Source: a bacterium
Lineage (GTDB): Bacteria; Patescibacteriota; Patescibacteriia; Patescibacteriales; UBA12465
Assembly (NCBI GenBank): GCA_035402825.1
Contig: DAONDZ010000001.1
Location: 108,839 to 172,838, forward strand
Reading direction: 5' to 3'
DNA length: 64,000 nt
Shown here piece by piece: positions 1 to 64,000 of this stretch (the stretch's first letter is position 1; every line of letters starts with the position of its first letter). Both the position numbers and the translations under genes were made by a program. The notes beneath the pieces were generated by a model. The model ran no database searches and was not told the DNA's origin. It saw nothing but the letters and a program-made list of their open reading frames with translations.

Positions 1-1541
1 TCGGTGATTAAGCTTCTAGCCAAAGAAGTGGCTCGACGCAAATCAGAAGTGGCGCCGGTAGTTACTTCGCCAAAAGTCATCTTTTCGGTTAAATGACCGG
101 CCAATAATACGGACAACTCTTCGATGAACTCGCTGCGACGATGTAATTTCCGATCTTCGGTAGGAAGCTTCAATGTATAGCCGCCGGCTTGACCGCGAGC
201 GATAATTGATATTTTGTGAACCGGGTCAGTCTGCGGCAAAAAATGAGCGACTATCGCATGACCGGCTTCGTGATAAGCGGTAATCTTTTTTTCTTCTTCG
301 GTGATTATCCGGCTTTTGCGTTCCGGCCCCATCATTACCTTTTCAATTGATTCTAAAATATCTGCCTTTTCCACCTGTTTCTGATTCTTGCGAGCCGCTA
401 AAATAGCTGCTTCGTTCAAAACATTTTCCAAGTCAGCACCACTGAACCCTGGAGTCCGTTCGGCAATCAGTTTTAAATCCACTTCCTTAGCCAAAGGTTT
501 GCGATGAGCATGGACAGCTAATATTTCTTGGCGATCCTTGATGTCCGGCAAATCCAAAACTACCTGGCGATCAAAACGTCCCGGGCGCAACAAGGCCGGA
601 TCTAAAACATCCGGGCGATTAGTAGCGGCAATAACTATCACATTTGCGGTCGGTTCAAATCCATCCATTTCCACTAATATCTGGTTCAAAGTCTGCTCTC
701 TTTCATCATGTGAGCCGCCTAGTCCCGCCCCGCGGCGGCGACCGACAGCGTCAATTTCATCAATGAAAATAATACAAGGAGTATTTTTCTTAGCGCGTTG
801 AAAAAGAGATCTGACCCGAGAGGCGCCAACGCCGACAAACATCTCCACAAATTCTGAACCGGAAATATGAAAGAAAGGGACATTAGCTTCTCCGGCCACG
901 CTTCTAGCCATCAAAGTTTTGCCGGTTCCCGGACTGCCCAAAAGCAAAACGCCTTTAGGAATGCGAGCTCCTAAGTCATGAAACTTCTTCGGGAAACGCA
1001 AGAACTCCACTATTTCTTTTAATTCTTCCTTAGCTTCTTTAGAGCCAGCCACATCTTTAAAAGAAACTTTAGCCTTCGGATCCTTCTGAAATTCTTTAGC
1101 CTGTGATTGGCCGAAAGTCATGGCGCGTGAATTAGCACTGGCCACGCCGCGCATAGTGATGAAGAAAAATACACCGATTAAAATCACCGGCAACAAAATT
1201 GGCAACATATCAATCATCCAGCCGCCAAAAGAACTTTGATCTTTAACCTGGATATTGATGGCTGATAATTTGTCGGGCTCAACATTAAAATTTTTCAACA
1301 AAGCGGAAAGCGATTCAGAGCTTTCTTTTTTAATCACTTTTTTAGAACCATCCTTCAAAGAGACGGATAATTCATCGCCGGAAACATTAATATCAGTCAC
1401 TTCCCCCTGATTAATTCTCTCCACTAAAAAGCCGATACTAGCTGTTTCGGTTTTAGGCCGGCTAGCGACAGAGCTAAAAATACTGGCCAAAATCAAAAAG
1501 ATCAAAAAATACCAAAAGAAATTTTTAAACAAATTTTTCAT
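1..1541 (-). CDS. ftsH: ATP-dependent zinc metalloprotease FtsH (C-terminus cut by window edge)
   Basis: Absent from the ORF track because it runs off the window. My minus-strand translation starts [19 protein letters not shown] (ATG at 1541..1539). It contains Walker [37 protein letters not shown] (about 845-960) and the zinc site [14 protein letters not shown] (about 245-290). Confidence 0.92.
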
Positions 1542-1620
1542 ATAATTTAAGCCTAAAAATGAATAAAGACTGTTTTTAGTATATAACAAGACCGGGGTTT
1601 TGTCCACCTTAACCTAAAAA

Positions 1621-1648
1621 CAAAAGAGCCCGGTTAGAGGCTCTTTTG
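1621..1648 (-). terminator. Rho-independent terminator downstream of rpsA
   Basis: Stem CAAAAGAGCC (1621-1630) pairs with GGCTCTTTTG (1639-1648) around an 8-nt loop. On the minus strand it is followed by TTTTGTTTTT. Confidence 0.65.
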
Positions 1649-1666
1649 TTTTTATATAATCTGCAA

Positions 1667-2881
1667 TTAAGAGGCGCTTTCTTCTTCAGCCGGCAGCTCT
1701 TCAGTTTCTTCTTTTTTAGCTTTAGCCTTCTTGGGAGCGGACTTTTCTTCCTTGTCTTCAGCCTTAGCTTTCTTGCCGCCTGGTTTAACAAGCTGCAAAG
1801 CCAAGCGATGTTCAGCCGGAGAGATAGACAAAATTTCAAAATCTTTTTCTTCTCCAATTTGGAAAAGGTCATTGATTTTTTCAGTCTTGTCCAAGTTCAA
1901 TTGAGTGATATGAGCTAAGCCATGAATATCGTCATCTAACTTAACAAATAGACCAAACGGATTAACTTTCAAGATATGGCCTTTGACCACCTGGCCAACG
2001 GCATATTTGTTGATAGCTTCCTGCCAAGGATCTTTCATAATCTTTTTAGCAGACAAGAAAATCTTATGGCTATCAATGCTGACGATCTCGGCCTTAATCT
2101 TGTCCCCCACTTTATACAAGCTAGAAGGAGAATCAATTCTCTGCCAAGCTAATTCAGAAATGTGAATCAAGCCTTCAATGTTTTCATCAAAGCTGACAAA
2201 AACACCAAAGTTAGTAACGGCAGTGATAGTGCCTTCCACTACCATGCCGACAGTATATTTATCTAATAACGGTTTTTGTTTTTTGTTCCAAACATCCTTT
2301 TCGCTGAAAATAATCTTATTATCATCTTCGCTTAAAGTGATGACGTTGACCTCAAACTCCTGGCCGACAAAAGATTTCAATTTTTCTAAAATCTTGGTCT
2401 TGTCGCCGCCGCTGATGCGAGGATAGTTTTCCGGAGCCAATTGAGATACCGGCAAGAAGCCGCTGATCTGGAAGTAGTTGCAAAGCAAACCGCCTTTGTT
2501 GGCGTCAACCACTTTGACCTTCACAGTTTCTTTGTCCTTATAGGCCTGGCGCAAGCTTTCCCAAGCTTTGCCCTGACCAACCTGACGGAAAGACAATTCC
2601 AAATTACCTTCTTCGTTTTCAGCTTCTACCACCATGGCTTCAATTTCATCACCCGGTTTTAGTTCAGAATATTCCGGAGCTTCTAAATACAATTCCGGAC
2701 CGCGCACTACACCGGTCATGATACCGTCGATATCCAAGCGGACTTCAGCTTTAGAAGCGGCTAGGACTACGCCTTTAACGATGTCACCAACTTGCGGAAC
2801 GCGAATTTCTTCTTTGTCCAACAAAGCGGAAAACGTGTTGTTATCATCTTTAACCATATTATTTAAAAGGCTTTTTATCAA
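1667..2881 (-). CDS. rpsA: 30S ribosomal protein S1 (four S1 domains) with Lys/Glu/Ala-rich C-terminal tail
   Basis: Repeated S1-domain pattern (GDIVKGVV.., GMVVEGTITAVTNFGVFVSF, GQVVKGHILKVNPFGLFVKL). The track start at 2881 is a TTG; an ATG (MVKDDNN) at 2857 is an alternative start. Confidence 0.85.
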   Translation of the reverse strand: MIKSLLNNMVKDDNNTFSALLDKEEIRVPQVGDIVKGVVLAASKAEVRLDIDGIMTGVVRGPELYLEAPEYSELKPGDEIEAMVVEAENEEGNLELSFRQVGQGKAWESLRQAYKDKETVKVKVVDANKGGLLCNYFQISGFLPVSQLAPENYPRISGGDKTKILEKLKSFVGQEFEVNVITLSEDDNKIIFSEKDVWNKKQKPLLDKYTVGMVVEGTITAVTNFGVFVSFDENIEGLIHISELAWQRIDSPSSLYKVGDKIKAEIVSIDSHKIFLSAKKIMKDPWQEAINKYAVGQVVKGHILKVNPFGLFVKLDDDIHGLAHITQLNLDKTEKINDLFQIGEEKDFEILSISPAEHRLALQLVKPGGKKAKAEDKEEKSAPKKAKAKKEETEELPAEEESAS

Positions 2882-3070
2882 TAAAAAAAGCGCTTTTAAC
2901 CCCCGATTGCTCGGAAGCTCCCCGACCGCCTAAAATCGGAGAATTTATTACAGGCGTTTATTGGTTTTTCAATGCTTTTATATTATCTTAAACCGGATTA
3001 AAAAGCAAGGGGCTTTAATCTAGCCAAATTGGTTAGTTTTGTATGTGTCTGACTGTCTGGCCGGTACTAT

Positions 3071-3094
3071 AAAAGCCCCTGTTAAGGGGCTTTT
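3071..3094 (-). terminator. Hairpin terminator after the 209-aa hypothetical gene
   Basis: AGCCCCT / AGGGGCT stem with a 4-nt loop, flanked by A and T runs. Confidence 0.55.
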
Positions 3095-3119
3095 ATATAT
3101 CTAATATTTAGTATTAGGA

Positions 3120-3749
3120 TTAAATGCTATAAGGACCGACACCGGATTGCTTAGCGTTACCCTGATTAACCAATTTATCTAACTCTTCATCGGATAAATC
3201 AGCACCCTGGAAGCGGTTAGCATATTCTCTCATGGCCTTAGTTCTAAAATTCTGGCCATTAATCATATCGCCCAAACCTTTTTTGATTTTCTTTTCATTG
3301 ACCAATTCTTTGGCAATGTCTTCGGCTAAACTGATGCCGCGCAAATCGCGTAAAGATTCAACGATAGTGATCGGGTTGCCATTATTCTTTTTAGCGTTCT
3401 CCAAGCTCTTTAAAACATCCTTTAATCGGCTTTCCATATCAGAGCCCTGCTTAGCCTCGGCTAATTTAGCCTGAGTGCGGCTAATCAAATCCTCAAACAT
3501 GTCATTCTTCAATTTATCAACAGCAGTTCCTTTTTCTTTATTCTGCTCTTGAGAACCGGACATGTTCTTGATGTCGTTGATAGCGCCCTCTACCTTGCTC
3601 TTGGCAAGATTCAAATCATCAGCTACTTTGTTTTTTAAATCTTCATTGCTAACGGTTTCTTCTTCCCGGTCCAATACTTCAATATCGGAACCTGGTTCTT
3701 GACCTTCAAATTTCTTGTCCATATTGTTTTTGTTAGTTTTAAAATTCAT
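3120..3749 (-). CDS. Hypothetical acidic, probably coiled-coil protein (209 aa)
   Basis: Long ORF with an ATG start and its own terminator. Composition is rich in K/E/D/N. I recognise no motif. Confidence 0.5.
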   Translation of the reverse strand: MNFKTNKNNMDKKFEGQEPGSDIEVLDREEETVSNEDLKNKVADDLNLAKSKVEGAINDIKNMSGSQEQNKEKGTAVDKLKNDMFEDLISRTQAKLAEAKQGSDMESRLKDVLKSLENAKKNNGNPITIVESLRDLRGISLAEDIAKELVNEKKIKKGLGDMINGQNFRTKAMREYANRFQGADLSDEELDKLVNQGNAKQSGVGPYSI

Positions 3750-3904
3750 ATTATTATTTTATTATTTTCCTAAAAACTTAGGAAATATGCTTATTTTTGA
3801 ACACTTATATTATACCATATAATCTAATTTTAGTCAATAGATGAATAAACTTAAATTATCACGGCTCAATCTAATCGCATTTTAGCATAACCGGAATAAT
3901 AAAT

Positions 3905-3924
3905 AAAGCCCTAAAAAGGGCTTT
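3905..3924 (-). terminator. Hairpin terminator after rnj
   Basis: AAAGCCC / GGGCTTT stem with a 6-nt loop, directly after the rnj stop and followed by a T-rich run on the minus strand. Confidence 0.5.
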
Positions 3925-3927
3925 ATT

Positions 3928-5733
3928 TTATACTTTAATCACTACCGGTAAAACCATCGGACGACGCTTGGTCTGAGAGAATAGGAATTGACCGACATCG
4001 TTTCTAATTTTGTTCTTAATATGATCATCATCTAAAGGAATGCCGGAATGGTCTTTGACTATCTTTTTAGCCATAGTTCGAGTCTTTTCAATGAGATCTT
4101 TGTTCTCTTTCATATAGACAAAACCGCGGGAAATAATATCAGGGTTGCCGATAATATCATTAGTTTTGGAATCAATAGTGGCGATAACGACAATCATGCC
4201 GTCTTCGGCCATCATCTGGCGATCACGGAGCACGATATTAGAAACGTCGCCGACGCCTAATCCGTCCACCATGACATAGTCGGTCGGCACTTTTTCTTTG
4301 GTTAAAGTACCGATGCTCTTGCCACCTAAAGATTTAAATTCCACCACCTGGCCATTGTCAGCCACAAATATTTTGTCCTGAGGAATACCAACCTGTTCCG
4401 CTAATTCAGCATGAGCGCGCAACATATAATGGCTGGCTTCAATAGGCATAAAATACTCCGGCTTCAACAAACGCATCATTAACTTCAAATCTTCTTGCTT
4501 GGCATGGCCGCCGGCGTGGACGTCCATCATTTTGTAGTTAATAATCCTGGCTCCCTGACGAACCATCTTGTCCATTAATCCTTGAATAGATCTTTCGTTT
4601 CCAGGAATAACCGAGGAGGAGAAAATAATCGTATCACCAGCTTTAAAATGGATATAGCGATGTTCACCGTTCAATACCCTGTTCAAGAAAGCGCCGTTGG
4701 TTTCGCCTTGAGCGCCGGTACCGATAACTATCAATTGGTTATCGGGAATTTTGCTCAACTCTCGATCGTCAACCAACAATTTAGGATTAAACTTTAAATA
4801 ACCGATTTGATGGGCCACCTGGACATTGTCGTTCATACCGCGGCCTTGCAGAGAAACACGGCGGCCATGGCGCTGAGCTAAATCAAATATCTTCTGGATA
4901 CGGCTTAACTGAGAAGCGAAAGTACCGATCATGATGCGGCCGGAAATCTTGTCAAACAATTTTCCCATTTCATCGCCAATTGCTGATTCGGAAATCTGAT
5001 AGCCGGGATGAGTAGCGTCGGTGGAATCAGCCATCAGCATCAATACTCCCTGAGCACCGATTTGAGCAATGCGGTTCAAATCAGCCGGCTTATCATTGAC
5101 CGGAGAAAAATCAATCTTGAAATCGCCGGTATGAATAACCTTGCCTAAAGGAGTGGTGATGATAATAGCGAAGCAATCCGGAATGGAATGGTTAACGCGC
5201 AAGAACTCCACCTTGAAATTCTGGCCCAATTGGACCACGCTGGTTTCATCAATCTCTTTGATATGCAAAGGCGGCGCGCTATGATATTCCACCTGGCGCT
5301 TCTTCACTAAGCCAGCAGTCATCTTGCCCATGAACATCGGCGGATTGCCGATTTTGCCCATGATATGCGGAATGCCGCCGATATGGTCATAATGGCCATG
5401 AGTGATAACCACGCCTTTAATCCAATCTTTTTTGTCTTCTAAATAGGAGATGTTAGGAATGATATAATCAATGCCCAACATATCTTCTTCCGGAAACTGC
5501 AGGCCCATATCAATAATCATAATCTCTCGATTATATTCGATTAAGGTCATGTTGCGGCCGACTTCTTCCAGGCCGCCTAAAACTATCACGCGCAATTTTC
5601 CTTCGGAACTTTGCTTCTCAAACACCGGCTTAAAAGCACGGCGATCGGAAGTGCCGCGGTAGCTGGGACGCGGACGGCGCGGAGGTCTTTCTCCGCTCGG
5701 TCGCGGTGCGGCCGATTTATACTTACTAATCAT
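3928..5733 (-). CDS. rnj: Ribonuclease J (metallo-beta-lactamase/beta-CASP RNase)
   Basis: VITHGHYDHIGG (HxHxDH) motif, about 600 aa, and RNase J-like overall layout. The N-terminus has an Arg/Pro-rich extension. Confidence 0.85.
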   Translation of the reverse strand: MISKYKSAAPRPSGERPPRRPRPSYRGTSDRRAFKPVFEKQSSEGKLRVIVLGGLEEVGRNMTLIEYNREIMIIDMGLQFPEEDMLGIDYIIPNISYLEDKKDWIKGVVITHGHYDHIGGIPHIMGKIGNPPMFMGKMTAGLVKKRQVEYHSAPPLHIKEIDETSVVQLGQNFKVEFLRVNHSIPDCFAIIITTPLGKVIHTGDFKIDFSPVNDKPADLNRIAQIGAQGVLMLMADSTDATHPGYQISESAIGDEMGKLFDKISGRIMIGTFASQLSRIQKIFDLAQRHGRRVSLQGRGMNDNVQVAHQIGYLKFNPKLLVDDRELSKIPDNQLIVIGTGAQGETNGAFLNRVLNGEHRYIHFKAGDTIIFSSSVIPGNERSIQGLMDKMVRQGARIINYKMMDVHAGGHAKQEDLKLMMRLLKPEYFMPIEASHYMLRAHAELAEQVGIPQDKIFVADNGQVVEFKSLGGKSIGTLTKEKVPTDYVMVDGLGVGDVSNIVLRDRQMMAEDGMIVVIATIDSKTNDIIGNPDIISRGFVYMKENKDLIEKTRTMAKKIVKDHSGIPLDDDHIKNKIRNDVGQFLFSQTKRRPMVLPVVIKV

Positions 5734-5818
5734 TTGTTTTTTCTATAGTTAAAAGAAGATTGATAACAATGCAACCTTTTAACTAAAATTAATATTTAAA
5801 GAGAAAAAAATTCTAAGT

Positions 5819-7792
5819 TTAAAAATGGAATTTCTTTCGAGTTTTGACATACCAATTAACGGCATCGTTCAAACGATCGCTCGGATCGACGATGGCGCTA
5901 TTTTTAAAGCCTTTGATATTTTTGCTTTGGGGATAGATATATTTAGCAGAATACAGAAAGGCAGCCGGGACATCATTTAAGACTGTCTCTTGAAATTTAC
6001 GATATTTCACAATTCGGTCTTCCAAGCTTTTCAACATACGGCCGCTTTCTAATAAAGCGTCAGCGGTGGTGTTACGATAATCGGCCAGATTCAATCCCGT
6101 GGCTCCGGCTTGGGAAGAATGCCAGAAAGCATAGACATCAGGATCGCCGCCTAGGGACTCTCCAAAAAGTAGAATGGAAAAATCGCGCGGGGCAATTACT
6201 TTGTCCACTATCTGATCCGCCGGAACTGATTTCAAAATAACTTTCACTCCTAAGGATTCCCAGATCTGTTTTACCTTTTCTGCTACCGCCATGTTTTCAG
6301 CGCTGTCGGAAGTAGTGATGCTCACCACTAAGTATTGGCGTCCTTGGGTTTTCTTGGCCGGAAACTTCACCCGCCAAGAGCCGGTTAAAGTCGCGCCGGT
6401 AGAAGAAGCCACGTCGGCCAAATCAACCTTAAATTCTAAATTAGAATCAGCCTTAATTTTTTCCGGAGTAGCTTCCTTAATTTCTTTTTCCGTCTCGGCG
6501 CTAATTTCTACCTTTTCCCAGCCGGCATCAGTGAGAATCTTATCGGCTTGCGCCGGGTCAAATCCTTGTTTAGGAAAATCAGGAGTAATAGCGAAGCTAT
6601 GATTCCAAATCGGACCGTCAGCCACTTCGGCGCTATCGCCGAAAACATCGCTAATAATCTGATTACGATCTAGAGCCAGAGTCAAAGCTTGGCGCACTTT
6701 AGTATCAGCCAAAAATACATTGCCTTTTTTGTTGAAAAACAAAGCCGAAAGTTGCGGCCAAGGAATATTATAAAAATGCAAGGAATTTTTAGCTAAAACC
6801 TCTTTCTTCTGCGAAATCGGCAAATAGCTTAAGCCATCCACCTCATTGCTGTTTAAAGCGCTAATCGCTTCAGAAATATTGGGATAAAATTTTAAAGTAA
6901 TCTGATCAAGATAAGGCGTATGATCATAATAATCATCATTAGCCTCCAAAACGTAATTCTTCATTTCCCCGTTCTTGCTCTTAGACAAAGAGTGGAAAAC
7001 AAAAGGTCCGGAGCCGACTGGCTTTAAATTAAAGTCGCTCAAAGAAGCTGTTTCCGGATCAACATTCCCCCATAACTCCTGGGAAAGAATGCCGAAGGAT
7101 AAAAGCTCGGTAAACGCAGAATAAGGTTCGGCCAAATTAAATTGCACGGTATTGTCATCCACTCTTTCAATTTCCGCGCCTAAGAATACTTGGCGATAAG
7201 GGGAATCATAGGCCGGGTCTTTGATGGCCGAAAAAGTAAACATAATATCATCCACGGTCAATTTAGTCCCGTTATGAAATTTCACGTCGTCTCTAATTTT
7301 TAAAGTATAAGCTTTGCCGTCGGCCGAGATGCTATACTCAGAAACTAAATCTGGCTGCATCACGCCGGCGTCATCGCGTTTGAATAAACTGGAAAATATT
7401 AAACGGCTGATATCGGTATCAATATCGCGATTAAAATTATACAAAGGATTAATGTATTTAGGATATCCCACAATTGCTTCAGTATATTCTCCGCCTCGAG
7501 CCGGAGCTAATTCCAAATGGGTTTTAACAAAATTAACCGCAAAGACAATTAAAGCTATCACCAACACCAAACTGGCGCCAAAAAACCAACGGCGCTCTTT
7601 GGTATTTAATACTTTAGTCAAATACTTTAATTGTTGGAGTCGCGGTACCTTATGAGGAGCCAAAGAATAAACCAATTGATGGTCGGGATTAACAACTTTG
7701 TTCTTTTTGAATAAACTAAAAAACTTAGCTAGCCAATTTTGACCTAGGCGCTTTAGTTTGGCGACCAAATTATTGTCAGAGCTATTCATCAT
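5819..7792 (-). CDS. ABC transporter substrate-binding protein, family 5 (peptide/nickel type), N-terminally membrane-anchored
   Basis: Family-5 SBP-like sequence (KFHNGTKLTVDDIMFTF, LNLADYRN). A TM helix is present (RRWFFGASLVLVIALIVFAVNFV). I place the start at ATG 7792 (MMNSSDNN) because the track start at 7867 would overlap secG. Confidence 0.7.
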   Translation of the reverse strand: MMNSSDNNLVAKLKRLGQNWLAKFFSLFKKNKVVNPDHQLVYSLAPHKVPRLQQLKYLTKVLNTKERRWFFGASLVLVIALIVFAVNFVKTHLELAPARGGEYTEAIVGYPKYINPLYNFNRDIDTDISRLIFSSLFKRDDAGVMQPDLVSEYSISADGKAYTLKIRDDVKFHNGTKLTVDDIMFTFSAIKDPAYDSPYRQVFLGAEIERVDDNTVQFNLAEPYSAFTELLSFGILSQELWGNVDPETASLSDFNLKPVGSGPFVFHSLSKSKNGEMKNYVLEANDDYYDHTPYLDQITLKFYPNISEAISALNSNEVDGLSYLPISQKKEVLAKNSLHFYNIPWPQLSALFFNKKGNVFLADTKVRQALTLALDRNQIISDVFGDSAEVADGPIWNHSFAITPDFPKQGFDPAQADKILTDAGWEKVEISAETEKEIKEATPEKIKADSNLEFKVDLADVASSTGATLTGSWRVKFPAKKTQGRQYLVVSITTSDSAENMAVAEKVKQIWESLGVKVILKSVPADQIVDKVIAPRDFSILLFGESLGGDPDVYAFWHSSQAGATGLNLADYRNTTADALLESGRMLKSLEDRIVKYRKFQETVLNDVPAAFLYSAKYIYPQSKNIKGFKNSAIVDPSDRLNDAVNWYVKTRKKFHF

Positions 7793-7803
7793 GGGAAGAT
7801 GAA

Positions 7804-8016
7804 TTAAAAAATAACTACGGACAGGGAGGAAGCGAAAAATAATATCGCTACAATTATAGTAATCCAAAATAATTTCTTTTCTAAGCCGCGCTTAGCCAAA
7901 TAAACTCCACCGGATCCGCCAAAAACTCCGCCCAGACCAGTTCCCCTGTTTTGCAAGAGGATGGAGATAGTCAGGAGGATAGCCAATACTAATTGAGTAA
8001 TCTTTAACCAAGACAT
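7804..8016 (-). CDS. secG: Preprotein translocase subunit SecG
   Basis: 70 aa with two TM helices flanking LLQNRGTGLGGVFGG, the typical SecG Gly-rich loop. Confidence 0.75.
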   Translation of the reverse strand: MSWLKITQLVLAILLTISILLQNRGTGLGGVFGGSGGVYLAKRGLEKKLFWITIIVAILFFASSLSVVIF

Positions 8017-8018
8017 AT

Positions 8019-8363
8019 TTATTTCAAGCTAGCAATAATCTTTTTTAATAATTCCGGATATTTAACAGCCATTTCAGCTAATACCTTGCGGTCTAACATG
8101 ACGTTCTTAGCTTTTAAAGCGGCGATAAATTTAGAATAGGATAAGCCTTCAGCGCGAACGAAAGCGCCAATCTTAATCTGCCACAAAGCCCGAGCATTGC
8201 GTTTCTTCTTGCGGCGATCAATATAAGCATGAGCACCGGCTTTAGTCCGAGCAGTTTTGGCAACCTTGATTAGATTCTTTCGGCCCCATTTAAAACCTTT
8301 AACCGCTTGATGCAATTTCCGGCGTTTCTTTACATGGGTGGTACCGCGCTTCACTCTAGGCAT
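8019..8363 (-). CDS. rplT: 50S ribosomal protein L20
   Basis: MPRVKRGTTHVKKRRKL...GFKWGRKN, with infC-rpmI-rplT synteny. Confidence 0.95.
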   Translation of the reverse strand: MPRVKRGTTHVKKRRKLHQAVKGFKWGRKNLIKVAKTARTKAGAHAYIDRRKKKRNARALWQIKIGAFVRAEGLSYSKFIAALKAKNVMLDRKVLAEMAVKYPELLKKIIASLK

Positions 8364-8387
8364 ATAATCAAAAAATTAGTTTATAAT

Positions 8388-8585
8388 TTAACAATACGGC
8401 GTCAACTGATTGATAGTCTTAGCCAAAGTCTTAGTCGCCGTTATATCGCGGCGCTTGTTTCTGGTGGTGTTACCTGATTCACGGGAATTAAAGTGATCTT
8501 GTCCACCTTTTCTTTGTTTGAGCTTGCCGGTACCAGTCTTTTTGAACCGTTTCACCGTAGCTTTATGGGTCTTAATTTTCGGCAT
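8388..8585 (-). CDS. rpmI: 50S ribosomal protein L35
   Basis: MPKIKTHKATVKRFKKTGTGKLKQRKGGQDH, plus synteny. Confidence 0.92.
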   Translation of the reverse strand: MPKIKTHKATVKRFKKTGTGKLKQRKGGQDHFNSRESGNTTRNKRRDITATKTLAKTINQLTPYC

Positions 8586-8629
8586 ATGGATTAAAAAAAT
8601 CAGGCTAAACCCTGGTTTTTGAGGTCTTA

Positions 8630-9187
8630 TTACTTCTTATTAACTAAAATCATACTAAACCCTGAGGGTTGTTTTGTCAAGGGCTGCTCTTCTTCTAAGT
8701 TCAAATCGGGCTTAGCTTTCAATAAATTGACAAATTCCAGCATTAATTCCCTGGCTTTGTCAAAATGCTGCCTTTCTCGGCCTCGCAAAAACAGGTCTAG
8801 CTTCAATTTATTATCCTGGGATAAAAACTTGGCCGCTTGGTTAATTCTGGTCTCCATATCATGGGCGCTAATGCGGAAAGTCAGCTTAACTACCTTTACT
8901 TCCACTTTCTTTTGCAAAACCTTCTGCTTATGCATCTTCTTTTCTCTTTCGTACTTAGCCTGGCCCAAATTCATTATTTTCACTACCGGCGGCTGCCCCT
9001 TAGGGTTAACCTCCACTAGATCCAAATCAGCCTCAACAGCCATAGCCAAAGCTTTAGCTGTGGGCATGTTACCGATTGACTCGCCGTTTTCATCAATCAA
9101 AAAGACTTCCGGTACATTAATCTGTTCATTAGCCCGAATCGGTTTTTCATCAATTTTCGGTTTAGCTTTTTGATAATTACGACGCAT
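8630..9187 (-). CDS. infC: Translation initiation factor IF-3
   Basis: IRANEQINVPEVFLIDENGESIG...DLDLVEVNPKGQPPVVKIMNLGQAKYE and KVVKLTFRISAHD. Here an ATG start is available. Confidence 0.9.
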   Translation of the reverse strand: MRRNYQKAKPKIDEKPIRANEQINVPEVFLIDENGESIGNMPTAKALAMAVEADLDLVEVNPKGQPPVVKIMNLGQAKYEREKKMHKQKVLQKKVEVKVVKLTFRISAHDMETRINQAAKFLSQDNKLKLDLFLRGRERQHFDKARELMLEFVNLLKAKPDLNLEEEQPLTKQPSGFSMILVNKK

Positions 9188-9189
9188 AA

Positions 9190-9498
9190 TTAATTTTTAG
9201 AAACTTTATTAAGATTAGCTTTATAAGCCGCCTTGTCCTTTCGAGATTGATCCATGCGGCGGTCAAGACTGGCAATCATCCTATCTTCAGCGCCTTCGTC
9301 GGCGATATCTTCAACATCAATAACATTTTTCGGCTCTTTGTTAAATCCTTCGTCAAACTCACTTTCCAAATTAAAAGGAGAATCGGTTTCCGGCAATTTG
9401 CTGCGATCCTTTTCTTCCCTAATTTGCGGGGTTTTCCCGATAATTTCCTCTTGTTGTTCAATCGGTCTCAAACGTTCATGATTTTTAAATAGTCCCAT
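9190..9498 (-). CDS. Hypothetical acidic protein (102 aa)
   Basis: ORF with an ATG start whose stop lies 2 nt before the infC start. No recognisable motif. Confidence 0.4.
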   Translation of the reverse strand: MGLFKNHERLRPIEQQEEIIGKTPQIREEKDRSKLPETDSPFNLESEFDEGFNKEPKNVIDVEDIADEGAEDRMIASLDRRMDQSRKDKAAYKANLNKVSKN

Positions 9499-9530
9499 AT
9501 TTTTTAAAATTAATAATAAAACTCACCTTG

Positions 9531-9603
9531 AGCGGGTAAGCGGAATCGAACCGCCATCTTCAGCTTGGAAGGCTGACATAATGAACCATTATACGATACC
9601 CGC
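9531..9603 (-). tRNA. tRNA-Gly (anticodon UCC)
   Basis: Hand fold: acceptor GCGGGTA/TACCCGC, anticodon stem-loop TCAGC-CTTCCAA-GCTGA, T arm GGCGG-TTCGATT-CCGCT. No encoded CCA. Confidence 0.88.
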
Positions 9604-9620
9604 CTACTCTAAATTGTCTG

Positions 9621-9704
9621 TGCCGCGGGAGGGAATCGAACCCTCACAGTATCGCTACTATTGGATTTTAAGTCCAACGCGTCTACCAATTCCGCCACCG
9701 CGGC
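9621..9704 (-). tRNA. tRNA-Leu (anticodon UAA), long variable arm
   Basis: Acceptor GCCGCGG/CCGCGGC, anticodon stem-loop TTGGA-CTTAAAA-TCCAA, long variable arm, T arm GAGGG-TTCGATT-CCCTC. Confidence 0.9.
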
Positions 9705-9716
9705 AGCCACTGACTG

Positions 9717-10098
9717 TGGAGATGATGGGAATTGAACCCATGTCTAACAAGTTTTTAAGTTAGCTTGATACAAAATTAGTCTGGTTTAATTGTCACCGCT
9801 AGATTAAAAACCAAACAAAATATCTAACGGTCAACCGACGAAGGTTTCGTCCAATTAGAGTCGGCAAGCCAATTGAACTGAGCTCCTGATATGACACCGA
9901 ACATCAACCACGGAGCTAGGCTGAGTCGATGGTCGCGGCAATTTAAGCGGCGACGGTAGCCATAGCCGGGACTTTCCATGAGAAAGCGGCTTTGGCAAAA
10001 GTGTTTTTTACACTTATAAGTTGCCGATTGATAACGAGGATCAGCGCCCCGTTTTGAGCTAATTTAAAGACACCTTATTATCGATGCCTGTCATCCCC
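9717..10098 (-). ncRNA. ssrA: tmRNA (SsrA), about 382 nt
   Basis: The 5' GGGGAUG pairs with the 3' CAUCUCC+A, including the G3:U alanine identity pair. T arm is ATGGG-TTCAATT-CCCAT. An internal reading frame ends GCT ACC GTC GCC GCT TAA. My tentative tag is AKAAFSWKVPAMATVAA, resuming near tmRNA nt 103. The gene lies immediately after smpB. Confidence 0.85.
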
Positions 10099-10549
10099 TA
10101 ACTGCTCTCTTTTTTAAATTACTGAGCTCGCGCTCTACTTCTCGCTTCTTAATTACTTCCCGTTTATCATATTTCTTCCGACCCTGGCCTAAGCCAAACT
10201 CCAATTTTACGAAGCTGTTCTTAGTATATATTTTTATCGGCACCAGTGTCAAGCCAGAACCATGTTTTTTCCCAGCAATTTGGGCGATTTCTGACTTTTT
10301 CAAAAGCAATTTACGCGGCCTGACCGGATCATAGCCGGCCTTCAAGCCGGAAGCCGGTTTATACAAAGATATATGCGCCTTAAGGAGGTATAAATCGCCA
10401 TCTCTAAAGTCAATATAGCTCTCTTTTAAAGAGATATTGCCCTGTTTGACCGATTTTACCTCATGACCCAACAAAACTAGCCCGGCTTCATAAGAAACCA
10501 GGATTTCGTAGTCAAAAACGGCTCTTTTGTTGTTAGCTAATATCTTCAT
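10091..10549 (-). CDS. smpB: SsrA-binding protein SmpB
   Basis: NKRAVFDYEI...EAGLVLLGHEVKS...YIDF..GDLYLL..HISLYK. SD-like GGAGGGG lies just upstream. The TGA stop (10093..10091) lies inside the tmRNA 5' end. Confidence 0.9.
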   Translation of the reverse strand: MKILANNKRAVFDYEILVSYEAGLVLLGHEVKSVKQGNISLKESYIDFRDGDLYLLKAHISLYKPASGLKAGYDPVRPRKLLLKKSEIAQIAGKKHGSGLTLVPIKIYTKNSFVKLEFGLGQGRKKYDKREVIKKREVERELSNLKKRAVRG

Positions 10550-10616
10550 ACCCCTCCATATTGACTTATTTTATAGTTTATGTCAACCTGTACTATCGCT
10601 CATTAAAACTAAAGAC

Positions 10617-10952
10617 ATGATAACAATCACCGTATTGGGGCTGCCGCCCCGAGTAACCACGAAAACTCTGACAGCGCTGAAAAGCAGTCTGATCAATGAA
10701 GCTTTCCATGCTCCCAATAACGAGCATAACTTAAATGAAATAGTCTGTGTGATTCCCAAAGGAAGCTGGCCGGAACAAAAAATAATGATTCTGGTGGAAG
10801 GATTGTATTATAATCCTGACCGCAAGCAACGCTCCAAGAAGGAAGCAGCCAAAGAAATGGTCAGAATCACCGGGACCTTTTTCCCAAGCCTGAACATTCA
10901 TTGTCTGGTAGGCCCATTTGACCACTTACCAGGATTTTTCAAAAGGAAATAA
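10617..10952 (+). CDS. Hypothetical protein (about 111 aa)
   Basis: ORF on the opposite strand to its neighbours. I prefer the internal ATG (MITITVLGLPP) at 10617 over the track start at 10527, which overlaps smpB. No motif recognised. Confidence 0.4.
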   Translation: MITITVLGLPPRVTTKTLTALKSSLINEAFHAPNNEHNLNEIVCVIPKGSWPEQKIMILVEGLYYNPDRKQRSKKEAAKEMVRITGTFFPSLNIHCLVGPFDHLPGFFKRK

Positions 10953-10972
10953 AAAATAAATTGCTTTATCAA

Positions 10973-10998
10973 AAAACGGACCATCTGGCCCGTTTTTT
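10973..10998. terminator. Bidirectional hairpin between convergent genes
   Basis: ACGGACC / GGCCCGT stem (one mismatch) with loop ATCT, an A-run before and a T-run after. Confidence 0.45.
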
Positions 10999-11016
10999 AA
11001 TTTCTCTAAAAATATA

Positions 11017-12303
11017 TTAAGAAATATTCCACTCGCGCAATTTCTTGATAACTTTCTGGTTGGCTAAGATGTTGCCGATATAAGCGCGATAACCTTTTTC
11101 TTCGGTCATCTTCTGAACTTCAGGATTATTGCCATACTGCTCTTTCACTTCTTTAATCTTATGCTCAATATCCTCAGTGCTAATTTTCAAATCTTCCTTG
11201 ACCGCTATCTCTCTTAAAACTAAAGCGCTCTTTACTCTTTTCACAGCCATCGGCATCATCTCCATTACTAAATTTTCTTTAGTCTTCTTGATGCTGGCCA
11301 AATAATCTTCAAACTTACCGCCGTATTGAGCGATTTGCTGTTCTAATTCTCCCAACATCATCTGAGATTCATTTTGGACTAACAAATCAGGCAGATCACC
11401 GAACTTAGCATTATCAATAATCTTATCCAACATAGCGATTTCAGTTTTCTGTTCGTTTTTATGTTCTTGGATATGAGCCAAATTCTTTTTAGCTGCGGCT
11501 TCTAATTCAGCCAGAGTGCCAAATCCCAAACCTTTAGCAAATTCATTATCCAATACCGGACGCTCCCGATGATAGACCTCCTTAATCTTAACCTTAAAAT
11601 CCACCATCTTACCGGCCAAATGTTGCATATGATGATCAGCGGGATAAGGTAAGGAAAAATTAAGGTCGGCATCTTTCTTTTTGCCAATCAGTTGTTTGTC
11701 AAAACCAGGAATAAAATATTCTTTGCCAATCAAAATAGTAATATCTTGCGCTTGACCGCCTTCAGCCGGAACTTTATCTAAAAATAATTCCAAATTAGCA
11801 ATCACTTTATCACCGTCTTTTATTTCTTGATCAGAAATACTTTCAGTCACTTTCATTTCCGCTAAATCGTCCATGGATTTTTTTACCTCCGCATCTTTTA
11901 TCTCTACCCTCTCCTCTTTAATACCCAATTCTTTATAAGCTCCCAAAGTCACCTCCGGCAAAATAGCCACAGTCACTTTATACTCTAAAGGATTCTCCGG
12001 AGCTAATTTAGTTACTTCAACTTGCGGATTACCAATCGGGTTCTTGTCGGCCAAATGTTTTTCCATCACCTCATCAATAGTCTTGTGAATAGCCAAATGA
12101 GCAGCCTCTTCCAAGATAGCCATTTCACCGACTTTAGCCTTAATCATGTCATAAGGAACTTTGCCCGGACGGAAGCCCTCTACCTTCATATTCTTAGATA
12201 ATTCCTCGGCGCCTTTCTCCAAATAAGGAGCAAAGTCGCTTTGCGACAAAGAGACCACGGCCTCCACTTCAGATTTAGGCAAAATATTAACTTTAACTTC
12301 CAT
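11017..12303 (-). CDS. tig: Trigger factor
   Basis: MEVKVNILPKSEVEAVVSL...VEGFRPGKVPYDMIKAKVGE is the classic trigger factor N-terminus; 428 aa. Confidence 0.9.
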   Translation of the reverse strand: MEVKVNILPKSEVEAVVSLSQSDFAPYLEKGAEELSKNMKVEGFRPGKVPYDMIKAKVGEMAILEEAAHLAIHKTIDEVMEKHLADKNPIGNPQVEVTKLAPENPLEYKVTVAILPEVTLGAYKELGIKEERVEIKDAEVKKSMDDLAEMKVTESISDQEIKDGDKVIANLELFLDKVPAEGGQAQDITILIGKEYFIPGFDKQLIGKKKDADLNFSLPYPADHHMQHLAGKMVDFKVKIKEVYHRERPVLDNEFAKGLGFGTLAELEAAAKKNLAHIQEHKNEQKTEIAMLDKIIDNAKFGDLPDLLVQNESQMMLGELEQQIAQYGGKFEDYLASIKKTKENLVMEMMPMAVKRVKSALVLREIAVKEDLKISTEDIEHKIKEVKEQYGNNPEVQKMTEEKGYRAYIGNILANQKVIKKLREWNIS

Positions 12304-12370
12304 AATTTTAAAATTATAATTATTAGGTTTTTATTTTAACATTTAAAATATAAAAGGCAAGAGGCCGAAA

Positions 12371-12922
12371 TTAAATCCGATTCCGCTTTTTCAGCTCGAA
12401 AAAACAATCATGGCAAGCCAAGGTATCGGACAAAGCGGAATGAGCATTGTCAAAACCGCGGCCAAAAAGTTCAAAATGAAGATCGGTTAATTTAGGATAT
12501 TTGCCAAAAAACTTAGTCTGGCTGACCATCGTGCATAAAGCCGGCAAGTCAAAAAATTTGGGATAAATATTAAGGCGGGCAAACTCAGCTCCTAGAATAT
12601 GCTTATCAAAATGAAAATTGTGGGCAACTAAAGTAACCTCATCATTTTCGAGCAAGCGCTGAAAATGGGCAATGGCTTCTTCTATCTCCACTCCTTCCCG
12701 ACGAGCCCGCAAAGTATCAATGCCATGAATCTGAGCGGCGGCATCGGGAATTATAAACCCGCGCGGAATAATGATATATTCTCCCTGTTCCAATATCTTC
12801 CCGTCTTCGGAAAGGATAAAAGCCAACTGCACCATCCGCGGCCAATTGCTGGTCTCGGTATGAGGCAGATGATAATTCTTGGGCAATCCCGTGGTCTCAG
12901 TATCAAAAAATAGATATTTCAT
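12371..12922 (-). CDS. DEDDh 3'-5' exonuclease (DnaQ/epsilon-like), stand-alone
   Basis: Exo I FFDTETTGLP, Exo II LVAHNFHFDKHIL, Exo III HSALSDTLAC. ATG at 12922 has GGAG 5 nt upstream; the track start at 12940 is a TTG. Confidence 0.75.
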   Translation of the reverse strand: MKYLFFDTETTGLPKNYHLPHTETSNWPRMVQLAFILSEDGKILEQGEYIIIPRGFIIPDAAAQIHGIDTLRARREGVEIEEAIAHFQRLLENDEVTLVAHNFHFDKHILGAEFARLNIYPKFFDLPALCTMVSQTKFFGKYPKLTDLHFELFGRGFDNAHSALSDTLACHDCFFELKKRNRI

Positions 12923-12971
12923 ATGGCTCCAACTTAGCAAGAAAGCCGGGTCTGGTCAATAAAATAAAAAA

Positions 12972-12989
12972 CCCCGACCGAAATCGGGG
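12972..12989 (-). terminator. Rho-independent terminator
   Basis: CCCCGA / TCGGGG stem with a 6-nt loop. On the minus strand it is followed by TTTTTTATTTT. Confidence 0.65.
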
Positions 12990-12996
12990 CGTTTTC

Positions 12997-13644
12997 TTAG
13001 ACCTGTAAAGCTAAAGTTTCTAAAGCTTTTAAGGCGAAACTGGTAGCAATAATTCGGCTGCCGAAATAAACTTCTTCGGCGTTGTCCAATCTAAAGAGCG
13101 AGTCAAAGGGCCAGCCGCCATCGGGTTGCTGCAGATCCAATAACTGTTGCTTGTCTGCCTGCCAACGGCCGCCAAATTCCTGATTGACCATGATGCGCAT
13201 CGCCAAAGAAATGGGACTGCTGTTGATATTCAAAGCCCAAGACCTGATCATCATATCCGTAAAGATATGGCCCAATTCTCCTCCCCAGCGATTGGCTAGT
13301 TGCCAAGCGGCGTAGAAAAAATACATGGAACGATAACGCTGGTCTTCGGCCTCATCTTTGATCCGGGCATTGATAGCCCGCACGGTCTCATTGAGTTTCT
13401 CATGAACCGAACAGGGCGGACGCAATTGATAGAAATCAGAAATGAAACAAATGGATTGGCACATGGCCACATGATCCAAATGACTAGGCAGCGAGCTGGG
13501 AGCAAAATAAAACTTCAGCAGTCCATCTTCGTCTAAATTTTCAACAATCTTTTTGACAATGGCCGCGCAATCATTAGGATCAACTGCTCCATAGCGGATT
13601 AAAGCGGACAAGGCGGTAGCGGTAGTATGAATATCAGGAGGCAT
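12997..13644 (-). CDS. Prenyltransferase/squalene-cyclase-repeat (alpha/alpha toroid) protein, C-terminal 215-aa part
   Basis: TTATALSALIRYG and QQPDGGWPFDSLF resemble prenyltransferase/terpene-cyclase repeat motifs (QxxDGGW). It starts directly after an in-frame TGA that ends the upstream ORF. Confidence 0.55.
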   Translation of the reverse strand: MPPDIHTTATALSALIRYGAVDPNDCAAIVKKIVENLDEDGLLKFYFAPSSLPSHLDHVAMCQSICFISDFYQLRPPCSVHEKLNETVRAINARIKDEAEDQRYRSMYFFYAAWQLANRWGGELGHIFTDMMIRSWALNINSSPISLAMRIMVNQEFGGRWQADKQQLLDLQQPDGGWPFDSLFRLDNAEEVYFGSRIIATSFALKALETLALQV

Positions 13645-13932
13645 TCATTTTTCATCCTTGAAGAAATGAAAGACGAAATCATCTTGAAAATTTTTCAGGA
13701 GATGCGCCACTAATTCATTGCGATAGAGGAAACGTTCTGAGGAATGTGATAAGACGGTAATAGCGGTAGCGGCTTCTTCCCAGGCTGGCAGGAGTTGATC
13801 TTCGTCTCCGCCCGCCGGACGATAGCGGCTAAAATAGCTATTAAAGTTACCAGAGGCAAAACGTTTATTCAAAAAATCATAGCCCCGACTGATAGGGGGC
13901 ATAAACACCGAATTCTTAACTTTCTTTCCCAT
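13645..13932 (-). CDS. N-terminal 95-aa part of the same toroid-repeat protein (separate ORF or interrupted gene)
   Basis: Same frame as 12997..13644, separated only by TGA (13647..13645) followed by ATG. Contains the helix-repeat-like segment LPAWEEAATAITVLSH. Confidence 0.4.
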   Translation of the reverse strand: MGKKVKNSVFMPPISRGYDFLNKRFASGNFNSYFSRYRPAGGDEDQLLPAWEEAATAITVLSHSSERFLYRNELVAHLLKNFQDDFVFHFFKDEK

Positions 13933-14007
13933 GATTTTTAGTATTATTAAGGTTCAACATTCTTTCTATCCTATTATCTTGCCGGTCAAAAGTCAAGGAT
14001 ATAAAAA

Positions 14008-14029
14008 ACAGTCGAATCGCTCCGACTGT
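14008..14029 (-). terminator. Rho-independent terminator
   Basis: ACAGTCG / CGACTGT stem with an 8-nt loop. On the minus strand it is followed by TTTTTTAT. Confidence 0.6.
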
Positions 14030-14052
14030 TTTGTAAAATCTAATTAGCAGCT

Positions 14053-15018
14053 TTATTTCTTCACCAGAACAACAGCCGCGCCAAGAGTATCCAGATTATT
14101 TATGAGATATAAATCTTTCTCCCGATAATATTTTAGGGAAATTTTTTTAAACCCCAAGAAACAACGATTAAAACCGGTTTCGTTCAGAAAAATTAAAGTT
14201 TCCCGCAAGTCGGCAAAACGATACCCCGGGCCGCTAACAACCATCCCTAATTCCGCATCGGCTAGGTCAACAAATCTTAGTCGCAACTTGACTTCCCTTC
14301 TTCTTCCCGCCGGGGTTATCATCCCATATGCGGAGACAAGTTTTTTAGCGGCTCTATCCTCCACCAAAAAATCTCCAGGACACAAGGCTTCAGCCGGTTC
14401 GGAATAATCAATTAAAATCTTCATTCGATGCAAACCGGCAGCGTGCAAAAGCCCCAACAAAAATGGCGCCGATGAAAAAATAACAAAATGCAGAGCGACA
14501 CTGAAGAAAAGCGAATTCAAAATAGTGGCAGCCAATAAGACCGCTAAAAAGACGGACCAGGCCAGAAATGAAATGAGCAGAAACACATGATTGCGTTCTC
14601 CCAGCATTCCCTTTTTGAATTTGCGGTGCAGCAATGTCGCACAGATAAAAATCAGGACAAACCAGATGAGATAACTCCATTTCAAAAAATAGTCCGGAGT
14701 TTCATCAATGGTCTCCCGAGGATAACCGGCGGAATAATTAATCGGGATAATGGTTTGATTCTGACAAGCGTAATAACGATGCAGGGACTGAATATAAACC
14801 TTGGGGACTACCCCAAAATCCACTTGCAAATAATTTTCAGCCCGATCAACAATTAGACCGTCAGCCATCATCTCTAACTCCGGAACGGAAAACTGCGCTG
14901 CCAAATTATCTTTGACGATAGCTTTAACTTCTTTATCAGCCCGAGGCAGATGAAAATAGTCAGAGCAACCGGCGCTCAACAGGAGCACCAACAGAGAGAA
15001 AAACCATAACTTTTTCAT
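14053..15018 (-). CDS. Hypothetical lipoprotein with central polytopic membrane segment (321 aa)
   Basis: Signal peptide plus lipobox LLLSAGC, then 3-4 hydrophobic helices (aa about 115-200). Insulated by terminators on both sides. Confidence 0.5.
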   Translation of the reverse strand: MKKLWFFSLLVLLLSAGCSDYFHLPRADKEVKAIVKDNLAAQFSVPELEMMADGLIVDRAENYLQVDFGVVPKVYIQSLHRYYACQNQTIIPINYSAGYPRETIDETPDYFLKWSYLIWFVLIFICATLLHRKFKKGMLGERNHVFLLISFLAWSVFLAVLLAATILNSLFFSVALHFVIFSSAPFLLGLLHAAGLHRMKILIDYSEPAEALCPGDFLVEDRAAKKLVSAYGMITPAGRRREVKLRLRFVDLADAELGMVVSGPGYRFADLRETLIFLNETGFNRCFLGFKKISLKYYREKDLYLINNLDTLGAAVVLVKK

Positions 15019-15099
15019 GATTATGTCGTTTAATTAATATTTGAATGAACTAGTATTGACCTCTTAAAATATCACCGATTATATCCGCTGTCAAATAAA

Positions 15100-15123
15100 G
15101 AAGAGCCCGGCTAAGGGCTCTTC
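15100..15123 (-). terminator. Rho-independent terminator after hppA
   Basis: GAAGAGCCC / GGGCTCTTC stem with a 6-nt loop. TTTATTT follows on the minus strand. Confidence 0.6.
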
Positions 15124-15147
15124 TTCGTATATTCCCAACAAATTATT

Positions 15148-17139
15148 TTAGACCAATAAACCGATAATCAACAAGGCAACGATATTCAAAATTTTAATCA
15201 TCGGGTTAATAGCCGGGCCAGCAGTGTCCTTATAAGGATCACCCACGGTATCGCCAGTCACTGCCGCCTTATGAGCGTCAGAACCTTTGCCGCCGAAGTG
15301 GCCGGATTCAATATATTTCTTGGCATTGTCCCAAGCACCGCCACCGGAGGTCATAGAAATAGCCACGAAGATACCGGTGATAATAGAACCGACTAACAAG
15401 CCGCCTAAAGCCTGAACACCCAAAAGCAAACCAACTAAAATCGGAGCGACCACCGGAATCAAAGCCGGAATAATCATTTCTTTGATAGCGGCTTTGGTAA
15501 CGATATCCACGGTGCGGCTATAATCCGGTTTCTCGGTGTTCTGCATAATACCCGGCTTCTCTTTAAATTGAGCGCGCACATCTTCCACTACTGAGCCGGC
15601 AGCTTTGCCGACAGCCTGCATGGAAAGAGCTCCGAAATAATACGGCAACAATCCGCCGATGAATAAACCAACGAGGACATATGGATCGCTGATTAAGAAA
15701 TAAACGGATTGACCCAAAGCTTCCAAGCTATGAGTAAAATCAGCGAATAATACTAAGGCGGCTAAAGCGGCCGAACCGATAGCATAACCCTTAGTAACAG
15801 CTTTGGTAGTATTTCCCACGGCGTCTAAAGGATCAGTAATATTTCTGACATCATCACCCATCTCCGCCATTTCGGCGATACCACCGGCGTTGTCAGTAAT
15901 CGGACCGTAAGCATCAATAGTAACGATAATACCGGCCATAGATAACATTGCCATGGCGGCCACGGCGATACCATATAACCCAGCCAAACCATAAGCACCC
16001 AAAATAGCTAGAGCGATAACAATCACCGGCCAAGCGGTTGATTTCATAGACACTGCCAAACCAGCAATGATATTAGTACCGTGTCCGGTGCGAGATGCTT
16101 CGGCAATATCTTTCACCGGTTTAAATTTGGTGGAAGTAAAATACTCGGTAATGAAAACCAATAATCCAGTCACCACCAAACCGATCAATGAAGCTAAATA
16201 CAAATTAACCACACCATAAACTCCGTTATCCTTCATTAGCCAATTAGTAATCGGATAAAAAGCGATAGCGCCTAAAACACCGGCGGCAATCAATCCTTTA
16301 TACAATGCCTGCATGATGTTTTGCTTCTTGCCTAAGCGAATAAAGAAGATGCCGGCAATGGAAGCTAAAATGGACACTCCGCCCAACACTAACGGGAAGA
16401 TAATGGCTTGAGGCAATTCTTTGAAGAATAACCCGCCCAAAATCATGGCGGCAATGGAAGTCACAGCATAAGTTTCAAATAAGTCAGCAGCCATACCAGC
16501 GCAATCACCGACGTTGTCGCCGACGTTGTCAGCAATCACTGCCGGGTTTCTCGGATCGTCTTCCGGGATGCTAGCCTCAACTTTGCCGACTAAATCAGCG
16601 CCGACATCAGCAGCCTTGGTATAAATACCGCCGCCGAGCCGAGCAAAGATAGAAATTAAAGAACCGCCGAAACCGAAACCGATCAAAGCGGATAAATCTT
16701 TAGTGATCAAATAGAAACCAGCGGTACCTAATAAAGCTAAGCCCACCACCAACATACCGGTGATGCTGCCGCCTTTAACCGCGACATTCAAAGCTTTGGC
16801 TAAGCCCTTGCGAGCCGCTTCAGCGGTTCTGACATTAGCTCGTACCGAGATATTCATGCCGATATATCCGGTCAAAGCGGAAAAGCCGGCTCCCAAGACA
16901 AAGGCTAAACCGGTTTTAAGATTCAATAACAAAGAAATTAATACGAACAAAACCGCGGCGACGATAGCCACAGTTTTATATTGGCGATTCAAAAACGCCT
17001 TAGCTCCAGCTTGGATAGCTTGAGCGATTTCTTGCATCCGTTCGTTGCCGGCCGGAAGTTTTAAGATAGCCTTGATGGAAATCAGGCCATAGATGATAGC
17101 GGCTAAAGCGCTACCGATGATGAGCAGGGTCGTTGCCAT
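15148..17139 (-). CDS. hppA: Membrane-bound ion-translocating pyrophosphatase
   Basis: [39 protein letters not shown] and [14 protein letters not shown] motifs; 663 aa and polytopic. Confidence 0.92.
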
Positions 17140-17197
17140 AAATTAAATATGCAGGCTGAGGGCAAGATAAGCATCTAGCCGTTAACCTGACGCTAAA

Positions 17198-18448
17198 TTA
17201 TTTTTCTTCTTTTTTAGTTTTTTTAACTGTCTTCTTAGCCTTAGATTTTTTCTCGGTCGCTACTTCTTCTTCGGCCGGAGCGGATTCCGCAACAGCTTCT
17301 TCAACCACTTCCGGGGCAGCAACAGCAGCAGTCTCTTCGTCAGAAATAATATCAATTTTCCAGCCGGTGAGCTTGGCAGCCAAACGAACATTCTGGCCGC
17401 TCTTGCCAATGGCTAAAGATAATTTATCCGGACTGACTTTGACGGTGGCGCGACGTTCTTTATCATCTAAAGTGATGCTAATAACTTTGGCCGGAGACAA
17501 GGCGTTGGAAATAAACTTAATCGGGTCTTCATCATATTCAATAATATCCACCTTCTCACCGCCTAATTCATTGATGATAGTCTGGATACGAGCACCTCGT
17601 TGACCTACGCAAGAACCGACTGGATCAATATTTTCTGAATCGGTAGAAATAGCTACCTTAGAACGGGAGCCGGCTTCTCGGGCCACGCTTTCAATTTTCA
17701 CTAAGCCATTGGATATTTCCGGAATTTCTAAATAGAAAACTTTTTTCAAAATTTCTTCACTGCGGCGCGACAAAATAATCTCCGCTCCTTTCTGACCAGA
17801 ACGGACTTCTTTGACATAAACCTTCAAGCGAGCGTTCAAGGCATAATTTTCTCCCGGGATTTGTTCTTCCAGCGGCAAAATACCAATAGCCTTTCCAAGG
17901 TCTACAAAGACCAAGCGGCCTTCCTGACGTTGGACAATACCGGAAACCACTTCATGCTCCTTGTCCTTAAACTCATTGAACACCATATCCCGCTCCACTT
18001 CTCTTAATTTCTGGATAATAACCTGCTTGGCAGTTTGAGCAGCCATGCGACCGTAGTCAGACGGCTCCGGAAGCTCCATAATAATTTCTTCGCCTAATTC
18101 AGCGTCAGACTTAATCAACAAAGCGTCCTTTAACTGAATCTCAGTTTTAGGATTAAAGCGCTTTTTGATTTCGCCGTTTTCATCTTCCACTTCCGGCAAT
18201 GGAACGTATTCTTCGCTCTCCAAGGCGGCTAATTCCTCTTCTGGCAAATCTTCCACCACGGTTTTGACATCATAAATCTGAGAATGAGCAGTCTCGGGGT
18301 TGAATTTCACTTTAATGTTTTGGTTCTTCTGACCAAAATCTTTGCGATAAGCGGCGGCTAAAGCCAGCTCAATAGTGGAGAGCACGGCATCGTAGTCCAG
18401 CTTCTTTTCTTCGCAAATTTGCTTGATAGCACTAGATATTTCCGACAT
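17198..18448 (-). CDS. nusA: Transcription termination/antitermination factor NusA with Lys/Glu tail
   Basis: S1 region VSGIVQRQEGRLVFVDLG, KH regions DPVGSCVGQRGARIQ and LAIGKSGQNVRLAAKLTGWKIDI. Confidence 0.9.
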   Translation of the reverse strand: MSEISSAIKQICEEKKLDYDAVLSTIELALAAAYRKDFGQKNQNIKVKFNPETAHSQIYDVKTVVEDLPEEELAALESEEYVPLPEVEDENGEIKKRFNPKTEIQLKDALLIKSDAELGEEIIMELPEPSDYGRMAAQTAKQVIIQKLREVERDMVFNEFKDKEHEVVSGIVQRQEGRLVFVDLGKAIGILPLEEQIPGENYALNARLKVYVKEVRSGQKGAEIILSRRSEEILKKVFYLEIPEISNGLVKIESVAREAGSRSKVAISTDSENIDPVGSCVGQRGARIQTIINELGGEKVDIIEYDEDPIKFISNALSPAKVISITLDDKERRATVKVSPDKLSLAIGKSGQNVRLAAKLTGWKIDIISDEETAAVAAPEVVEEAVAESAPAEEEVATEKKSKAKKTVKKTKKEEK

Positions 18449-18471
18449 ATAGTTATACTTATTTATAAAAA

Positions 18472-18495
18472 TAGACTGATGTTATGATCAGTCTA
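18472..18495 (-). terminator. Hairpin plus T-tract between the P-loop gene and nusA
   Basis: TAGACTGAT / ATCAGTCTA 9-bp stem with a 6-nt loop. TTTTTAT follows on the minus strand. Confidence 0.5.
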
Positions 18496-18500
18496 CTAAT

Positions 18501-18529
18501 ATTATACAAACATTCGTCTGATTAGTCAA
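18501..18529 (-). promoter_or_regulatory. Near-consensus sigma70-type promoter upstream of nusA
   Basis: On the minus strand: TTGACT (18529..18524), a 17-nt spacer, then TATAAT (18506..18501). Confidence 0.5.
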
Positions 18530-18534
18530 TTGTC

Positions 18535-19101
18535 TCAAATCTCACCAATAAACCGCAATACCCTGTCAATCGCCTCCTGATCAGGCAAAGAGCTCATTTC
18601 AATCTCTAAATAAGGCAAACGACTGGCTTGCAACTTTTTTCGATACAATCTTTGTTGTTGGATATAAAAACTCGGCTCCTTAGCTATGCGCTGATAATGA
18701 GGATAAAGCCGCAAGCGGTCGGCCAATCTCTTTTGCAATAACTCTTCGTCTTCGGGAAAGCTTAAAAAAATTATTTTATACCCTAAAGCCTGCAGCTTCT
18801 TCTCGGTCCGATTATACCGAATAGTTTTCCGCCGATACATAAAATTATAAACGATATCGGTCAGATGAAATTTTTCTAAAATAACATTGTCCGCTGCCAA
18901 AGTTTTGAGAATCTTTAAATAGCTCTTAATTATCTTCTCGCCCCTATCAGAACCGAAGAATCCCAAATCGCAATTAAACCAATAGCAACCGTCCAAGCGA
19001 TTCGGGCCTTGATGATATTTAGCTTCCAAGAAATTATAAACCTGAGACATCACAAAACTCTTGCCTGACAATTCTGCTCCTTCAAAAATCAAGTGAGTCA
19101 T
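18535..19101 (-). CDS. P-loop kinase-like protein (nucleoside/nucleotide kinase fold suspected)
   Basis: N-terminal LIFEGAELSGKSF is a Walker-A-like GxxxxGKS. At 188 aa it matches small kinases in size. Specificity unknown. Confidence 0.4.
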   Translation of the reverse strand: MTHLIFEGAELSGKSFVMSQVYNFLEAKYHQGPNRLDGCYWFNCDLGFFGSDRGEKIIKSYLKILKTLAADNVILEKFHLTDIVYNFMYRRKTIRYNRTEKKLQALGYKIIFLSFPEDEELLQKRLADRLRLYPHYQRIAKEPSFYIQQQRLYRKKLQASRLPYLEIEMSSLPDQEAIDRVLRFIGEI

Positions 19102-19102
19102 A

Positions 19103-20131
19103 TTAGATGCCTAAAATAATTTTTAGTCTATTAATCCGATGATCAATTCTCTTTAATTTGTTGACATCGCGCCGCACCGTATTGCTGAGTAATTGATAGC
19201 TAGTGGTGCGAATCATAGTCCAATAAGAATAATTGGCTATTCTCTCCTGTAAATCTTGATCTAATTTCAAATGACTATGGGCAAAATAATTATCCAGAAA
19301 CATTTTTTCCAAACTCTGCAAATATTCTTCCGATAGTCCTTCTTTCTGGCCCATGTAGCTCAATTGTTCGCAAAAGCAACCTAGGTCTCTAGCCGGATCG
19401 CCCCAAGACAAATCATTTAAATCAATTAACGCCACCTTGCCGTCGTTAATTCTAATTATATTGTCCGGATGAGCATCGCCATGAACCAAGCAGCGCTCTG
19501 AATGTTCTTGTTTGAACTTTTCTTCTCTAGCAGTAAAAATGGCATAGGCTTTTTTATAAAAATCTAAATAATCCGGATAGCGGTCGGCGATATAATCCAA
19601 CACCTTATTCATTCCCGGTACCACGGCCGGAATAAAGCCATCCGGGAAATCTACCTTTTCGTTCACCGCTAAAGAATGCAGGCGAGCAAACCATTGGCCG
19701 GCTAGACTGACAATTTCTTCAATCATCGGCTTGTCTTGGCGATAAAGATAATGATGCAAATTATAGCCCTCCACGCCGCGATAGAAAACCGCGTTAAAAT
19801 AATCGGAGAAAAATAAAGGATGTGGAATAGATAACCTGTCACCGGCAAAACCATGGCGCCAAAGAAAATCTAAGGCCAAGAAAAAAGTCTTGCGCGGTTC
19901 ACTGCTGTGAGCCGCACAAAATATCGGTACAGTAGTGGTCTGCCCGGCTTTATTTTCTAAAATAGTAGAATACTCCACCACTACGTGATAAGTCTTGGTC
20001 CAGACATTTTTCTTGTGGCTGATAATTTTGATGTCTCGTACTTTAGGAAAATCAGGATAAAAAGCCGGCAGCTTGCGACGGAGCAAAGACAGAATATATT
20101 GTTCATCAAATAATTTATAGGCTTTATTCAT
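19103..20131 (-). CDS. Aminoglycoside-phosphotransferase/choline-kinase-fold kinase (APH-like)
   Basis: Catalytic loop LVHGDAHPDNIIRI followed by ALIDLNDLSWGDPARDLG (Brenner HxDxxxxN plus DxD-type motif). Start is either 20131 (ATG, MNKAYKLF) or 20167. Confidence 0.6.
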   Translation of the reverse strand: MNKAYKLFDEQYILSLLRRKLPAFYPDFPKVRDIKIISHKKNVWTKTYHVVVEYSTILENKAGQTTTVPIFCAAHSSEPRKTFFLALDFLWRHGFAGDRLSIPHPLFFSDYFNAVFYRGVEGYNLHHYLYRQDKPMIEEIVSLAGQWFARLHSLAVNEKVDFPDGFIPAVVPGMNKVLDYIADRYPDYLDFYKKAYAIFTAREEKFKQEHSERCLVHGDAHPDNIIRINDGKVALIDLNDLSWGDPARDLGCFCEQLSYMGQKEGLSEEYLQSLEKMFLDNYFAHSHLKLDQDLQERIANYSYWTMIRTTSYQLLSNTVRRDVNKLKRIDHRINRLKIILGI

Positions 20132-20136
20132 ATAAT

Positions 20137-21285
20137 TTAAAAATGATAGCGCCAATGCTTTTCCCAAATCAAGCGCTTAATCGCTACCTGCATTTTCTCG
20201 GCTTTAATCTTGGTAGCTCGACTGGTTTGATCATGCAATGACCTAATGGCTCGCACCAATTCATTGATCCCCCGCTCCACTTCATCCGGGCTCCAAGCCG
20301 GCGCCCCAAAATTATGGCTCATGTCGCGACCGCTTGCCCACCAGAAAGTGCAGCTAGCTAGCCCTCGCACTAAATGCCAGCGGGCCCAATGATAGTTGCT
20401 ATCCTTCTCATATTTTTTGATAACCGCCTGAGCTAAATCGGCTAGCTCCCAAAGAGAACGATGGATCTTGTTCTTCTTGTCCTGCCACAACGGGAAAACC
20501 ACGCCGCTTTTCAACTCGGCCGCGGTAGTCTCCCAAGAACCGGAGGCCAATCTGATTTTTTTTATTTTATAAATACCATCTAAATATTCAGAAATTATTT
20601 TAGTCTTTAATTTTTTGTTTTTCGCCAATAGCTTTAGCTCCTTCTGATCTTCATGTCTCAAGCCATAGAGCTCGCCGTCGGTGGCGGTGACAAAAACCTT
20701 GTCCCGATTGTCGCTCTCAGCAATCAAGGCCTGGATAGAAGTTGGGACATAAGTATTGGACAGCTCTCGGGAACGGAAAATAATCCGCAGCGAACTTTCG
20801 GTATCAATATAAGAAATTTGATTATCCACTCTTTCCTTAGTTAGAATCGGATCCAAAATCAGCCATTCATAACCCAAAGATTTAATGAGCTTGCCGACTT
20901 TAGGACTATAGGCCATTTCCGGCAAGAAAAACCCACGCAATTTTTTAGCTCCCAAGAATCTTTCCAGGATTTCCGCCTGCTCTTTAATTTGCAATATAGC
21001 TTCCGCTTCGGAGATTAGAGGCAATAAAGGATGATAGGCGGCGGAGCCAACTAATTCAATCTGCCCCCGCGACACTAATTTTTTTAATTGCTTGATTAGT
21101 TTGTCTTCACCCATCTCAGACCAACGCAGCAACAAGCAGCCGGAAATATTAATGGTACAACGCAGCTGCGGATTCTTTTCCCAAAAAGCCAAAAGCGGCC
21201 GATAGCATTTGTTAATCGCCTCGCTGATATTATAGGGATCGGAATTGGCCGGTTGATAGAAATGAAGAAAATTAATCCAAGTCAT
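20137..21285 (-). CDS. Glycoside hydrolase family 57-like protein
   Basis: GH57-like conserved regions: LHFYQP, GQIELVGSAAYHPLLPLI, FFLPEMAYSP, ATDGELYG. Confidence 0.65.
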   Translation of the reverse strand: MTWINFLHFYQPANSDPYNISEAINKCYRPLLAFWEKNPQLRCTINISGCLLLRWSEMGEDKLIKQLKKLVSRGQIELVGSAAYHPLLPLISEAEAILQIKEQAEILERFLGAKKLRGFFLPEMAYSPKVGKLIKSLGYEWLILDPILTKERVDNQISYIDTESSLRIIFRSRELSNTYVPTSIQALIAESDNRDKVFVTATDGELYGLRHEDQKELKLLAKNKKLKTKIISEYLDGIYKIKKIRLASGSWETTAAELKSGVVFPLWQDKKNKIHRSLWELADLAQAVIKKYEKDSNYHWARWHLVRGLASCTFWWASGRDMSHNFGAPAWSPDEVERGINELVRAIRSLHDQTSRATKIKAEKMQVAIKRLIWEKHWRYHF

Positions 21286-21286
21286 A

Positions 21287-22744
21287 TTAATCTTTTAGAG
21301 CCTTACGATAAAGCTTAATGTATTTTTTAGCCGGAATTTCCCAGCTGGAAGAAATCTGCATCACCTTCGCCACCAAAGCATTCCAGCTTTTCTGATCTTT
21401 GTAGTTTTCCAAAGCTCGAACCATGGCGCCATAAAGCGAATATTGATCATTGCCTTTAAAAGTAAAGCCGGTGCCCTGACTAGTGCCAGGATTATAATTG
21501 GAAACGGTGTCATAAAGTCCGCCCACTTCCCGCACCACCGGGATACAGCCATAACGCATGGCTTTGAGCTGATTAATGCCGCAAGGTTCATAAACGGAAG
21601 GCAACAAAAAGAAATCCGAACCGGCATACATTAAATTCTCAATCTTTTCATTGAAAGGCAGCCAAACTACTTTTTTAGGATGCAATTTATTCAAATGTTT
21701 TATCTCTTTAATATACTGCTTCTCCCCGTCGCCCATGAAAACGAATTGAACATCGTCTTTCAGGAGCTGTTTCATTAAACTTAAAATCAAATCAAAACCT
21801 TTTTGAAAAGTCAGGCGCGAAGTGGCGCAAAATAAAGGTGTCCGCGGCTCCAAGGCCAAGCCGGCCTTGCGCTGCAAAGCCTTCTTATTTTCAGCTTTGC
21901 CTTGCGGTTTTTTGTAGTTATAGTTTTTGGCCAGACTCTTATCAATCTCCGGATTATAAGCATGGTGTTCAATACCGTTAATAATCCCGAACAATCTTTC
22001 TTCCCTATTCTTTAAAATCCGATGCAAATCCTGGCCGAAATGCTTGGTCATGATTTCATTGCGATATTGTTCGCTAACGGTATTAATAATATCTGCCGAC
22101 AAAATAGCCCGCTTGGCAAAATTAATAGTTTCAATAACCGGATTGGAAATATGAGGAATTTTCTTTTTACCATAGTCCCTATCCTCCACCGGTATTTCCC
22201 ACCAATTATGACCCAACTGAAAAGCCAAATTATGAATAGTATAAATAGTTTTAGCTTTTTTCAAAGTTTTGGAATAGCGGAAATCGGTTTTGAGATAATA
22301 AGGAATCAGCCCAGTCTGCCAATCATGGCAATGAATAATATCCGCCTTGAATTTTAAAAGCGAAAGAAGCTTCAAAGCGGCCACATCAAAAATCAAGAAG
22401 CGGACATTCTCATGACTAGAGCCATAAAGATTCTTCTTGCGGGAAAAATATTTTTTATTTTCAATAAAATAGATTGGCAAATCGTCCATTAAATAACCTT
22501 GCCAATAATTAACTTCAATTTCTTCTTCGGAGTTTAAATAGATTTTTACATTGCTCAATATCAATTTCAAATGATTCTTTTTGGGATCAATTATCTGGCC
22601 ATAAAAAGGGGTAATAGCAATCACTTCGTGGCCCAAGCGTTTGATGGCTTTAGGCAAACTGCGCGACACATCACCCAAGCCGCCCGTTTTGGAATACGGG
22701 GCAACTTCGGAAGCGATATGAACTATCCTTAATTTTTGGGCCAT
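21287..22744 (-). CDS. glgA: Glycogen/starch synthase (GT5)
   Basis: IVHIASEVAPYSKTGGLGDVSRSLPKA is the GlgA N-terminal signature; 485 aa. Confidence 0.85.
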   Translation of the reverse strand: MAQKLRIVHIASEVAPYSKTGGLGDVSRSLPKAIKRLGHEVIAITPFYGQIIDPKKNHLKLILSNVKIYLNSEEEIEVNYWQGYLMDDLPIYFIENKKYFSRKKNLYGSSHENVRFLIFDVAALKLLSLLKFKADIIHCHDWQTGLIPYYLKTDFRYSKTLKKAKTIYTIHNLAFQLGHNWWEIPVEDRDYGKKKIPHISNPVIETINFAKRAILSADIINTVSEQYRNEIMTKHFGQDLHRILKNREERLFGIINGIEHHAYNPEIDKSLAKNYNYKKPQGKAENKKALQRKAGLALEPRTPLFCATSRLTFQKGFDLILSLMKQLLKDDVQFVFMGDGEKQYIKEIKHLNKLHPKKVVWLPFNEKIENLMYAGSDFFLLPSVYEPCGINQLKAMRYGCIPVVREVGGLYDTVSNYNPGTSQGTGFTFKGNDQYSLYGAMVRALENYKDQKSWNALVAKVMQISSSWEIPAKKYIKLYRKALKD

Positions 22745-23223
22745 AAGTTTGTGGCGCTTAATGTTAAAGCCATTGCTAAGGCATCGGCTGCATCATCGGG
22801 CTGGGGAATTTCCTTAAGCCGCAAAAGCATCTTCACCATTTTTTGCACTTGCTTCTTGTCCGCCTTGCCATAGCAGGACACCGCCTGCTTGACCTGGCCG
22901 GGAGTAAATTCATAAATCGGTAAAGCATTCTGTTTTAAAATCAAAAGAGCCACGCCGCGGGCTTGGCCGACTACTAAAGCGGTCTTAACATTCTTATTAA
23001 AAAATAATTGTTCAATCGCCACCGCTTCCGGTTGATATTTTTTTATGATTCCATTTAATTCCTTGGCCAGCTGCACCAAGCGAGTCGGCAAATCAAATTT
23101 CAAACTGGTTTTAATGGAGCCATAGGCGACGCACTCGGGATTCTTTCCCGGCACAAGCTTAATCAAGCCGTACCCGGTGTCGGCGATGCCTGGATCAATT
23201 CCCAATATAATTTTTTGAGCCAT
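22729..23223 (-). CDS. ruvC: Crossover junction endodeoxyribonuclease RuvC
   Basis: ILGIDPGIADTGYGLI, AIEQLFF, DAADALAMAL. Overlaps the glgA start by 16 nt. Confidence 0.9.
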   Translation of the reverse strand: MAQKIILGIDPGIADTGYGLIKLVPGKNPECVAYGSIKTSLKFDLPTRLVQLAKELNGIIKKYQPEAVAIEQLFFNKNVKTALVVGQARGVALLILKQNALPIYEFTPGQVKQAVSCYGKADKKQVQKMVKMLLRLKEIPQPDDAADALAMALTLSATNLWPKN

Positions 23224-23225
23224 AG

Positions 23226-23945
23226 TTAGGCGAGGTTGCTATAATAATCGCTTACGTCCTCATTGTCATCTAGCTCCTCTAATAGCTTGTCGATAGTATT
23301 TAAACTAGCTTCGTCTAAGTTTATTTTTTCTTTAGCCACATATTCAATGTTGGCCGATTCAATCTTTAAGCCTCTCTGTTCTAAATTGTTCTTTAGTTCC
23401 TGCAAGCTTTCCACGCGGCAATAGAGAGTGAGGCCCTCTTCTTCCACTTTCATATCATCTAAGCCTGAATCAATCAGCTCTAATTCTAATTCTTCGGTGT
23501 TTATTTTTTGAGCGTCAATTTCCGAGCGGTCAATCATAATCACGCCCTTCTGTTCAAAGTTCCACAAAACATTTCCTAAGGCTGCACCGTATTTAGACAA
23601 AGTATGGCGGACAGTGGAGGCGCTGCGATTTTTATTATCGGTAATACACTTGATAACTAATTGCAGGCCGCCTTGTCCCACGCCCTCATAATATAGTTCC
23701 GAAACCTGTTCGCCGCCCAATTCGCCAGTTCCCTTCTTAATAGCTCTTTCAATATTATCCTTAGGCATGCTCACGCTCCGAGCGCGGTCAACGGCCGCCC
23801 GCAAAGAAGGATTAGCATCAGGATCACCGCCGCCTCTGGCCGCGATGGTAATGATATTGGCCATCTTGGTAAAAACAGCGCCGCGTTTAGCGTCGACTAC
23901 CGCTTTCTGTCGATGAGTTGTCGCCCATTTAGAGTGTCCGGACAT
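23226..23945 (-). CDS. yebC: YebC/PmpR family DNA-binding regulator
   Basis: MSGHSKWATTHRQKAVVDAKRG signature N-terminus. Confidence 0.9.
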   Translation of the reverse strand: MSGHSKWATTHRQKAVVDAKRGAVFTKMANIITIAARGGGDPDANPSLRAAVDRARSVSMPKDNIERAIKKGTGELGGEQVSELYYEGVGQGGLQLVIKCITDNKNRSASTVRHTLSKYGAALGNVLWNFEQKGVIMIDRSEIDAQKINTEELELELIDSGLDDMKVEEEGLTLYCRVESLQELKNNLEQRGLKIESANIEYVAKEKINLDEASLNTIDKLLEELDDNEDVSDYYSNLA

Positions 23946-24042
23946 AAAACAAAAAATTAACTTTATTATTTTCAGCTTAGCTTAAATTGCTAAAAAAATC
24001 AATCTAAATTATAATTAAACTATAAATAGTAAGCCCTATAAT

Positions 24043-24957
24043 ATGACATTAATCAATTTAAATCAAGCTGTCTTAAATGCCCTGGTTTTCTTCTCTAAAA
24101 ACCGGCCGGCGCGCCTTAATTTATCCCAGTATAAAATGCCCTTGGTTATCGGTTCCGGCAATGCCTATAACACCGGCGCTATTCTTTTTTCCGGTCGCCC
24201 CATGATTTTAGCCAGCGAAAGCACTTTAACTGATACCATTAAGAACTATTCTCAATTAATTAAGAACAAAACCATAGACGCCGCCATCATTATCTCTGCT
24301 TCCGGCGGCAAAGACTCGGTTTGGGAGTTGGAACTGGCTAAGAAGTTAAAACTCAAAACCCATCTATTAACTTGCACCGCGGAGTCTCCGGCCGCCCGGC
24401 TAGCCGATACCGTTTCTCTCTATCGCCGTTTAAGCGAACCCTATACCTATAACACCTCTACCTATCTCGGCATGATTCTTTCTCAAACCCAGGAAGAGCC
24501 CAAAGATATTCTCAGCGCCATCAAGAAAATTAAACCAAACAAAAATCTAAAAAATTATTCCGCCTATGCCTTTGTTCTGCCTGACAGGTTTGCAGCGATA
24601 GTGGAAATGCTCAACATCAAAGGCCGGGAGCTCTTCGGCCCGAATTTAGTTTTCGCCGCTTATACCGTCGGTCAAGCCCGCCACGCTAAATTTGTTCAGC
24701 CATCAGAAAAAGAATTAGTAATTTCATTGGGGGTAGAAAACAAATATTTTGGAGAAAAAAAATCCCGCTGGGATATTAAGCTGCCTAAAAAAGCCCAACC
24801 CGGCTTGCTGTTGGCGCTTTCCTATTATATTACCGGCCTGATTCAAGAACAGAAGCCGCCTTACTTCAAAAAACATATCCAAAACTTCTGCCAAGACTAC
24901 GGGCCTAAAGCCTACGGCAAAAAAGAAAAATTTGATTTGATAGTCCCGGGCAATTAA
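24043..24957 (+). CDS. SIS-domain-like (sugar-phosphate binding/isomerase) protein
   Basis: VIGSGNAYNTGAILF ... IIISASGGKDSVWELELAKKLKLKTHLLTCTAESPAARLAD matches the SIS pattern (GxGxS ... S.SG.t.e...a...g...i.it). Assignment is tentative. Confidence 0.4.
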   Translation: MTLINLNQAVLNALVFFSKNRPARLNLSQYKMPLVIGSGNAYNTGAILFSGRPMILASESTLTDTIKNYSQLIKNKTIDAAIIISASGGKDSVWELELAKKLKLKTHLLTCTAESPAARLADTVSLYRRLSEPYTYNTSTYLGMILSQTQEEPKDILSAIKKIKPNKNLKNYSAYAFVLPDRFAAIVEMLNIKGRELFGPNLVFAAYTVGQARHAKFVQPSEKELVISLGVENKYFGEKKSRWDIKLPKKAQPGLLLALSYYITGLIQEQKPPYFKKHIQNFCQDYGPKAYGKKEKFDLIVPGN

Positions 24958-24982
24958 TTTCTACTAAAATTTATGTATTTAA

Positions 24983-25009
24983 AAACAGGCGCTTTTTAGT
25001 CGCCTGTTT
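24983..25009. terminator. Bidirectional terminator between convergent genes
   Basis: AAACAGGCG / CGCCTGTTT 9-bp stem with a 9-nt loop. Confidence 0.55.
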
Positions 25010-25031
25010 GATTTATCGATTTACTTTCTAC

Positions 25032-26516
25032 TTAGAGAAAGATTGTTTCCTCTGGTTTGGGTCCAGTGGAAATCATTTTTGATCTCATACCAGTTTGTTT
25101 CTCAACAAAAGCTTTGATTACCAACAATTCTGCCGGCAAATCTTCTACTTTTTTGCCAACCAAGCTGATTTTCCAACCCGGGAACTCAGTGTAGACCGGC
25201 TGACAATGTTCTAATACCTCAACCGCCGGAATAGCGACTGACAAAGGATCACCATTATTAATTACATGCCTCCCAAATCGGTATAACGGGCCGTTATAAA
25301 CATACTCAGTGCAAATTTTGATTACATCCAAGTCGTTTAAGACATCCAGTTTGGTTAAAATCGTATCCGGCCCCGACGACAACATAGCGTGTCGCAACAA
25401 CGGCAAATCCAACCAGCCGACTCGACGTGGCCTCCGAGTTGTAGCTCCATACTCATTACCGGCTTTTCGAATAGCTACCCCCTGCTTATATTCATCCTGA
25501 TCATTAATCGAAACATGGGTGATCTCTTCAGCTTCTCGACTGCCACCGAAATTACACCACTGGCCGGACGCTTCTCCACCTAACTCAGTGGGAAAAGGAC
25601 CGCAACCAACTCGAGTCATATAGAAGCCCTTGATAATTCCCAAACTGATATCGACATCAGCTATGGTTAACCCTGCTCCTTTAGCTAAACCGGCAACGGT
25701 ACAATCTGAAGACGTAACGAATGGGTAGGTCCCGTGATCAATACTCAACAAAGCTCCTTGCGCTCCTTCCAACAGAATCTTTTTTTGCCCAACCTGACTT
25801 TTTACTAAATCGTCAGCATCGTCAATGGAGTCTCGGAAGTTTAATGCATACTTTTGATACTGTTCAATGATTGCATCAATGTTAAATAGATTAGTCGGGT
25901 CATAATATATCCCACCATCCAGATGCTTTTCCTGCAAAATTTGCTGTATCAGCTCCGGATTATAGGAACGCAACAAGGCCATTTCTTCGGCTAAATGTTT
26001 TTTTAGCTTCTGGTAGAAGATATCTGTATTCAGCAAGTCATTCATTACCAGGCCATTACGGTCTAGGTGGCTAATGTAAGCTCGAACGATCCCTTTACCA
26101 GTAGTTCCAATCTTGCCCGAAGCTAACACCGCTTCTTTAGCGCGATCCAAAACTATATGAGTTGGCAAAATCATCTTGGCATTTAAAGCAACAACCAGAT
26201 GATTATAAGTTAGGTTTTTACTCGCCAACAAAGCTAATTCACCGCTTAAGGTTTTTGGGTAAATTACCGTGCCTGATCCTATGACATTCATTTTGCCCAA
26301 TTTATCATACAAGATACCGGAAGGTACAATATGAAACACGTGTTCTTCGTTATCTTGATAAATAGTATGACCGGCGTTATCGCCGCCGGTACCTCGCACA
26401 ATTATGTCGGCCTGCTTGGCAAACAAATCGACGAATTTTCCTTTGCCAGTGTCGCCCCACTGTTTACAAGTGATGGCAATAACACCAGCGTCCTTGAATA
26501 AATTATTCTTTTCCAT
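25032..26516 (-). CDS. purA: Adenylosuccinate synthetase (long form, 494 aa)
   Basis: QWGDTGKGKFVD P-loop, GGDNAGHTI, GTTGKGI, GATTRRPRRVGWLD. Confidence 0.88.
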   Translation of the reverse strand: MEKNNLFKDAGVIAITCKQWGDTGKGKFVDLFAKQADIIVRGTGGDNAGHTIYQDNEEHVFHIVPSGILYDKLGKMNVIGSGTVIYPKTLSGELALLASKNLTYNHLVVALNAKMILPTHIVLDRAKEAVLASGKIGTTGKGIVRAYISHLDRNGLVMNDLLNTDIFYQKLKKHLAEEMALLRSYNPELIQQILQEKHLDGGIYYDPTNLFNIDAIIEQYQKYALNFRDSIDDADDLVKSQVGQKKILLEGAQGALLSIDHGTYPFVTSSDCTVAGLAKGAGLTIADVDISLGIIKGFYMTRVGCGPFPTELGGEASGQWCNFGGSREAEEITHVSINDQDEYKQGVAIRKAGNEYGATTRRPRRVGWLDLPLLRHAMLSSGPDTILTKLDVLNDLDVIKICTEYVYNGPLYRFGRHVINNGDPLSVAIPAVEVLEHCQPVYTEFPGWKISLVGKKVEDLPAELLVIKAFVEKQTGMRSKMISTGPKPEETIFL

Positions 26517-26540
26517 CTTATACTCAATTTTAATTACTAC

Positions 26541-28043
26541 TTATTTGTGATGATAATTGGGAGCATCTTTAAAGCTCAACAACCCATGCGGGTGTGATTC
26601 AGCCAGGCCAGCTCCGGAAATTCGGAAAAAATCAGCCCGACTATGTAGGGCCAATAAATTTTTAGCACCCACGTAACCAAAACCAGAGGCGACTCCGCCT
26701 AATAGCTGAATGATTATAGCGGCTACATCGCCTTTATAATCAACCATCCCCTCCACACCTTCGGGAACTAATTTATCAAGTGCTGACTTCCCTTGGCCAT
26801 ACCGTTCGCGAGAAGCTTGGCTAGTAATCATAGCGCCCAAAGATCCCATACCGCGGTATATTTTCATCTGCCGTTCTCCGCTATAGATAACATCCCCAGG
26901 TGCTTCCGTGGTACCAGCCAAAAACTTTCCTAACATTACATTTTCTGCTCCAACGGCTAGGGCGATAACTATATCGCCGGAATGTTCAATTCCTCCGTCA
27001 GCACAAATTGGCACGTCAGAACCGCGAATAGCCTTAGCGCACTTATAAACAGCCGTTACTTGCGGGCAACCCACTCCAGCAATTACTCGGGTAGTACAAA
27101 TTGACCCCGGCCCTTGTCCGACTCTAATTCCATCAGCTCCGGCAGCGACCAAACGTTTAGCCGAATCGCCTTCGGATATATTGCCAGCTACTACATCAAT
27201 TTGGGGATAATTTTTTTTGATGTACTTAATGGTATTGACCATAGTTCTGGTATCACCATGAGCCGTATCAATTACCACCACATCAACTTTTTCTTTAGCC
27301 AGCGCCGCTAAGCGCTCTACTAAATCTTTGCCCACTCCGATAGCGGCTCCAGCGCGCAATTGGCCATTAGCATCTAAGGTATAATTCCTGGGGTTACCAG
27401 AAATTATTCTTTCTACGTCAACCCAGGTATAAATTCCCAAGAATAAACCGTGGGCATCAAAAATAGGAAGAATATTTTTATGATTATCCTTCATCTTCTG
27501 ATACGCACCCATGACGCCAATGTCTGGTCCGGCGCTAACAATTTCCTTGGCCATGATGTCAGAAACCTTTTTATTTTCGTCGTCACAATACTTAAAACTA
27601 TTTTCAGTAACTATGCCAACGATGTTTCCTTTTCCATCCTCGACCGGAAAACTAAAGAATTTGTACTCCTTCTCAGCGCGCATTTTCAAGACAGCGCCCA
27701 CTGTATCGTTTACGGAGACACAAACCGGGTCCGAAATAAAAGCATTAAGATAGTGCTTTACCTTTCGCACCTCAGCTGCTTGAATTTCCGGCGGCAAACT
27801 TTTGTGAATGATCCCTAGCCCGCCGAGGAGAGCCATAGCAATTGCCATTTTGCTCTCAGTGACTGTGTCCATAGGCGAACTCACGACCGGAATATGTAAC
27901 TTTATATTACGAGAAAATCGTCCCCCCAAATCAGCTGTCTGAGGTAGTACATTAGAATACTGCGTTCGTAAACGAACGTCTCCAAAGCTGAGCGCCAAGC
28001 CCAGTTTGTCCATTTTTGCAAAAAAAGCGTCACACTTTTTCAT
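26541..28043 (-). CDS. guaB: IMP dehydrogenase with CBS pair
   Basis: [24 protein letters not shown] catalytic loop, [18 protein letters not shown]. Strong SD AGGAGG lies 6 nt upstream. Confidence 0.9.
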
Positions 28044-28160
28044 TATGTTCCTCCTAGTTTAAAGGTTTATAATTAATTTATTTGGTTTTTAAACAACAGA
28101 TCGACGTTAAAACGCCGATTGGTTATTTTATTTTAAAAGACCCGAAAAGTCAAATAAAAA

Positions 28161-28180
28161 ACCACCGAGTTAACGGTGAT
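28161..28180 (-). terminator. Terminator after gpmA
   Basis: On the minus strand: ATCACCG-TTAACT-CGGTGGT, followed by TTTTTTATTT. Confidence 0.55.
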
Positions 28181-28205
28181 TTTAAATGGTCTTAAGTCTA
28201 ATAGT

Positions 28206-28949
28206 TTATTTCCGCCGCCCCTGATTTCTCACTTTCTCAATAGCCGCTTTTATTTTTTTCTGATCGCCTAAATAATAATGTCTAATCGGCCGCAATTTTT
28301 TATCCAGTTCATAAACTAACGGTACGCCGAAGGGTAAATTAAGTTGAACTATTTCCTGGTTAGGAATCTTATCCAAATATTGAATGATCGCGCGGAAAGC
28401 ATTGCCATGACCGGAGATGATGATTTTCTTGCCTTGCTTGATTCTAGGAACAATCTGTTTTTTCCAATAAGGCAAAACTCTTTTAATCACATCCGCCAGA
28501 CATTCCGTCTCCGGAATCTTAGCTTCGGCAAAACGAGGATCATTATTAATTATCTGCCGATACTTATTCTGCTCGCTAATTTTAGGTGGACGGATATCAT
28601 AGCTGCGCCGCCACTTCATAAATTGCTCCAGGCCGAATTTTTTTAAAGTCTGGCTTTTATTTTTGCCGGTTAAATCGCCATAGTGTCTTTCGGATAACTG
28701 CCAAGGCTTCTCCACTGGCACCCAATCCAAATCCATTTCCGTCAAAACGATATCTAAGGTCTTGATTGCTCGACTCAAAGGCGAAGCGAAAGCATAATCA
28801 AAAAAATATTTATTCTTTTTTAATATCTTCCCGGCAGCCAAGGCCTCTTTCTCCCCCTGCGGCGACAAATGAGAGTCGTACCAACCGCAAAACAAATTTT
28901 TTTTGTTCCACTCGCTTTCTCCATGGCGAACAAAGACTATTTTAAACAT
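28206..28949 (-). CDS. gpmA: 2,3-bisphosphoglycerate-dependent phosphoglycerate mutase
   Basis: VFVRHGESEWNKKNLFCGWYD ... SGHGNAFRA (RHG and HG histidine phosphatase motifs). Confidence 0.9.
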   Translation of the reverse strand: MFKIVFVRHGESEWNKKNLFCGWYDSHLSPQGEKEALAAGKILKKNKYFFDYAFASPLSRAIKTLDIVLTEMDLDWVPVEKPWQLSERHYGDLTGKNKSQTLKKFGLEQFMKWRRSYDIRPPKISEQNKYRQIINNDPRFAEAKIPETECLADVIKRVLPYWKKQIVPRIKQGKKIIISGHGNAFRAIIQYLDKIPNQEIVQLNLPFGVPLVYELDKKLRPIRHYYLGDQKKIKAAIEKVRNQGRRK

Positions 28950-29022
28950 AAAATATGAGAGAATTAATTAATCTATCTATATTATATAGAATTTTTACTC
29001 ATTTGACTACCGCGCGCCAAAA

Positions 29023-30435
29023 ATGATACCATTTAGATATTATAATTTCATGTCAAAAGCTCCAAATTTGACCAAACAAATACTCATAAACACCTTAATC
29101 CCGTTCCTGAAGATCCTCATCTTTCTCAAAAAAGTAATAACTACTTTTTTTCTTTTGTTAGTCTTTAAACCGTTAAAATGGCTGATTTCTACCTTGCTCT
29201 ATCGTCCGACCATTAAGATCTACGGGACTTATCTCTTAAACCTTAAACGTTTGCGAGCCGTGGGATTAAAACACAATCCTCGGCTATTTTTAATAAAAAA
29301 GTTTTCCGTGCCGATAATCATCACTTTGATTTTTCTGGCAGTCGTTTTAAATAATCTCATCTCCTCTCCTAACTTCGGCGAACTGGCCAATCGGATGCAT
29401 AAATCAATCGCCGCTTCTTTAGTTAAAAATGAATTTGATACCGGTACTACCGAAGAACTAATCACCGAGACCATGGATATGTCGGCTATCTGTTCCAGCA
29501 CACCGGCTAAATATCAAAGTACCAATAGCATCTTGAAGCCGCAACCGAAAATCACCACCAATACCACTCCGACTGATAGCGGCAAAGCGGCATTATGTTT
29601 AGTGAGAAATAATGATACTTTAATCCGACCGGATATTTTAACTACCGGTTCCAGCGTAGTGACCGCTCCGGAAAGACGCAGCATAGTGGAATACACTGTG
29701 AAAGCTGGCGATACCATTAGTACTATCGCCCGCCAATTCGGCGTGACGGTCAATACCATCCTCTGGGCCAACAGCTTGTCCGCTAACAGTACCATTCGTC
29801 AGGGTGATAAATTAAATATCCCTCCGGTCACCGGCGTGGTTCACAAAGTGGCTAGCGGCGAAACCATTAGAGCTATTGCTAACAAGTATGGCGTCTCGGC
29901 TGATACTATCATCGCCTCTAACGGCTTGGATGATTCCGGCAAATTGAGAATTGGCCAGAGTTTGATTATTCCGGGCGGACAAAAAACCGCTACGGCCACC
30001 AGAACCACCACTACTTATCGCGCCGTGGATATCGTCAAAGATATTGTAAAACCGTCTAACGCTAAACCGCAGGGCGGCAAGATGCAATGGCCGACTGTCG
30101 GTTATCGCATCACTCAATACTATTCTTGGCGCCATACCGGTTTAGATATTGCTAACAAAACCGGCACTCCGCTCTATGCGGCTGAAAGCGGTACTGTGGA
30201 GAAAGCTGGCTGGAACAGCGGCGGCTATGGCAACATGGTTTTAGTTAACCATGGCGGCGGTATTAAAACCCGCTATGCTCATTTATCTAAAATCTATGTC
30301 CAACCGGGCGAAAGCGTGGAAAGAGGCCAGGTCGTCGGCCTAATGGGTTCCACCGGTCGTTCCACCGGTCCGCATATTCACTTTGAAGTCATTGTTAATG
30401 GCCGCAATCTAAATCCACTTAATTATATTAAATAA
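29023..30435 (+). CDS. Membrane-anchored LysM-LysM-M23 peptidoglycan endopeptidase
   Basis: Two LysM repeats (YTVKAGDTISTIARQFGV, HKVASGETIRAIANKYGV) and an M23 core (HTGLDIA..., GSTGRSTGPHIHFEV). An alternative start is at 29050. Confidence 0.85.
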   Translation: MIPFRYYNFMSKAPNLTKQILINTLIPFLKILIFLKKVITTFFLLLVFKPLKWLISTLLYRPTIKIYGTYLLNLKRLRAVGLKHNPRLFLIKKFSVPIIITLIFLAVVLNNLISSPNFGELANRMHKSIAASLVKNEFDTGTTEELITETMDMSAICSSTPAKYQSTNSILKPQPKITTNTTPTDSGKAALCLVRNNDTLIRPDILTTGSSVVTAPERRSIVEYTVKAGDTISTIARQFGVTVNTILWANSLSANSTIRQGDKLNIPPVTGVVHKVASGETIRAIANKYGVSADTIIASNGLDDSGKLRIGQSLIIPGGQKTATATRTTTTYRAVDIVKDIVKPSNAKPQGGKMQWPTVGYRITQYYSWRHTGLDIANKTGTPLYAAESGTVEKAGWNSGGYGNMVLVNHGGGIKTRYAHLSKIYVQPGESVERGQVVGLMGSTGRSTGPHIHFEVIVNGRNLNPLNYIK

Positions 30436-30441
30436 AAATAT

Positions 30442-30690
30442 ATGAACTTTGTTATTGGTCTGATCGTCGTGGCTCTAGGGGTGGTTCTTGTTATAAAAAC
30501 CGAATGGTTCCTACAAAACTTTGGTCGTATTGCTTGGTTTGAATCTAAATTCGGCGCTGAAGGCGGCTCACGCTTAGGGTACAAGCTGGTCGGCGTAGTC
30601 TTTATTTTCTTTGGTTTATTGGTCATGACCGGATTAATTGGCGGCTTCTTGGGCTGGGCACTATCGCCGCTCTTGAAATATAATACATAA
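30442..30690 (+). CDS. Small two-TM membrane protein (82 aa)
   Basis: Two hydrophobic helices, 6 nt after the M23 gene. No motif recognised. Confidence 0.4.
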   Translation: MNFVIGLIVVALGVVLVIKTEWFLQNFGRIAWFESKFGAEGGSRLGYKLVGVVFIFFGLLVMTGLIGGFLGWALSPLLKYNT

Positions 30691-30712
30691 TTCGCTAGAG
30701 TATATAAGTCTT

Positions 30713-30786
30713 GGGCCTTTAGCTCAGCTGGCTAGAGCACCTGCTTTGCAAGCAGGGGGTCAAGGGTTCGAATCCCTTAAGGTCCA
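30713..30786 (+). tRNA. tRNA-Ala (anticodon UGC)
   Basis: Acceptor GGGCCTT/AAGGTCC with G3:U70, anticodon arm CCTGC-TTTGCAA-GCAGG, T arm AAGGG-TTCGAAT-CCCTT. Confidence 0.92.
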
Positions 30787-30797
30787 CAATTTAAAAA

Positions 30798-30823
30798 GGC
30801 TGTCGTGGTGACAGCCTTTTTTC
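30798..30823. terminator. Bidirectional terminator (after tRNA-Ala and after the HD gene)
   Basis: GGCTGTC / GACAGCC stem with a 5-nt loop, A-run upstream and TTTTTTC downstream. Confidence 0.65.
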
Positions 30824-31606
30824 TTAACTAATAATTGATTGGGCCACCCGAGAAATCTCAGGTGTCCAAATTTCTTTCCCAAAACCGGGCACAATCTCCG
30901 TCGCCAGCTCCATATCATCAAATTGGTTTCCCAATACATCACAAAGCATGTAATAATTGCGGAATTTAACGCATTGCTCTATGGCATAAAGGACATACTC
31001 CAATCTTTCAGCGACCGCGAAACGGAGAGCTTCCTGTTTGTGGGTGAAAAGGAGCGATTCTAAATCATCCCTGATCCCTTGCGGAAACACGTTCCAATTC
31101 GGTGGCTGGCTTTGTTCATAATTAGCTCTTTTGAGTGGATGAACAAATTGCAGCAGGAAGGCGCGGCGGAAGAAATTAAAAGTTTCAGTGTCCAGCTCCG
31201 AAAAGCTGTCGACAAAACTATAGTACTCTTCCAGATCGTTAAGGTCAGTCTTGGTTCCAAAGGGATGATCCACCTTTTTGATACCTTCGCCCCAATCATG
31301 AATAGCAAAAGAGATAGTGAGCAGATGGTGATCAAAGCGACATCCGATCGGCAAATACTTTTCCAGCCTGACCCCCATCAAAGTACCCAATACCGTCATC
31401 CCTAAAGAATGTTCGGTAACACTCTGAGGGCGAAAATCCAACTTCGGGTCTAAATAGGTTTTAGGCGGTTTCCAATCTTTTGGCCAAAAGCGGCTCCAAC
31501 GACAAACATCGCTGGTAATAGTTTGGGCTTCAATGTTTATTGTAAACAAAGCCCCAAATTGCTGTTGGAGAAGACAAGCGGCTTCATAAATCTTAGTTTC
31601 TTCCAT
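30824..31606 (-). CDS. HD-domain phosphohydrolase-like protein (YfbR-type pattern)
   Basis: SVTEHSLGMTVLG ... FAIHDWGEG fits the H...HD...E/D layout of HD-superfamily nucleotidases. Tentative. Confidence 0.45.
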   Translation of the reverse strand: MEETKIYEAACLLQQQFGALFTINIEAQTITSDVCRWSRFWPKDWKPPKTYLDPKLDFRPQSVTEHSLGMTVLGTLMGVRLEKYLPIGCRFDHHLLTISFAIHDWGEGIKKVDHPFGTKTDLNDLEEYYSFVDSFSELDTETFNFFRRAFLLQFVHPLKRANYEQSQPPNWNVFPQGIRDDLESLLFTHKQEALRFAVAERLEYVLYAIEQCVKFRNYYMLCDVLGNQFDDMELATEIVPGFGKEIWTPEISRVAQSIIS

Positions 31607-31697
31607 TTTAAGGTGCTTTTATTAGACATAGTTTGACCTTCTAAAATACCGCTTCTCCTCTCTTTTGTCAATTGGGAAATAAAGGTATAATAGAAGT

Positions 31698-32024
31698 ATG
31701 AAAAAAGTAATGTATTACCTCCCCAGGATCTTGGGTCTGCTAATCACCGCCTTCTTTGCCCTCTTTATTTTAGAGGGTTTTGATCCGCAGTTTGGTTGGC
31801 AATCCGGCCTGGCCCATTTAGCTGTCGCCGTTGTAGCTCTAGGAGCTACAATTCTAGCTTGGAAAAAACCCAGAATCGGCGGCTGGCTATTTATCGCCTT
31901 CGGTCTTTGGTATTTAATCACTGCTCTGCACGGAGAATGGTGGAGCGGATTAATTACCGGCGGAGTCCCTTTGCTGACCGGGCTATTATTCCTGTGGGAT
32001 GGTTATAAAAATAAACAAAAATAA
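31698..32024 (+). CDS. Small membrane protein (108 aa, 3-4 TM)
   Basis: Hydrophobic ORF whose stop abuts the mntP ATG. TATAAT lies 6 nt upstream of its ATG. Confidence 0.5.
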   Translation: MKKVMYYLPRILGLLITAFFALFILEGFDPQFGWQSGLAHLAVAVVALGATILAWKKPRIGGWLFIAFGLWYLITALHGEWWSGLITGGVPLLTGLLFLWDGYKNKQK

Positions 32025-32573
32025 ATGAGTTTTCTCAACATCCTCTTCATCGCCGTCGGCTTAGCCATGGATTGTTTTGCGGTTTCCCTGTCAGCCGGCG
32101 CGGCAATGGGCAAATTAAGATTAGCTATTAAAATATCTATATTCTTCGGCGTCTTCCAGGCCGGCATGTTTTTCTTGGGCTGGTTAGCTGGTTTCGGATT
32201 CCGTCACTTCATTCAAGGCGTCGACCACTGGATAGCTTTAATCCTCTTGGCTTTCGTGGGCGGGAAAATGCTCTATGAAGCTATAAAAGACAAACAAGAA
32301 AAAAAGATCAACTTCGCCAGCAACAAGATGATTGTGCTCTTGGCCATAGCCACCAGCATTGACGCTCTAGCTGTCGGCATCAGTTTCGCCTTCTTAAAAA
32401 CTGATTTAATCCTACCGACCATCATTATCGGCTTAATGTCCTTCGGTCTAGCTTTCCTCGGCAACTTCATCGGCAAGAAAGCCAGCGATATCATGGGACG
32501 CAAAGCCGAAATAGTGGGCGGAATAATATTGATTCTTATTGGAATAAAAATATTTTTAGAACACGTCCTCTAA
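32025..32573 (+). CDS. mntP: Manganese efflux pump MntP family
   Basis: MSFLNILFIAVGLAMDCFAVSLSAG and a second half with SIDALAVGISFA (duplicated DUF204-type repeat). Confidence 0.8.
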   Translation: MSFLNILFIAVGLAMDCFAVSLSAGAAMGKLRLAIKISIFFGVFQAGMFFLGWLAGFGFRHFIQGVDHWIALILLAFVGGKMLYEAIKDKQEKKINFASNKMIVLLAIATSIDALAVGISFAFLKTDLILPTIIIGLMSFGLAFLGNFIGKKASDIMGRKAEIVGGIILILIGIKIFLEHVL

Positions 32574-32593
32574 ATATTTCTTCAAATTAAAAA

Positions 32594-32609
32594 ACAGGGT
32601 CACCCCTGT
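32594..32609. terminator. Bidirectional hairpin between mntP and the 175-aa gene
   Basis: ACAGGG-TCAC-CCCTGT, flanked by A and T runs. Confidence 0.5.
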
Positions 32610-32628
32610 TTTAAAAATCATTAATCTT

Positions 32629-33156
32629 TTATTCCAAACAACAGTCAATAGCCTTCTTCACCAGCTCCCCCATCTTTCCCAAAAAGCCGTTCTTCTTTTT
32701 ATCATGTTTATTCAAAGCGGCGTCATCAATTTTCTTAATATCTCCGCTATTAATAACTTTCATATTCATACCCCAGAACAAGGAATAGAGGTTATAGGCT
32801 TTCTCAAAGAAATCATAGGCCTCCTCTTTCTTCCCTCTTCCCAAAGCCTTGGTTCCGACCTCCATCAATCTCATGGAAGCGGCTAAAAGATGTTTAGAAA
32901 TACACCAGGCTTCGCCTTCATAATCTTTAATTAATTTCTTCATCAATTCTTTGCGCATCTCCCGAGCCACATTAATCATTTCATAAAATTCCGGATTGCC
33001 GGTCTTAGCGCCCGAAAAGAAAAAATGCTCTTCAATGCTCACCAAGTTCATAATAGCGATACTCAAATCCTGATCGGAGGATAAATCTAATTTATTATCC
33101 TTTTTTAAATTGTCCATCTTATCCACGAACTGCTGCAGATCTTTTTGGTCAATCAT
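32629..33156 (-). CDS. Hypothetical soluble helical protein ending in ..IDCCLE (175 aa)
   Basis: ORF begins 4 nt after the CPVC gene stop. No TM segment. C-terminal vicinal Cys pair. Confidence 0.45.
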   Translation of the reverse strand: MIDQKDLQQFVDKMDNLKKDNKLDLSSDQDLSIAIMNLVSIEEHFFFSGAKTGNPEFYEMINVAREMRKELMKKLIKDYEGEAWCISKHLLAASMRLMEVGTKALGRGKKEEAYDFFEKAYNLYSLFWGMNMKVINSGDIKKIDDAALNKHDKKKNGFLGKMGELVKKAIDCCLE

Positions 33157-33160
33157 ATAT

Positions 33161-33661
33161 TTAACGGGTTAGAAAATAAAAGAAAACACTAAAGATAATT
33201 AAAGAGGACACTGGCATAACTACTTTCTGCAAAGGAAAATAAGCGCGGCCGCCATTCTTTTTCTTTAAGAAATGATACCAGGCGCCGGTGAGATAAAAAA
33301 CGATGCTGCCGATTATCAACCCTAAAATCAACTTGTCCATTCCCCAGAAGCGGTTAAAAGGATGACCGACTATTTCCATATAATACATCGGGATAATAAC
33401 GGTGCCATAATAGAAAAGAAAAACTAAAAGCGCCCACCAAGGAGATTGCACTTTTTTCTTTCTTAGCCAATCTATAGTCCAAAAAGAAACGGAGACTAAT
33501 AATCCCCCCACCCATAATCCGGTAATCGTATCATCTATTCCAAAATAACGAGACAATCCAACGCCGGCTCCAACCGCCACGGTACAAACCGGACAAAAAG
33601 CTAATACTGATTTAGCGGATAATAAAAAAAATGACGCGGCAATAAAAATTAGTTTCTTCAT
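33161..33661 (-). CDS. Polytopic membrane protein with N-terminal CPVC motif (166 aa)
   Basis: About 5 hydrophobic helices. Its only two cysteines form FCPVCTVAVGAG at the end of helix 1. The start overlaps the upstream stop (ATGA, 33658-33661). Confidence 0.5.
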   Translation of the reverse strand: MKKLIFIAASFFLLSAKSVLAFCPVCTVAVGAGVGLSRYFGIDDTITGLWVGGLLVSVSFWTIDWLRKKKVQSPWWALLVFLFYYGTVIIPMYYMEIVGHPFNRFWGMDKLILGLIIGSIVFYLTGAWYHFLKKKNGGRAYFPLQKVVMPVSSLIIFSVFFYFLTR

Positions 33662-34011
33662 ATACTCAATTTCTGTTTAAAGTAATTAATAATATCTTCG
33701 TCGCCTAAATAACATTGGCCATCGGCATAAAACATCGGTACGCCTAAATTATTCTGATCCAATTTGCACTCTTTAGACTTATCACTAAAAAGCTGGGCGT
33801 TAGACCGATCGCCGTTGACCTCCACTTCGCTAAAAGAATATTGTTCCCGTATTTGATTCTGAGTAATAAACTCTTCCACATTCTGGCAATGCGGGCAAGA
33901 AGTTTTAAAAAATAAAATCGGCTTGGTATCCACAACTTTTCCGCCGCCGCAACCGGCGAGGAACAAGCTAAAAACCAAGGAAAGTGATAAAAATAAAGCT
34001 TTTTTTCTCAT
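33658..34011 (-). CDS. Glutaredoxin/thioredoxin-fold lipoprotein with CPHC active site
   Basis: Lipobox FLAGCGGG, then ILFFKTSCPHCQNVEEF (Grx/NrdH-like fold with the same CPHC dipeptide as DsbA), plus a second Cys pair. Confidence 0.6.
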   Translation of the reverse strand: MRKKALFLSLSLVFSLFLAGCGGGKVVDTKPILFFKTSCPHCQNVEEFITQNQIREQYSFSEVEVNGDRSNAQLFSDKSKECKLDQNNLGVPMFYADGQCYLGDEDIINYFKQKLSI

Positions 34012-34065
34012 AAAATTAATGGCTAATTGCTAAGTCTAATATACTATATTTTAAGAAAATAAAAA

Positions 34066-34089
34066 AGGCCTTCCGGGGAAGACCTGTTT
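34066..34089 (-). terminator. Terminator after paralog A
   Basis: On the minus strand: AGGTCTT-CCCCGG-AAGGCCT, followed by TTTTTTATTTTC. Confidence 0.5.
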
Positions 34090-34093
34090 TCGG

Positions 34094-34759
34094 CTAGGCG
34101 CTTATTTCTAGCCAAGCTTTTTTGAGTTGGATATTGGTTAAAGGATTAACCGGCCGCAAGGGAATATCAATCAGCTGCGGGCTGTATTTTTCCAAAGAAT
34201 TCGACTCACTCCAGCTATAAGCCACCATTTCTTGGTGAATTCTTTCCAATACCAGCATTTGCAAATGCCGGTTAGCTTCCAATAAACTCTCCTGAATAAT
34301 TTCCGTCAAAGAACACCCCCGATCGAAATAAGGGACCAGTTCTTCCGGTTCAAAATCCCGAGTTTGCTCCAAAGTGAAAAAAACTCGTCCTTTGACTTTA
34401 ATATTCAAAAGTGGGCTTTTGATCATTGGGAATTCAAAGCTGCCGGTTTTCTCCGCCAGGCAATCAACTCCTAAATAATAGAACTCCCGGCGACGGCATT
34501 TCAAACTGGCTTTTTTGAGCTCAGATACCCGACCGGCTTCTCGAACAAAAACGATTCGATTCGGCTGGTCGTGAAGTACCACTCTGAGGCTTAGGTTGTA
34601 AAAAATCAGAGTAGGCACTAAGAAAAAAAGCAAACCAGCGATATGAATACCCATTGGCCACTTTGGCCAATCAAACGCTTCTGCCGCCAACGGGCTGGCA
34701 AGAACAATCAAAAAACTGATGAACGAAACCAAGAGCAATCTAAAAAATAACTTTTTCAT
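34094..34759 (-). CDS. Uncharacterised 221-aa membrane protein, tandem paralog A
   Basis: MKKLFF start and two N-terminal TM helices. Shares blocks with paralog B (GSFEFP..KS, V.G...FTLEQT, KKAWLE). SD GAGGAGGG lies 9 nt upstream. Confidence 0.5.
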   Translation of the reverse strand: MKKLFFRLLLVSFISFLIVLASPLAAEAFDWPKWPMGIHIAGLLFFLVPTLIFYNLSLRVVLHDQPNRIVFVREAGRVSELKKASLKCRRREFYYLGVDCLAEKTGSFEFPMIKSPLLNIKVKGRVFFTLEQTRDFEPEELVPYFDRGCSLTEIIQESLLEANRHLQMLVLERIHQEMVAYSWSESNSLEKYSPQLIDIPLRPVNPLTNIQLKKAWLEISA

Positions 34760-34842
34760 TGTGTTTTACCCTCCTCTTAATTGTTTTAGTGTACGAATTG
34801 ATTTTTTAGCCTATCATTAATATGCTTGGCAGTCAATAAAAA

Positions 34843-34862
34843 AGGCCCTCCGCGGAAGGCCC
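34843..34862 (-). terminator. Terminator after paralog B
   Basis: GGCCCTCC / GGAAGGCC imperfect stem, related in sequence to the terminator at 34066-34089. A T-run follows on the minus strand. Confidence 0.5.
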
Positions 34863-34867
34863 TAATT

Positions 34868-35533
34868 TCATTCTGCCCATTCTAACCAGGCCTTTTTAAC
34901 CTTAATGTTAGACAAAGGGCTGGAGGTATTCAGATGAACACAGCCTAGATCAGGATAGTCCTTGAACCCCAGGCCGGTAGCATAATCTTTATCCATTTCC
35001 TTATTAACCTTCTTTAAAAGGATGATCTTCCATTGCGGATTAGCCTCCAAGATTGCTGACTTGATAATTTCGTTTAACGAAAGACTCTCAATCCCGTTCT
35101 TCTCGAACAACGCCCGGATTTCTTCCAAAACAAATTCGCCGGTCTGCTCTAAGGTGAATGATATCTTTCCTTGAACATCCAAACGGAAAATTTTGCTTTT
35201 TAACACCGGAAAGTCAAAGCTGCTGGTGCCTTTTTCCAGGATGCCGAGATTAAGGTAATAGATTTTGAGCCTCGGACGGCGAAATATTTCCCGCCTGAGT
35301 TCAAACCATTTCCCCTTTTGCTTGATAAATATCGCCATTCCTTTACGAGGAGCAATTACGGAGCTTCCCAACCCTAAAGCGATAAGAGATAACATGCAAG
35401 ACGCAAGAAAAGCTACAAACATCCAAAGGCGAAAATGAATAGCGGGGTTGAAGATCACCACAAACCCAAATCCGACATACAAAGATGCGATAATCAAAAA
35501 AATGTGACACAACCACTTAAACAGTTTTTTCAT
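34868..35533 (-). CDS. Uncharacterised 221-aa membrane protein, tandem paralog B
   Basis: Same length and architecture as 34094..34759. SD AGGAGGG lies 7 nt upstream. Confidence 0.5.
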   Translation of the reverse strand: MKKLFKWLCHIFLIIASLYVGFGFVVIFNPAIHFRLWMFVAFLASCMLSLIALGLGSSVIAPRKGMAIFIKQKGKWFELRREIFRRPRLKIYYLNLGILEKGTSSFDFPVLKSKIFRLDVQGKISFTLEQTGEFVLEEIRALFEKNGIESLSLNEIIKSAILEANPQWKIILLKKVNKEMDKDYATGLGFKDYPDLGCVHLNTSSPLSNIKVKKAWLEWAE

Positions 35534-35622
35534 TATTATACCCTCCTATTTGTTAATATACAGATTATTAATTTTAATATCTGACTCTACCATGAACCAA
35601 AACAACAGTCAATATCAATTAA

Positions 35623-35651
35623 TTCCAAAACGTCCCAAAAAATGATATAAT
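35623..35651 (+). promoter_or_regulatory. Extended -10 promoter placed for a leaderless polA mRNA
   Basis: TTCCAA (35623-35628), a 17-nt spacer, then TGaTATAAT (35643-35651). Only 6 nt separate the -10 from ATG 35658. Confidence 0.4.
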
Positions 35652-35657
35652 AGACCC

Positions 35658-38450
35658 ATGAAAAAAACTACTCCCAAATTAATAATCATTGATGGTAATG
35701 CCATTATTCATCGCAGTTTTCACGCTTTGCCACCGACCATGACCACAAAATCCGGCCAAATAGTCAACGCCGTCTATGGCTTCTCTCTTTTTCTGCTGAA
35801 AGCTCTCACCGAGTTCCAACCCGAATATGTCGCCTTGACCTTTGACCGAGCCGCTCCGACTTTTCGGCACAAAGAATATGTAGAATACAAAGCCACCCGA
35901 ACCAAAGCCCCCGATGAGCTCTATGATCAGATTCCCTATGCTAAAAAAGTAGCCACCGCCTTGAATATTCCTATTTTTGAATTAGACGGCTATGAAGCCG
36001 ACGACTTGATAGGCACGATAGTAAATAGAGTGGATAGCCAGGTGGAAAAAATTATCATCACCGGTGATATGGACACCTTGCAACTCATTAATGACCATAC
36101 CAAAGTTTACACCATGAGCCGCGGGCTAACTGATAGCGTTTTATATGACGCCGATTTAGTAAAAGAACGCTATGGCGTCACCCCAAAACAAATAATCGAT
36201 TACAAAGCTTTGCGCGGCGATGTTAGCGATAACATCCCGGGAGTCAAAGGCATCGGCGAAAAAACCGCCAGCGAGTTATTACAAAAATTCAAAACTTTAG
36301 ACGGCGTCTATCAGGCCGCCGAAAAAGAAGACCAGAAAATCAAAGAAAGAACTTTGGAGCTTTTAATTACCCATAAAAAGGAAGCCTATCTCAGCCAAAA
36401 GTTAGCCACCATTGAACAACAGGCGCCCATTAAATTCGCTCTGGATGATTGCCGCTTCCAGCTTTCCAACCGCAGTCAGGCTCTAGAACTATTTAGCGAA
36501 TTAGAATTCAAATCATTAATTCCCAAATTAAACGCTCTGAGCTTCGGCTCTAACGTCAAGGAAGAAAAGCCGACTGACAAATTCGCTCGCGACTTAAAAC
36601 AATTTAATTATCATCTCATCAGCAGCGAAAAAGAGTTAAAAGCTTTAATCACTAAATTAAAAACCCAAAAACTAATCGCCATAGATACTGAGACCACTTC
36701 TCTGGATCCTTTAAAGGCAGAAATATTGGGAATATCATTGAGCTACAAAGAAAAAGAAGCCTATTACATCCCCATATATAGAAACCAAGGCCAAAGCGCC
36801 CATCCCCAAGCCCCCAACCTATTTAATCAAAATCAAGTTCCAGCAAAAAAAGAATCTCATCCTTGGCTCAAACTGATTGCCCCAATTTTGGCTGACGAGA
36901 AAATAAAAAAAGGCGGCCATAATTTAAAATATGATTTGCGCATCTTGGAGAATCAAGGACTAGAGGTCAACGGTCTCTATTTGGATTCCATGATCGCCTC
37001 CTATCTTCTCAATCCAGAAAACCGCCAACACGGTTTAGACGCTTTGTCGTTTAACGAATTGGGGTTAGAAAAGATAAATCACAAAGATCTTTTCGGAGAA
37101 AAAGAAAAAAATCTGGATTTCTCCACCCTGCCTCTAGAAAAATTATATATCTACGCCTGCGAAGACGCCGATTGTACTTTTAGGTTGTTAAAAAAACTGG
37201 AAGCCAGATTAAAAAAAGAAAAACTTTTTGACCTGTGCGAAAACATTGAAATGCCACTCATCAAAGTCTTGGCGCATATGGAAGATACTGGCATTCTAAT
37301 CGCTCCGCAGAGATTAAGCGCCATGGCTAAAATTTTAAACAAAAAATTAACAGCCCTAGAAAAAGAAATCCATATCCTGGCCAAAGAAAAATTCAATATT
37401 AATTCTCCGAAACAATTAAAAGAAATTTTATTTGATAAACTGGCGCTGGAAACTAAGGGCATTAAAAAAACTAAAACCGGCATTTCCACGGCGGCTGAGG
37501 AATTGGAAAAATTAAAAGATCTCCATCCGATTATCCCTTTAATTCAAGAACAGAGAGAGTTAAGCAAATTATTAAACACCTATATTGAAGCCTTGCCGGA
37601 GTTAATTAATCCCCGTACCAAAAGAATTCACACCAGTTTCAACCAAACCATCGCCGCTACCGGCCGCCTGTCTTCCACTGACCCAAATCTACAAAACATT
37701 CCGGCCCGCACCGAATTAGGCCAAAAAATCCGTACCGCTTTCATCGCTCCTCCCGGATACAAACTACTCAGCTTAGATTATTCCCAGGTTGAGTTGCGTC
37801 TAGCGGCTTCCATGTCCGGTGACAAAAAAATGATTCAAGCGTTTTTAAACAATGTTGATATTCATACCACTACCGCCGCGGCTATCTTAGGACTGCCGTT
37901 AGAAAAAGTTACCCCAGCCCTACGGCGCGAAGCTAAAGCCGTCAATTTTGGCATCATCTATGGCCAAGGGCCGCATGGACTAAGTCAAAGCGCCGGCATA
38001 CCCTATAACCAAGCCCGGGAGTTTATCGAAAAATATTTCTCCGTCTACTCCGGCGTCAAAAAATTCTTAGACCAGACAATCGCTCAAGCCAAGAAAGAAG
38101 GCTATGTAGAAACCCTCTTTGGCCGGCGCCGCTATTTGCCGGAGATAAACTCCTCCATAGTTAACTTGCAAAAATCAGCTGAGAGAATGGCCGTAAATAC
38201 TCCTTTCCAAGGGACAGCCGCCGACATGATTAAATTAGCCATGATCAAAATCGCTAAAATGATTGACGGCCGCGACGATATCAAGATGATTCTCCAAGTG
38301 CATGATGAATTAATGTTTGAAATAAAAGAAGCCGCCGTTTCCCGCTATGCTGGTGAGATAAAAAAAATCATGGAAGAAGTCATCAAATTAAAAGTTCCGA
38401 TTATCGCCGATATCAAGATTGGAGACAACTGGGGAGAAATGGAAAAATAA
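35658..38450 (+). CDS. polA: DNA polymerase I (5'-nuclease, 3'-5' exo-like and polymerase domains)
   Basis: LIIIDGNAIIHRSFHAL, YKALRGDVSDNIPGVKGIGEKTA, DYSQVELRLAA, QVHDELMFE; 930 aa. Confidence 0.95.
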   Translation: MKKTTPKLIIIDGNAIIHRSFHALPPTMTTKSGQIVNAVYGFSLFLLKALTEFQPEYVALTFDRAAPTFRHKEYVEYKATRTKAPDELYDQIPYAKKVATALNIPIFELDGYEADDLIGTIVNRVDSQVEKIIITGDMDTLQLINDHTKVYTMSRGLTDSVLYDADLVKERYGVTPKQIIDYKALRGDVSDNIPGVKGIGEKTASELLQKFKTLDGVYQAAEKEDQKIKERTLELLITHKKEAYLSQKLATIEQQAPIKFALDDCRFQLSNRSQALELFSELEFKSLIPKLNALSFGSNVKEEKPTDKFARDLKQFNYHLISSEKELKALITKLKTQKLIAIDTETTSLDPLKAEILGISLSYKEKEAYYIPIYRNQGQSAHPQAPNLFNQNQVPAKKESHPWLKLIAPILADEKIKKGGHNLKYDLRILENQGLEVNGLYLDSMIASYLLNPENRQHGLDALSFNELGLEKINHKDLFGEKEKNLDFSTLPLEKLYIYACEDADCTFRLLKKLEARLKKEKLFDLCENIEMPLIKVLAHMEDTGILIAPQRLSAMAKILNKKLTALEKEIHILAKEKFNINSPKQLKEILFDKLALETKGIKKTKTGISTAAEELEKLKDLHPIIPLIQEQRELSKLLNTYIEALPELINPRTKRIHTSFNQTIAATGRLSSTDPNLQNIPARTELGQKIRTAFIAPPGYKLLSLDYSQVELRLAASMSGDKKMIQAFLNNVDIHTTTAAAILGLPLEKVTPALRREAKAVNFGIIYGQGPHGLSQSAGIPYNQAREFIEKYFSVYSGVKKFLDQTIAQAKKEGYVETLFGRRRYLPEINSSIVNLQKSAERMAVNTPFQGTAADMIKLAMIKIAKMIDGRDDIKMILQVHDELMFEIKEAAVSRYAGEIKKIMEEVIKLKVPIIADIKIGDNWGEMEK

Positions 38451-38458
38451 AAAATGGG

Positions 38459-39061
38459 TCAGATACTATCCAATCCCATTTTAGCTTCTGCCCACGCTAA
38501 GCGTAAGAATACTATTAGCAAAAACTGATTGCGCGTTCTCCGCCAAAAAGGAGACCAGCCGGAGTCTTCCACTTCCCGAGAAATAAAACTATAGATAATT
38601 CGGAAAATAGTGAGAGACAACACATTAGCCGTTAGTCCATAGAGAGCGCCTCGAAAATAATAGGAAGCTACCAGTCCCGCGACGGCCGCGACGACAATGA
38701 AGACAACTTCCAATTTCAAGCGGCGATAGAACTTAAAGAAAATCAGATTGACGAGCCCCCAAGCCCAGATGAATAGGATATCATACCAATGCGACAGACA
38801 AAAATTAGCCGGCAGAGGTAAACGAACCAATTCTTCAAGATCCTGAGGAGTCATGCAAGGCATAAAGCCATTGCGCCAATAGTTGAAAACGACAATCACC
38901 ACAGCGATAGGCAAGATATAAAACAAAGAAAAAAGTAAAAGAGGCTGTACCCGACGGTTTTCCTCTTTCAATTGCGCCTTAATTTTTCCCGGCACTAGAC
39001 CCAACTTAATGGCCAAGGGCAGAAAAACGGCGACTAGCAAAAGAAGCAACGAAGTAAGCAT
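38459..39061 (-). CDS. Hypothetical polytopic membrane protein (200 aa)
   Basis: Five to six hydrophobic helices. SD GGGAGGG lies 6 nt upstream. No motif recognised. Confidence 0.45.
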   Translation of the reverse strand: MLTSLLLLLVAVFLPLAIKLGLVPGKIKAQLKEENRRVQPLLLFSLFYILPIAVVIVVFNYWRNGFMPCMTPQDLEELVRLPLPANFCLSHWYDILFIWAWGLVNLIFFKFYRRLKLEVVFIVVAAVAGLVASYYFRGALYGLTANVLSLTIFRIIYSFISREVEDSGWSPFWRRTRNQFLLIVFLRLAWAEAKMGLDSI

Positions 39062-39134
39062 ATTAAACCCTCCCTTAATTTAAACTTGTTATTTTTCAAG
39101 AACTACTTTAAATTATAGGATTAGAGACCAATAT

Positions 39135-41783
39135 ATGTCAAATAAAATTAAAGCCACTAAACCTGCATCTCCCTATACTAGTTTTGTCTTCCAAAAATAC
39201 AGCTTCAACCCGAAATCCGGACAAGCTCTGTTTTATTATGCTTTTGACAACAAACTGACCTTTTGTGAAAAATTGCAGCTACCCAAGGCCACCATTAATC
39301 GAAAAATCAACCAATCAATATTAGATGCCGCCCTATTCAATTTGCATCTGGCTTTAGGGTTAAGCTACTACAAAGCCTATTGCCCGGCAAAAATTATTAT
39401 CAAATCCGGCCAGCTAAATGCCGTCCAAGCCAAGTTCTGGAATAACCTATACCAAAAAGGATTAGGAGAGTTTTCCTATAAGAATAAACTGGATTTAAGA
39501 AACTGGATTAACTTCCCGGCTAACGCTAAAAATATCGCTAAGGCAGAAAAGATAAATCTTCAGGACCGCTCCTTATCCCTCATCGGCGGCGGCAAAGATT
39601 CTTGTCTAGCGGCGGAGATGTTAAAAGCCGAGCAGCAAGACTTTGCTCTTTTCAGCTTAGGCGATAGCCCCATCCAATCCGAAACCAGCCGACTAGTTGG
39701 AAAAAAACGAATTATCATCAATCGGACTATTGATTCCCAGCTTTTTACTTTAAATCAAGCCGGCGCTTATAACGGCCATGTTCCGATTTCATCCATCTAC
39801 GCTTTTAGCGCGGTCTTAGCAGCCATCCTCTATGACTATCGCCACATCATTTTAGCTAATGAGCGCAGCGCTAACTTCGGCAACTTAAATTATTTGGGCC
39901 AAGAGATAAATCATCAATACAGCAAGAGCTTTGAGTTTGAATTGGAATTGGCGCAATACATTAACGACTTCATCACTCCGGAATTAAAATACTTCAGTTT
40001 GTTGCGCCGCTATTCTGAGTTGCGCATCATGGCTGAATTTTCTCGTCTGCCTAAATATCTGCCGGCTTTTTCTAGCTGTAATAGAAACTTCAAGATCACT
40101 AAACAATCCCAAACCAAATGGTGCGGCGAATGTCCCAAGTGCGCTTTCTCCTTTAATTTGCTCTCCGCGTTCATTCCCATGGACAAATTAGTCAAAATAT
40201 TTAAAAAGAATCTCTACCAAGATCAAAACTTATTACCGCTCTTCTTGGAACTCTGGGGACAAAAAAATTTCAAACCTTTTGATTGCGTCGGCGAGCCGCA
40301 AGAAGCTTTAGCGGCCAGCCTCTTAGCCTTAAAGCAAAAAGGCTACGGCCAAACTTTTGTCTTAAAACATTTTGCTAAAAATGTCCGGCCGAAAATAAAA
40401 AATCCGGAAAAACTAATTACCGACAATTTATCATTAAAGCCGGGGCACCACTTGCCGGAAAGTTTTCAAAAAATTATCATCCTCGGCTATGGCCAAGAAG
40501 GACAAGCGGCCGTGAAATATTTCCATTCTCTCTATCCCCACAAAATATTGACTGTGGCGGATCAAAAACCATTAGCCAAAAAAGAAAAAAATATTATTTT
40601 CCGCAGTGGAAAAAACTATCTCTCCACTCTTTCTGACTTTGATCTAATTATTAAAAGCCCGGGCATCCCTAGCGACTTACCGGAAATAGTGGCCGCTGAA
40701 AAAAATGGCAGCCAAGTCACCACTAATACCAATCTCTTCTTTCAGAAAGCTCCGGGATTAATAATCGGCGTCACTGGCACTAAGGGAAAAAGCACTACTT
40801 CAAAATTAATCTATGAGATTCTCAAACAGTCAGGATTAAACGCCAAGCTAGCCGGCAATATCGGCGGCAACGACCCATTAGCCTATCTCCGAGCAGGCAA
40901 TCAGAAAAATCCGATTTTTGTTTATGAACTCTCTTCCTATCAACTCTCCACCCTGCCCCAAAGCCCGCAAATTAGCGTCTTTTTAAATATTTTCCCCGAT
41001 CACCTACCCTATCATCATGGACTTACAGGATACCAAAAAGCCAAAGCTAATATCAGTAAATACCAGACGAAGACGGATTTCTTGGTCTATAATTCGCAAT
41101 ACCCTTTTATCAAAAACCTGGCTCGAAAAACTCCGGCTAAAGCCATTGATTATTTGCAAACCTGTGCCTTAAAAAATGGCTGGATAACCTACCGGCAAGA
41201 AAAAATAATTCCCAGCGCGGAAATAAAATTATTAGGACAGCATAATCTGGAAAATATTATGGCTGCTATTTGCGTCGCTAAGATATTAAAGATAGAAAAC
41301 CATAATATTCGGTTAGCTCTAAAAAAATTTCATAACCTAAAACATCGCTTAGAGCTCGTAGGTACTTTTCAGGGCATCACTTTCTATGATGATGCTATTT
41401 CCACTACTCCCGAATCAACTTTAGCGGCCATTGAAACTTTAAAAGACAAACTAGAGACGATTTTCCTGGGCGGGCAGGATCGCGGCTATAAATTTCAGAA
41501 ACTAGCTAAACGCTTAATGGAATTAAATATCAAAAATGTGGTATTATTTCCGGACAGCGGTGCTAAAATCTGGCGGACTATCCAAGCAGAAGCTAAAAAA
41601 CAAAAAAAGAAATTGCCCCAGATGATTAACACCAGCTCCATGGCTCAAGCTGTCAAATTCGCTTATCAAAAAACTGCCATTGGAAAAATTTGTTTGCTCT
41701 CCACCGCTTCCCCCAGTTATAGCATCTTCAAAAACTTTACAGACAAGGGCGATCAGTTTCAAGCCAACATCAAAAAACATTAA
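39135..41783 (+). CDS. murD: Fusion protein: N-terminal PP-loop/Cys-cluster ATPase-like domain plus C-terminal UDP-MurNAc-L-Ala--glutamate ligase (MurD-type)
   Basis: C-terminal half: ILGYGQEGQA Rossmann, GVTGTKGKSTT P-loop, HRLELVG..FYDDAISTTPEST. N-terminal half (aa 1-445): GGGKDS at aa 151-156 and WCGECPKC at aa 329-336. No stop or frameshift separates the two halves. Confidence 0.8.
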   Translation: MSNKIKATKPASPYTSFVFQKYSFNPKSGQALFYYAFDNKLTFCEKLQLPKATINRKINQSILDAALFNLHLALGLSYYKAYCPAKIIIKSGQLNAVQAKFWNNLYQKGLGEFSYKNKLDLRNWINFPANAKNIAKAEKINLQDRSLSLIGGGKDSCLAAEMLKAEQQDFALFSLGDSPIQSETSRLVGKKRIIINRTIDSQLFTLNQAGAYNGHVPISSIYAFSAVLAAILYDYRHIILANERSANFGNLNYLGQEINHQYSKSFEFELELAQYINDFITPELKYFSLLRRYSELRIMAEFSRLPKYLPAFSSCNRNFKITKQSQTKWCGECPKCAFSFNLLSAFIPMDKLVKIFKKNLYQDQNLLPLFLELWGQKNFKPFDCVGEPQEALAASLLALKQKGYGQTFVLKHFAKNVRPKIKNPEKLITDNLSLKPGHHLPESFQKIIILGYGQEGQAAVKYFHSLYPHKILTVADQKPLAKKEKNIIFRSGKNYLSTLSDFDLIIKSPGIPSDLPEIVAAEKNGSQVTTNTNLFFQKAPGLIIGVTGTKGKSTTSKLIYEILKQSGLNAKLAGNIGGNDPLAYLRAGNQKNPIFVYELSSYQLSTLPQSPQISVFLNIFPDHLPYHHGLTGYQKAKANISKYQTKTDFLVYNSQYPFIKNLARKTPAKAIDYLQTCALKNGWITYRQEKIIPSAEIKLLGQHNLENIMAAICVAKILKIENHNIRLALKKFHNLKHRLELVGTFQGITFYDDAISTTPESTLAAIETLKDKLETIFLGGQDRGYKFQKLAKRLMELNIKNVVLFPDSGAKIWRTIQAEAKKQKKKLPQMINTSSMAQAVKFAYQKTAIGKICLLSTASPSYSIFKNFTDKGDQFQANIKKH

Positions 41784-41790
41784 TTAAGTT

Positions 41791-42795
41791 ATGATTATAT
41801 TCTTCTACGGACAAAATGATTTTAAGGCCCGGCAAAAAATCAAAGAGCTCAAAGAAAAATTCTATCGCGAGGTAGAAAACAGCGAGCATAGCCTAAACTC
41901 TATTGACGGTGCTAATTGTGATTTGGCGGCTTTAGCCAATAACTTAAGCAGCGGCTCTTTGTTTACCCAAAAAAGAATGACCATCATTGAGAATCTTTTC
42001 AATTCTCACAAACCGACCCTCTATCCGGAGGTCTTAAACTATTTGCAAGAAAACCGCCTAGCCGAATCCCCGGACATCGTGCTCTTTTTTGATCCTTCCC
42101 TCTTTAACGACCGTGGCAAGACCATGAAACAAGTCGGCGATTCGCCGCGCCCGCTAAACGCCAGTGAAAAACCTTTGTTTGATTTTCTGAGCCACCAAAA
42201 ATTCGCTCAAGAATATGCCCCCCTTTCCAATAGTGAATTAATCAGTTGGCTAAAAGCCGAAGCGAAAGAAAACGGCAGCAGCTTAGATAGTAGCGCGGCG
42301 CAAACATTAATCTCTTTAGCCGGCGATGATCTTTGGCTGCTATCCCACGAAATCGCCAAGCTAGCTCACTACAAAAGACCGGAAGAAATAAAAATAGCCG
42401 ATGTCAAAAAATTCGTTTCGGGCAGTATTGATGAAAACATCTTTGCCTTGACCGATGCCATTAGCCAAAAAAACAAAGGGTTAGCTGTGAAACTTTTAGA
42501 AGACCAGGCTCAACTAGGCATTCCCTTAGAATATGTTTTAGTAATGATTAGGCGTCAAATTAGAATACTGAAGCAATTGAAACAAGCTGACTTGGCCGGC
42601 AGTTCGGCTACTGAAATTACCACCGCCTGCAAATTTCATCCTTTTGTGGTGAAAAAAGGGCTGGAACAAGCCCGCCGGTTTATGGAAGCTGACTTGGAAA
42701 AAATGCTTAAAAAGCTGATGGATATTGATAGGGCCAACAAAATTGGCAGTGGCGACCCGCAAACTTTAATTGATCTCCTGATTTCCGAGCTTTAA
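41791..42795 (+). CDS. holA: DNA polymerase III delta subunit
   Basis: MIIFFYGQNDF.. start, 334 aa, with LSGDDLWLLSHEIAKL-type and C-terminal helical regions typical of HolA. Moderate confidence. Confidence 0.6.
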   Translation: MIIFFYGQNDFKARQKIKELKEKFYREVENSEHSLNSIDGANCDLAALANNLSSGSLFTQKRMTIIENLFNSHKPTLYPEVLNYLQENRLAESPDIVLFFDPSLFNDRGKTMKQVGDSPRPLNASEKPLFDFLSHQKFAQEYAPLSNSELISWLKAEAKENGSSLDSSAAQTLISLAGDDLWLLSHEIAKLAHYKRPEEIKIADVKKFVSGSIDENIFALTDAISQKNKGLAVKLLEDQAQLGIPLEYVLVMIRRQIRILKQLKQADLAGSSATEITTACKFHPFVVKKGLEQARRFMEADLEKMLKKLMDIDRANKIGSGDPQTLIDLLISEL

Positions 42796-42876
42796 ACGGC
42801 CAAAACCTCTTGCTTTTTTATTTTGTTTATTATATATTTAGAAAAGCAAGAATTCCTTAGCTTTTTTTGTGTTTAA

Positions 42877-42950
42877 GGGCAATTAGCTCAGTTGGTTAGA
42901 GCGCAACACTGATAATGTTGAGGTCGGAGGTTCGAATCCTCCATTGCCCA
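42877..42950 (+). tRNA. tRNA-Ile (anticodon GAU)
   Basis: GGGCAAT acceptor, CAACA-CTGATAA-TGTTG anticodon arm, GGAGG-TTCGAAT-CCTCC T arm. Confidence 0.92.
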
Positions 42951-42963
42951 CTTTTTTAATTAT

Positions 42964-43035
42964 CGCGGGGTAGAGCAGTGGCAGCTCGTCGGGCCCATAA
43001 CCCGAAGGTCGTCGGTTCGAATCCGACCCCCGCAA
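42964..43035 (+). tRNA. Initiator tRNA-fMet (anticodon CAU)
   Basis: C1:A72 mismatch (CGCGGGG...CCCCGCA) and three consecutive G:C pairs closing the anticodon stem (TCGGG-CCCATAA-CCCGA). Confidence 0.88.
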
Positions 43036-43043
43036 CACAATAG

Positions 43044-43118
43044 GCCTCGGTAGCTCAGTGGTAGAGCAAACGACTGAAAATCGTTGTGTCGTCAGTTCGA
43101 TTCTGACCCGGGGCACCA
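43044..43118 (+). tRNA. tRNA-Phe (anticodon GAA), CCA encoded
   Basis: GCCTCGG acceptor, AACGA-CTGAAAA-TCGTT anticodon arm, GTCAG-TTCGATT-CTGAC T arm. The only tRNA in the window with a genomic CCA. Confidence 0.92.
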
Positions 43119-43164
43119 GGAAATGATTAAACCCATGACTCATGGGTTTAATTTTAGGGAAAGG

Positions 43165-43237
43165 CGGGGTGTAGCCCAGAGGCTAAGGCGCTTGCTTTGG
43201 GAGCAAGAGATCGTGGGTTCGATTCCCACCACCCCGA
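43165..43237 (+). tRNA. tRNA-Pro (anticodon UGG)
   Basis: CGGGGTG/CACCCCG acceptor, CTTGC-TTTGGGA-GCAAG anticodon arm, GTGGG-TTCGATT-CCCAC T arm. The D stem is weak. Confidence 0.88.
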
Positions 43238-43247
43238 CAGCCGTTTC

Positions 43248-43276
43248 TTGATTTTTATTTGATTCCATGTTATTAT
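43248..43276 (+). promoter_or_regulatory. Candidate promoter for rpsT
   Basis: TTGATT (43248-43253), a 17-nt spacer, then TGtTATTAT (43268-43276). Confidence 0.4.
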
Positions 43277-43306
43277 TTTAATGTTTTTATAATTTTTTAA
43301 ACTAAT

Positions 43307-43567
43307 ATGCCTAATAAAAAATCAGCCAAAAAAGAATTGCGCAAGAATGTTAAACGCAATAAGCAGAATGAAGAAATGTCTCAAGCCATGAAAAACCTGG
43401 TCAAGGACAGCCAAAAAGCTATCACTTTAGGAAAAAAGGAGATCAAGAAGGATATCACTAAGACCATCAAAGCTATTGATAAATTAGTTAAGAAAGGAAT
43501 CCTCAAGGAAAATACCGCTTCCCGCAAGAAATCTAAACTACAAAAGAAAGTTAACAAAGTAAAATAG
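43307..43567 (+). CDS. rpsT: 30S ribosomal protein S20
   Basis: MPNKKSAKKELRKNVKRNKQN; basic, 86 aa. Confidence 0.9.
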   Translation: MPNKKSAKKELRKNVKRNKQNEEMSQAMKNLVKDSQKAITLGKKEIKKDITKTIKAIDKLVKKGILKENTASRKKSKLQKKVNKVK

Positions 43568-43636
43568 TTTTATAATTAATTTGCCTCTTCTTGGTTAGGG
43601 TCTACCCCTATCTCGGAAGCAGGAACGCAACAGTCT

Positions 43637-44002
43637 ATGTTAGACAAAAAAGCTAAGGAAAAGCTAATCAAAAAATTCCGCACCCACGAGAGCGATACTG
43701 GCTCTCCGCAGGTCCAAATCGCTATTTTATCAGCCGAAATTGATGAATTAGCCGAGCATTTAAAGGCTCATAAGCATGACTACTCTTCTCGCCGCGGGTT
43801 ACTTAAAAAAGTAGCTGAACGCCGCCGCTTATTAAAGTATTTGCAGAAAGAGAACGCCGATGCTTTTAAAGAGTTGGCCTTAAAACTGAAATTGAAGATT
43901 GCCAACAAGATGCAAGAGGAAGAAGAAGAGAAAAAAATGAAAGAAAAGAAATACGAAGAATTAAACGAAGAAGAAATAGATGAAACTGAAGCGGAGAAAT
44001 AA
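43637..44002 (+). CDS. rpsO: 30S ribosomal protein S15 with roughly 30-aa Glu/Lys-rich C-terminal extension
   Basis: [53 protein letters not shown], then [34 protein letters not shown]. Confidence 0.9.
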
Positions 44003-44008
44003 TTAACT

Positions 44009-44503
44009 ATGATTAAACATAAAGAACAAAGAGTGGGCGTATTGGTGGATGTCTCCAATATGTACCACAGCGCCAAGAACCTATTCGGCAAGAGAGTCAA
44101 TTTCAAAGAAGTTCTGGCTCAGGCAGTTTCCGGACGCAAATTAATTCGCGCCACTGCCTACGTTATCAAAACCGACAACAAAGATGAAATGGCCTTCTTT
44201 GAGGCTTTAAGCCAGCAAGGCTTTGAAGTCAAGATGAAAGACCTCCAAATCTTTGCCGGCGGCGCCAAGAAAGGCGATTGGGATGTTGGTATCACTATTG
44301 ATGCCATGAAACTAGCTGACAAGCTAGATGTCATCATCCTAGTCTCCGGCGATGGCGACTACCTTCCGGCCGTTTCCTATCTTCAGAATAATAAAGGCTG
44401 TCTAGTAGAGATAATGGCCTTCCATCAAACCGCTTCCTCTAAGCTCCAGGAAGAAGCTGACGATTTCATTGATCTCAGCTCCAACCGAAAATTCTTGATT
44501 TAA
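44009..44503 (+). CDS. NYN-domain (LabA/DUF88-like) putative ribonuclease
   Basis: RVGVLVDVSNMYHSAK ... DVGITIDAM ... IILVSGDGDYLPAV (conserved Asp pattern of NYN/PIN-like nucleases). Starts 6 nt after rpsO. Confidence 0.7.
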   Translation: MIKHKEQRVGVLVDVSNMYHSAKNLFGKRVNFKEVLAQAVSGRKLIRATAYVIKTDNKDEMAFFEALSQQGFEVKMKDLQIFAGGAKKGDWDVGITIDAMKLADKLDVIILVSGDGDYLPAVSYLQNNKGCLVEIMAFHQTASSKLQEEADDFIDLSSNRKFLI

Positions 44504-44520
44504 TTTACTCCAATTATAAA

Positions 44521-44545
44521 AGCAGCCTGAAAGGGCTGCTTTTTG
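44521..44545 (+). terminator. Rho-independent terminator after the NYN gene
   Basis: AGCAGCC-TGAAAG-GGCTGCT, followed by TTTTT. Confidence 0.65.
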
Positions 44546-44565
44546 GTGGCAAAAATTAATCTTTG

Positions 44566-44805
44566 TCAAAAACACTTAGCTTTATCTTTATCTTTCCCCC
44601 AAATTACTCGCAGGAGCATAAAATGATGAGCGGCATGAAGAAATGCCGACATAGCCCCGAGGAAAAGGACTAAGGCCAAGCCTATTAAAAAGCCAGACTC
44701 GACGAAGTAAACGATTAATGCGCCGATGGCTGCGAGAATAACCCCGCAAACACTGGCAATCCAGGCATTAGCCTGAATTCTCGTTTTGTTTTTATCTTTA
44801 CTCAT
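44566..44805 (-). CDS. Small two-TM membrane protein (79 aa)
   Basis: Hydrophobic ORF with an ATG start. No motif recognised. Confidence 0.35.
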   Translation of the reverse strand: MSKDKNKTRIQANAWIASVCGVILAAIGALIVYFVESGFLIGLALVLFLGAMSAFLHAAHHFMLLRVIWGKDKDKAKCF

Positions 44806-44943
44806 AAAACTGATTTTTAAGGTTCAATACTAATTAATTACCATATTATATTTAAACAGTCAACCTCTTTACAAAATGGTGGCTATGTTATAAGCTAAAT
44901 TAGAGAAAATCTCTAGAATTTTCTTTAAAATTAAACATAATTT

Positions 44944-45011
44944 AGCTCTGATCCACAGATAAGGAGAGCTGTAAGATCCGTCTTATAGTCTTTAATCTGT
45001 CGACCAGAGCT
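44944..45011 (+). promoter_or_regulatory. Long-range stem in the pnp 5' leader
   Basis: AGCTCTG..ACAGAT (44944-44960) pairs with ATCTGT..CAGAGCT (44995-45011). That is 7 + 6 bp with an internal loop, ending 8 nt before the pnp ATG. Confidence 0.4.
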
Positions 45012-45019
45012 CAACCAGT

Positions 45020-47266
45020 ATGGAAAAAGTATTCCAGGGTGAGTGGCTGGGCCGTCCTCTCTCTATCAAAACCGGAAAATTAGCCAAGCAGGCTGATGCT
45101 TCCGTTTTGGTCCAATATGGTGAAACCGTGGTCATGGCGACCGTGGTTGAAGCCAAACAAGAACGCGAAGGCGTTGATTTCTTCCCCTTGATGGTAGAGT
45201 TTGAAGAAAAATTATACGCCGCCGGCATTATCAAAGGTTCTCGCTGGGTAAAGCGCGAAGGCCGTCCGACCGATCAATCTATTTTGACCGGCCGAATGAT
45301 TGACCGCTCTATCCGCCCGCTCTTTGATTCTGAATCTAAAAAAGATGTTCAGGTGATTATCACCGTCCTTTCTGTAGACGGCGAAAATGATCATGACATC
45401 GTTTCTCTTGTCGCTGCTTCCGCTGTTTTGTCTATCTCCGGATTAAAATGGCAGGGCCCTATCGGCGGCATCAGAGTCGGCTTAATTGAAGGCCAATTCG
45501 TTTTCAACCCGACCTATGAACAACAAGCTTTAAGCTCGTTGGATTTAATCGTGGCCGGAACTTCAGAAAAAGTTATCATGATTGAAGCTGGCGCTCAAGA
45601 AGTAGCTGAAGATATTATGCTTTCCGCTATTATGGCCGGACAAAAAGAAATGCAACCGGCGATTGATTTAATCAAAACTTTGCAGGCTGGTGTAGAAATC
45701 AAAGAAAAAATGGAAAAGAAAAAGTTGGTTACCGCCGAAGACGAAAAACAAAAAGCTGAAAAAGATAGACTATTGGAAATCGGCCGCACTTGGTTGTCCG
45801 CCAACATCAAAAATTTCTTATTCGACAAAACCTATTACACCAAGGGCGAAAGAAAGGCTGCCGTCTCCGCTATTAAAGAAAATCTCAACCAATATTTATT
45901 TGAACAAAACGTCGAAAAACCACAGCGCGATTTCGTAGTGAAGAAATTAGCCGAAGACATGATTGAAGCTGAGGTCACTCGCGCTATCTTAGAAGAAGGC
46001 CGCCGCGTAGACGGTCGGGCTCTCACTGAAATTCGAGAATTAACCGGTGAAGCCGGTATTTTGCCTAGAAATCACGGCGCTGGACTATTTTCTCGCGGCG
46101 AGACTCAAGTAATGTCTATTGTCACTTTAGGCGCTCCGGGGTTAGAACAATCTTTGGAAGGCATTGAAGGCGCCAGCAAAAAAAGATACATGCATCACTA
46201 TAATTTCCCGCCTTATTCCGTAGGCGAAGCTTCCCCGCTCCGCGGCACCGGCCGCCGTGAAATCGGCCATGGCGCTTTAGCCGAGAAAGCTTTGTTGCCG
46301 GTTATCCCGACCAAGGAAGATTTTGCTTATACTGTTCGCGTGGTTAGTGAAACCCTAGGATCTAATGGTTCTTCTTCCATGGCTTCCACTTGCGGTTCCA
46401 CTCTAGCCTTAATGGATGCCGGCGTGCCGATTAAAAAGCATGTGGCTGGTATTGCTATGGGCTTAGCTTCTAACGCTGATATGTCTCGTTGGGAAGTCTT
46501 AACCGATATTCAAGATTTAGAAGATGGCAACGGCGGTATGGATTTCAAAATCACCGGGACCGACACTGGTTTAACCGCTATCCAATTAGACACCAAGACT
46601 ACCGGATTGACCGAAGAGATTATCAAAAAAACTTTAACCCAAGGACGAGCTGCCTTGAACGAAGTTTTAGATGTCTTGCGCTCAGCCATCCCGGCTCCGC
46701 GTCCGGAATTATCCAAATATGCTCCGCGCATGATTACCATTCGTATCAACCCAGAAAAGATCGGCGCCGTCATCGGCTCCGGCGGCAAAGTCATCAACAA
46801 GATGATTGACGAATACGAGGTGAGCATTGATATTGAAGATGACGGCTTGGTAACCATTTGCGGCAGCAATGCAGCTAACTGCGAAAAGGTAGAAGAATTA
46901 ATCAAGGGCATCGTCAAAGAATTTGAAGCTGGTGAAATCGTCCAAGGCAAAGTGGTGAGAATGTTGGAGTTCGGTGCTTTCGTGGAACTCAATGCCGGCA
47001 ATGACGGCATGGTCCATGTCAGCGAGCTAGCCCCTTATCACATCAACAAGCCGAGCGACTTCTTAAATATCGGCGATATAGTGACCGTCAAGATTAAAGA
47101 AATTGACGATCAGGGCCGTATTAATTTAACCATGAAAGGCTTGCCGGAAAATGAACCGCTTTGGAAAGACCAAAAGGGTAAATCCGAACCGCGACCAGGT
47201 GGATTTGGTGGCGGCAGCCGTTTTAACGGTCCGCGACCGCCGCGCCGGGACAATTTTTCCCGCTAA
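45020..47266 (+). CDS. pnp: Polyribonucleotide nucleotidyltransferase (PNPase)
   Basis: Two RNase PH domains, KH (IGAVIGSGGKVINKMI) and S1 (GEIVQGKVVRMLEFGAFVEL), with a Gly/Arg-rich tail. Confidence 0.95.
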   Translation: MEKVFQGEWLGRPLSIKTGKLAKQADASVLVQYGETVVMATVVEAKQEREGVDFFPLMVEFEEKLYAAGIIKGSRWVKREGRPTDQSILTGRMIDRSIRPLFDSESKKDVQVIITVLSVDGENDHDIVSLVAASAVLSISGLKWQGPIGGIRVGLIEGQFVFNPTYEQQALSSLDLIVAGTSEKVIMIEAGAQEVAEDIMLSAIMAGQKEMQPAIDLIKTLQAGVEIKEKMEKKKLVTAEDEKQKAEKDRLLEIGRTWLSANIKNFLFDKTYYTKGERKAAVSAIKENLNQYLFEQNVEKPQRDFVVKKLAEDMIEAEVTRAILEEGRRVDGRALTEIRELTGEAGILPRNHGAGLFSRGETQVMSIVTLGAPGLEQSLEGIEGASKKRYMHHYNFPPYSVGEASPLRGTGRREIGHGALAEKALLPVIPTKEDFAYTVRVVSETLGSNGSSSMASTCGSTLALMDAGVPIKKHVAGIAMGLASNADMSRWEVLTDIQDLEDGNGGMDFKITGTDTGLTAIQLDTKTTGLTEEIIKKTLTQGRAALNEVLDVLRSAIPAPRPELSKYAPRMITIRINPEKIGAVIGSGGKVINKMIDEYEVSIDIEDDGLVTICGSNAANCEKVEELIKGIVKEFEAGEIVQGKVVRMLEFGAFVELNAGNDGMVHVSELAPYHINKPSDFLNIGDIVTVKIKEIDDQGRINLTMKGLPENEPLWKDQKGKSEPRPGGFGGGSRFNGPRPPRRDNFSR

Positions 47267-47275
47267 ATAGCCAAC

Positions 47276-47304
47276 TTGACTTTTGAGCCTTGTTGGGATA
47301 ATAT
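47276..47304 (+). promoter_or_regulatory. Candidate promoter for rpsP
   Basis: TTGACT (47276-47281), a 17-nt spacer, then TAATAT (47299-47304). Confidence 0.4.
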
Positions 47305-47340
47305 CTAAAAAGCTTAAGAATTAATTAATTATATTGTATT

Positions 47341-47784
47341 ATGTTAATGATCAGACTCTCTAAGGTCGGCAAGAGAAACAAAAAAATGTTCCGCTTGGTC
47401 GTATCCGAGAAAACTAAAGACCCTTTTGCTGATTCTTTGGAAATTTTGGGTTCCTATAACCCGCACAGCAAGGAATTACAGGTTAAAGCTGATAGGGTAA
47501 AACATTGGGTAAAACAGGGCGCCGGTTTATCCGACACTGTCCATAACCTATTAATTGAAAACAAAATCCTTGAAGGCAAGAAATTGGCTATCACCAAAAT
47601 CACCAAGAAACGCCAGGATAAAATGGGTAAAAAGGTAGAAGAAGCCAAGAAAGCTGCTGAGGATGCTAAGGCTAAAGCCGAAGCTGCCGCTGAAGCTGCT
47701 AAGGCTGAGGCTGCCGCTCCGGTAGAAGCTCCGGCCGAAGAAACTCCGGCAGAGGCTCCGACCACCGAAGAACCGCAAGCCTAG
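47341..47784 (+). CDS. rpsP: 30S ribosomal protein S16 with Ala/Glu/Lys-rich C-terminal extension
   Basis: MIRLSKVGKRNKKMFRLVVSEK...GSYNP (the second ATG at 47347 fits the family N-terminus), then KKAAEDAKAKAEAAAEAAKAEAAAPVEAPAEE. Confidence 0.9.
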   Translation: MLMIRLSKVGKRNKKMFRLVVSEKTKDPFADSLEILGSYNPHSKELQVKADRVKHWVKQGAGLSDTVHNLLIENKILEGKKLAITKITKKRQDKMGKKVEEAKKAAEDAKAKAEAAAEAAKAEAAAPVEAPAEETPAEAPTTEEPQA

Positions 47785-47785
47785 T

Positions 47786-47813
47786 TTGACAGAATAAGGT
47801 ATTCTGTTATAAT
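47786..47813 (+). promoter_or_regulatory. Consensus sigma70-type promoter between rpsP and the KH gene
   Basis: TTGACA (47786-47791), a 16-nt spacer, then TGtTATAAT (47805-47813). The spacer contains the inverted repeat GAATA-AGG-TATTC. Confidence 0.5.
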
Positions 47814-47925
47814 AATGATATAATTCCCTGGTTTCAGGGTATGTATAATTAACAAAAGTCAACAAATGCTGGGTTTTCGAACTATCGAGACCTCAATCCG
47901 TTTGTCCGACTTTTATTACCGAAGT

Positions 47926-48246
47926 ATGAAGGACAAAGAATTTCTAGAAATGATTGTCAAAGCAATTGTGTCCACCCCGGATGCTGTTTCTGTAGACAGA
48001 ACGGTTGATGAGATGGGTGTTCTTTTGACCTTAAAAATCGATCCAGCTGACATGGGTTACGTAATCGGCCGCCGCGGTCAAACCGCTCAGGCTATTCGCA
48101 CCTTGTTGAAGATCGTCGGTGCCAAGAACAACTCCCGCGTGAACTTGAAGATCTATGATCCGAATGCCGGTTCTCGTCCGCGCCGCCAGGACCACCCAGA
48201 ACAAGAAGTGGTGGATACCTCCGCGGTTGATGATTTAAAGATTTAA
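47926..48246 (+). CDS. KH-domain RNA-binding protein (YlqC/UPF0109 family)
   Basis: IVKAIVSTPDAVSVD...LLTLKIDPADMGYVIGRRGQTAQAIRTLLK, with rpsP-KH-trmD synteny. Start set at ATG 47926 rather than the track start at 47866. Confidence 0.7.
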   Translation: MKDKEFLEMIVKAIVSTPDAVSVDRTVDEMGVLLTLKIDPADMGYVIGRRGQTAQAIRTLLKIVGAKNNSRVNLKIYDPNAGSRPRRQDHPEQEVVDTSAVDDLKI

Positions 48247-48269
48247 TCTTTTACATCCCAAAATATTCA

Positions 48270-48300
48270 AAAAGCCACACCTATTTTTGTTGTGGCTTTT
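48270..48300 (+). terminator. Terminator after the KH gene
   Basis: AAAAGCCACA / TGTGGCTTTT stem with an 11-nt loop, then a T-run. Confidence 0.6.
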
Positions 48301-48316
48301 TGATTAATAACTAACT

Positions 48317-48979
48317 ATGACTTTTAAACTATTGGGTATCTTCCCGCAAATTTTCGCTTCCTATCTCGGAGAAAGCATCATCAAGCGAGCGCAGGAACAA
48401 AAGGCTATCAAAATAGAGAGCTATGATTTAAGAGACTGGGCTAATGACAAGCACCGGCGGGTTGATGATACCCCCTATGGCGGCGGGGCCGGTATGCTCA
48501 TGAAAATTGAACCCTTATACCAAGCCCTAAAAACTATCACCAAAAACAAAGCCAAAAAGAGGAAGATTATTCTCCTCTCCGCTCAAGGCAAAAGATGGAG
48601 CCAATCTTTAGCGCAAAAGTATTCTAAATATGATGAGTTAGTTTTGATTTCCGGACGCTATGAAGGTGTAGATGACAGGATAAAAAAAATCATTGATGAA
48701 GAAATTTCTATCGGCGACTACGTTCTAACCGGCGGCGAATTAGGCGCCCTAGTTATTATTGATTCAATCACCCGCCTGCTGCCTGGAGTACTACTCAACG
48801 CCGACAGCCTGAAAGAAGAATCTCATTCTCAACCGGGAGTCTTGGAATATCCGCAATATACTAAGCCCGCCGAGTTTAAAATTGGCCAAAAAAAATACAG
48901 CGTTCCCGCTGTCCTACTCTCCGGCAATCATCAAAAGATTAAAGAGTGGCGCGATAAGAACCAAAAGAAGATAAAGTAA
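48317..48979 (+). CDS. trmD: tRNA (guanine37-N1)-methyltransferase
   Basis: YDLRDWANDKHRRVDDTPYGGGAGMLMK, LSAQGK, ISGRYEGVDDR, GDYVLTGGE. Confidence 0.92.
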   Translation: MTFKLLGIFPQIFASYLGESIIKRAQEQKAIKIESYDLRDWANDKHRRVDDTPYGGGAGMLMKIEPLYQALKTITKNKAKKRKIILLSAQGKRWSQSLAQKYSKYDELVLISGRYEGVDDRIKKIIDEEISIGDYVLTGGELGALVIIDSITRLLPGVLLNADSLKEESHSQPGVLEYPQYTKPAEFKIGQKKYSVPAVLLSGNHQKIKEWRDKNQKKIK

Positions 48980-49955
48980 TATTCCCCGGAATTAAAAAAC
49001 CGCTTGCTTGCGGGTGCCCGCCCCCACCGAATACTTGAGCCAAATGATTCATGTTAACGGTCTTGTCGCTGCTGCGCCAATTCCCTTTCAGCCCGTCCGG
49101 ATTGTCTCGTAACAACAAAACTCCTTTGACACCGCCTAAGTTGCTCAAAGCTCCAGCCACATCGCCAAAGACATCATGGCCGACTAATTCGGTATTCTCC
49201 GGATCAATAATTTCCGCCAATTCTTTTTGGCTTAAAACCGTTACCCCTAAATTATATTTCTGATTAATTCTTAAATTCTTCAAAGCTAGGCCCCAAATCT
49301 TTAAAGAAACTAAGTCTTGGCGGCGAGCTGTATTTTGTAATATTTTTGGCAGCTGAGCCCCCTTCTCCAACAACTCCGAAGAAATCTTAATGGAACTATC
49401 GCTGGTAATGGGATAGAGGAAATTACCGGTGTCAGTCAAAATGCCGGCCAATAACAGACTGGCCAAATTCTTGTTAATCTTTAAATCGTTTTCCTTTAAA
49501 AAATAATATAATAATTCACAGGTTGAGCTGACGCTCGGTACCCGGATTTCTAAGTCAGCAAAAGTTTCGGTACGCGGGTGATGGTCTAATTCAATAATAA
49601 ACAAATCTTTTCTTTTTTCAGAGCTCTCCAGCTCTTTTATTTTATCCGCTAATCCCGTCCTCTTTGGCGAGCCGCAATCCAACACTATCATTAAATCATA
49701 ATTACTTAAGCTAAAATCAGCCGGCAACTGAGAAGCCACTTTTTCTTCATGGCGCAAAAAACTAAAAGCTAAAGCTTCTTTCTCCGGAGCATAGGCAAAA
49801 TATTTCTGGCCATTAGCTTCGGCTAGTTCGATCATCACTCCAATAGAAGACAAAGCATCCGGGTCCGGATGCCAATGGGAAACTATTAAAATATTCTTAG
49901 CCTGAGCTATTTTCTGATAAGCCAGGGCTAATAATGGCTTAATATCCGTATTCAT
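48939..49955 (-). CDS. nrnA: DHH/DHHA1 phosphoesterase (NrnA-like nanoRNase/pAp phosphatase)
   Basis: HWHPDPDALSS, VLDCG, ELDHHP, LTDTGNF, GGGGHPQASG. The 3' end overlaps the trmD 3' end by 41 nt. Confidence 0.8.
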   Translation of the reverse strand: MNTDIKPLLALAYQKIAQAKNILIVSHWHPDPDALSSIGVMIELAEANGQKYFAYAPEKEALAFSFLRHEEKVASQLPADFSLSNYDLMIVLDCGSPKRTGLADKIKELESSEKRKDLFIIELDHHPRTETFADLEIRVPSVSSTCELLYYFLKENDLKINKNLASLLLAGILTDTGNFLYPITSDSSIKISSELLEKGAQLPKILQNTARRQDLVSLKIWGLALKNLRINQKYNLGVTVLSQKELAEIIDPENTELVGHDVFGDVAGALSNLGGVKGVLLLRDNPDGLKGNWRSSDKTVNMNHLAQVFGGGGHPQASGFLIPGNITLSSFGSYRATL

Positions 49956-49958
49956 AGT

Positions 49959-50309
49959 TTAAGATAATATTCTTCTGATCTCAGCTTCGTCTTCATCAAT
50001 CACCGCTTCAATCTCGGCCGCTTTCTCTTCGGTATTATCAACCGCCCAAGTAATCTGAGGAAATCGGCGCAGCTTAACTCTCTTTTTCACTTCCACCAAG
50101 ATAGCGCTAGTTTTCTTTCTCAATTCTTTCAAAGCACTGCCGGATTGATTAAAGGGCAAAACCGAAATACCGGCCTTGGCATAATGACCATCAGAGGAGG
50201 AAATGACGTAAGTAATAGTAAGCAGAGTATCAGGTAACTCCACCTCTTTTAAAATAGCGGCCGCCAATTCGTGCCGCAATAGTTCGTTGACTTGGTCTAT
50301 TTTAGACAT
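49959..50309 (-). CDS. rbfA: Ribosome-binding factor A
   Basis: NELLRHELAAAILKEV..LLTITYV..S.D...A...V, with infB-rbfA synteny. Confidence 0.85.
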   Translation of the reverse strand: MSKIDQVNELLRHELAAAILKEVELPDTLLTITYVISSSDGHYAKAGISVLPFNQSGSALKELRKKTSAILVEVKKRVKLRRFPQITWAVDNTEEKAAEIEAVIDEDEAEIRRILS

Positions 50310-50312
50310 AAA

Positions 50313-52298
50313 TTAAATTTTGGAAACGACTTCTTCTTCTCGATAGATATTCAAAATATCACCTTCTTGGATTAAAGGCTTGCCTTCATATTTAATACCG
50401 CATTCTTGATTTATTTCCACTCGATTAACATCCTGTTTACCAGACTGTAGTTTGACTAATTTACCAGTAGTCACAATCTCTTTGCCTCGAGTCACTTCTA
50501 CCAAGGTATCGTTTTCGACAAAGCCGTCCAAAACCTTGCCGCCCACTACCTGCTGGCTGCTTTCGCTTCTAAAAATAGCCAAGACTTTGAGGCGACCTAA
50601 ATCATGGCGAACGATATCCGGTCGAACTAAAGTTTGCATTTCGCCTTTAACATATTTAATTAAATCATAGATGATGTTGTATAAATTGACCTTAACGCCC
50701 TTTTCTCTAATTAACGGTTCGGCGTTAGGCTGCAGTCTGACATTAAATCCTAAGATTTCCGCGCTGGAATCTTCGGCTCTTTTGACATCACCTTCATTGA
50801 TGTTGCCTAAGCCGCGAGCGATAATCTTAACTTTAATCTTTTCGGTGTTTAGCTTCAACAAAGATTCTTCAATGGCTTCCGCTGAACCCAAAACATCACT
50901 CTTGATGATAACATTGAACTTCGGAGTTTTCTCGTCATTGTCGTCATGATCGGTTTGCATTTGAGCGGCCGGAGCAATCGCCGAGCTGCTGTGCTTAGCC
51001 TTAATTCTCTCCCCTTCTCCAACCGCTAACATATCACCAACTTCCGGCAACATTTTCAGTCCTAATATTCTAGCCGGAGTAGACGGTCCGGCGGCTTCAA
51101 TAATTTCACCGCGGTAGCTCTTCAAACTTTTCACCTTGCCATAGATGGAGCTATTGAAACATAATTGGTCCCCTACCCGCAAAGTTCCATTCTGCACCAA
51201 GATGGTGGCAATGGGTCCGGCTCCTTTATCAATTCTAGCTTCAATAATAGTACCGATAGCCGAGGCTTCAGGATTGGCTTTTAAATTCTCTGATTCGGTT
51301 TCGGCTAGCAAGACTAACATATCTAATAATTCTTCAATTCCCTTCCCATCTTTAGCTGAAACCGGTACGGCGATAGCTTTGCCGCCCCAATCTTCAGTGG
51401 TGATGTTTAATTGAGTAGATAATTCTTGTTTGGTGCGATTAATATCAGCATCAGGCTTATCAATTTTGTTAATAGCTACCACGTACGGAATTTTAGCAGC
51501 TTCAATAATTCTAAAAGCTTCCACGGTCTGCGGTTTCACGCCATCATCGGCGGCCACCACTAAAACGGCAATGTCAGCCACTTTAGCACCGCGACTGCGC
51601 ATAGCAGTAAAAGCCTCATGGCCCGGAGTATCAATAAAAGTAATTAATTGATCTTTGCGCTTTACTTGATAAGCACCAATATGTTGAGTAATGCCACCGG
51701 CTTCTCCAGCCACAACGTTGGTCTGGCGGATAGCGTCCAATAATTTAGTTTTGCCATGATCAACATGACCCATGACCACAATCACCGGCGGCCGGCCAAT
51801 CATCTTTTCTTGGTTTTCATTTTCTAAAACCTTAGCTAACTTTTGTTCTTCCGAGTCATCGGTGTCCGCATCAGTCTTTTCTGCTAACTTAATTTCCAAA
51901 CCTAAGTCAGCGCCAATAATAGAAGCGGTATCAAAATCAACCTTTTCATTCATGGAAACAAAAATGCCGTTCTTCATGAGTTCGGCCAAAACCTTGTTAA
52001 TCGGCAAGTCGGCCATCGCCGCTAAATCTCTGACGGTAATTAATCCAGGGATAAAAACTTCTTTTTTTTCAATCACCGGCTCCGGGATGCCCATTTTAGC
52101 TCGAGCTTCTTTTTCTTCCGCTAGTTTTTTAGCTTGTAATTGGCGATAAAACATCGGCCATTCTCTAATAATCCGGCGAGCGGTAACATTATCAACCTTA
52201 ATAGCTTTTTGACCAATATTAAAACCCATCTGCGGTAACAGATCTTTTAGTTCTTGCGGGCTAATTTTTAGAATGCGAGCTAGCTCGGTGACATTCAT
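50313..52298 (-). CDS. infB: Translation initiation factor IF-2
   Basis: [37 protein letters not shown]; 661 aa. Confidence 0.95.
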
Positions 52299-52485
52299 AG
52301 GTTTTTTAACTTAAGTCCACTAATTACTACCCTTTTGATATCAACACCTTTTCCCCAGATATATTTTGGCTAATATTAGTAATTTGGAAAAGATTAGTCC
52401 ACAAATTAGTGGACTTATCTCCCTGTGTTTTCTGTTGATAAAATTGATTAATTCGGGCAAAACTTGGTTTTATGAGAAAAATCTG

Positions 52486-52559
<74 letters not shown>

Positions 52560-52619
52560 GATAATAATCAAAACAATAATCCTATTATATATTAACTCTT
52601 AAAAATTTTCAATACTCTG

Positions 52620-52691
52620 TGCCCCCACTACGAATCGAACGTAGATCTAGGACTTAGGAGATCCCTATTTTATCCATTAAACTATGGGGGC
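52620..52691 (-). tRNA. tRNA-Arg (anticodon CCU)
   Basis: GCCCCCA/TGGGGGC acceptor, GGGAT-CTCCTAA-GTCCT anticodon arm (two G:U pairs), CTACG-TTCGATT-CGTAG T arm. Confidence 0.8.
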
Positions 52692-52802
52692 TCACATTGC
52701 TAGTATTATATAGACTTTTATTTCTTTTGACAAATAAGCCTAATTACCTTAAAATAGAACTAAGAAAAACTTAAGAAAAATAAATAATTAAGCCTCAATT
52801 TT

Positions 52803-53195
52803 ATGTTTAAAAAAGAAAACCATCCCGAGAATTTCAAGGATGTCGAAACCATTATCGGCGAATCTATTAAGGTTAAGGGCAACTTTAACGGCAATGGCAA
52901 TATTGTCATTGACGGCCTTTTAGAAGGCTCTTTAAGCACTAAAGGAAACGTCTTCATTGGTGAGAAAGCTAAAATTGCTGGCAACGTCAGCGCTCAAGAA
53001 ATTATTATCAACGGCGAAATCAGCGGCAACTTAAATGTCAAAGAAACTTTATCTGTCGGTTCTACCGCTAGAATATACGGTGATATTGAGTGCGCTAATA
53101 TGTCTATTGAACATGGCGCTATTTTTAATGGCAAGTCTTTCATGGGCAAAAAAGTAGCTAATATTAGCGAAAAGGAAGAAAAGATTCAAGAGTAG
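52803..53195 (+). CDS. Bactofilin (polymer-forming cytoskeletal protein)
   Basis: Beta-helical repeats GNIVIDGLLEGSLSTKGNVFIGEKAKIAGNVSAQEIIINGEISGNLNV... Confidence 0.8.
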   Translation: MFKKENHPENFKDVETIIGESIKVKGNFNGNGNIVIDGLLEGSLSTKGNVFIGEKAKIAGNVSAQEIIINGEISGNLNVKETLSVGSTARIYGDIECANMSIEHGAIFNGKSFMGKKVANISEKEEKIQE

Positions 53196-53222
53196 ACTCT
53201 TCTCTATCTTAGATTATTTTAT

Positions 53223-53963
53223 ATGAATCTTTTTATCTATGATGATTTTTTAAAGCGGCACACCAAAAAAGTCAGCCAAATTGAAGCGAGTTTGCATAAC
53301 CTAAACTTAAGCGGCAAAATAATTTATCTCGGCGGAATAAAAAAGATTGATGATTTAATTAAAGCTGAAATCAGTACCGGCGCCAGAAATATTATTGCTG
53401 TCGGCAACAACCGCACCATTAGCAAAATCCTGAATGTCATTATGACCGTGGACGTCAAAACCTTAAACTCTTTGAGTTTAGGTATTATCCCGGTAGGAGA
53501 AAACAATTCTATCGCTGCCTCCTGGGGCGTTAACAGTGAAAAGAACGCCGCTCATATTATTTTAGCTCGAAGAGTAGAAAAACTGGATGTCGCTTATGCG
53601 AATGATGATTGCTTTATCTCCGGAGCTCAGATTAAGGCCAAGGGCACAACTTTAAAGATTAAAGACTTCACTATTGACCCTATTAAAAATGGTCAAATCA
53701 GCCTTTTCAATATCTTGCCTCAAAAATGTTCCTCAAAGAACATTTCTGCCAATCCTCAAGATGGGCTATTAGACCTCTATATAGATACCGGCAACAAGAA
53801 GCCCAGCTTCTTTGCGGTAAAGGAGTTAGAAATAGAAACCAGCAACAAAGAGAAGCTTATTCTAGACGAAGCCATTGAAACTGAATTACCGGCCAAAATA
53901 GGCATAATAGGCCATCGTTTAAATATTATCGTCGGCCGAGACCGGACTTTCAACTTAGACTAA
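53223..53963 (+). CDS. Diacylglycerol/lipid-kinase-fold (DAGK_cat-like) protein with degenerate nucleotide loop
   Basis: NIIAVGNNRTISKILNVI occupies the place of the canonical vvaGGDGTvnevvn motif. Length and layout resemble YegS/BmrU-type kinases. Tentative. Confidence 0.4.
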   Translation: MNLFIYDDFLKRHTKKVSQIEASLHNLNLSGKIIYLGGIKKIDDLIKAEISTGARNIIAVGNNRTISKILNVIMTVDVKTLNSLSLGIIPVGENNSIAASWGVNSEKNAAHIILARRVEKLDVAYANDDCFISGAQIKAKGTTLKIKDFTIDPIKNGQISLFNILPQKCSSKNISANPQDGLLDLYIDTGNKKPSFFAVKELEIETSNKEKLILDEAIETELPAKIGIIGHRLNIIVGRDRTFNLD

Positions 53964-54035
53964 AATGTTCCTCAAGGAACAATATACAAAAAACCCCTAT
54001 TTTTACAGGGATTTTTTGATATTTTCAATTATTCT

Positions 54036-54797
54036 TTATTTTACTATCTCCGCATCAATCACCTTTTCGGCTGTTAATTTGTCATTGGCTTTCTTGTGTT
54101 TCTTGAAAACAATCACTTGCTGGACGCCGGTCAAGATAGTGACAATTAACCAATAGAAGGTTAGACCGCCGGGCAGGGAAATACCAATGAAAATGGTTAG
54201 AATCGGCATCATGTAGACCATCTGCTTGTTCATAATGGCCGCCATGTCCTCATCTTTAGATCCTGCGGTTTTAACAGTCGGGCGACGAGAAAGCATCATC
54301 TTGGTCTGCCAGAACTGGGCCAAACCAGCTAAAATGGCTAAATAGATATTAACCTTGGAAAGGTCCAGAAAGCCGAAAGCCATCATGTTAATGGATTCCG
54401 GTCTGGTAATAAAAGGGTAGACTAAGTCTAATTTACTATGCAATCCGTCGCGAAAAACTTGGAAAACGGCCCACAAGAAGGGAAGTTGCAATAATACCGG
54501 GAAACAGGAAGACATCGGGTTGATTTTATGCTCCTTATAAAGAGCCATCATCGCCAAGCTCATCTGTTGCTTGTCGCCTTTATATTTAGCTTTTAAATCA
54601 TTAATCTTCGGTTGAAGATCCTGCAAAGCCTTTTGCGCTTTAATAGACTTCTGGGACAAAGGCCAAAGTAACCCTTTGATGATGATAGTCAAAAGGATAA
54701 TAGCAATACCTAGGTCATGGAAAGAAATGGTATTATATAGAAAGACTAGGAGGTTCAAAATCGGTTGATAGAAAACAACTTGAAAAATGTGGCCCAT
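54036..54797 (-). CDS. yidC: Membrane protein insertase YidC (short, Gram-positive-like form)
   Basis: LTIIIKGLLWPLSQKSIKAQKALQDLQPKINDLKAKYKGDKQ...NPMSSCFPVLLQLPFLWA, with a basic C-terminal tail. Confidence 0.88.
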   Translation of the reverse strand: MGHIFQVVFYQPILNLLVFLYNTISFHDLGIAIILLTIIIKGLLWPLSQKSIKAQKALQDLQPKINDLKAKYKGDKQQMSLAMMALYKEHKINPMSSCFPVLLQLPFLWAVFQVFRDGLHSKLDLVYPFITRPESINMMAFGFLDLSKVNIYLAILAGLAQFWQTKMMLSRRPTVKTAGSKDEDMAAIMNKQMVYMMPILTIFIGISLPGGLTFYWLIVTILTGVQQVIVFKKHKKANDKLTAEKVIDAEIVK

Positions 54798-54821
54798 AGA
54801 AATATATAAATTATTATTTAA

Positions 54822-55085
54822 TTATTTAACCGGATCATATCCGCCTTTGTTCCAAGGGTTACAACGCAAGATTCGCCAAGCAGTCATCAGTCCACCTTTA
54901 ATCACTCCGTATTTAGAAATAGCGTCCACTCCATACTGAGAACAAGTAGGAACAAAACGACAGAAGCCATGCGGGAAAGCGCCCTTCATCGGACCGTGAT
55001 CAAAGGAAAAAGTTTTTTGATAGAACTTAATAGCTCCTACTACCATCTTCCGAGGTAGATACCAGACGAAGAGAAGTCTATTCAT
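54822..55085 (-). CDS. yidD: Membrane protein insertion efficiency factor YidD
   Basis: [45 protein letters not shown]. Confidence 0.92.
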
Positions 55086-55419
55086 AAGCTTTAATTCTTT
55101 TTAATAGGGAAGTCGCCGTCTTTTTTATTTCTTCGTAGTTTTTGGCTAATATTAGAGGAAAAGAGATAAAAACAAAATCCCAGCCAGTAACTAGATTGGG
55201 TTCTTCTTTGGAAACAATCGCCTTCAAACGCCGTTTAACTTTATTTCTCTCCACGGCTTTCTTGCTAACTTTTATTCCCACTAAAAAACCGTAGCGGTTA
55301 AAGGACAAATTATTAGGGGCTGCTTTCACCCCTAAAATTTGAGAATAGGCCGATCGGCCAGTCTTAAAAATCCGATCAAAATCATTATTCTTAGCCAAAC
55401 GATTATTCTTTTTTATCAT
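55078..55419 (-). CDS. rnpA: Ribonuclease P protein component
   Basis: [27 protein letters not shown] (RNR-type motif), with rpmH-rnpA synteny. Confidence 0.82.
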
Positions 55420-55423
55420 GCAA

Positions 55424-55564
55424 TTATTTGGTCAATTTAGCTCGGCCTCTATCACGGCGGCGCTTAATCACCTGGCGACCATCTAATGTCTGCATCCGCT
55501 TCAAAAAACCGTGCTTCTTTTTGGCTCTTTTGGCGTTAGGTTGGTAGGTTCTCTTAGTCGACAT
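55424..55564 (-). CDS. rpmH: 50S ribosomal protein L34 (46 aa; too short for the ORF track)
   Basis: My translation: [46 protein letters not shown]. Confidence 0.92.
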
Positions 55565-55745
55565 ATTCTTTAAAAATTAAGTGTAGTGTTTAATCAGATA
55601 TCAGATTAACATGTTTAATATCAAAGGTCAACCGAAGGTCCAGACCGGTTTTATACACAACTTATAAACATCTTATTATCCTTGTGGCTTTTCATTTAAT
55701 CTAATATAATAATGAGGATTGTTTTATAAAATTTCTTCTCAAGCT

Positions 55746-57119
55746 ATGAACAAAGACCAAATCTGGCAAGCCGTCCTAGGCGAAATAGAAATTGGATTAT
55801 CCAAGGCTAATTTTATCACTTGGTTCAAGGATACTTTTATTTCCCATTTAGAAAATGGCCAAGTGGTCATCGGCGTCCCCAGTGAATTTGTGCGACGCTG
55901 GCTAGAAAATAAATTTTATAAAATCATCAAGTCCTCATTAGAAAAAATCACCGGCGAAAAAATCACCGAGGTAAAATACCAGGTAGAACTCAGACGCAAA
56001 GAAGAAGTTAAACCGGCACCACGCCACAATCAAGAGGCAAGCGAAAGCAAAGAAGAAGGGGAGAACGAAAAACCAGCCGGAGAGATGCCGGTCATTAACC
56101 GTTTCGGATTAAACAGCAAATACATCTTTGAGAGCTTCATCGTCGGCCGTGGCAATGAGTTGGCTCACGCCGCTTGTCGAGCGGTAGTCAAAAATCCGGG
56201 CAAGGTTTATAACCCTCTTTTTATCTACGGCGGGGTGGGGCTAGGGAAGACTCATTTGCTGCAAGCCATTGGCAATGAACTAAGCAAGACTAGCACCAAG
56301 ATTCTCTATACCACCAGCGAAAATTTCACCAATAACTATGTTCAAGCCGTGAGATCCGGCAAAGGCAAAGAGTTTAAAAACATGTACCGCAACGTTGATC
56401 TTCTTTTAGTGGATGATGTCCAATTCATGGGCGGCAAAGACGGCACCCAAGAAGAGTTTTTTCATACCTTCAATGAGTTGCATCAAGGCAACAAACAAAT
56501 AGTTCTGACCTCTGATCGTCCGCCGAAATCTATACCGGCCATTGAAGATCGCCTCATCTCCCGTTTTGAATGTGGTATGGTAGTTGATGTCGGCCGGCCG
56601 GATGTAGAAACCAAATTGGCTATTTTAGAAAAAAAGGCCACCGAAAAGAACTACATCATGGACCAAGAGGTCTTGATGTATGTGGCCAACAATATTCAGA
56701 ACAATATCCGAGAGTTGGAAGGCGCCCTAAACAAGGTAATCGCTTATCATGAGTTTAATAACACTGCTCCAAATATTAAATCGGTTAAAGACTTGCTTAG
56801 CGACCTAACCCTGGAAACTCGCACCAAATCGCTGTCACCGCGCGATGTTATTGATATTGTCGCTAAATATTATAATATCAGCTCCAAAGAATTAATGAGC
56901 GGCAGCCGCAAAAAGGAGCTGGTTAATCCCCGTCAAATTTCTATCTACTTAATTAGAGAAGAGTTAAGCACTTCCTATCCGACCATCGGCCAAGAATTAG
57001 GCGGCCGCGATCACACCACTGCCATGCATGCTTATAATAAAGTAGCTAGAGAAATAGAGAGCAATGAAAAGTTGAGCCAGGAAATAAATTCCATCAAACA
57101 ACTTTTCTATAGCCTTTAG
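55746..57119 (+). CDS. dnaA: Chromosomal replication initiator DnaA
   Basis: NPLFIYGGVGLGKTHLLQAIGN, DLLLVDDVQF, LVLTSDRPP, and C-terminal RDHTTAMHAYNKV. The track start at 55719 is a TTG; I use ATG 55746 (MNKDQIWQAVLGEIE). Confidence 0.95.
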   Translation: MNKDQIWQAVLGEIEIGLSKANFITWFKDTFISHLENGQVVIGVPSEFVRRWLENKFYKIIKSSLEKITGEKITEVKYQVELRRKEEVKPAPRHNQEASESKEEGENEKPAGEMPVINRFGLNSKYIFESFIVGRGNELAHAACRAVVKNPGKVYNPLFIYGGVGLGKTHLLQAIGNELSKTSTKILYTTSENFTNNYVQAVRSGKGKEFKNMYRNVDLLLVDDVQFMGGKDGTQEEFFHTFNELHQGNKQIVLTSDRPPKSIPAIEDRLISRFECGMVVDVGRPDVETKLAILEKKATEKNYIMDQEVLMYVANNIQNNIRELEGALNKVIAYHEFNNTAPNIKSVKDLLSDLTLETRTKSLSPRDVIDIVAKYYNISSKELMSGSRKKELVNPRQISIYLIREELSTSYPTIGQELGGRDHTTAMHAYNKVAREIESNEKLSQEINSIKQLFYSL

Positions 57120-57381
57120 GCTTGTTAATTAATTGTTGAATACCCCGCTTTTGATGGGGGATAACCCTGGGGATTATTTTTCGCTAAATGTGGATAAAAC
57201 CAACTTTCCCGACTTACTCACAATTCACGAATTTTTATCCACCTCAAACCCAACAGTTTTTAAACAGCTAAATTTGAAAAAATAACAATAAAAATAGGGC
57301 AATCTCCGTTTTAGCCTAGTTATCCACCCGCTTACTATTACTATTAGTTATATATATTATATATTAAAATACTAATACAAC
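57120..57381. other. Probable oriC (dnaA-dnaN intergenic region)
   Basis: Perfect DnaA box TGTGGATAA (57189-57197, reverse orientation). Two TTATCCACC boxes (57235-57243, 57320-57328). Weaker GGGGATAAC (57157-57165). An AT-only stretch TTATATATATTATATATTAAAATACTAATAC (about 57348-57378) is a candidate unwinding element. Confidence 0.7.
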
Positions 57382-58518
57382 ATGCCTATGAAATTCATCG
57401 GGCTACAAGATAATTTAAAAAATGCACTGGCCATAGTCAGTCATGTGGTGAGCAAGAATATCAACTTGCCAATTCTTAATAATGTCTTGTTTAAAATTGA
57501 CAAAGGGCAGATAGAACTTTCGGCCACCAACCTAGAAATCGGTATCACCCATCAAATGCGGGGCAAGGTGGATGCGGAAGGCGCTTTTGCCGTAGACTCT
57601 CGGGTGATCACTGATTATATTAACCTCTTGCCCAGTGAAAAAGTGGAGTTTGAGCAGAAGGACAATGAAATAAAGATTAAATGCGAAAACTATAAAACTA
57701 AAATTAAGATTCAGCCAGCTCAAGACTTCCCGTTACTCCCCGTCGTCAATAAAGAAAAAGGATTCTCAGTGGGCATGGAAGACTTAAAAAGAGCTTTGGG
57801 GCAAGTGGTCTTCGCGGTTTCCAATAGCGAGACTAGAGTGGAGTTGTCCGGCGTCTTGTTTTGGTTCTCCCGCGACAAAATTACTTTAGTTGGCACCGAT
57901 AGCTATCGTCTGGCTGAAAAAGAAATTAAGGCTAAGGCTAATTATGACCCAGGCGATTTGAAAGTTATTGTGCCTTCTCGAACGCTATTGGAATTGGTCC
58001 GTGTCTTGTCGTCAATTAAACCGGAGGATCAGTTGGAAAGCGGGGCGGAAATAAAAATATCTTTATCAGAAAATCAGATTCTATTCTCTTTTGGTTCCAC
58101 AGAGCTAGTCTCCCGTCTTATCAGCGGCAACTATCCTGATTATAAACAGATTATTCCCGGCAAGTTCCAGTCTAGCGTGCTCTTGTCTCGCGATGAGTTT
58201 GTGCGAGCGGTAAAAGCTTCGGCTATTTTCGCTAAGGCCGGAGTTAACGATATTAACCTAACCATGAAAGCTAAAGAAAAAAAGCTTTTGATTTCTTCAG
58301 CCTCGGCTCAAGTGGGGGAGAGCTCCATAGAATTAGAGGGCGAGTTTAGTGGCGAGGATAATGATATCATTATTAACTACCGCTATCTGTTGGATGGGTT
58401 GAGTAATGTGGAGGGGCCGAGGATAAAGCTGGAATTAATAAACGGCCAAACCCCTTGCTTGATTAAGTCGGAAGCTAATAACCAATATATTTATATCGTG
58501 ATGCCGATTCGACAATAA
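57382..58518 (+). CDS. dnaN: DNA polymerase III beta sliding clamp
   Basis: 378 aa with the family layout (LELSATNLEIGI, VGTDSYRLAE, LISGNYPDYKQIIP, MPIR C-terminus), directly after dnaA. Confidence 0.92.
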   Translation: MPMKFIGLQDNLKNALAIVSHVVSKNINLPILNNVLFKIDKGQIELSATNLEIGITHQMRGKVDAEGAFAVDSRVITDYINLLPSEKVEFEQKDNEIKIKCENYKTKIKIQPAQDFPLLPVVNKEKGFSVGMEDLKRALGQVVFAVSNSETRVELSGVLFWFSRDKITLVGTDSYRLAEKEIKAKANYDPGDLKVIVPSRTLLELVRVLSSIKPEDQLESGAEIKISLSENQILFSFGSTELVSRLISGNYPDYKQIIPGKFQSSVLLSRDEFVRAVKASAIFAKAGVNDINLTMKAKEKKLLISSASAQVGESSIELEGEFSGEDNDIIINYRYLLDGLSNVEGPRIKLELINGQTPCLIKSEANNQYIYIVMPIRQ

Positions 58519-58545
58519 AATTTTAGGAGTTTAAAATAACAAAAA

Positions 58546-58575
58546 AGAGAGGAGTGATCCCTCTCTTTTGTTTTT
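58546..58575. terminator. Bidirectional terminator between dnaN and the PBP gene
   Basis: AGAGAGG / CCTCTCT stem with a 7-nt loop, A-run before and TTTTGTTTTT after. Confidence 0.65.
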
Positions 58576-58578
58576 GGT

Positions 58579-61140
58579 CTATTTCTCAAAGTTAATGGTT
58601 TTTATTTCGCAGTTAAATCCATCGCAGACCTTAACGCTTAATTCGTGCGGGCCAGCTTCTAATTGGCTGATGTCATATTCCAAATCATAGGGGGTGGTAG
58701 CTTTCTTGCTTACTGATTTATTGTCTATTAAATATTCTACCTCCACATCCCCAATCGCCGAGAGAATTACCACGGCGCTTTTTAATTCATCACCGCTCAC
58801 CACTTCTCCGGGCTGCGGCTGGGTGATGTTGAAACGGGGCTTGTTGGCCGGGTTGTTGATAATAGCGCCCAGTCTTTCATCTTGGACATAGAGATTATTT
58901 TTCTTGGCCCAAGCAATAACCCGACTTTCCCAAAGATTAAATTGAGGATCGTTTTCCGGATGAGCCGGTACTGGGCCCAGAGGATTATCTTTGTCTACAT
59001 AATACAATATACAATGCGGTTCGCTATAAGAAATTTCTTCAATTAATTCTGGCGGAGTTGTTTCATCAGCTAATAGTCCGGTCTCCTTGTTAATCCGAAT
59101 GGTCTTATTAACGCCTAGGCGCCCGTCTATGACCGCTTTGCCGGTAATAAGGTCTCCTGGGTCATTAAAGCTCTCGGCCGGCGTCCCAGACAAAGCCTTG
59201 GCCATATAGTCATGCCAAATCGGAGCGGCGATCACGCTGCCGTCAGCGCCTCTTTTCATTTCTTTGCTGTTGTTGTTTCCCACCCAGACTCCGGTAACTA
59301 GAGAAGGAGTGTATCCCACTGTCCAAGCGTCTTTGTAGTCATTAGTGGTTCCGGTTTTGGCGGCCACTGGTCTATCGGAAAGAGTGAGATAATTTTGGGC
59401 GCCGAAAATAAAGGAACGGGCATTGTTGTCGGACAAGATGCTGTTTATCATCTGAGCGGTTTTAGAAGGCAAAGCATTTTTGCTTTCATCTTTGTATTCT
59501 TCTAACACCTTGCCGTCTTTATCCTCCACTTTTAAAATGGAAGCGACTTGATGAATTTCACCATCGCGGGCAAAAGCACCGAAAGCATTGGCATGTTCCA
59601 GAAGCTCCACTTCGCCGCCGCCTAACACCAAAGACAAGCCATAGCGATCAGGATCACCGAGAGAAGTATAGCCTAATTCTTTGGAGAGATCAGAAACGTT
59701 TTTCATGCCCGCTAAATATAGTGCCTTCACGGCAGGAACGTTTAATGATCCGGCTAAAGCCTGGCGAATAGAAACCGGGCCATGCTCTCTGAGGTCATAG
59801 TTGCGAGGTTCATAAGGGGTGCCGCCAGCCGAGAAGTTGGTGACTACATCATAGAGAATAGTGTTGGGGGTATATCCTTTGTTAAATAGGGTGGCGTAGA
59901 CTAAGGGCTTAATTGAAGACCCTGGTTGTCGCAGTGAAGTCACTACATTAACCTGGCCGTCAATATCGTCGTTAAAATAATCCCGGGAACCGACCATGGC
60001 TAGAATCTGTCCGGTCTTGGGATCAATAGATACTAAGGCGGCGTTGTTAGCATTATATTTCTCCGGATAGTTGGCGGTCTTTTCTTTAATTACTTCTTCG
60101 GCGATTTTCTGTTTTTCAAAATCAAGCGTGGTATATATTTTTAACCCGCCTTGTTCCACCATTTTTTCGCCATATTTTTCTGCCAGCAGGGCTTTGACGT
60201 ACAAAACAAAATGCGGAGCGAAGAAGCCGCTGTCAGGAGTGACAAATTTTAGTTGGTAGTTTTTCGCTTCTTCTTTTTGAGCTGAAGAAATATATCCTTG
60301 TTCTTCCATCAAATCCAAAACATATTGTTGCCGCTTAATGAGAATATCTTTGTTCGGGCCATAGGGAGAATAACGGCTGGGAGCTTGAGTGATAGCGGCT
60401 AAAATAGCGGCTTCGGCTAAATTAATATCTTTGACATGCTTGCCAAAGTATTTTTGGCTGGCAGCTTCCACGCCATAGGCATTAGAGCCATAAGGGATTT
60501 CATTAAGATACATCTGTAATATTTCATCTTTGCTGAATTTTTTTTCTAATCTCTGAGCCATCACCATCTCTTTAATTTTTCTGGTAATGGTTTTTTCCGG
60601 AGAGAGTACGGCGTTTTTGATAAACTGCTGAGTGAGAGTGGAGCCGCCGGCGCTGCGATTAAAAAGCACATTGGTAATGGCAGTGCGCGCCATGGCCCAA
60701 ATGCTGATGCCGCCGTGTTTATAGAAGTTCTTGTCTTCAATAGCAATAGTGGCTTGTTTCACGTATTCCGGAATCTCATTCAACGGTACTAGGGTTCGTT
60801 TCTGATCGCCGCTCACTTCATAGAGCAGGTTCTCACCGGTGCGGTCATAGATTTTAGTGCTTTGAGCTATCTCTCTTTCAATTAAATGATTCGGATCCGG
60901 CAATTGGCGGGTGATAATAAAAACATAGATAGCAAAAATAAGCACGAAAGCGATGCCGAGCTTGATGATTAGCTTAATAATTCTTTTTTTGTCCCAGTCT
61001 TCCGGCAACTTGGCCTTTTGGGCTAGGGCGCTAGAAACCACTCTCTTTTTAGCTACTACTAAGCGGCGTTTGATGTTCTTTTTGGCCGCATAATACTTGG
61101 CGCTTCGCCCATTTGAGGGCTTAATGTATGATATAGGCAT
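58579..61140 (-). CDS. Class A penicillin-binding protein (glycosyltransferase + transpeptidase) with C-terminal extra domain
   Basis: EDKNFYKHGG, GGSTLTQQFIKN, RKIKE (GT51). PGSSIKP (SxxK), SLN, KTGTTND (transpeptidase). Start set at ATG 61140 because 61144-61214 is a tRNA. Confidence 0.9.
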   Translation of the reverse strand: MPISYIKPSNGRSAKYYAAKKNIKRRLVVAKKRVVSSALAQKAKLPEDWDKKRIIKLIIKLGIAFVLIFAIYVFIITRQLPDPNHLIEREIAQSTKIYDRTGENLLYEVSGDQKRTLVPLNEIPEYVKQATIAIEDKNFYKHGGISIWAMARTAITNVLFNRSAGGSTLTQQFIKNAVLSPEKTITRKIKEMVMAQRLEKKFSKDEILQMYLNEIPYGSNAYGVEAASQKYFGKHVKDINLAEAAILAAITQAPSRYSPYGPNKDILIKRQQYVLDLMEEQGYISSAQKEEAKNYQLKFVTPDSGFFAPHFVLYVKALLAEKYGEKMVEQGGLKIYTTLDFEKQKIAEEVIKEKTANYPEKYNANNAALVSIDPKTGQILAMVGSRDYFNDDIDGQVNVVTSLRQPGSSIKPLVYATLFNKGYTPNTILYDVVTNFSAGGTPYEPRNYDLREHGPVSIRQALAGSLNVPAVKALYLAGMKNVSDLSKELGYTSLGDPDRYGLSLVLGGGEVELLEHANAFGAFARDGEIHQVASILKVEDKDGKVLEEYKDESKNALPSKTAQMINSILSDNNARSFIFGAQNYLTLSDRPVAAKTGTTNDYKDAWTVGYTPSLVTGVWVGNNNSKEMKRGADGSVIAAPIWHDYMAKALSGTPAESFNDPGDLITGKAVIDGRLGVNKTIRINKETGLLADETTPPELIEEISYSEPHCILYYVDKDNPLGPVPAHPENDPQFNLWESRVIAWAKKNNLYVQDERLGAIINNPANKPRFNITQPQPGEVVSGDELKSAVVILSAIGDVEVEYLIDNKSVSKKATTPYDLEYDISQLEAGPHELSVKVCDGFNCEIKTINFEK

Positions 61141-61143
61141 ATG

Positions 61144-61214
61144 TCGGGCTGCCCGGAATCGGACCGGGACTACATGCACCCCATGCACGCGTACTACCAC
61201 TATACTACAGCCCG
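61144..61214 (-). tRNA. tRNA-Pro (anticodon GGG) with non-canonical T-loop
   Basis: CGGGCTG/CAGCCCG acceptor, D arm GTAT-AGTGGTA-GTAC, anticodon arm CGTGC-ATGGGGT-GCATG, T arm CCCGG-TCCGATT-CCGGG (TCC where TTC is expected). Confidence 0.7.
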
Positions 61215-61280
61215 TATTTGTGTTTTGACTATAATTATATTACAATAAAAACATAATAAAAACAAATAAAACTAAGATAT

Positions 61281-62273
61281 ATGACTCAGAAACCAATGCT
61301 TTTTTCAGGGGTTCAGCCTTCCGGCAATCTTCATTTAGGCAATTATTTAGGCGCTATCAGCCAATGGCTGGAGATGCAGGCCGATTATACCTGTCTCTTC
61401 TCGATTGTCAACTATCATAGTATTACCGTTTCTCAAAATCCTCAAGAGCTGGCTAAGAAAACTTTAGAGCTAGCCAAGATCTATTTAGCTAGTGGTTTAG
61501 ATCCTAAGAAAACTATTATCTTCACTCAATCCGATGTTTCCGAGCATACGGAACTGGCCTGGATTTTGAATTGTACCAGCACCCGAATTTCTGACCTCAA
61601 GAAGATGACTCAGTTTAAGGACAAGTCCCAAAAAGACGGCGGTGAAAATGTTAGTGTCGGATTGCTAGACTACCCCGTGCTCATGGCCGCTGATATTTTG
61701 TTGTATAACACCAATGTGGTGCCGGTGGGTGATGATCAATTGCAACACGTGGAATTAGCCCGCACGCTAGCGCGTCGCTTCAACCAGCAATATGGCGAAG
61801 TCTTTGTAGTACCGGAAGCTAAAATTAGAAAGACCGGAGCACGAATTATGGGGCTAGATGATCCGACTAAAAAGATGAGCAAGTCTGCCGCCAGTCCGGC
61901 TAACTATATTGCCCTCACAGATTCTCCGGAAATAATTACCAAAAAAATTATGCGCGCCGTGACCGATTCCGACGGTCAGGTAAAATACGATGAGAAAAAT
62001 AAGCCGGCCATCTCCAACCTCCTCACTATCTATCACTTAGTCTCCGGCCAGAGCATCAAAGATTTGGAAAAGAAATATGCTGGTTTGGGCTATGGTGATT
62101 TCAAAAAAGATTTAGCAGCGGCAGTTATTAATTTCTTGGCTGATTTTCAGAAAAAATATAGAGAAATTAGTGATCGTCAGGTTTTGCAGATACTAAAAAC
62201 CGGTGCTCAGAGAGCCCGGAAGATAGCGGCTAAAACCATGGAGAAAGTTAGAAAAGAAGTGGGGATTATTTAA
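61281..62273 (+). CDS. trpS: Tryptophan--tRNA ligase
   Basis: FSGVQPSGNLHLGNYLG (HIGH-type), GDDQLQHVELARTLARRFN, KMSKS. Confidence 0.95.
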   Translation: MTQKPMLFSGVQPSGNLHLGNYLGAISQWLEMQADYTCLFSIVNYHSITVSQNPQELAKKTLELAKIYLASGLDPKKTIIFTQSDVSEHTELAWILNCTSTRISDLKKMTQFKDKSQKDGGENVSVGLLDYPVLMAADILLYNTNVVPVGDDQLQHVELARTLARRFNQQYGEVFVVPEAKIRKTGARIMGLDDPTKKMSKSAASPANYIALTDSPEIITKKIMRAVTDSDGQVKYDEKNKPAISNLLTIYHLVSGQSIKDLEKKYAGLGYGDFKKDLAAAVINFLADFQKKYREISDRQVLQILKTGAQRARKIAAKTMEKVRKEVGII

Positions 62274-63435
62274 TCAAGCGCAAAATTACTATCTCACGCC
62301 ACACCTTTTGGCCGACTCGGCCATAGATCAAGGTGGGGCGTTTTGTTATATTATTTTCTTTTTCGGCCGGCACAATTCTCCAATCGGAAAAGCTGGGGTT
62401 GAGTTTGGCTATCGGCCGCGATTTCATAAAAACCGGCCAGAGCATTACCACGGTGCCGTTGGGTTTAATTATTTTTTTTAATTCTTTGAGCGTCTGAGCA
62501 TAGAGGTGGTTGAGCTCGGTAATTATTTTAGGTAAATTGTCTTGATTGCGTGATGGGCCGAGATAGGGCTCGGTGATAACAGCGTCAACGCTTTTGGGTT
62601 TTAACCAACTAGAAATTTCCGTAGCGCTGATTTTTTTTAATTCAATATTGTCCGTCTTAAGATTTAATTTTTCACCTAGCCAGTGGAGATTGGTTTTGGT
62701 GTCGGAAATAGCTTTGTCGGAAAGATCGCTGCCGGATATTTTTTGATATCCCATTAGCCTCGCCTCGGCTAATATGGTGCCGGAACCGCAGAAGGGGTCT
62801 AATAGGGAAGCGGATAAGTCTTGGCCGGCTAAGTTAATCATGATTTGAGCCAATTTCGGCGGCAGCATGCCGGAGAGGTCGTCTCGTCCCGGGCGGCCAT
62901 AGTCGCGGAAAGATAATTCTTTAAACAATTGGACAGCTAGGGTTCGGCCGATGAGGGTCTTGTTCTTCTCGTTAATCAAAAGAATTTCCGCCCCTTTGTC
63001 TAAGAGGTGATTTTGTTCCACTACCACGCTGGACAAAGTGGCTTCGCGGCTAATAACCCAGCGGGCGCTGGTCCCCACTTCTTTCAACTCTTTCTTGGTT
63101 TCCATGCCTAAAACTTTGATATTCCATCTTTTTAAGCCATATTCGGAAAAGCCATAGGGGAACTTGCCCTCAGCCATTTCAGCCTTGGGTCGGATTTCTT
63201 TGGCAATGGCATCTAAGACGCTATTTAGCCGCGGAGTGTTAATTTCAGCGGTTATCAGCCCGAATTTAATGGTTCCCCCCAGTCTTTTGATGATTTCTCG
63301 GGGGTTAATGCTTTCCGGGCTATCCAGTATCAACAGGTTGTCCACTGGCTTAAAAACCGGCAATTTGGGGAATATTGCCTTTATTTCCGCAGTGGAGATG
63401 TCGGGGTGAGAACCGAGGACAAAGAAGTATTTCAT
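62266..63435 (-). CDS. RNA (guanine-N2/adenine-N6 type) methyltransferase, Trm11/Trm14/UPF0020-like
   Basis: LPPKLAQIMINLA, LLDPFCGSGTILAEA (SAM motif I), AVITEPYLGP (motif IV, NPPY-like). The N-terminal roughly 170 aa may be a THUMP-like RNA-binding region. Confidence 0.6.
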   Translation of the reverse strand: MKYFFVLGSHPDISTAEIKAIFPKLPVFKPVDNLLILDSPESINPREIIKRLGGTIKFGLITAEINTPRLNSVLDAIAKEIRPKAEMAEGKFPYGFSEYGLKRWNIKVLGMETKKELKEVGTSARWVISREATLSSVVVEQNHLLDKGAEILLINEKNKTLIGRTLAVQLFKELSFRDYGRPGRDDLSGMLPPKLAQIMINLAGQDLSASLLDPFCGSGTILAEARLMGYQKISGSDLSDKAISDTKTNLHWLGEKLNLKTDNIELKKISATEISSWLKPKSVDAVITEPYLGPSRNQDNLPKIITELNHLYAQTLKELKKIIKPNGTVVMLWPVFMKSRPIAKLNPSFSDWRIVPAEKENNITKRPTLIYGRVGQKVWREIVILRLIK

Positions 63436-63439
63436 AGGG

Positions 63440-63697
63440 TTAAAATTTAAATAATTTTTGAATTTTCTTTATTTCATCTAATAATGGGTAGTCTTTATTA
63501 AGCTTAAAATACTTCTGCCGGCCTTCAACTTCGGAGAAAAGGATCTTTTCCTCTTCCATTTCCATTAGTTTCTTGGATAAATTGCCCGGATCCATTTTTA
63601 GGGTGCGCGCTAAACTAGAGAGATAGCAACGGCTATCGGGGTTGAGGAAGAAGTAGTTTAGCACTCTATTAATAGTGTTGGATCTTAAATCTAGCAT
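63440..63697 (-). CDS. Small winged-helix transcriptional regulator (85 aa)
   Basis: YLSSLARTLKMDPGNLSKKLMEMEEEKILFSEVEGRQKYFKLN fits helix-turn-helix plus wing. Palindromes lie in its upstream region. Confidence 0.5.
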   Translation of the reverse strand: MLDLRSNTINRVLNYFFLNPDSRCYLSSLARTLKMDPGNLSKKLMEMEEEKILFSEVEGRQKYFKLNKDYPLLDEIKKIQKLFKF

Positions 63698-63723
63698 ATA
63701 TTTTGTATTTAATTACAAAATAT
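63698..63723. promoter_or_regulatory. Perfect 10-bp inverted repeat abutting the regulator start codon (candidate operator)
   Basis: ATATTTTGTA-TTTAAT-TACAAAATAT (63698-63723). A second palindrome GTCAATATATTGAC sits at 63747-63760. Confidence 0.4.
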
Positions 63724-63755
63724 ATTGTAGCTTATTACAAAACATAGTCAATATA

Positions 63756-63784
63756 TTGACAGTATCCCATATATGTGGTATAGT
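63756..63784 (+). promoter_or_regulatory. Near-consensus promoter for the + strand membrane gene
   Basis: TTGACA (63756-63761), a 17-nt spacer, then TGgTATAGT (63776-63784). Confidence 0.45.
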
Positions 63785-63819
63785 TAAAGCCTGTAAAAAC
63801 GTCCTTTAAATCTTTGGTC

Positions 63820-64000
63820 ATGAATATAAAACGAATTTTAGGCCATTGGCCTGGTTTTTTCCTTGTTGCCGGGATAATCCTCTGGATAGTTATCGCTAAC
63901 ACTCCTTCGGCCATTGTTTCCCATACTTTAATGTTTCGGGCTGCTCCGGCTTGGGAAATAGGGTTGTTCTATACTCTTTGGATTGAATCCTTGGCACTCC
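63820..64000 (+). CDS. Membrane protein, N-terminal fragment (runs off the window)
   Basis: My translation: MNIKRILGHWPGFFLVAGIILWIVIANTPSAIVSHTLMFRAAPAWEIGLFYTLWIESLAL. Open to the window end. Confidence 0.4.
   Translation, partial: MNIKRILGHWPGFFLVAGIILWIVIANTPSAIVSHTLMFRAAPAWEIGLFYTLWIESLAL

Follow-up and report, generated by a model that had tools for sequence, protein, structure and literature searches.

The gene ssrA is the commonest neighbour of smpB (Hudson et al. 2014, Figure 1, PMC4131195), and in one described organism the two genes overlap. The overlap of Candidatus Carsonella ruddii is credited to Mao et al. (2009, RNA Biol 6:355, as cited in PMC4131195), and a non-stop feedback arising from it was put forward by Hudson, Lau and Williams (2014, PMC4131195), citing Mao. 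In the 2014 survey of ~2000 genomes the overlap was seen in Carsonella and nowhere else (PMC4131195). A related case is arfA of E. coli, whose mRNA, in the accounts given in PMC4131195 and PMC10107115, is cleaved by RNase III to a non-stop form, the product being tagged by tmRNA. Coding sequences are also known to overlap tRNA genes, e.g. FtsW/RodA with tRNA-Ile in Helicobacter (Table 4, PMC4131195).

In the window analysed here, a stretch of 64,000 nt of DNA from a member of the Patescibacteriota, smpB and ssrA overlap by 8 nt. As in Carsonella, the smpB coding sequence enters the mature tmRNA on the same strand, and 5' maturation of the tmRNA should leave a non-stop smpB mRNA. In Carsonella, however, the intrusion varies with the strain, being present in half of the strains, and SmpB is degenerate and without its C-terminal tail, whereas here SmpB is full length with the tail intact, the overlap is fixed at 8 nt with the stop codon formed by U6-G7-A8 of the tmRNA, and the arrangement recurs in several free-standing Patescibacteria lineages, coupled with a predicted promoter embedded in smpB. 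An overlap that is intact, of fixed length and recurring points to a repeated architecture and not to a sign of decay. The proposed feedback on smpB is plausible but a rediscovery, already published for Carsonella (PMC4131195); within the open-access literature neither the lineage nor the recurrence was found described, and the idea of the mechanism is known. A search of the open-access literature and bioRxiv preprints found the overlap described for Carsonella alone and an ssrA promoter lying in smpB for no organism. The embedded promoter, apparently undescribed in that literature, is the more solid result, and would mean that a dual coding of protein motif and promoter has been maintained over a large bacterial group.

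The resemblance to arfA, as that system is outlined in the two sources above, is one of logic and is drawn by analogy: an endonuclease would take away the stop codon, and the protein would accumulate only when trans-translation is limiting. In those outlines the nuclease is RNase III acting at a hairpin, whereas here it is proposed to be RNase P acting at a tRNA-like structure, and ArfA is a backup of trans-translation whereas the regulated protein here would be a component of trans-translation itself. SmpB has no homology to ArfA, its Pfam match being only to the SmpB family. Overlaps of coding sequences with tRNA genes are alike in that an RNase P substrate contains the 3' end of the coding sequence, which makes the latter a candidate for producing non-stop mRNA often; they join unrelated genes, whereas here two partners of one machine are joined. 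The ordinary smpB-ssrA linkage has the same order and orientation, and its Bacillaceae-type spacer, 72-244 nt in the seven genomes sampled (Anoxybacillus, Ureibacillus, Priestia, Alkalihalobacterium, Domibacillus, Bhargavaea and Halobacillus), fits an intergenic promoter, whereas in Patescibacteria the spacer is usually 0-20 nt and the promoter is predicted inside smpB.

Features of the smpB-ssrA locus

Table 1. Features at and around the smpB/ssrA junction, with positions counted from the first letter of the window
Feature	Positions	Strand	Basis or remark
Candidate smpB promoter, TTGACA-17-CAATAT	10586..10558 (-35 10586..10581, -10 10563..10558)	minus	clade alignment
smpB CDS, 152 aa	10549..10091	minus	ORF listing, Pfam PF01668
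Predicted embedded promoter, TTGACA-N18-TATACT	10252..10223	minus	promoter scan, 11/12 consensus match
Embedded -35, TTGACA	10252..10247	minus	inside smpB
Embedded -10, TATACT	10228..10223	minus	inside smpB
smpB/ssrA overlap, 8 nt	10098..10091	minus	ARAGORN, Rfam, ORF listing
ssrA (tmRNA), G10098 to discriminator A9717	10098..9717	minus	ARAGORN, Rfam RF00023
Tag reading frame	10011..9943	minus	ARAGORN coding part nt 88-156, Rfam alignment, alignment of 14 tmRNAs
tRNA-Leu (UAA), 12 nt past the tmRNA discriminator	9704..9620	minus	ARAGORN, Rfam
tRNA-Gly (UCC)	9603..9530	minus	ARAGORN, Rfam
Terminator-like hairpin with T-run	9541..9511	minus	consensus scan only; overlaps the tRNA-Gly 3' end

The smpB product matches Pfam PF01668 at 165.3 bits (cut-off 27) over residues 5-145 and has 2761 homologues at E <= 1e-10, of which the nearest named ones are Patescibacteria (CPR), namely Falkowbacteria and the Parcubacteria group. 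Its C-terminal tail, aligned against 28 homologues, keeps the motif DKRE..K.R intact. The gene ends in ...GCA GTT AGG GGA TGA, with the TGA at 10093..10091, and its final 8 nt (A/GG GGA UGA, the slash marking the tmRNA 5' end) are nucleotides 1-8 of the tmRNA (GGGGAUGA). The smpB stop codon, on the same strand as ssrA, falls within the mature tmRNA, the final A of the UGA being tmRNA position 8. Both the smpB terminus and the 8-nt overlap had been read from the letters in the original prediction; the coordinates of the former match the ORF listing, and ARAGORN and Rfam both put the tmRNA start at G10098. ARAGORN calls the tmRNA at 10098..9716 on the minus strand. The Rfam covariance model RF00023, a check that had been proposed for the 5' end, matches 10098..9714 with 135.5 bits (gathering score 47), over model positions 1-374 (full length), and thus begins at 10098 and not downstream of the smpB stop. 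The Rfam match also confirms the tRNA-Ala-like acceptor stem as it had first been folded, 5' GGGGAUG pairing with 3' CAUCUCC including G3:U and starting at G10098, followed by discriminator A9717; A10099, at position -1, is unable to lengthen the stem. The T-arm reads AUGGG-UUCAAUU-CCCAU, and CCA is not encoded at the ssrA 3' end, where the bases after the discriminator are CAG.

The tag reading frame opens with the resume codon GUA (10011..10009), directly after AUAAGU, and closes with UAA (9945..9943). It encodes VKNTFAKAAFSWKVPAMATVAA, a tag of 22 residues with the C-terminus ...ATVAA and the 3' codons GUC GCC GCU UAA. When 14 related tmRNAs are aligned, AUAAGU is invariant and is followed at the equal position by G(C/U)N, the codon being GUA in the window, GCC in a member of its clade (L164) and GCN in remoter relatives; the Rfam alignment sets the GUA of the window on the consensus resume codon GCA. 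The tag first suggested for this locus, AKAAFSWKVPAMATVAA, has the frame and the C-terminus right but begins five codons late, corresponding to the last 17 of the 22 residues.

The predicted gene order, with tRNA-Leu 12 nt beyond ssrA and then tRNA-Gly, is borne out by ARAGORN and Rfam, and the same order is kept in relatives L004-L021 and in L164. The terminator-like hairpin is likely the end of the transcription unit, judging from the consensus scan. No RNase P gene or RNA and no alternative rescue factor lie within the 64-kb window. When the predicted primary transcript (leader, tmRNA and trailer) is folded, the acceptor stem forms; in the minimum-energy fold of the same transcript the final codons of smpB are further paired with the trailer and the beginning of tRNA-Leu, with a z-score of only -2.1 and a differing centroid structure.

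A predicted ssrA promoter inside smpB

The promoter predicted within smpB has a spacing of 18 nt, one above the optimum and within 16-18 nt, and overlies the SmpB residues G-LT-LVPIKI-YT-K, a conserved motif. From its position, transcription would probably start at about A10216, with a leader of ~118 nt of the smpB 3' end before G10098. Sites matching the consensus in at least 11 of 12 positions number 10 in the window, against 2.5 expected in shuffled sequence. Eight of the 10 are intergenic, five of them lying 48-60 nt upstream of ORF starts and another two 14-25 nt ahead of tRNA genes. Of the 10, just the smpB site falls within an ORF of the same strand, the other nine being intergenic or inside an opposite-strand ORF only. 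By these counts, near-consensus sigma-70 promoters are used by the organism.

Codon choice at the site was compared over 66 lineages with an adjacent ssrA and the GLT motif. In the -35 hexamer Leu is encoded by TTG in 64/66 lineages against a background of 24% (p ~7e-35), and in the -10 hexamer Thr, where present, by ACT in 44/44 against 29% (p ~2e-21), the lineages being related so that both p values overstate independence. The pattern extends to the -35 Thr (ACA or ACT in 61/66, background 53%), the -10 Tyr (TAT in 63/66, background 69%) and the -10 Asn (AAT in 14/14, background 58%). The -10 ends in T in 65/66 regardless of the amino acid, Ser, Asp and Ile codons included. At the Leu, Tyr and final -10 codons the third position carries 1.7-1.9 bits of information, and the last -35 base carries 0.8 bits; the six spacer codons between the hexamers vary freely and carry 0.03-0.47 bits. 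These scrambled spacer codons argue that synonymous sites are saturated.

The hexamer codon pattern is absent in all nine lineages that have the same protein motif with ssrA not adjacent, e.g. L028 (CTCACC...TACGAC) and L067 (CTAACG...TACCCG). Where the pattern was present and the tmRNA initially uncalled (L022, L034 and L153), Rfam then found a same-strand downstream tmRNA in each. At loci without the pattern Rfam finds either no tmRNA in the locus or one ~1.8-1.9 kb away, and L120, with a partial match (8/12), has its tmRNA on the opposite strand. Relocated ssrA genes are preceded directly by a near-consensus promoter, TTGACA-17-TATACT in L067 and TTGACT-18-TATAAT in L054. The embedded site is very likely the ssrA promoter. 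Its synonymous retention in 64/66 lineages with adjacent ssrA and its absence elsewhere argue that the tmRNA probably has a start of its own; most tmRNA would then probably begin ~118 nt upstream of G10098, independent of the smpB mRNA. The pattern is also a simple sequence mark, and it predicted tmRNA genes that ARAGORN had missed.

The candidate promoter of smpB itself is invariant in the four aligned sequences (the window, L001, L162 and L164), with unconserved flanks, and the block stops exactly 8 nt before the ATG at 10549. Its -10 is weak, matching 3/6 of the consensus yet having A2 and T6, and for this reason the simple scan did not report it. The invariance of this upstream block suggests that smpB probably has its own promoter, which would give two tandem start sites.

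Spacer lengths and recurrence of the overlap

Among 88 lineages (SmpB identity <90%) with ssrA downstream on the same strand, distances between the two genes can be grouped into five classes: overlap (14/88), 0-5 nt (18/88), 6-20 nt (14/88), 21-100 nt (22/88) and 101-600 nt (20/88). The spacer appears to be dispensable, and to have shrunk to 0-20 nt or to an overlap, because the predicted ssrA promoter sits in smpB. The clade of the window accounts for four of the 14 overlapping lineages. Outside this clade 8-nt overlaps, confirmed by Rfam or ARAGORN, occur in L031, L098, L100, L116, L131, L157, L165 and L167. Two further loci, both labelled Saccharibacteria, overlap by other lengths: L090 by 41 nt and L109 apparently by 11 nt, its contig breaking off too early for the tmRNA to be confirmed. 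All overlaps have one reading frame in common, in which nt 6-8 of the tmRNA form a codon and which, when tmRNA position 8 is A, gives the shortest SmpB extension.

Overlapping lineages are interspersed with non-overlapping relatives on the SmpB tree, which suggests that the overlap arose independently several times; the number of origins is approximate, the tree being drawn from a protein of 150 residues. In frequency the overlap hardly differs from the other small spacer values, and one stop-loss mutation is enough to turn the common 4-nt spacer into an overlap.

Inheritance and origin of the overlap in the clade of the window

The junction AGG GGA TGA is common to the window, L001 (SmpB 89% identical), L161-163 (85%) and L164 (77%), and in L162 and L164 the tmRNA begins, according to Rfam, with the last 8 nt of smpB, stop codon included. 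On a neighbour-joining tree of SmpB these sequences and the window form one clade. Conservation in related genomes had been suggested as a check on the overlap, and it is indeed kept across this clade (SmpB 77-89% identical) as well as in the more distant loci above. In the sister clade, whose SmpB is 64-69% identical to that of the window, spacers are 4-23 nt.

A sister-clade junction reads AAG AGG TAG ttta/GGGGATGC, and that of the window, AAG AGA GCA GTT A/GG GGA TGA, aligns with it codon for codon. From this alignment it appears that the ancestral stop turned into sense (GCA) and that the 4-nt spacer came to be translated. The ancestral smpB stop, four codons upstream of the present one, would have become GCA, so that translation now ends at U6-G7-A8 of the tmRNA; this stop loss would have added A-V-R-G to SmpB and created the 8-nt overlap. 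Sister lineages with a 4-nt spacer and those with the 8-nt overlap offer natural replicates for the feedback idea.

Possible consequences for SmpB synthesis

The tmRNA-SmpB complex works on ribosomes at the 3' ends of mRNAs. The smpB mRNA must continue into ssrA because the 8-nt overlap leaves no room for a terminator. The tmRNA 5' end is described as matured by RNase P in PMC3985003, and the original prediction that a cut at G10098 removes the smpB stop is upheld by the junction, as the upstream fragment would end in ...GCA GUU A with no stop codon. The arrangement may be pictured as a compacted module consisting of the smpB promoter, smpB enclosing the ssrA promoter, ssrA, tRNA-Leu, tRNA-Gly and a terminator, together with a self-limiting loop. 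The sigma-70 promoter of ssrA would be carried in the smpB codons for GLTxxPxxxYT, making an intergenic promoter unneeded. Most tmRNA would be made from it as a precursor, whose ~118-nt leader RNase P would cut off at G10098. Full-length smpB mRNA from the upstream promoter would read on into ssrA; once the acceptor stem formed, RNase P would cut and leave an smpB mRNA ending in ...GUU A, without a stop. Normal SmpB would then come only from ribosomes that terminate before processing, while later ribosomes would stall and be rescued by tmRNA-SmpB, their SmpB chains being tagged. The amount of SmpB per transcript would be capped at what is translated before processing, and the yield would be sensitive to trans-translation activity. 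Such a loop would depend on RNase P, and a release route independent of tmRNA would be needed for recovery when SmpB is low.

The loop in this proposal is put forward because of the geometry of the overlap, and it may be either an adaptive regulator or a consequence of spacer loss that is tolerated; 3' exonucleases could also destroy the cut smpB fragment before it has stalled many ribosomes. Taken as a whole, the compacted module with its self-limiting loop is the explanation we judge moderately probable. A bolder version seems rather unlikely: that in Patescibacteria smpB and ssrA are one hard-wired module, with embedded promoter and collapsed spacer and, in the clade of the window and ~5-8 mutually distant lineages, the U6-G7-A8 stop, and that RNase P makes every read-through smpB mRNA non-stop, giving a genuine homeostatic loop on SmpB. 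If true, it would be a homeostatic loop in which an ArfA-like logic acts, by analogy, on the rescue system itself.

Other explanations differ in what they make of the junction. It may be asked whether the overlap is real at all, since the tmRNA 5' end could lie downstream of the stop, UGA could be read as glycine (code 25), or the junction could carry an assembly or frameshift error. Code 25 does occur in some CPR lineages, the Gracilibacteria and Absconditabacteria. Here, however, code 11 yields dense unbroken ORFs, stop-to-stop ORFs of at least 150 codons spanning ~53 kb of the 64-kb window; genetic code 25 is ruled out by this coverage, and UGA is for the same reason a genuine stop. Two independent tmRNA finders both start at G10098, and a 7-bp stem with G3:U cannot be shifted. 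Assembly error at the junction is excluded because the junction is identical in the independent assemblies L001, L161-L163 and L164. An unreal overlap is, on these grounds, scarcely credible. A single obligate co-transcript of smpB, ssrA and the tRNAs from one upstream promoter, with tmRNA supply tied to smpB transcription, would agree with a junction too tight to fit a terminator or an intergenic promoter, with the conserved gene order and with a terminator-like hairpin found only after tRNA-Gly. It appears improbable in view of the promoter predicted in smpB, kept synonymously in 64/66 lineages with adjacent ssrA and lost where ssrA is elsewhere, and of the relocated ssrA genes, which have their own promoter of the same type. 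Obligate co-transcription as originally predicted survives in part: the smpB mRNA does have to enter ssrA, but as the source of the tmRNA the co-transcript is probably displaced by the conserved predicted promoter inside smpB.

Neutral compaction only is a tenable, if tentative, account. The overlap would then be a harmless by-product of genome reduction, the cut fragments would be quickly degraded, SmpB would come from transcripts that are translated before RNase P cuts them or that it never cuts, and the level of SmpB would be under no meaningful feedback. In keeping with this, spacers form a continuous series (-41, -11, -8, 0, 2, 3, 4, 5, 8 ...), the value -8 is not in excess over what stop loss in the accessible frame gives, the overlap has been repeatedly gained and lost among close lineages, and the embedded promoter by itself would account for a dispensable spacer; in Carsonella, too, the overlap is present in only half of the strains (Hudson et al., PMC4131195). 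The overlap nevertheless persists throughout a clade in which SmpB identity has fallen to 77%, and all overlaps are in one frame, that of the shortest extension, which points to selection acting on the junction. RNase P processing of read-through transcripts would moreover be hard to avoid, so that some non-stop smpB mRNA should exist.

Loci sampled and detection of tmRNA genes

Eighty loci were taken from metagenome contigs and 80 from among the matches listed in GTDB genomes, the latter a broad sample, not the closest relatives, which was used as the background sample. Close relatives were drawn from the metagenome contigs and, for the nearest homologues, from exact-protein look-ups; the JGI samples Ga0265297 and Ga0172381 are among their sources. 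Many Patescibacteria tmRNAs, including most of the overlapping ones, are missed by ARAGORN because their T-loops are degenerate, and the tmRNA calls of the survey combined ARAGORN, Rfam and a purpose-made acceptor-stem detector. A spacer of "-88" called at L035 by the relaxed form of the detector was discarded as false, Rfam finding no tmRNA there. Among the 120 nearest homologues, 10 SmpB proteins end in RG, the last residues of SmpB in the window. Inspection of the DNA of three such homologues showed a true overlap in L165 and L167 and a chance ending (AGA GGA TAG) in L166; a C-terminal RG is a useful, imperfect proxy for the overlap.

Codon usage of the overlap and the tag reading frame

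Among the 88 lineages (less than 90% SmpB identity) in which ssrA lies downstream of smpB on the same strand, position 8 of the tmRNA is variable, nt 6-8 being UGA in 29, UGC in 24 and UGU in 15. Where nt 6-8 fall in the smpB frame but smpB keeps a stop of its own, UGA is found there in only 4 of 25 lineages. At L090:2904-3253 (L-numbers denote smpB loci collected from other genomes and metagenome contigs), labelled Saccharibacteria, smpB extends 41 nt into a tmRNA starting GGGAGUGG and SmpB is longer by ~13 residues, encoded by tmRNA sequence. Nucleotides 6-8 of this tmRNA are UGG, thus no backstop stop codon is present there.

Within the tmRNA the resume codon of the tag alternates between Val (GUA, GUC) and Ala (GCC, GCU, GCA) among close relatives, e.g. 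the window (10009..10011), L162, L164, L167 and others. When related tmRNAs are aligned its position is constant, right after an invariant AUAAGU, whether the codon is Val or Ala.

Promoter, leader and transcript fold

A candidate smpB promoter lies at the same distance from the ATG in all members of the window's clade that were aligned (see table). The interval between the two, 10550..10557 on the negative strand of the window, is Shine-Dalgarno-like in some of these members (GGAGGGGT, GGAGAGGT); in L001 it reads ATAGCCAT and is not Shine-Dalgarno-like. A leaderless or near-leaderless smpB mRNA is possible.

Features flanking the smpB-ssrA module in the window
Feature	Position	Strand	Location
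ORF, 111 aa (MITITVLGLPP...)	10617..10952	+	between trigger factor and smpB, pointing away from smpB
Candidate smpB promoter	10558..10586	-	3' edge exactly 8 nt from the ATG in 4 of 4 clade members
ORF, 102 aa	9190..9498	-	between tRNA-Gly and infC-rpmI-rplT

When the predicted primary transcript (9700..10220, negative strand) is folded, the minimum-energy structure lengthens the acceptor stem by pairing GCAGUU, from the final codons of smpB, with GGCUGC, from the trailer and the first bases of tRNA-Leu. The z-score of this fold is only -2.1, and the pairing is absent from the centroid structure.

Neither of the two small ORFs gave a match in a Pfam search. The 111-aa ORF is missing from an 85%-identical relative (L161, L162), in which the tig-smpB distance is only ~105 nt. 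On the other side of the module, ssrA of L165 is followed directly by infC, with no tRNA genes in between.

tmRNA 3' ends and detection

The 3' CCA of the window tmRNA is not encoded, the discriminator being followed by CAG (9714..9716, negative strand). As read from the window sequence, tRNA-Leu (CAG, 9617..9619) and tRNA-Gly (CAA, 9527..9529), on the same strand, likewise have no encoded CCA; trimming and a CCA-adding enzyme would be needed for all three.

Several Patescibacteria tmRNAs (L098, L116, L157, L100, L094 and L062) have degenerate T-loops, e.g. GCUCAUUACUC, GUGCAAAUCC and GUGAAAGGCC instead of GGUUCGAAUCC. These tmRNAs escape ARAGORN, so surveys based on that program will under-count tmRNA in Patescibacteria, overlapping cases in particular.

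Eight GTDB records from binchicken co-assemblies (L081, L084, L085, L087, L088, L094, L095 and L097) are titled 'uncultured Gammaproteobacteria' or 'Bdellovibrionales'. Judged by the tag peptide, the SmpB identity and the candidate ssrA promoter embedded in the smpB codons, their smpB-ssrA loci are of Patescibacteria type, and the titles look like mislabels.
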